Both the position numbers and the translations under genes were made by a program. This document shows, piece by piece, positions 1 through 6,712 of a stretch of 6,712 nt of DNA. Source of the DNA: a virus. Under the pieces are notes generated by a model, which did not search any database, had not been told where the DNA came from, and worked only from the letters and a program-made list of their open reading frames with translations. The DNA is taken from IMG/VR virus record IMGVR_UViG_3300018405_000745, positions 1 through 6,712 of that record; one strand, written 5' to 3'. Within the stretch, counting starts at the first letter, position 1, and every line of letters starts with the position of its first letter.

Positions 1-5
1 AACAC

Positions 6-22
6 CAAGGGCTTTGCCCTTG
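6..22. repeat. Short perfect hairpin or inverted repeat, CAAGGGC-TTT-GCCCTTG
   Basis: A 7-bp stem (6-12 pairs with 16-22) with a 3-nt loop, in non-coding DNA. It is duplicated at 6595-6611 as part of the terminal repeat. Confidence 0.6.
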
Positions 23-43
23 TCATCCCACTCTTCGCCAGAG

Positions 44-86
44 GGTCAGAGGGCAGGGGAGAAAAGCTTTCCCCTGCCCTATGACC
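44..86. repeat. Long imperfect hairpin in the non-coding region
   Basis: GGTCAgAGGGCAGGGGA (44-60) pairs with TCCCCTGCCCTaTGACC (70-86). That gives 16 of 17 pairs with a single G/A mismatch (49/81) and a 9-nt loop, GAAAAGCTT. Confidence 0.7.
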
Positions 87-150
87 TAAGCTTGATCTGG
101 TCGGAGGAGGGTCAAGGGTCGGCGCAAGCGCCTCAAATCCTCACCCGTTC

Positions 151-180
151 GTTTTTTCGCGGTGAAGCGTGCGAAAAAGC
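151..180. repeat. Hairpin, GTTTTTTCGC-N10-GCGAAAAAGC
   Basis: 151-160 pairs with 171-180. There are 10 pairs including one G-T, and a 10-nt loop, GGTGAAGCGT. No T-tract follows on either strand, so it is not a classic terminator. Confidence 0.55.
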
Positions 181-191
181 CGCTGCGGCTT
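171..191 (-). terminator. Possible weak intrinsic terminator downstream of the 122-aa gene
   Basis: The minus strand reads AAGCCG-CAG-CGGCTT followed by TTTCGC, a 6-bp stem with a 3-nt loop and a short T run. It competes structurally with the 151-180 hairpin. Confidence 0.25.
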
Positions 192-309
192 GCGGTTTGC
201 CCCCTGACCGAGAAAGTAATCAGTCGGTACAAAGCGCGATAAGCATGAGAGCAAGAGACCATGCGAGCAATAGCGGCAGGCCCCAATCCGAATAAAGAAC
301 ATCCATTTG

Positions 310-678
310 TCAGCTTCCCTGGTACTCGTGGGAGTTCGGAGACGATGCTGCGATCTTGCTGGCCAAGGTCGATAACCAGACCTGCTGTTCTAGCTGATCA
401 GGTGTGACTGGGCCACCAGATAAACGCCTGACCGCAATTTCTCGAGCCTTGTCCTGGAGCATGCAAACAATTGCAGTGTTCTCAGCCTCCGTGAGCAGAA
501 CAGCGCCGGGAGCTAGTTTAGTAACGTTACCTTGTGCCGCTTTCTGCCTCTCACGGTATGCGCGCTGTTTCTCGGCTGGCGTCATGGCTTTACCAGTCGA
601 AGGACGACCACGGCGCTTGCGCTGGGAAGGCTCGTCCAGGGGAAGTGGCTGTGTGGCTTTATCTGTCGGGTCGATCAT
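310..678 (-). CDS. 122-aa hypothetical protein with a basic, AT-hook-like N-terminus (RKRRGRPSTGK...AEKQRAYRERQK). It is the second gene of the accessory pair.
   Basis: An ATG at 678-676 overlaps the TGA of the upstream gene (ATGA). An AGGAAG Shine-Dalgarno-like element lies 7 nt upstream. The ORF is the same sense as the rest of the phage. RGRP flanked by K/R matches the AT-hook core. Confidence 0.7.
   Translation of the reverse strand: MIDPTDKATQPLPLDEPSQRKRRGRPSTGKAMTPAEKQRAYRERQKAAQGNVTKLAPGAVLLTEAENTAIVCMLQDKAREIAVRRLSGGPVTPDQLEQQVWLSTLASKIAASSPNSHEYQGS
520..531. promoter_or_regulatory. Third exact copy of AGTAACGTTACC (contains the perfect palindrome GTAACGTTAC), inside the 122-aa gene
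   Basis: The 12-mer is identical to those at 945-956 and 1008-1019. Confidence 0.5.
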
Positions 679-914
679 GATGCCGCTTCCTGGGCTTTCC
701 AGATTGCAACGTCTACGTCATCGAACTCTTCAATTTGCAAAAGCCCAGCCGCATAAAGGGCTTGTGCGAAACCGCGCAACCGTTCCGGCTTTAGCTCGCC
801 CCGAATCGCGTCATCTAGGTAGGTATCGAGCACTTCATTTAGCAGGTTCGTTCTGTCCAGGCCTAGGAAGTGGTATAGATCGTTCAAAGCGGGGAGCAGG
901 TTAAGGCGTTTCAT
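675..914 (-). CDS. 79-aa acidic hypothetical protein (MKRLNLLPALNDLYHFLGLD...), the first gene of the accessory pair
   Basis: The ATG at 914-912 is preceded by AAGGAG (923-928) at 8-nt spacing. The gene lies downstream of a perfect TATAAT. Its stop overlaps the next start. I count about 14 D/E against 8 K/R. The track's 173-aa version begins at a TTG inside zot and is not favoured. Confidence 0.65.
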   Translation of the reverse strand: MKRLNLLPALNDLYHFLGLDRTNLLNEVLDTYLDDAIRGELKPERLRGFAQALYAAGLLQIEEFDDVDVAIWKAQEAAS

Positions 915-939
915 TGCAGTCTCCTTGGTTCGTGCCCTA

Positions 940-967
940 ATTATAGTAACGTTACCGTAAATGTGAT
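940..967 (-). promoter_or_regulatory. Candidate sigma70-type promoter of the 79/122-aa operon
   Basis: The minus strand has a perfect -10 TATAAT (plus-strand 940-945). The best -35 is ATCACA (962-967), 4 of 6 matches with a 16-nt spacer. The spacer consists largely of the GTAACGTTAC palindrome. Confidence 0.55.
945..963. promoter_or_regulatory. Promoter-proximal operator-like repeat AGTAACGTTACCgTAAATG
   Basis: A 19-nt direct repeat of 1008-1026 with one mismatch. It contains a 10-bp perfect palindrome and sits between the -35 and -10 elements. Confidence 0.6.
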
Positions 968-1007
968 AATTACATATTCCTATCAGAGCAGAGCGTGCAA
1001 TAGACAA

Positions 1008-1026
1008 AGTAACGTTACCATAAATG
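1008..1026. promoter_or_regulatory. Promoter-distal operator-like repeat AGTAACGTTACCaTAAATG
   Basis: It lies 63 bp (about six helical turns) from the proximal copy. It overlaps the zot stop codon (1015-1017). Confidence 0.6.
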
Positions 1027-2283
1027 GCCGGGCTTGCCTGATCCGACCACGACGATATCCGAAGTAGACGAACCCTCAAGCTGCGCACCTCTGGCCACGC
1101 GATCTGCGCCAAGGCTATCGACGGTGCGTCGATCGACACGACCACGGATATCAATAGGCCACGATCTGGCGACGTAAGCGACGGATTGTTTCTCAAGCAA
1201 GAGGCCGTATCCGGTCCTGGTCACAGTCCAGCCCAGGGCCTGAATCTCACTCACGCGGAAACGTTCCTTGATGTGATACGACGAATCGAGCAGCTCGATC
1301 TCGCCCATCAGCTCGCGACCGGGCTTATCACTATCGATGATGGCGGTGGCCCTGATCTGATACTGCTGAGCCATCTTGTCCAGGTAGTCGATTGGTGGAG
1401 GAAGCGCGTCTACCTTCTGATCGGTGGCGGATGCAGCAGGTGCACTCGCCTGCATGGATGGCGGCTCGGGATTGGTGAGCCCGGATGACGGCTCGACGCG
1501 CTGGACAGTGACAGCCGATGAAGGCTGCGTAGATGCAACGGCCCCGCCCGTTCCGGTGAAAAACCCATAGAGGTGATACACGGCGTAGATCGCGCCAACG
1601 AAAACGAATGGCACGCCTAGGGAGAGCAGCTTAGAGTTCTTCAGAACGTTGGTGCGCTCGGTCTGGTAGACGCTGCCCTTGACCGTCTCGCGACGGTGAC
1701 TGGAGTAGAGCCCGAAATAATTCGAGTCGTAGGAGCGGACGCCAGAGCCGATCTTGACGAACTTGCCCTTCGCCTGTTTTTGCCATTGCTCCCACTTGTA
1801 CTGATTGGGTCGGCCAACCGCCTGAAGTTTGAGGAAATAGATGATGTCCTCGATCCGGCTGCGGATGATCTTGTGCACGTCATCGCGGTCCTGACCCATG
1901 ATGACGATCTCTAGCCCGCGGTGCCGGTGTTCGGTCCAGAACTTTTGCTGGTTGAGCGGCAGCTTGTAGTTGCCGCTCGGAAAGTAGTCCTGAATCTCGT
2001 CCCATACGATCATCGCGTTATCAGGCGTCTTGTCGGCGAACTCGTTCTTCACGCGCTCGATGTCACCGGCTGCGCCATCCTGCTCAGCAGGCTCGACGTA
2101 GATGAGCAGCATGCGGACGTACTCGACAGGCTCGTCGAGGAGCTGGGCGAACTTCTCCCAGTTGATGCCGCGAATATTGGTAACGACCTGACGGCCTGCC
2201 TTCAAGGCGGGCAGGATGTGAAAAACGCAGGCTTCGTAGCTCTTGCCAGCTCCCGGCAGCCCCTCGTGGAAGTGGATAGCCAT
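1015..2283 (-). CDS. zot: pI/Zot-family morphogenesis NTPase, 422 aa
   Basis: The N-terminus MAIHFHEGLPGAGKSYEA carries a Walker A motif, GLPGAGKS (nt 2239-2262). The Walker B motif is MIVWDEIQ. A single TM segment, LLSLGVPFVFVGAIYAVYHLYGFF, falls mid-protein and is followed by a P/S/A-rich linker and a C-terminal domain. The ATG lies 3 nt after the pVI-like stop, with an AGGTGG Shine-Dalgarno element. Confidence 0.93.
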   Translation of the reverse strand: MAIHFHEGLPGAGKSYEACVFHILPALKAGRQVVTNIRGINWEKFAQLLDEPVEYVRMLLIYVEPAEQDGAAGDIERVKNEFADKTPDNAMIVWDEIQDYFPSGNYKLPLNQQKFWTEHRHRGLEIVIMGQDRDDVHKIIRSRIEDIIYFLKLQAVGRPNQYKWEQWQKQAKGKFVKIGSGVRSYDSNYFGLYSSHRRETVKGSVYQTERTNVLKNSKLLSLGVPFVFVGAIYAVYHLYGFFTGTGGAVASTQPSSAVTVQRVEPSSGLTNPEPPSMQASAPAASATDQKVDALPPPIDYLDKMAQQYQIRATAIIDSDKPGRELMGEIELLDSSYHIKERFRVSEIQALGWTVTRTGYGLLLEKQSVAYVARSWPIDIRGRVDRRTVDSLGADRVARGAQLEGSSTSDIVVVGSGKPGHLW

Positions 2284-2286
2284 AGG

Positions 2287-2580
2287 TCACCACCTACCGA
2301 GCGTGATGGCCTTGCGGCCAAGACGAAACATGTAGGCGGATGCAATCATGGCGAATGCCTGAGTAAGGCCAGCTTCGGACATAAAGAAACCGATGAACTC
2401 CATGACCGGCCCCATCTGGTCAGAGATGGGCGTGTCCATGAAGTCAGGCGGGGTGATCGTCTCGAGTACAGAGACGATGGCGTCTAGCAGGTCCTTGAGG
2501 ATCGCGACAGGCTTGTCGTCGAGATACTCGGTCCCGTCATCCCAGAGGCCTTTCCAGAAGGCGAGCGTGAAGAATTCCAT
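2287..2580 (-). CDS. pVI-like minor virion or membrane protein, 97 aa
   Basis: It sits between the adsorption gene and zot, as gene VI does in Ff-type phages. It has a hydrophobic core, FIGFFMSEAGLTQAFAMIASAYMF. A GAGGTGA Shine-Dalgarno element lies just upstream of the ATG at 2580. Confidence 0.6.
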   Translation of the reverse strand: MEFFTLAFWKGLWDDGTEYLDDKPVAILKDLLDAIVSVLETITPPDFMDTPISDQMGPVMEFIGFFMSEAGLTQAFAMIASAYMFRLGRKAITLGRW

Positions 2581-2588
2581 GGATCACC

Positions 2589-3929
2589 TCAGAGCAGAGC
2601 AATGCGGAATGCGAAGAAGCCAGCAGCGGCCAGAATGACGGCCTTGATGGCATTCCAGGGGATGTCGCCGTTGCAGAGCTGGTCAATGTCGATGTCGAAG
2701 ACCCAAACGGAGACCGACCAGCGCGGGCAGGTGCCCGTAGCACGGAACGTCAGAAAGCTACTCGTCTGCGACGCGACCGGGGTCTGCTGGACCTTGCCGA
2801 CGAATTCGGTCAGCACCGATCCGAATGTGTCACCAGTTGGGGTGTACCAGTCCTGACCCTCTCCACCACCACCCGCACCGCAATCATCACCAGTGCAATC
2901 GCCTACACCGTCACCGTCACTGTCGGGGTTGCCCTTGCCCGGGCAGGCCTCACCCTTGCAGGTGGATGATTCGCCGGTCTTGTTCCCATTGGCGTCCTCG
3001 GTGGTGGTCTTGGTGGTCTCGGCCTTCGTGGTCGTGCAATTGTTCACGCCGACACACTTGGTCACGGTGGCGGTGTCTTTCTTGGTGGTCTTAACCGAGC
3101 CGTCCGCAAGAGTCTCTTTCGTGACCTCGGTGCGAATGTCGATCCCGTTTTTCTCTGGCACTTTGGTGGTGCAAAACTCAGAACCGTCTTCGAGCGTGGC
3201 GCAGATTTGGCCCTCGACTTCGTCGGTCTTGCTCGAAGTGCAAACCTCCTTCGAACCATCGGCCGCATAGATGCACGGCTGCTCGTCCTTGAGGTTTTGA
3301 GGCTCAGGGGTCTCGATGGTGTCTTCAGGAACCAGATCAGAGCCAGTAGGCGCGCCAGTAGGGCATTCTGAGCCCGTATATTCACCTGAGCCACGACAGA
3401 AGTAGTCGCCACTCACGCGAGCCACGCAGCGGCGATCAGTGGTTTCGATAGCGCATCCGGAATAGCACGCATTACGCCCCGGTATGAACATGGGCTTGCC
3501 ATTGATATCAGCAAGTGTTCCGTAACCATCACCGGCAGTTCCTTGCTTTGACCAGTTCATCGACTGGCCTTGCTTGTCCTGACAAAGGTTTTGGGGAGCC
3601 TCACATGCGCCAGTCTGAGCATTGTATTCACCAGAAGAACAGCCGGACCCTGATCGAACCAATGTCGTGTAAACAGCTTTATTAGTAGATGGCGGTTGCA
3701 CCATCTGACAGGACGCTTGCGTAGTTGAAGTTATTGCATAACCAGACTCTTGATAGCCTTGGTTTTTATAGTAAGTGCCAACCGAACCGGCCCATTGAGC
3801 GGAGCACGCAAGCGCGACAGATGAATACTGCTGGGCCGAGGTAGATGTGCCCCAAGAGTAATCGGACGCTAACGAATGACCAGAGAAGATCAGGCCGCAG
3901 AGAACCCAGCAATAATCGCGCAGGCGCAT
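2589..3929 (-). CDS. pIII-like adsorption/minor coat protein, 446 aa from the ATG at 3929
   Basis: The signal peptide is MRLRDYCWVLCGLIFSGHSLA/SD. The protein has many Cys, T-rich and G-rich linkers (GAGGGGEG), and a C-terminal anchor AIKAVILAAAGFFAFRIALL. It lies directly after the coat gene and its terminator. The track start at 3941 is a TTG four codons upstream. Confidence 0.8.
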   Translation of the reverse strand: MRLRDYCWVLCGLIFSGHSLASDYSWGTSTSAQQYSSVALACSAQWAGSVGTYYKNQGYQESGYAITSTTQASCQMVQPPSTNKAVYTTLVRSGSGCSSGEYNAQTGACEAPQNLCQDKQGQSMNWSKQGTAGDGYGTLADINGKPMFIPGRNACYSGCAIETTDRRCVARVSGDYFCRGSGEYTGSECPTGAPTGSDLVPEDTIETPEPQNLKDEQPCIYAADGSKEVCTSSKTDEVEGQICATLEDGSEFCTTKVPEKNGIDIRTEVTKETLADGSVKTTKKDTATVTKCVGVNNCTTTKAETTKTTTEDANGNKTGESSTCKGEACPGKGNPDSDGDGVGDCTGDDCGAGGGGEGQDWYTPTGDTFGSVLTEFVGKVQQTPVASQTSSFLTFRATGTCPRWSVSVWVFDIDIDQLCNGDIPWNAIKAVILAAAGFFAFRIALL

Positions 3930-3979
3930 AGTGCCCCCCAAGTGAAAATCCCGAACTGAATCAGCATTTCGAACCCCTT

Positions 3980-4007
3980 AAACAAATGAGGCCCCCGAAG
4001 GAGCCTC
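3980..4007 (-). terminator. Rho-independent terminator after the major coat gene
   Basis: The minus-strand RNA reads GAGGCUCC-UUCG-GGGGCCUC, 8 bp with one G-U pair and a UUCG tetraloop, followed by AUUUGUUU. Ff phages have a terminator in the same position after gene VIII. Confidence 0.8.
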
Positions 4008-4024
4008 TAGCGGTGCAGCAACGA

Positions 4025-4159
4025 TCAGCGGAACCAGCCGATGACCTTGTTGAAACCCCATTTGGCGACACCCGGCAGAACCTTAATTGCAGCAATCGCG
4101 GCGATAGCGGCAACTACGGTGGAAGCGTCGACAGCGGAGGTGACGGCGGTGAAATCCAT
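4025..4159 (-). CDS. Major coat protein, 44 aa, no cleavable leader: MDFTAVTSAVDASTVVAAIAAIAAIKVLPGVAKWGFNKVIGWFR
   Basis: I translated this by hand and it is not in the ORF track. The N-terminus is acidic, the core is hydrophobic and alanine-rich, and the C-terminus is basic and aromatic. A GAGGAG Shine-Dalgarno element lies 7 nt upstream of the ATG. A strong terminator follows the gene. Confidence 0.85.
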   Translation of the reverse strand: MDFTAVTSAVDASTVVAAIAAIAAIKVLPGVAKWGFNKVIGWFR

Positions 4160-4163
4160 GGTG

Positions 4164-4436
4164 TTACTCCTCGATGGTTAGTGGTTCGGCGCGTGAGTTG
4201 ATGTAACCCACAACTACGCCGAATCCCCAGGCGGTGAGCCAGAGGATCAGGGGCAGAGACAAACCAGCCATAAAAGCGGTCTGGATCGTCTCCGAATCGG
4301 GCATTGCAAAAAGAGCCGCCAGCGTGGGAGTTGCGGCGTATTCCTCAGCAGTCATAAGCGCGTAACCGGCACAGGCAGGCGAGTACTCGCCAACCACACG
4401 GATCGAATCAGCTACGACCTCAACGCAGAGGCTCAT
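4164..4436 (-). CDS. 90-aa hypothetical membrane protein (possible minor virion or assembly protein)
   Basis: The ATG overlaps the stop of the 32-aa ORF (ATGA). The C-terminal TM segment is AFMAGLSLPLILWLTAWGFGVVVGYI. The gene lies in the structural module between the ssDNA-binding and coat genes. Confidence 0.6.
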   Translation of the reverse strand: MSLCVEVVADSIRVVGEYSPACAGYALMTAEEYAATPTLAALFAMPDSETIQTAFMAGLSLPLILWLTAWGFGVVVGYINSRAEPLTIEE

Positions 4437-4531
4437 GGCCGAAGCTCACGACGAACGAAGGCCAAGGCGGCAACACCACCAGCGAGGGTGGCGAAGAGCC
4501 AGAACGTGGCCGAGAGGCTGGCGGAGAGCAT
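4433..4531 (-). CDS. 32-aa hydrophobic peptide MLSASLSATFWLFATLAGGVAALAFVRRELRP, pVII/pIX-like
   Basis: I translated this by hand and it is not in the track. The ATG shares one base with the TGA of the upstream gene (TGATG). Its stop overlaps the next ATG. It has a single TM segment and a basic C-terminal tail, with the size and position typical of the small Ff tip proteins. Confidence 0.5.
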   Translation of the reverse strand: MLSASLSATFWLFATLAGGVAALAFVRRELRP

Positions 4532-4863
4532 CAGGCGGTCGCCGGCTGCTGTTGACGGGAAACGGCGAAGAGGTTCACGTTCTGAACCTTGGTTAGCCCG
4601 GTCAGCGTCAGGGTCGCTTTACCCTGTGCACCTGGACGAGAGCCGAAGTCCAAATCGAAGAGCGCGGGCAACTTGGCGTCGCGCAGGCGGTCAATCAGCG
4701 CACAATCGGCGCTAACCTTGGTGGGTTTGAATCCGAAACTACCGGCGGTGTCTTCGCGGTAGTCGTTGACGTACCAGACGGAAAGACCCTTGCGAATTTC
4801 GCCGGTTTTTTCGTCGGGCATTTCCCAGCTATCACACGAAAGGATAAGGGCGCGTTCTGCCAT
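4531..4863 (-). CDS. Putative ssDNA-binding protein (gene V analogue), 110 aa from the ATG at 4863
   Basis: It is the first gene of the structural operon, in the position of gene V, and its size is appropriate. A GAGG Shine-Dalgarno element lies 9 nt upstream of the ATG. The function is inferred from synteny only. The track start at 4878 is a TTG. Confidence 0.5.
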   Translation of the reverse strand: MAERALILSCDSWEMPDEKTGEIRKGLSVWYVNDYREDTAGSFGFKPTKVSADCALIDRLRDAKLPALFDLDFGSRPGAQGKATLTLTGLTKVQNVNLFAVSRQQQPATA

Positions 4864-4898
4864 GACAATAAACCTCAATTAGTGGTCGGAGCACCTGA

Positions 4899-4918
4899 AC
4901 GTCAAGTGCGCTTGACGT
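4899..4918. promoter_or_regulatory. Perfect palindrome ACGTCAAG-TGCG-CTTGACGT, operator-like, in the divergent intergenic region
   Basis: The arms are 8 bp with a 4-bp spacer. Each arm contains TTGACG, a -35-like hexamer, reading outward on its own strand. Confidence 0.5.
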
Positions 4919-4948
4919 AAAGTAGCCTTAACTATTGCGGGAGTCAAC

Positions 4949-5326
4949 ATGCACGAAAAGAGCCCACCAACTACCGTCGAGTGGTTGGATTTGGTGAAGG
5001 AGCGTTGCGGAGTCGGGAGTGACTACAAGCTGGCCGAGCTACTGGGCGTCACACGCCAAGCAATCAGCCAGCAGAGAGCGGGGAAGCAGTGCATGTCGAT
5101 CATGTCAGCAGTGCGAGTTGCCGAGGCGCTGAAGCTGCCTTCGCAGGCCGTGATTGCTGGCGTGATGTACTACGGAGACCGGGAGACGAATCGCGGATTT
5201 TGGGCGGATCGATGGGCCCGTGCATGGCCAGCAGTTCAAAAACGAATCGTGCAACCGCCTCATGGCCACCAGTCTCAGCCAATCGGAGCAGAACAGCGCG
5301 CGCCTGATATGGCTGGCGAAGGATGA
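4949..5326 (+). CDS. HTH DNA-binding regulator (XRE/CI-like repressor candidate), 125 aa
   Basis: The helix-turn-helix reads DYKLAELLGVTRQAISQQRAG. A GGGAG Shine-Dalgarno element lies 5 nt before the ATG. It is the only credible plus-strand gene and is divergent from the structural operon, like repressors of temperate inoviruses. Confidence 0.75.
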   Translation: MHEKSPPTTVEWLDLVKERCGVGSDYKLAELLGVTRQAISQQRAGKQCMSIMSAVRVAEALKLPSQAVIAGVMYYGDRETNRGFWADRWARAWPAVQKRIVQPPHGHQSQPIGAEQRAPDMAGEG

Positions 5327-6470
5327 TCCGCCACTGATCGCGGGTGACCTGCGAGACGCGCAAAGCGGTAGCAATCTCTTCCTGGTTGATTTCCTCATCG
5401 GTCTGGTCGGCGATCTGAAAAAGCGCCTTGAGGCCGGGAGTCCAGCGAAGCTGGTTGTAGCCCTTGAATGCAGCAGAAAACTCAGCAAACAGCGCGCCGG
5501 AACGGGCATCGCCTTCGGCGTAGGAGCGGAGCAGATCAAAGGGCGTGCGACCCTTGCCAGTCCCGCGCTTGGAATTCGCCTTGGTCACTTCGCTGGCCGC
5601 TTCCCATCGGGGTTCGGTGCCCCACTTGGCGACATACTCCGCAGCCGACTCGGCCTGCTGAATGTGCACGCCACGCTCCCTGGACGGAGCCGGGAGACCA
5701 GCAGCGACGGACGAAGTTTTCCAGACGGCAAACAGCAGGCGATGGAGCATGGCGCGCTGGCGAACCGTCAGCGGCTCGGGGAACAGCCAGAGTTCGTGGA
5801 AGTGCGGGTGCCAGCCGTTGGCGTTACCGTGCGTTACCTCTAAGGCCCGAATCGAACCCACCACGTCGAACAACTCGCGGAGGTGCTTGTAATCGCGATG
5901 CTCGCGCATTTTCTTCGTCGCTACGCGGAGCTTGCCCATCAGCTCGGAAAGCACATCCATGCGCGCATGGCGCACAGTGAGCGTGACCATTTCGACCCCG
6001 CCACCGGCTGAAATGTGCGTGTCGATTGCCTGACGCACTTCCAGTTTGCGACGTTCCGAGATTTTGGCGGAGCAGATCGGGCAGGACCAGACAGAAGAGC
6101 AGGTCTGAAGGCCCGAGTAGTGAGCCTTGCCAGTGGCGGAATCCTTCAGGATGCCGACAAACCCGTCCTTGTTGGTGAGCGTTCGAATGCAATGCCTGAC
6201 GCGATGGTCTGGCAGGAGCCGCCGAGCGGCGTCCTGAAGCGAAAAACGCGCTTCGCGGGCCTGTTCTGGCGTGAACTCGGGTACAAACTCACGACGCTTG
6301 TTGTCGAACGTAAACCGTTGAATTTCCCCGGTTTTCTCGTCGACAACCTCCTTAATTCTGGCCGCGAATTTCGCAGTAGTAACAAGGGCGCCTCCGGCGG
6401 CCCGCGCTTCGCTTGCGGGACCGCCCGGATGCGCCTTTCGCACCTGGGCGCTTTCTGTTATAGAATCCAC
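5100..6470 (-). CDS. HUH-superfamily rolling-circle replication initiator, 456 aa with a GTG start
   Basis: The motifs run in the order CSSVWSCPIC (Cys cluster), VTLTV, HPHFH (HUH, nt 5796-5810), then AAEYVAKW (candidate catalytic Tyr, nt 5634-5636). This order resembles pC194/pUB110-type (Rep_1-like) initiators. The start is uncertain. The GTG at 6470 has GAGG 7 nt upstream, and no ATG occurs before residue 161. Confidence 0.85.
   Translation of the reverse strand: MDSITESAQVRKAHPGGPASEARAAGGALVTTAKFAARIKEVVDEKTGEIQRFTFDNKRREFVPEFTPEQAREARFSLQDAARRLLPDHRVRHCIRTLTNKDGFVGILKDSATGKAHYSGLQTCSSVWSCPICSAKISERRKLEVRQAIDTHISAGGGVEMVTLTVRHARMDVLSELMGKLRVATKKMREHRDYKHLRELFDVVGSIRALEVTHGNANGWHPHFHELWLFPEPLTVRQRAMLHRLLFAVWKTSSVAAGLPAPSRERGVHIQQAESAAEYVAKWGTEPRWEAASEVTKANSKRGTGKGRTPFDLLRSYAEGDARSGALFAEFSAAFKGYNQLRWTPGLKALFQIADQTDEEINQEEIATALRVSQVTRDQWRIILRQPYQARAVLLRLAETGGHEAVARFVFELLAMHGPIDPPKIRDSSPGLRSTSRQQSRPAKAASAPRQLALLT
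5821..5838. repeat. Tandem GCGTTACC-GT-GCGTTACC, period 10
   Basis: There are two copies of the CGTTACC half-site found in the AGTAACGTTACC motifs. They lie inside rep, encoding HGNAN just upstream of HPHFH. Confidence 0.5.
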
Positions 6471-6492
6471 TTCAGGACCTCGACCGTCCGAG

Positions 6493-6543
6493 CCCCGCGA
6501 ATCGTTTAGCCGGCAAGCAAACGAGCAATTCGCGGGGTTTTTT
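6493..6543 (+). terminator. Long hairpin plus T6. It is an intrinsic terminator for plus-strand transcription, or an ssDNA or leader structure just upstream of rep.
   Basis: CCCCGCGAAT (6493-6502) pairs perfectly with ATTCGCGGGG (6528-6537). An inner stem pairs CGTTT with AAACG. TTTTTT follows at 6538-6543. No T-tract follows the hairpin on the minus strand. Confidence 0.55.
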
Positions 6544-6589
6544 ATTGCCTTGCCGTCAAGCGATCTTAACGGCTCCGTGTCGCCTATCC

Positions 6590-6712
6590 AACACCAAGGG
6601 CTTTGCCCTTGTCATCCCACTCTTCGCCAGAGGGTCAGAGGGCAGGGGAGAAAAGCTTTCCCCTGCCCTATGACCTAAGCTTGATCTGGTCGGAGGAGGG
6701 TCAAGGGTCGGC
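6590..6712. repeat. Right copy of the terminal direct repeat
   Basis: Identical to 1-123, with a repeat offset of 6,589 bp. Confidence 0.95.

Follow-up and report, generated by a model that had tools for sequence, protein, structure and literature searches.

Three palindromes in a viral operon as putative operators for the product of its second gene

Three exact copies of a palindrome in a 6,712-nt stretch of viral DNA (the window, which here always means this whole stretch) are probably operators for the product of a 122-aa gene (310-678, minus strand), which would thereby regulate its own operon. From comparison of sequences, we put the probability of this reading at about 0.7. The evidence that carries it is that the sites and the putative regulator gene are inherited together (14/14 contigs with the same promoter layout), that their specificity co-varies in four classes of relatives and that two related genomes, blackswan219-6 and blackswan219-1, dissociate the sites from other candidate partners. 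We infer binding, the sign of regulation (autorepression), cooperativity and looping, the last of which is plausible.

Three sites around one promoter

The 12-mer AGTAACGTTACC, whose core palindrome is GTAACGTTAC, is found at 520-531, 945-956 and 1008-1019, exactly where the sequence-only reading of this DNA had placed it. With up to two mismatches allowed and both strands of the window searched, AGTAACGTTACC has seven matches against 0.17 expected, and none of 200 shuffled sequences reached the observed count; three exact 12-mers in one window are dyad sites beyond chance. All three putative operators are assigned to the minus strand. The promoter-proximal one (945-956, core palindrome 946-955) lies between the -35 and -10 elements, the promoter-distal one (1008-1019, core 1009-1018) is 63 bp upstream of it, and the intragenic auxiliary one (520-531, core 521-530) lies within the 122-aa ORF, 425 nt from the promoter site. 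Around the two upstream copies, the units 945-963 and 1008-1026 are 19 nt each and a single base apart, and they belong to an imperfect direct repeat of 33 nt (931-963 and 994-1026; identity 79%, spacing 63 nt). Sequence comparison thus bears out the earlier description of these two copies as 19-nt direct repeats with one mismatch, 63 apart. Likewise, one copy does occupy the spacer of a promoter with a consensus -10, another covers the stop codon (1015-1017) of the zot ORF (1015-2283, minus strand) and the third lies 425 downstream in the second gene of the operon, as had been claimed.

The -10 hexamer of the promoter of the 79-aa/122-aa operon, TATAAT (940-945, read 945 to 940 on the minus strand), is conserved in the promoters of relatives. 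The -35 region (962-969, minus strand) offers two candidates in the window, TTATCA (969 to 964) with an 18-nt spacer and ATCACA (967 to 962) with a 16-nt spacer, each scoring 10/12, and AATTAG is conserved at the -35 position in relatives. With TATAAT at 945 to 940 and the -35 candidates within 969 to 962, the site at 945-956 fills the spacer and adjoins the -10, so that a putative operator and the core promoter of the putative regulator's own operon overlap in the window, as they do in 38 distinct relatives. The whole control region (931-1026, minus strand) contains the two 33-nt imperfect repeats, each with an AT-flanked palindrome, and is the lowest-GC stretch of the genome: at all sizes from 40 to 100 nt, the segments of lowest GC fall within 924-1025 (0.23-0.37 versus 0.575 overall). 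The sequence-only reading had located the most AT-rich region between the two upstream sites, which is essentially right, except that the sharpest of these minima (938-988) also takes in the promoter-proximal site and the -10 and -35 elements. Downstream, a ribosome-binding site, AAGGAG (921-926, minus strand), was read from the sequence 6 nt before the ATG (914 to 912) of the 79-aa gene. A role of the palindromes as an RNA element was rejected, because Rfam gave no match at gathering score in the whole window and a 10-nt palindrome is unable to form a stable hairpin.

The operon and its putative regulator

The first gene of the operon (675-914, minus strand) encodes a 79-aa acidic protein (pI 4.5) that is predicted to be a four-helix bundle (pLDDT 92.6). 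With only 10 homologues, it is an insert of narrow range, placed in a variable slot. The stop codon of this first gene and the start codon of the 122-aa gene overlap as ATGA. The product of this second gene, the proposed operator-binding autoregulator, has a disordered region (residues 1-33) that includes KRRGRP, a basic helix (34-50) and a separate helical C-domain (64-112). Its conserved N-terminal module of ~46 aa comprises the AT-hook KRRGRP followed by the basic helix TPAEKQRAYRERQK. AlphaFold models the N-domain as disordered apart from one helix (pLDDT is 47-57 over residues 1-30 and 82 over 31-40), while the C-domain is a confident helical hairpin in the monomer; many homologues have coiled-coil-like tails. 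Residues 18-50 have a pI of 11.9, and G24, R25, P26, A35, E36, Q38, Y41, R42 and R44 are invariant in the family.

The AT-hook assignment is supported from both sides. In the protein, an R-G-R-P core with basic flanks is present (residues 20-26, RKRRGRP), in which G24, R25 and P26 are invariant, and R23 nearly so, in 51 sequences. In the DNA, the core palindrome is bordered by A/T tracts, with an A/T fraction of ~1.0 at -7 to -3 and +1 to +5 when computed on proximal, distal and attP copies (the attP copy is discussed below), and the operator consensus is ATTTA-N-G-GTAACGTTAC-TWTAW. The window's intragenic copy has a left flank that is not rich in A/T.

Searches with profiles from Pfam, NCBIfam and PHROGs assigned neither the 122-aa nor the 79-aa protein to a named family, and only PHROGs of unknown function match residues 1-54 of the former. 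For the N-domain, there is no Pfam, NCBIfam or PDB match and no recognised DNA-binding fold: a PDB sequence search with its profile returned only a chance Get2 peptide. Foldseek found nothing in the PDB at E<=0.001 for the models of the 122-aa and 79-aa proteins. The depositor's label of the homologue in phage 42-1, 'replication regulatory protein RepB', was not borne out by Pfam at E<=10. Literature searches on the palindrome, the helix peptides, AT-hooks with filamentous phages and phage 42-1 found nothing relevant, and a paper on the Pf lineage does not cover these phages. A 27-nt repeat is shared by 480-506 and 5273-5299; the idea it suggested, that the C-domain is akin to the C-terminus of Rep, was rejected (BLASTP E=27).

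A cassette that carries its own sites

The operator reading had been put forward with conservation in related phages as its own test, and relatives support it: the motif is kept, always adjoins the -10 and usually has a second copy 63 bp upstream. The same palindrome adjoins the -10 in ~45 distinct inovirus loci. In 38 distinct relatives TATAAT, or in a few of them TAAAAT, comes immediately after GGTAACGTTAC, and in 30 distinct promoters the second copy is exactly 63 bp upstream (6.0 turns). All such promoters are joined to a gene encoding the N-domain of the 122-aa protein, with its RGRP AT-hook and basic helix. Among the 18 viral contigs retrieved by a search with the 19-mer, 14 show the promoter layout and every one of these encodes the N-domain (72-94% identity). 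The sequence-only reading had named three candidate binders; of these, the 122-aa protein is favoured by this distribution, and the window's helix-turn-helix (HTH) protein (0/14) and the 79-aa protein (1/14) are disfavoured. Since zot and rep of these contigs are mostly unrelated, promoter and gene together act like a mobile cassette. In most of the relatives, ~35 nt separate the -10 from the start of the family gene and nothing intervenes, and other, unrelated small ORFs are found in the slot between promoter and family gene. Exact copies in ~60 genomes are all inside the cassette except for an attP copy that recurs where a circular contig (L018) ends, in a set of fetched loci that includes only a few 20-kb stretches of host flank.

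The two blackswan genomes make the same point in a different way. Blackswan219-6 shares with the window Rep (88%), the HTH protein (68%) and the 115-aa product of ORF 4531-4878 (minus strand; 90%), and it lacks any member of the 122-aa family; the palindrome is missing from it even when one mismatch is allowed. In blackswan219-1, neither the HTH protein nor the Rep of the window is present, whereas the N-domain is (72%), along with two exact copies of the palindrome at a spacing of 63 bp. The pair thus represents a double dissociation of the sites from Rep and the HTH protein. More widely, the 122-aa family forms 1,405 clusters at 50% identity and is also present on small plasmids; the scan of genome contigs gave at least 18 loci and samples host range poorly.

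Helix and half-site change together over ~80 distinct loci, the site always adjoining the -10, although the co-variation classes are clades, which means few independent events, and host lineage may change along with them. Helices of the type TPAEKQ[RK]AYR go with GTAAC-GTTAC (~44 loci; the two half-sites abut), [ST]NAERQRxYR (class B, SNAERQ) with GTTAC-GTAAC or GTTAC-GTTAC (12 loci), [ST]DAERARRYRA (SDAERA) with GTGAC-gc-GTCAC (12 loci, in P. aeruginosa phages) and [ST]GAERQ with GTCAC-(0-2)-GTGAC (a single locus of IMG/VR, L092, plus an Aeromonas plasmid). The half-sites of ~5 bp are arranged head-to-head, tail-to-tail or in direct order among family members, and the promoter frame is fixed while half-site and encoded helix vary, in elements of Pseudomonas, Thauera and Aeromonas.

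Auxiliary sites are equally widespread. The window has both a distal and a downstream one, as expected of a looping triad, and almost every complete module has at least one further copy downstream, at 187, 196, 425 or ~770-940 bp with no consistent helical phase. In other family members the second site is spaced by 25-38 bp, versus 63 bp. The intragenic copy at 520-531 encodes G-N-V-T, right after the conserved N-domain, and the 21 intragenic copies seen in relatives all share its frame. Within xGT AAC GTT AC, three synonymous positions are invariant in 16 genes while neighbouring codons vary, and the third base of the Thr codon, just outside the palindrome, may be T, G or C. NVT occurs 54 times in 120 homologues versus 1.2 expected, and in 53/54 of these it is preceded by G, S or R, all of them residues with a codon of the form xGT. 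This pattern indicates that the intragenic copy is held by constraint at the DNA level.

Alternative explanations

Two of the rival readings assign the sites to another protein. Of the window's proteins, only the repressor-like HTH protein (4949-5326, plus strand) shows a recognisable DNA-binding fold (weak matches to HTH_3, P22 Cro and CI; phrog_4441 and phrog_638), and if it bound the palindromes, the zot-distal operon would come under lysogeny-type control. This is hardly credible, as the palindromes do not co-occur with the HTH gene: none of the 14 contigs that share the operators has it, and blackswan219-6 has the homologue and no palindrome. Furthermore, the HTH gene and rep are fronted by a different dyad, CGTCAAG-N4-CTTGACG (4900-4917 and 6554-6571), kept in blackswan219-6 at both places, and these dyads are candidate operators of the HTH protein itself. 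A host transcription factor (LacI-type or otherwise dimeric, from Pseudomonas or Stutzerimonas) could also bind the palindromes and so make the operon respond to the physiology of the host, the linkage to the 122-aa family then being a side effect of shared hosts. Many host operators indeed have a short core dyad with a central CG, and the operator classes partly track hosts (GTGAC in P. aeruginosa phages and GTCAC-at-GTGAC in the Aeromonas plasmid). However, this reading is quite improbable in view of the confinement of exact copies to the cassette in the loci fetched, L018 apart, and of their absence from blackswan219-6, which has Rep and the HTH protein in common with the window and lacks the family gene; in addition, a half-site that changes with the helix in a fixed promoter frame would require a host factor to have drifted in parallel in every host.

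The other two rivals concern what the sites do. They might serve in recombination, either within a Xer (dif-like) attachment site or as points at which C-terminal halves and small upstream genes are swapped. Consistent with this, relatives have a further exact copy within a dif-like site, TTCGCATAATGGGTAACGTTACGTTTAAT (the attP copy), two prophages are flanked by a true dif and a TTCGCATAATGGGTAACGTTACGTTTAAT-type site, homology among family members stops precisely at the intragenic copy, and the slot between promoter and gene is filled by unrelated small ORFs. Nevertheless, no XerC arm TTCGCATAA, XerD arm or dif 28-mer was found in the window even at relaxed stringency; the XerC arm beside the palindrome is seen only for the attP-type copy of relatives, and without a dif-like arm the window's copies were rejected as Xer sites. 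In the attP copy itself, 7/10 bases are already fixed by the XerD-arm stem common to both inverted arms, and the copy is independent of operator class, class B keeping GT[AG]ACGTTAC and the P. aeruginosa class having none. Moreover, the boundary between N- and C-domains is in the same place in the 70/120 homologues that lack NVT there, and hence an in-frame copy, and recombination leaves the fixed position relative to the -10 unexplained, all of which makes this reading very improbable. It is also unlikely, if somewhat less so, that the 122-aa protein binds the palindromes as an activator or bidirectional switch, or mainly to block read-through from zot. A site in a promoter spacer can mean activation, as in MerR, and relatives have a weak -35 and a spacer of probably 18 nt (TTAGNN-N18-TATAAT); as for read-through, the distal site covers the zot stop codon and no terminator-like site was found in 250-1300, including the gap between zot and the operon. 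On the other hand, with a perfect -10 and a 16-nt spacer alternative that also scores 10/12, the window's promoter should work unaided, and small regulators of mobile elements sited on their own core promoter are mostly repressors.

Proposed mechanism and comparison with known systems

If the palindromes are operators of the 122-aa protein, two chains would sit on the dyad GTAAC-GTTAC with one helix per half-site and the AT-hooks in the AT-rich flanks, and the separate C-terminal helical domain probably joins two or more chains. Occupancy of 945-956 should exclude RNA polymerase, because this site fills the -35/-10 spacer, and would result in autorepression. The site at 1008-1019, 63 bp upstream, would allow cooperative binding, and that at 520-531, 425 bp downstream, would serve as an auxiliary operator, through either looping or a roadblock effect. 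This layout recalls the lac triad, in which O1 has auxiliary operators at 92 bp upstream (O3) and, inside lacZ, at 401 bp downstream (O2): in both, dyads are found at the core promoter, upstream and downstream in coding sequence (here at 63 and 425 bp), and in the viral case the coding-region copy is kept by selection at the DNA level. Unlike in the lac triad, the core is 10 bp rather than 21 bp, the regulation proposed is autoregulation and the downstream distance varies in relatives; the proteins are unrelated.

CopG of pMV158 and omega of pSM19035 are small plasmid autorepressors with a ribbon-helix-helix fold that read short repeated half-sites. The resemblance extends to a small regulator of mobile elements, including plasmids, a putative operator on its own promoter and half-sites of ~5 bp in varied orientation. 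However, the conserved module here is predicted to be an AT-hook and a single helix: its model has no strand, so that no strand-helix-helix arrangement is seen, and no ribbon-helix-helix profile matches. The window's own C-domain (starting at GAVLLTEAENTAIV) could by itself bind DNA in the manner of ribbon-helix-helix proteins; it is absent from most genomes with the same operator.

A parallel in mechanism is with basic-region proteins of eukaryotes: with bZIP proteins, which bind the PAR-type site RTTAYGTAAY or CRE (TGACGTCA), and with Skn-1, in which a basic helix is combined with an arm in the AT-rich minor groove. Here too a basic helix would be followed by a separate domain that possibly joins chains, abutting half-sites of 4-5 bp have a central CG, and AT-rich flanks are matched by an adjoining RGRP; GTTACGTAAC, the operator of class B, fits the PAR-type bZIP consensus to the letter. 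Nevertheless, this is an analogy of mechanism, not membership. The N-x7-R signature is missing from the 122-aa family, there is no sequence or profile match (none to Pfam bZIP even at E<=10), the model helix breaks after residue 50 into a loop instead of continuing into a zipper, and many members have linkers containing G or P. The K/R-flanked R-G-R-P that is invariant in the family, and the A/T-flanked operators, are also reminiscent of AT-hook proteins (HMGA and, in bacteria, CarD and WhiB7). Classical AT-hooks alone have little sequence specificity, whereas the hook here is paired with a helix that apparently sets the half-site. Finally, in the RstR/ig-2 modules of CTXphi-like inoviruses, repressor operators are found at the repressor's own gene and at rep. 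The window's HTH protein and its CGTCAAG dyads fit this scheme, but they would form a separate circuit, as the GTAACGTTAC set does not travel with the HTH gene.

A wider claim that joins several of these elements is tentative. It holds that the N-domain may be an undescribed prokaryotic module, in which an AT-hook and a single basic recognition helix would act much as in Skn-1 or bZIP proteins, that it may read half-sites by a code (TPAEKQ for GTAAC-GTTAC, SNAERQ for GTTAC-GTAAC and SDAERA for GTGAC-GC-GTCAC), that it may be combined with interchangeable C-domains on inoviruses and small plasmids, and that in dif-integrating relatives it may bind the attP copy, where a family protein would link its own level to integration or excision.

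Significance

An autoregulated promoter with auxiliary operators follows textbook logic and the circuit itself is therefore unsurprising. What is new is that the likely regulator belongs to a large family for which no Pfam, NCBIfam, PDB or literature record was found, that the part of it predicted to read DNA comprises no more than an AT-hook and one helix, and that natural variants pair different helices with different half-sites while the promoter frame is otherwise fixed. A recognition code is therefore directly testable with a few proteins and oligonucleotides (GTCCCGGGAC is a designed altered form of GTAACGTTAC), and the variants could be a source of small repressor/operator pairs that are orthogonal to one another. 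As regards inoviruses, the analysis defines a mobile regulatory cassette with a slot for small unknown genes, which in relatives adjoins a CTXphi-like attachment site.

Genome organization

The window begins and ends with the same 123 nt (1-123 is an exact repeat of 6590-6712, a terminal redundancy) so the genome is circular, with a length of 6,589 nt. The virus is an inovirus with most genes on the minus strand. These encode a replication protein of the Rep_1 type (5100-6470), a 115-aa ORF without a family match in the usual place of the inovirus ssDNA-binding protein, small ORFs resembling coat genes, one ORF resembling pIII, zot (1015-2283) and ORFs of 79 aa (675-914) and 122 aa (310-678). 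The plus strand codes for an HTH protein (4949-5326), whose ORF is convergent with rep; the two overlap by 227 nt, probably through an over-called end in one of them. The only close relative at the DNA level among sequenced phages is blackswan219-6, over rep and the 115-aa ORF only. The large intergenic region holds a hairpin with a 17-bp stem (GGTCAGAGGGCAGGGGA...TCCCCTGCCCTATGACC, 44-86 and again 6633-6675), a possible origin or packaging element. Sequence around the hairpin is 94% identical to positions 849-935 of Pseudomonas aeruginosa phage 42-1. A 27-nt direct repeat (480-506 and 5273-5299, 81% identical), with one copy in the 122-aa gene and the other where rep and HTH overlap, is probably due to chance because the encoded proteins show no similarity (BLASTP E=27).

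Palindromes and promoter

As the sequence-only reading had claimed, AGTAACGTTACC is present in three exact copies, at 520, 945 and 1008. With up to two mismatches on both strands there are seven matches against 0.17 expected, a count attained in none of 200 shuffles. The copies at 945 and 1008 lie within a 33-nt imperfect direct repeat with a spacing of 63 nt. Each copy is indeed placed as that reading had described. The one at 945 fills the spacer of a minus-strand promoter whose -10 (945..940) is a perfect TATAAT and whose -35 candidates match at 4/6 positions (score 10/12), the distal one (1008) overlies the zot stop codon, and the third (520) is inside the 122-aa gene, the second of the operon. 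GC content reaches its genome-wide lowest in the palindrome/promoter region; the sequence-only reading had named the stretch between the two upstream sites as the most AT-rich. A ribosome-binding AAGGAG (926..921, minus strand) is found 5' of the ATG of the 79-aa gene, whose stop overlaps the 122-aa start as ATGA.

Conservation and linkage to one gene

Conservation in related phages was borne out by scanning IMG/VR for AGTAACGTTACCNTAAATG, which matched 18 contigs. Fourteen are inovirus-sized and have the window's layout (two palindromes 63 bp apart and a downstream copy); the other four are single chance matches. All 14 encode a protein that shares the first 50 residues of the 122-aa protein at 72-94% identity, the window's HTH is found in none and the 79-aa protein in one, and their zot and rep are mostly unrelated to those of the window. 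In most of these genomes, the gene of the 122-aa family starts ~35 nt past the -10 with no intervening gene, and 30 distinct promoter sequences align gap-free with the consensus AaTTA.gGTAACGTTACttTATCTAT ... GATAGcAACATgCAATTAg...ATTTa.GGTAACGTTACTATAATTA. On small plasmids, namely Aeromonas media plasmid pAeme1 (L101, 403-744 and upstream) and L102, family members follow the same promoter frame (CATTTATCGTCACATGTGACGTATATT), and another GTCACATGTAAC lies immediately downstream. Since both family and frame are found on small plasmids, the cassette is not restricted to phages.

The sequence-only reading had left three candidate binders, and this distribution favours the 122-aa protein and speaks against the HTH and 79-aa proteins. 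Two genomes from one black-swan study amount, on gene content, to a double dissociation of sites and family from HTH and Rep. The window's Rep, HTH and 115-aa protein recur in blackswan219-6 (at 88%, 68% and 90%), a phage that lacks both the family and, with one mismatch allowed, the palindrome. Blackswan219-1, conversely, lacks the window's HTH and Rep and encodes the N-domain (72%), together with an exact pair of palindromes spaced by 63 bp. The HTH repressor likely has its own operators in a second dyad, CGTCAAG-N4-CTTGACG, which is perfect before its gene (4900-4917) and deviates at one base upstream of the rep start (6554-6571). This dyad yields five matches with up to three mismatches against 0.38 expected and is retained at both places in blackswan219-6 (L121; 1270 and 6346). 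As for the 79-aa protein, it is acidic (pI 4.5), with a confident four-helix-bundle model for which no structural relative was found, and has ten homologues in total, one in Stutzerimonas stutzeri. Its slot between promoter and family gene (675-914) is variable among relatives, with unrelated small ORFs of 55-117 aa that nearly all overlap the family gene start as ATGA (loci L028, L035, L046, L059-L061, L064, L066, L072, L074, L085, L091, L098 and L104).

The intragenic copy, judged by its codons, is a DNA feature and not a protein feature. NVT is present in 50/120 homologues (54 occurrences against 1.2 expected, at further positions in some) and is preceded by G, S or R in 53/54, dissimilar amino acids with the common codon form xGT. 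All 21 exact intragenic copies across loci are in a single frame. In 16 genes, the three synonymous positions of xGT AAC GTT AC are invariant. In these genes the Thr wobble base, directly outside the palindrome, can be T, G or C, and conserved flanking codons vary freely. The flanks of promoter copies are ~100% A/T, and coding copies retain an A-rich 3' flank within the limits of the reading frame.

A further copy in relatives lies far downstream, inside TTCGCATAATGGGTAACGTTACGTTTAAT. In most relatives, a pair of dif-like arms stands in inverted orientation, separated by 76-115 bp (L023-L044, L048, L062, L065, L076, L087, L089, L099 and L100; e.g. 3726 and 3802 in L024), and one arm contains an exact GTAACGTTAC. 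The CTXphi attachment site is built in this way, and the paired arms are a CTXphi-like single-strand attachment site. In two chromosomal prophages (L103, L105), the element is found between a true dif (GCTTCGCATAATGTATATTATGTTAAAT) and a TTCGCATAATGGGTAACGTTACGTTTAAT-type site. Seven of the ten bases of this copy are part of the XerD-arm stem, and it is unchanged across operator classes. The window has no dif-like sequence, and this type of copy is therefore irrelevant to it.

The 122-aa protein and its putative recognition helix

The family has a strongly conserved N-domain (MIDPxDKxTQxLPLDExPxKRKRGRPxTGKAMTPAEKQRAYRERQK; 51 sequences agree without exception at G24, R25, P26, A35, E36, Q38, Y41, R42 and R44) followed by hypervariable, often coiled-coil-like tails. 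Residues 18-50 of the 122-aa protein have a pI of 11.9, and its AlphaFold model has a disordered segment (1-33), a helix (34-50) and a confident helical hairpin (64-112). No relative was found by sequence or fold in Pfam, NCBIfam or the PDB, PHROGs matches to residues 1-54 are to families of unknown function only, tests for membership in the bZIP, RHH and HTH families were negative, and no description of the family or motif was found in the searchable literature. Searched with a family profile, 1.84 billion representatives yielded 1,405 clusters at E<=1e-3 and 269 at E<=1e-10; among the 150 listed, two or more are long repetitive proteins and probably false members. The family is also present on small plasmids of Aeromonas, Klebsiella and Pseudomonas.

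The strongest argument that the N-domain would read the sites is that helix and half-site co-vary, with the caveat that the classes are clades whose hosts shift in parallel. For each locus, we extracted the helix and the dyad abutting the nearest upstream -10. TPAEKQ[RK]AYR goes with GTAAC/GTTAC (~44 distinct loci), [ST]NAERQRxYR with GTTAC/GTAAC or GTTAC/GTTAC (12 loci), [ST]DAERARRYRA with GTGAC-gc-GTCAC (12 loci in P. aeruginosa phages, e.g. 42-1), SGAERQ or TGAERQ with GTCAC-(0-2)-GTGAC (IMG/VR locus L092 and pAeme1) and ARSSAERMRELRE with GTCAC-g-GTGAC (a Thauera element). Across all classes the frame of the promoter is constant: ATTTAT-C/G-G-[dyad]-TATAAT.

Proposed mechanism

The finding is real, and reading the sites as an operator set, as first proposed, is supported by sites that are non-random, conserved, linked to one gene, co-varying with its helix and, for the intragenic copy, constrained as DNA; comparative sequence data strongly favour the 122-aa protein as the binder. 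Most likely, this protein recognizes all three dyads and is an autorepressor of its operon, acting through the promoter spacer. It would bind as a dimer or higher oligomer, occupying the -35/-10 spacer, with the partner site at 63 bp (6.0 helical turns) providing cooperativity and the downstream copy acting as an auxiliary operator. That the sites are bound, that the effect is repression and that the copies cooperate and loop are inferences; looping is weakened by promoter spacings of 25-38 bp in some members and by a downstream-copy distance that is not conserved. The nearest known systems are the lac O1/O2/O3 triad in layout, small plasmid autorepressors in logic and basic-region proteins with a minor-groove arm in predicted recognition; the class B operator, GTTACGTAAC, is identical to the PAR-bZIP consensus. 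As a type of circuit this is ordinary. The predicted DNA-binding module, by contrast, seems not to have been described before, and it would have a recognition code that is open to direct testing.

Follow-up and report, generated by a model that had tools for sequence, protein, structure and literature searches.

A conserved, palindrome-bearing accessory cassette downstream of zot in an inovirus, organised around a putative DNA-binding autoregulator

Two small genes, here called A and B, lie on the minus strand downstream of zot in the genome of an inovirus. Inoviruses chronically parasitise pathogens and are widespread, and the function of most of their accessory genes is not known. The window, i.e., the whole stretch of 6,712 nucleotides that was analysed, represents a complete circular genome (positions 1-123 repeat 6590-6712), a point absent from the first-pass annotation of this DNA. 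Profile searches with Pfam and PHROGs recognised Zot and its pVI-like and pIII-like neighbours. The initial placement of the module in an accessory region downstream of zot is supported. The coordinates, genes, overlap, promoter and palindromes described in that annotation were all recovered where it had put them. The features used below are the following.

173-190, minus strand: hairpin AGCCG-CAG-CGGCU with U4-5 behind it, weakly terminator-like; close relatives conserve this stretch
220-306, minus strand: 28-aa hydrophobic peptide MDVLYSDWGLPLLLAWSLALMLIALCTD, starting 4 nt after the stop of B, with a GGAAG Shine-Dalgarno in the last codons of B
310-678, minus strand: gene B, ORF of 122 aa, basic, pI 9.66
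334-510, minus strand: C-terminal domain of B, spanning approximately residues 57-115 and made up of two long helices, AF2 pLDDT >90 for residues 64-112
521-530, no strand: operator O3, GTAACGTTAC palindrome in the coding sequence of B, codons G50-N51-V52-T53
538-678, minus strand: conserved N-terminal module of B, residues 1-47, from alignments; PHROG matches cover residues 1-54 only
675-678, minus strand: ATGA, in which the stop codon of A overlaps with the start codon of B, read from the sequence
675-914, minus strand: gene A, ORF of 79 aa, pI 4.50, charge -6.4
921-926, minus strand: Shine-Dalgarno AAGGAG of gene A, 6 nt before the ATG, present in A-type loci
940-969, minus strand: sigma-70-like promoter, -35 TTATCA/ATCACA at 962-969 and -10 TATAAT at 940-945, 10/12 matches in the scan
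946-955, no strand: operator O1, GTAACGTTAC palindrome filling the spacer between -35 and -10 and abutting the -10 box
1009-1018, no strand: operator O2, GTAACGTTAC palindrome over the zot stop codon, 63 bp upstream of O1
1015-2283, minus strand: zot/pI, Pfam Zot match at E 1.3e-32
5100-6470: Rep gene

A promoter scan over positions 1-1300 returned a single sigma-70-like site, as two overlapping hits against 0.6 expected, and this operon promoter is conserved in relatives. The palindrome GTAACGTTAC occurs in three exact copies, where chance predicts 0.08 and 200 shuffled sequences never contained as many; all the copies are located within the module. The earlier claim that the module has its own operator-bearing promoter is upheld by this arrangement of a sigma-70-like site with flanking GTAACGTTAC palindromes. 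At two mismatches, no further full palindromes beyond chance were found in the window, and none was detected near Rep (5100-6470) or upstream of it. The O3 copy inside B, which is missing from the first-pass annotation, lies at the point where the conserved N-terminus of the protein gives way to its variable C-terminus. Regarding other elements, no Rfam match, tRNA or canonical terminator was found, and the hairpin at 173-190 fails the terminator scan and folds no better than shuffled sequences. The ATGA overlap reported earlier is present at 675-678 and probably couples the translation of B to that of A. The 28-aa ORF at 220-306, also missing from the initial description, is the probable third gene of the operon.

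Gene A is under purifying selection (pN/pS 0.21-0.26), and its AF2 model adopts a compact four-helix fold (pLDDT 92.5). No family match was obtained for A in Pfam, NCBIfam, PADLOC, PHROGs or PDB sequences, no DNA-binding family was matched, and a Foldseek search of the AF2 model against PDB and BFVD gave no fold match at E < 0.1. An exhaustive profile search recovered only 17 representatives, all unannotated. Members of the A family without a nearby B are found both on plasmids of Pseudomonas and in genomic small-gene arrays. A-like genes occur in such arrays on mobile elements, and in one case a Lar restriction-alleviation gene lies two genes downstream, at best a weak association with anti-defence functions.

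Purifying selection is also apparent in gene B (pN/pS 0.02-0.14), whose N-terminal module is composed of an acidic leader, MIDPxDKxTQxLPLDE, an RGRP core (residues 23-26) and a basic helix (34-50). The motifs RKRRGRPSTGK and AEKQRAYRERQK occupy residues 20-30 and 35-46, respectively. This N-terminus is conserved as protein (pS 0.52 vs pN 0.09 in 10 diverse loci), and the RGRP/basic-helix segment represents the sole part conserved across more than 150 B homologues, with G24 invariant and R23, R25 and P26 kept at 90% or more across the family. A homologue search identified 154 homologous protein clusters sharing the N-terminus, distributed over Pseudomonas/Stutzerimonas, Ralstonia and Aeromonas elements, including small plasmids. 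A reading of the QxLPL part of the leader as a beta-clamp-binding motif was dropped, as the motif does not fit. The AF2 model of B combines the basic helix at 34-50 with a confident two-helix C-terminal domain; confidence at the N-terminus is low to moderate (pLDDT <50 for residues 4-26 and about 70-78 for the helix). The C-terminal two-helix domain is a probable dimerisation module, and residues 57-112 could conceivably be read as an RHH-like beta-alpha-alpha unit. In relatives, coiled coils or other domains take the place of this C-terminus.

Searches of Pfam, NCBIfam, PADLOC, PHROGs and PDB sequences with B gave no family match except PHROGs of unknown function, no HTH or RHH family was matched, and Foldseek of the AF2 model against PDB gave no fold match at E < 0.1. 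The first-pass annotation had recognised neither protein, and these family and fold searches came out equally empty. Placement of both proteins in well-known virion or assembly families would, by its own account, have spoken against its reading; no match to coat, pIII, pVI, pI or pIV was found for A or B in Pfam and PHROGs profiles. Literature searches did not find a description of the B family, and the cassette is unannotated except for one "RepB" label on a homologue.

The relationship between B and the palindromes was explored in a comparison set of about 60 related loci, which are non-independent samples. In 43/43 loci among those tabulated, the B homologue has a palindrome with at most one mismatch no more than about 1 kb away, a co-occurrence count that is inflated because related loci are not independent. 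The usual pattern in the tabulated loci consists of two upstream copies plus one internal and/or one downstream copy, and the pairing of O1 and O2 at 63 bp is kept in most related loci. Approached from the side of the DNA, a pair of palindromes at a spacing of 63 bp is present on 39 IMG/VR contigs. In 33 of these, the B N-terminal module is adjacent; the remaining six comprise one divergent B-like gene and five tail-fibre-like coding repeats. A genome-wide scan with GTAACGTTACTATAAT gave 94 matches, mostly due to chance and in unrelated taxa, and a B homologue was present in only 6; by our own arithmetic, some 280 occurrences of a 16-mer are to be expected in 596 Gb when both strands are counted.

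In distant relatives, the operator half-site and the basic helix of B change together. The helix AEKQRAYRERQK pairs with the operator GTAACGTTAC (the window type, also in blackswan219-1), while in two P. aeruginosa phages with differing C-termini the helix AERARRYRANKK pairs with GTGACGCGTCAC, which abuts TATAAT. The operator of the Ralstonia RSS30 homologue is GTTAC-N7-GTAAC and recurs inside the homologue's own gene, and the homologues on Aeromonas plasmids are accompanied by GTCACCGTTAC. Based on this co-variation, we infer that the palindromes are binding sites of B and that B is the repressor of the operon. The first-pass annotation had singled out B as a likely DNA binder, and the conservation of the RGRP/basic-helix segment together with its co-occurrence and co-variation with the palindromes strengthens that suggestion. 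On sequence grounds, B is most likely a DNA-binding protein that employs the RGRP/basic-helix segment, and it appears to be a previously undescribed one that controls its own promoter.

The operators show additional constraints at the DNA level. The junction between GTAACGTTAC and TATAAT is identical in 23/24 aligned loci of otherwise divergent phages, the exception (L002) reading TAAAAT, and the flanks of the operators are AT-rich (ATTTAyG-GTAACGTTAC-TATAATTA). Among 31 B genes, the internal site is exact in 16 and present with at most one mismatch in 24, as opposed to 0.56 and 5.2 under synonymous resampling, and it occurs in two reading frames. The internal operator is conserved as DNA beyond codon requirement. 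The distance between O1 and O3 is about 196 bp without a slot gene and 425 bp in the window, and this variability makes a DNA loop of fixed phase unlikely.

Comparison of the loci reveals a modular cassette consisting of the conserved promoter with O2 and O1, an optional slot, B, and a distal operator inside B. The slot is occupied in different phages by at least five unrelated small genes encoding 74-83 aa, mostly acidic proteins, and 8/9 slot genes overlap B by 4 nt (ATGA or GTGA). Gene A is present in just 2/48 B loci; most related phages carry B without A, and most B genes are not preceded by any slot gene. The near-isogenic phage L003 is devoid of A, and the 333-bp segment that it lacks carries O1, the promoter and A. 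In the otherwise unrelated L035, the part in common with the window is confined to the region that begins at O2, includes A and ends with the B N-terminus; the B of L035 has the same N-terminus with a different C-terminus, and is paired with A. In L030, only the promoter and the B N-terminus are common to the window, and homology stops exactly at O3. The breakpoints of this mosaic coincide with operators. Many relatives possess in addition gene C, which is convergent and has an operator of its own, B's operator preceding C in most of them; gene C is absent from the window. At the place of the 28-aa ORF, L001 and L003 encode unrelated 31-36-aa peptides that are equally hydrophobic (Kyte-Doolittle maximum 2.4-2.9), suggesting that close relatives have a second slot downstream of B that holds small membrane peptides. 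Gene A itself would be one of several interchangeable cargo genes and not an obligate partner of B.

The reading that we favour, and regard as reasonably probable, is that of a self-regulated accessory operon with B at its core; B would bind the palindromes and repress transcription. It builds on direct observations, namely the anatomy of the locus, the conservation of the cassette, the co-occurrence and co-variation of the palindromes with B, the DNA-level selection on the internal site and the modular breakpoints; from these we infer binding, repression and dimerisation by B, as well as any function of A or of the peptide. Transcription would start from the near-consensus sigma-70 promoter right after zot and yield A, the coupled B and probably the 28-aa membrane peptide. 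B would dimerise through its C-terminal helical domain, and its N-terminal module would bind the GTAACGTTAC palindromes; in the arrangement that we envisage, the GTAAC half-sites would be read by the basic helix, and the AT-rich flanks would be touched by the RGRP arm. Occupancy of O1, in the promoter spacer and abutting the -10 box, would shut the promoter down, with assistance from O2, 63 bp upstream, and from O3 in B. Expression is predicted to come in a burst early on and then to settle at a low, steady level while the chronic infection lasts. Gene A would be cargo under the control of B, and the post-B peptide would occupy the second slot. As most relatives do not have a slot gene, control of cargo cannot be the sole role of B. 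The strict translational coupling of slot genes to B leaves room for the slot proteins to work with B.

Several other explanations have to be weighed against this autorepressor model. B has no recognised DNA-binding fold, and a host factor rather than B could bind the palindromes. In such a case, a host transcription factor would recognise GTAACGTTAC and the B N-terminus would be otherwise employed, e.g., in contacting some host protein via the acidic leader, whose sequence is strikingly conserved for a disordered segment. The operator co-varies, however, with the B helix across Pseudomonas, Ralstonia and Aeromonas, and even within P. aeruginosa phages, and the dual palindrome is found almost exclusively adjoining B, so that we hold a host factor to be very unlikely. 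An effect on replication has more in its favour: B might be a CopB-like replication or maintenance regulator, or the palindromes might constitute a copy-number, partition or recombination cis site. The homologue in phage 42-1 is labelled 'replication regulatory protein RepB', B has local motif similarity to CopB/RepA2 (PF10723), B homologues reside on small plasmids, and the sites are spread over 0.5-1 kb, some of them inside coding sequence, and coincide with mosaic breakpoints. On the other hand, all the operators are in the module, with none near Rep or upstream of it, and no partition NTPase is encoded in the genome according to the ORF list, Pfam and PHROGs. PF10723 is reached by no member of the B family, the similarity extending over just 20-22 residues, and the invariant position of O1 at the -10 box argues for transcriptional control. 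Taken together, we consider such a role quite unlikely.

The remaining explanations concern the relationship between A and B. In a regulator/anti-regulator pair, A would bind the basic N-terminal module of B and titrate B off its operators. A is acidic and helical and B is basic, translational coupling would keep both at a fixed ratio, and the ATGA-type coupling is kept for 8/9 slot genes; L035, where A accompanies a B with the same N-terminus and a different C-terminus, fits A contacting the N-terminal module. The occupation of the same slot by at least five unrelated protein families, the absence of an upstream partner from most B genes, and the A-family genes on Pseudomonas plasmids and in genomic arrays with no B nearby all speak against such a pair, which we judge unlikely. 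The first-pass annotation had compared the module with type II toxin-antitoxin or addiction pairs, in view of two small overlapping genes of opposite charge behind a palindrome-bearing promoter, and inoviruses are known to carry such modules (for example, PMC12328805). No toxin, antitoxin or defence family or fold was detected, and A and B are separable: A occurs elsewhere without B, and B stands alone in most phages, making it unlikely to be a toxin that requires an antidote. Moreover, the DNA-binding features belong to the second gene and not to the first. The data do not support the toxin-antitoxin proposal, and we regard it as highly improbable.

If the autorepressor model is extended to the whole family, B could, as a tentative and more doubtful proposal, represent a new structural class of Aca-like autorepressor of mobile elements, with slot-framing DNA, GTNAC-type palindromes, an internal operator and soluble or membrane cargo. 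The class would be defined by a short module, RGRP plus a basic helix, that reads GTNAC-type palindromes, by one operator embedded in the coding sequence of the regulator, and by conserved DNA flanking the regulator that frames two exchangeable cargo slots, the upstream one for small, mostly acidic soluble proteins and the downstream one for membrane peptides of roughly 30 aa. Were this true, the slot genes would encode novel inovirus factors for anti-defence, host takeover or superinfection exclusion, and B would provide a guilt-by-association anchor across Pseudomonas, Ralstonia and Aeromonas elements. Confirmation of B as an operator-binding repressor would establish a compact new DNA-recognition module, give a functional explanation for operators inside coding sequence, and offer an anchor for counter-defence and exclusion factors in filamentous phages, as Aca does for anti-CRISPRs. 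The cassette marks a plug-in place for exchangeable small genes in such phages and plasmids.

Among known systems, the closest by architecture is the acr-aca operon and the closest by motif the CopB protein of IncFII plasmids, the latter by local similarity only. CopB is a transcriptional repressor that acts on the repA promoter. Like CopB/RepA2 (PF10723, RepB-RCR_reg), B is a small, basic protein of mobile elements; both share the motif G-[KR]-[AP]-M-T-x-x-E-K-Q-x-A...R-x-R and carry a small C-terminal domain after it. The alignment of B with CopB/RepA2 in hhalign (probability 66-70%, E about 5e-5) covers only 20-22 columns of the basic motif, and hmmscan with PF10723 detects no B family member even at E up to 10, as opposed to 3e-44 for R100 RepA2. 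In addition, the C-terminal domains of the two proteins do not align, and the Rep gene of the window has no nearby operator. The lack of a PF10723 match, the unaligned C-termini and the missing Rep operator leave the 'RepB' label unsupported as a function. The label on the phage 42-1 homologue traces to PF10723, membership of which was rejected with only a short motif in common, and the analysis corrects the "replication regulatory protein RepB" name given to that homologue.

The DNA-reading segment of B can be set beside AT-hook proteins, the GRP arm of Hin-type recombinase DNA-binding domains and the basic region of Skn-1. Like these AT-hook and basic-helix readers, B has an R-G-R-P core with flanking basic residues before a basic helix, and its operators have AT-rich flanks. 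The Pfam AT_hook profile matches weakly in only 1/14 B-family sequences (E 0.014); the comparison hints at how B might work and is no proof that it belongs to any of these families. With type II toxin-antitoxin operons, the locus shares two small genes with overlapping stop and start and a palindromic promoter suggestive of autoregulation, but it differs from them in having no toxin or antitoxin fold, no regular co-occurrence of the two genes, and the putative DNA binder in second position. As for the post-B ORF, Pf4 encodes an inner-membrane peptide of 30 aa, PfsE, which acts by blocking type IV pili (PMC8764522). The 28-aa peptide resembles it in being a very small and hydrophobic inovirus product, and nothing else links the two: the genomic position differs, and kinship with PfsE was rejected, the YXWGW motif being absent.

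In acr-aca operons, anti-CRISPR genes are followed by an Aca autorepressor (PMC6765145, PMC9410906, PMC13551039). The B cassette departs from this scheme in several respects. Unlike Aca1-13, which are HTH proteins, and Aca14, an RHH protein, B is not HTH and is not a recognised RHH. The upstream cargo is missing from most B loci, the slot genes carry no shown or predicted defence inhibition, one operator is located inside the regulator's own coding sequence, and the element that hosts the cassette is an inovirus. As to the likenesses, both systems have a strong promoter with inverted-repeat operators in or beside the core promoter, and in both the variable small gene or genes come first and the conserved regulator gene last. 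Control by the regulator may extend to an adjacent operon, as suggested by the operator of B that precedes the convergent gene C in most relatives, and, like Aca, B would be usable as a genomic anchor for new cargo.

The window corresponds to one complete, circular inovirus genome (~6.59 kb; unit length 6589 bp): an exact 123-nt terminal direct repeat (1-123 = 6590-6712) shows that its two ends overlap in the assembly. Every replication and virion gene lies on the minus strand; besides Rep and Zot/pI, there are ssDNA-binding-like, small coat-type, pIII-like and pVI-like genes. No close relative was found among GenBank phages, the best match being blackswan219-6 (80% identity over the Rep region); A and B have named homologues in Stutzerimonas and Pseudomonas.

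Features of the A/B locus and of the genes that serve as landmarks
5100-6470, minus: Rep (Pfam Rep_1)
1015-2283, minus: Zot/pI (Pfam Zot, E 1.3e-32)
1009-1018: O2, palindrome 63 bp upstream of O1, overlapping the zot stop codon
962-969 (-35) and 940-945 (-10, TATAAT), minus: sigma-70-like promoter, 10/12 matches
946-955: O1, palindrome in the promoter spacer, touching the -10 box
675-914, minus: gene A, 79 aa, pI 4.5
310-678, minus: gene B, 122 aa, pI 9.7
521-530: O3, palindrome inside B (codons G50-N51-V52-T53)
220-306, minus: hydrophobic 28-aa ORF (MDVLYSDWGLPLLLAWSLALMLIALCTD), starting 4 nt past the B stop

The first-pass annotation had described a two-gene module with an ATGA overlap and its own palindrome-bearing promoter, and this anatomy is borne out: A and B overlap at 675-678, an AAGGAG ribosome-binding site precedes A, and the promoter with O1 in its spacer is the sole sigma-70-like site within 1-1300. 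The palindrome GTAACGTTAC occurs in three exact copies genome-wide versus 0.08 expected. GTAAC is found 14 times in the window (5.5 expected), six of them in the three putative operators. Two direct GTTAC half-sites 10 bp apart within the Rep ORF (5823-5837; GCGTTACCGTGCGTTACC) are probably there by chance. Both genes are under purifying selection, with a pN/pS of 0.21-0.26 in A and of 0.02-0.14 in B.

Elsewhere in the genome, a helix-turn-helix repressor-like gene on the plus strand (4949-5326; phrog_4441 and phrog_638, with weak HTH_3 and P22_Cro matches) overlaps the Rep 3′ end by 227 nt in antisense orientation; a 70-bp spacer separates it from the divergently oriented ssDNA-binding-like gene. 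Positions 1-86 hold a long imperfect hairpin element (GGTCAGAGGGCAGGGGA...TCCCCTGCCCTATGACC; inverted repeat 44-86), followed by a CTTGAT motif. Phages 42-1 and 62-2 of P. aeruginosa contain a stretch with 94% identity to it, and blackswan219-1 matches positions 110-214 at 88% identity; outside these stretches the three phages differ from the window. Searches for tRNAs and against Rfam gave no match for the element, whose possible roles include those of an origin, a packaging signal or an attachment element.

A homology search with B recovered 154 proteins that have only the first ~47 residues in common (MIDPxDKxTQxLPLDE...RGRPxTGKAMTPAEKQRAYRERQK); the C-termini are unrelated, many being coiled coils. 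The majority of homologues are on contigs of ~7 kb, the scale of inovirus genomes, and additional ones are found in P. aeruginosa phages, Ralstonia RSS-type phages and small Aeromonas Mob plasmids. Across ten diverse loci the N-terminal codons display a pS of 0.52 against a pN of 0.09, so conservation acts on the protein.

The palindromes travel with this N-terminus. A copy with at most one mismatch lies close to the B gene in all 43 IMG/VR loci tabulated, usually as two sites upstream of B (most often -111 and -48) together with an internal site and/or one 0.7-0.9 kb downstream, and among 24 aligned promoters the arrangement ...ATTTAyG-GTAACGTTAC-TATAATTA... is virtually invariant. Searching from the DNA side, two palindromes 63 bp apart were found in 39 of 2.9 million viral contigs: 33 pairs adjoin a B N-terminus, one belongs to a divergent 83-aa B-like gene, and five are tail-fibre-like 'GNVT' coding repeats. 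These last contigs (L063, L067, L068, L074 and L088) were rejected as operator false positives, as their 21-aa repeats (…SVQGNVT(S/T)LTTSVNTI…) yield GTAACGTTAC pairs at this spacing through coding alone. In L091 (4625-4932), a tailed-phage-looking contig, an 83-aa B-like protein (MEGNVTRKYSSNAEKQRAYRARRK...) with four GTAACGTTAC sites is encoded between ORFs of 489 and 500 aa, read as putative terminase-like and portal-like, respectively.

Where the basic helix of B changes, the operator changes with it. The B homologues of the P. aeruginosa phages 42-1 and 5a-DAzarov differ in their C-termini and have the helix AERARRYRANKK in common; their operators read GTGACGCGTCAC, which likewise adjoin TATAAT and have internal copies. 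In Ralstonia phage RSS30, an unannotated 225-aa homologue (L050, 4474-5151) has the helix AERQAAYRARRK and the operator GTTAC-N7-GTAAC, given also as CCGTTAC-N5-GTAACGG; the full operator occurs twice in its own coding sequence, each time as KSVT(L/P)SNGN, with a third, more widely spaced copy upstream of these within the gene. The Aeromonas plasmid homologues have GTCACCGTTAC sites at three places, namely upstream, within and at the 3′ end of the gene. This co-variation is the strongest argument at hand that the N-terminal module of B would read the palindrome, and together with the linkage of palindromes to B it supports the earlier proposal of an autoregulating DNA-binding protein. The 5a-DAzarov record (L194, PQ758391.1; 7.26 kb), whose B-type cassette is the same as that of inovirus 42-1, is filed in GenBank under Caudoviricetes, probably a taxonomy error. 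On two small Aeromonas ColE1-like Mob plasmids (L051, 4776-5081; L196, 1201-1506) a 101-aa B-like gene lies directly upstream of mobC, and in pO23AP2 the two overlap by 4 nt.

The site inside B might simply follow from the protein that it encodes. Synonymous-codon resampling of 31 B genes, however, yields 0.56 exact sites (maximum 3) and 5.2 with at most one mismatch (maximum 11), versus 16 and 24 observed. The site also persists in either of two reading frames (xNVT and S/Q-R-Y-E), amid a wide variety of peptide sequences. Judging from these sequence comparisons, the intragenic operator is a DNA element. Loci whose B gene has no internal palindrome carry a copy downstream of B instead, and a distal operator therefore seems to be general.

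Gene A is present in only two of 48 related loci. In L003, near-isogenic to the window (89-95% identity elsewhere), homology stops at O2 and resumes at the B start codon; where the window has the 333-bp O1-promoter-A segment, L003 has a 70-bp promoter bearing one O1. The otherwise unrelated L035 has in common with the window only the stretch O2-O1-A-B N-terminus, ending ~20 bp before O3, and L030 only the promoter and the B N-terminal codons, exactly to O3, with a different gene in the slot. Other loci encode there unrelated proteins of 74-83 aa, mostly acidic, and a Pseudomonas replicative form a 59-aa membrane protein; a 4-nt overlap with B (ATGA or GTGA) is kept in 8 of 9 slot genes. On this comparative evidence, A is optional cargo. 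Its profile defines a small Pseudomonas-restricted family (core LExLxxYxxDAxxGxLxxxRLRGFxQGLxAAGxL), whose members lie in arrays of small hypothetical genes, either plasmid-borne or within parts of chromosomes that resemble integrated elements. Among the neighbouring genes are those for KorA, ParB/KorB, CsrA and polyvalent-protein domains, and one member has a Lar restriction-alleviation gene two positions downstream; B homologues are absent from these surroundings.

The position after B looks like a second variable slot. The 28-aa ORF, whose GGAAG ribosome-binding site sits within the final codons of B, is kept with one substitution in the related locus L002, and the close relatives L001 and L003 have at this position unrelated peptides of 36 and 31 aa with equal hydrophobicity. 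With PfsE of Pf4 the 28-aa peptide has only its size in common, the YXWGW motif being absent. The sequence after this slot is conserved and includes a weak hairpin followed by a U-tract. In most relatives B runs opposite to zot and converges with gene C (~78 aa; phrog_13909, function unknown; MIMRCAVDLE...DYPRLVAE, then a coiled coil), which overlaps the B 3′ end (L005-L042, e.g., L014 5497-5733, minus strand) and has a fourth GTAACGTTAC ~54 nt upstream of its start. Gene C is absent from the window and its close relatives, in which the B module is inverted and follows zot on the same strand.

The first-pass annotation had also put forward a type II toxin-antitoxin pair, a membership that fails on the three features tested. 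Searches of Pfam, NCBIfam, PADLOC and PDB sequences gave no match for A or B; among PHROGs, residues 1-54 of B match four entries of unknown function. In the AF2 models, A folds confidently into four helices (pLDDT 92.5), while B begins with a disordered leader, followed by a basic helix (34-50; pLDDT ~70-78) and a confident two-helix C-terminal domain (64-112). Foldseek found no significant neighbour for either model. The searches thus point to no toxin, antitoxin, defence or virion family.

Our preferred reading, in which we have moderate confidence, is that the locus is an accessory operon under its own control, with B representing an undescribed family of DNA-binding proteins. From the observed anatomy, conservation, co-variation and modularity we infer that the promoter would fire once the double-stranded replicative form appears, and that A, B and the peptide would be translated from one mRNA. 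B, dimerized via its C-terminal helices, would then bind O1, O2 and O3; occupation of O1 between -35 and -10 would block RNA polymerase, resulting in negative feedback and low steady-state cargo expression. The 63 bp between O1 and O2, about six helical turns, fits cooperative binding on one DNA face. O3 may contribute through looping or as a roadblock, the variable O1-O3 distance arguing against strict phasing.

By sequence motif, the closest known protein is CopB/RepA2 of IncFII (PF10723), which hhalign aligns to B with 66-70% probability over only 20-22 residues (GKAMTPAEKQRA vs GKPMTDSEKQMA). None of the B homologues reaches the PF10723 model and no operator lies near Rep in the window, so the 'RepB' label of the phage 42-1 homologue is unsupported as a function. 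In architecture, the locus comes closest to the acr-aca operon, in which variable small genes are followed by a conserved autorepressor acting on promoter inverted repeats and sometimes on neighbouring operons too (PMC6765145, PMC9410906, PMC13551039). A more novel reading, with B as an Aca-like anchor that marks new anti-defence or exclusion cargo, we regard as rather unlikely. Unlike the regulators of acr-aca operons, B belongs neither to the helix-turn-helix nor to the recognised ribbon-helix-helix proteins, and the slot genes include no known inhibitor, which sets the locus outside the acr-aca group while leaving it acr-aca-like in its working.

Follow-up and report, generated by a model that had tools for sequence, protein, structure and literature searches.

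The stretch of DNA analysed here (the window) is a complete IMG/VR virus record of 6712 nt, and represents a minimal inovirus, or small filamentous phage. Direct terminal repeats are present in the record, and the genome is therefore taken to be circular. On the minus strand the genes follow the order rep, a gene-V-like gene, a small coat-like ORF, g3-like, g6-like, and zot. The sole convincing plus-strand gene is the ORF at 4949-5326, which encodes an HTH regulator; it converges on rep and diverges from the gene-V-like gene. The features discussed below are as follows.

4531-4863, minus strand: gene-V-like (ssDNA-binding-like) gene, an ORF with its function assigned from gene order only
4899-4918, both strands: perfect 8-4-8 palindrome, a candidate operator in the 85-nt divergent region between the HTH gene and the gene-V-like gene
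4939-4943, plus strand: Shine-Dalgarno-like GGGAG, 5 nt upstream of the HTH ATG, conserved in phage blackswan219-6
4949-5326, plus strand: HTH regulator gene, 125 aa, Cro/CI (Xre)-type
4949-5251, plus strand: HTH folded part, residues 1-101, six helices in the AF2 model
5252-5326, plus strand: HTH run-on tail, residues 102-125 and the stop TGA (5324-5326), pLDDT ~51, without secondary structure
5100-5326, both strands: convergent coding overlap of the HTH gene and rep, 227 nt, from the ORF list
5103-5222, minus strand: Rep C-terminal tail, residues 417-456, predicted disordered, overprinting HTH helices 4-6
5106-5120, minus strand: beta-clamp-binding-like motif Q451-L-A-L-L455, before the last residue (T456), from sequence and enrichment
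5100-6470, minus strand: rep, HUH rolling-circle initiator of the Rep_1 family, 456 aa
6490-6545, plus strand: terminator-like hairpin followed by U6, -27.4 kcal/mol, z -2.87, 20 nt beyond the rep start codon

The HTH protein matches phrog_4441 (E 7e-18, residues 8-75) and phrog_638 (E 1.8e-13, residues 10-92), while its matches to Pfam HTH_3, P22_Cro, and Phage_CI_repr are weak and below the curated cut-offs. It has 591 relatives at E<=1e-3, and the homologous stretch ends at query residues 85-100. The AF2 model, with a pLDDT of ~90 or more over residues 10-100, contains helices at residues 9-20, 25-32, 36-43, 51-61, 65-76, and 82-101. A Foldseek comparison of this model against the PDB returned no match at E 0.001 or better; the best matches (C.BclI, CylR2, the P22 c2 N-terminal domain, and HigA) have a probability of ~1.0 and E values of at least 0.02, and the top matches are all Xre-type HTH proteins, in keeping with a five-helix HTH fold. 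This predicted core is shared with the Xre/Cro/CI regulators (P22 c2, the 434 repressor, the C-proteins of restriction-modification systems, and HigA), whereas the extra sixth helix (82-101) and the unstructured run-on tail set the window's protein apart from them. The possibility that the HTH ORF is a chance antisense ORF was ruled out by the coding pattern in its non-overlapped half, by these relatives, and by a good ribosome-binding site. A second small regulator cassette lies at 310-914, downstream of zot, and encodes a 122-aa protein which matches phrog_10506 over its first 54 residues only.

Rep matches Pfam Rep_1 (PF01446) over residues 128-254, at 46.8 bits against a cut-off of 33.2, and phrog_11698 (E 1.7e-78). 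Its HUH motif, HPHFHE (H221, H223, H225, E226), is invariant in 20 homologues along with Y279 and K282, and Y279 is the likely catalytic tyrosine. Pseudomonas putida and Azotobacter chroococcum are among the organisms from which related Reps have been recorded. In a 20-sequence Rep alignment, conservation stops at approximately residue 415-425; beyond this point the tails differ in both length and sequence, some homologues end directly after the conserved core, and many members of the family are without any tail. AF2 folds Rep through a helix at residues 402-416, which places the end of the fold at nt 5223, and residues 421-456 have a pLDDT <50 and no secondary structure. Near the N-terminus, Rep (6320-6342) has the peptide DEKTGEI in common with the gene-V-like protein (4794-4816), and T47, G48, E49, I50, and Q51 of this region are invariant across 20 homologues; a partial duplication could account for the shared peptide, or it could serve in ssDNA binding or in an interaction.

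In bacteria and phages, long antisense coding overlaps are seldom found and often met with doubt. A sequence-only reading of this DNA had described such an overlap at 5100-5326, and the two ORFs (plus strand, 4949-5326, 125 aa; minus strand, 5100-6470, 456 aa) confirm it; all of the peptides quoted in that reading are likewise present in the ORF translations. The overlap is tail-to-tail and ~75 codons long. We analysed 177 loci, from viral, genome, and metagenome collections, which encode Rep relatives and contain the rep end. An HTH homologue lies antisense at the rep 3' end in 20 of the 177, and Rep is at least 44% identical to that of the window in all 20. A comparable overlap, of 224-299 nt, is present in at least nine relatives, down to ~65% nucleotide identity, and the arrangement is alike in the nearest deposited phage, blackswan219-6 (MZ474488), at ~80% nucleotide identity across this region. 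The lengths of the overlap among these loci are listed here.

Close clade and L121: 227 nt
blackswan219-6 (L001): 224 nt
L122: 299 nt
L126: 179 nt
L131: 138 nt
L125, L127, L128, L170, L039, and L133: 10-41 nt
L130 and L132: none

Both frames are open over the shared DNA in the nine relatives (224-299 nt) and in L126 (179 nt), and the indels among relatives within the shared stretch are of 3 or 6 nt. The comparative loci were obtained from a related-locus search together with one GenBank phage, with the Rep homologues P0005-P0040 (54-89% identity) left out, and the set comprises 9-10 sequences, six of which are >87% identical. These comparisons show the antisense coding overlap to be real and conserved among relatives. 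In L130 (1918-2130) and L132 (1372-1584), the HTH homologue is a 70-aa ORF which ends inside the HTH motif, with 138 nt separating it from rep, and might represent a regulator that has been broken or truncated.

In the shared DNA, HTH codon position 1 is paired with Rep position 1, HTH position 2 with Rep position 3, and HTH position 3 with Rep position 2. Mean pairwise diversity in the close clade is given below, in the order HTH 1/Rep 1, HTH 2/Rep 3, and HTH 3/Rep 2.

HTH-only, 4949-5099:.120,.051,.228
Overlap, 5103-5225:.056,.053,.167
Overlap, 5226-5323:.054,.268,.009
rep-only, 5327-5580:.049,.259,.011

The constraint changes frame at ~5225, and the HTH frame dominates to the left of this point and the Rep frame to the right. 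Third codon positions vary most in the HTH-only part, and Rep second positions vary most in the Rep tail region, while the diversity pattern in the HTH tail region matches that of the rep-only region. Constraint is clear for both folded cores, the HTH tail is without detectable constraint of its own, and the constraint on the Rep tail is limited to openness and the end motif. The folded parts meet at ~5223-5251 (Rep fold end, 5223; HTH fold end, residue 101 or nt 5251), a zone whose extent fits the overlaps of 10-41 nt seen in the sister lineages. The sequence-only reading had each gene's tail lying over the other's folded part, with a switch at ~5218; this geometry is upheld by the AF2 fold ends, by the codon-position flip, and by the ends of homology, which fall at residues 85-100 of the HTH protein and at about residue 415 of Rep.

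The two halves of the overlap are unequal. When the Rep protein is held fixed and its codons are redrawn synonymously, the HTH frame stays open for at least the observed 32 extra codons in 88% of redraws, and the length of the HTH tail is therefore set by the sequence of Rep. The position of the HTH stop is similarly forced: TGA at 5324-5326 is the antisense of the Rep codons ATC ATC (Ile-Ile), and in L122, where Leu-Val replaces Ile-Ile, the HTH ORF continues for 24 more codons. The HTH protein varies in length among relatives (124, 126, 131, and 146 aa), and is 100-109 aa long in the short-overlap relatives. From these sequence comparisons, the HTH tail looks like a passive, unselected run-on of ~24 residues. 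In the chance test of the full-length overlap, only one half, the Rep tail side, exceeds chance. Consequently, the 'reciprocal overprinting' of the sequence-only reading holds in part, in that the Rep tail appears selected for openness and its terminal motif, and fails for the HTH tail, which is passive and unconstrained.

The HTH gene and the gene-V-like gene diverge from a control region which is largely conserved in blackswan219-6, and the MZ474488 homologue of the gene-V-like gene is annotated from the identical ATG. Judging from its position between the two genes, the palindrome is most likely where the regulator would act; a promoter scan found none in this region. The RNA or RNA-like evidence consists of contigs from four runs, which derive from relatives at 90-99% identity and are strandless. 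The RNA-run contigs over the gene-V-like gene stop at 4893-4900 in two studies, and those of a probable DNA run continue across, which hints, weakly, at a separate start for the gene-V-like operon beside the palindrome. Metatranscriptome contig depth, itself a poor measure of expression, is ~130-160 over the gene-V-like region (4433-4894) and ~3-10 over rep and the HTH gene (5015-6400); relatives' RNA-run contigs cover 4992-5438 at low depth, strandless. A gap over 4918-4991 and contig starts at 4992-5016 were rejected as evidence, given that contigs from relatives provide neither strand nor ends.

The position of the regulator has parallels in Ralstonia phages. The HTH protein is related to ORF13 of RSS30/RSS0 (32% identity over 75 aa, E 2e-4), a reverse-oriented, proposed immunity or regulatory factor (PMC3816273), and in phiRSM, ORF15 is a reverse-oriented repressor between a pII-like rep and a pV-like gene (PMC3816273). 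Like the window, phiRSM thus has a reverse-oriented repressor between the replication gene and the ssDNA-binding-protein gene. The phages phiRSS0 and phiRSM differ from the window in that their descriptions mention no long overlap of the coding regions with rep, and in that the window's Rep belongs to the Rep_1 family; the phiRSS0 ORF13 is 156 aa long, with attP (dif) at its 3' end.

This layout invites a regulatory reading of the overlap. The sequence-only reading had raised forced head-on transcription as a possible switch between lysogeny and replication. In a fuller form, the HTH mRNA would be antisense to the 3' end of rep or to all of it, and through polymerase collision or an RNA duplex either the regulator or the replicase would be made, but not both, so that the phage would choose bistably between quiescence and replication. 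The convergent layout is indeed conserved throughout the clade. A terminator scan of both strands found none convincing between the HTH gene and rep, and the weak terminator-like sites occur inside rep only, about as many as in shuffled sequences. With the strong plus-strand hairpin at 6490-6545 lying past the rep start, an HTH transcript could extend antisense over all of rep, and the hairpin could be the end of that transcript, or it may instead serve in packaging or as an origin. Switches based on convergent transcription exist elsewhere, scbA/scbR being one example (PMC3134472). However, convergence is kept at overlaps of 299, 227, and 10-41 nt, and at zero overlap, which argues that the coding overlap is not the selected feature. 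Convergence is thus ancestral to the clade and independent of the long overlap; head-on transcription follows from the layout, as had been proposed, but is not created by the overlap. Furthermore, Rep synonymous sites under the HTH tail have no extra conservation (diversity of 0.268 vs 0.259 in the rep-only region), and an integrase was not recognised among the genes scanned in the window by Pfam and PHROG profile searches, so that 'lysogeny' is not established. A literature search, with subscription journals largely outside its reach, found nothing directly relevant on convergent overlaps in inoviruses. We consider it unlikely that such a switch accounts for the overlap, although it is compatible with the explanation favoured below and both could hold.

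The simplest alternative to any function is neutral compaction, whereby a deletion joined the two genes, both tails are unselected read-through, and the Rep ending QLALL is a coincidence of a conserved HTH helix read backwards. The HTH tail behaves exactly in this manner, and drift is seen over most of the Rep tail, where variation peaks at Rep second positions. A locus from a compost metagenome, L126, also conforms to it: the abutting geometry is alike, Rep stops 17 codons earlier, and its tail of ~21 residues, which is without a terminal motif, looks like the neutral expectation. This locus is a natural 'no-motif' control. For the window, by contrast, synonymous redraws with the HTH protein held fixed leave the Rep frame open for 41 codons in only 3.4% of cases (median 20), and place a clamp-like motif within the last 12 residues in 0.02%. 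In all nine aligned relatives with a long overlap, of which two have 65-70% identity, the Rep frame is open throughout the HTH core. Two observations on the motif, described next, also count against coincidence: its Q, L, and L residues are fixed through HTH third positions, and like motifs end Rep tails which are unrelated and lie clear of any other gene. Neutral compaction of the whole overlap is therefore improbable in our assessment, somewhat more so than the switch. The comparisons instead indicate that the Rep tail is under selection to remain open and to end in its terminal motif, a pattern which HTH coding does not explain.

The Rep of the window ends R-Q-L-A-L-L-T, and those of close relatives end QLLLLT, QLGLRL, and QLALSL-GHS. 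In more distant Reps, whose unrelated tails lie clear of the HTH gene, the endings are KQFNLFRNYF (L125) and SQMRLI (L128), and further endings in the Rep family include PQLSLF, GQLSLFG, RQLALF, FQLQLF, and QIALPLS. We searched the last 12 residues of 262 non-redundant Reps for a loose form of the motif, Q[LIVMFA]x[LMIF](x)[LFIM]. It occurs in 45/262 C-termini, whereas shuffled sequences average 2.5 occurrences and never exceed 8, and other, upstream 12-residue windows have 0-10; a strict version occurs 34 times vs 0.7 expected. When one representative per tail cluster is used, the motif occurs five times vs 0.34, and none of 1000 shuffles gave more than 3.

In the window, the second codon positions of Q451, L452, and L454 (nt 5119, 5116, and 5110) are the third positions of the HTH codons V57, R56, and A54, which are fourfold-degenerate (GTN, CGN, and GCN) in the aligned relatives. 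These three sites are invariant in 9/9 sequences, two of which are at 65-70% identity, and neighbouring third positions vary; with 9-10 sequences available, six of them >87% identical, this invariance is suggestive and not decisive. A strict count of fourfold sites gives 4/12 invariant in the overlap vs 0/8 outside, numbers too small for a firm statistic. Because the key motif residues rest on HTH third positions that look freely changeable, the two functions should be separable by mutation.

The sequence QLALL fits the clamp consensus, having Q at position 1, L/M at position 4, and a hydrophobic residue next, and it is sited in a predicted disordered terminus; its fifth position is L and not the preferred F. 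The reported clamp-binding consensus is Q-L-S-L-F/L, in which Q1 and L4 are the most conserved and key residues, and motif forms include QL[SD]LF or QLxLxL (PMC3971601). HUH transposases of IS91 and IS200 have been reported to bind the clamp, and C-terminal clamp motifs were speculated to be easily deleted and regenerated de novo (PMC3971601). On the basis of this resemblance, QLALL is a candidate peptide for docking onto the beta sliding clamp of the host. As in clamp-binding replication and transposition proteins, a Q-L-x-L-[LF] peptide stands at a flexible C-terminus that is variable, and that has apparently been lost and regained. In contrast to the known clamp motifs, the candidate motif of the window is encoded antisense to the folded domain of another gene. 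A literature search, again with subscription journals largely outside, found no clamp motif described in filamentous-phage or Rep_1 initiators, and the candidate clamp-docking Rep end, antisense over HTH helix 4, would thus be a new element. The motif may be dispensable in some lineages, as L126 is without it and many Reps are tailless. Very improbably, the terminal motif could be functional in another capacity, as a degradation tag or as a docking site for a helicase, SSB, or other host factor: hydrophobic C-terminal endings (here -LALLT, -LRL, and -LFRNYF) are also compatible with protease-recognition tags, but the recurrent Q-x-x-L core, with its invariant Q, its disordered terminus, and near-consensus QLSLF in some relatives, is the pattern that defines clamp-binding motifs and not known degrons (PMC3971601).

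The explanation we favour for the locus as a whole, and regard as fairly probable, is one of two unequal halves: a passive HTH tail, and a Rep tail with a clamp-docking end. In the left half (~5103-5222), HTH helices 4-6 are the constrained reading, and the Rep tail would be a flexible linker of ~40 residues, free to drift provided that it stays open and ends Q-L-x-L-L. The docking peptide would couple the nick made by Rep to the loading of the host polymerase. In the right half (~5252-5326), the last helices of Rep are the constrained reading, and the HTH ORF continues until the first stop that the Rep amino acids permit (ATC ATC, read as TGA).

In the Rep tree, a long-overlap clade consisting of L122 and seven others is nested among relatives with overlaps of 10-41 nt, and L125 is sister to this clade (support 100/99). 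The tree was midpoint-rooted and L126 was left out, for which reasons the direction of change is inferred; with that proviso, the long overlap appears to be derived, the sister lineages having overlaps of 10-41 nt. The Rep of L125 carries its motif on a tail of ~33 residues with DNA of its own, and the tail of the window cannot be aligned with it. The simplest reading, and probably the origin of the long overlap, is a two-step route in which the HTH gene would first have come to abut the Rep core, and a Rep tail would then have been re-created across the HTH gene, with the motif re-evolving. Among the classic overlaps of ssDNA phages are gII/gX and gI/gXI of Ff, and A/A*/B/K of phiX174. The overlap in the window shares with these the compaction of the genome (here ~6.6 kb), the use of two frames, and an asymmetry between older and newer constraint. 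The classic overlaps are same-strand, whereas that of the window is antisense and tail-to-tail, and far exceeds the 10-41 nt of its sisters.

There are enough relatives of this locus to tell the selected reading part by part, making it usable as a worked example in which one tail is a passive by-product and the other apparently a short functional motif of recent making. Should binding of the Rep tail to the clamp prove real, a host-recruitment step would be added to rolling-circle replication in a large group of environmental inoviruses, and the high variability of Rep tails in the family would be explained. A wider proposal is that the Rep_1 initiators of many filamentous phages may recruit the clamp through a C-terminal peptide which is repeatedly lost and re-invented, here by reading a repressor backwards; we advance this tentatively, with confidence slightly below the midpoint.

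The same arrangement bears on how these genes are catalogued. In the deposited record MZ474488.1, the HTH gene (863-1252, minus strand) is without annotation, and the annotation of rep, which spans 1-1086 on the plus strand, begins at an internal ATG (199-1086), as the gene is cut by the origin of the record. Protein collections based on gene calling contain three HTH homologues vs 885 Rep homologues. Given this rarity, and the gene missed in MZ474488, regulators overlapped in antisense are probably under-counted in inoviruses.
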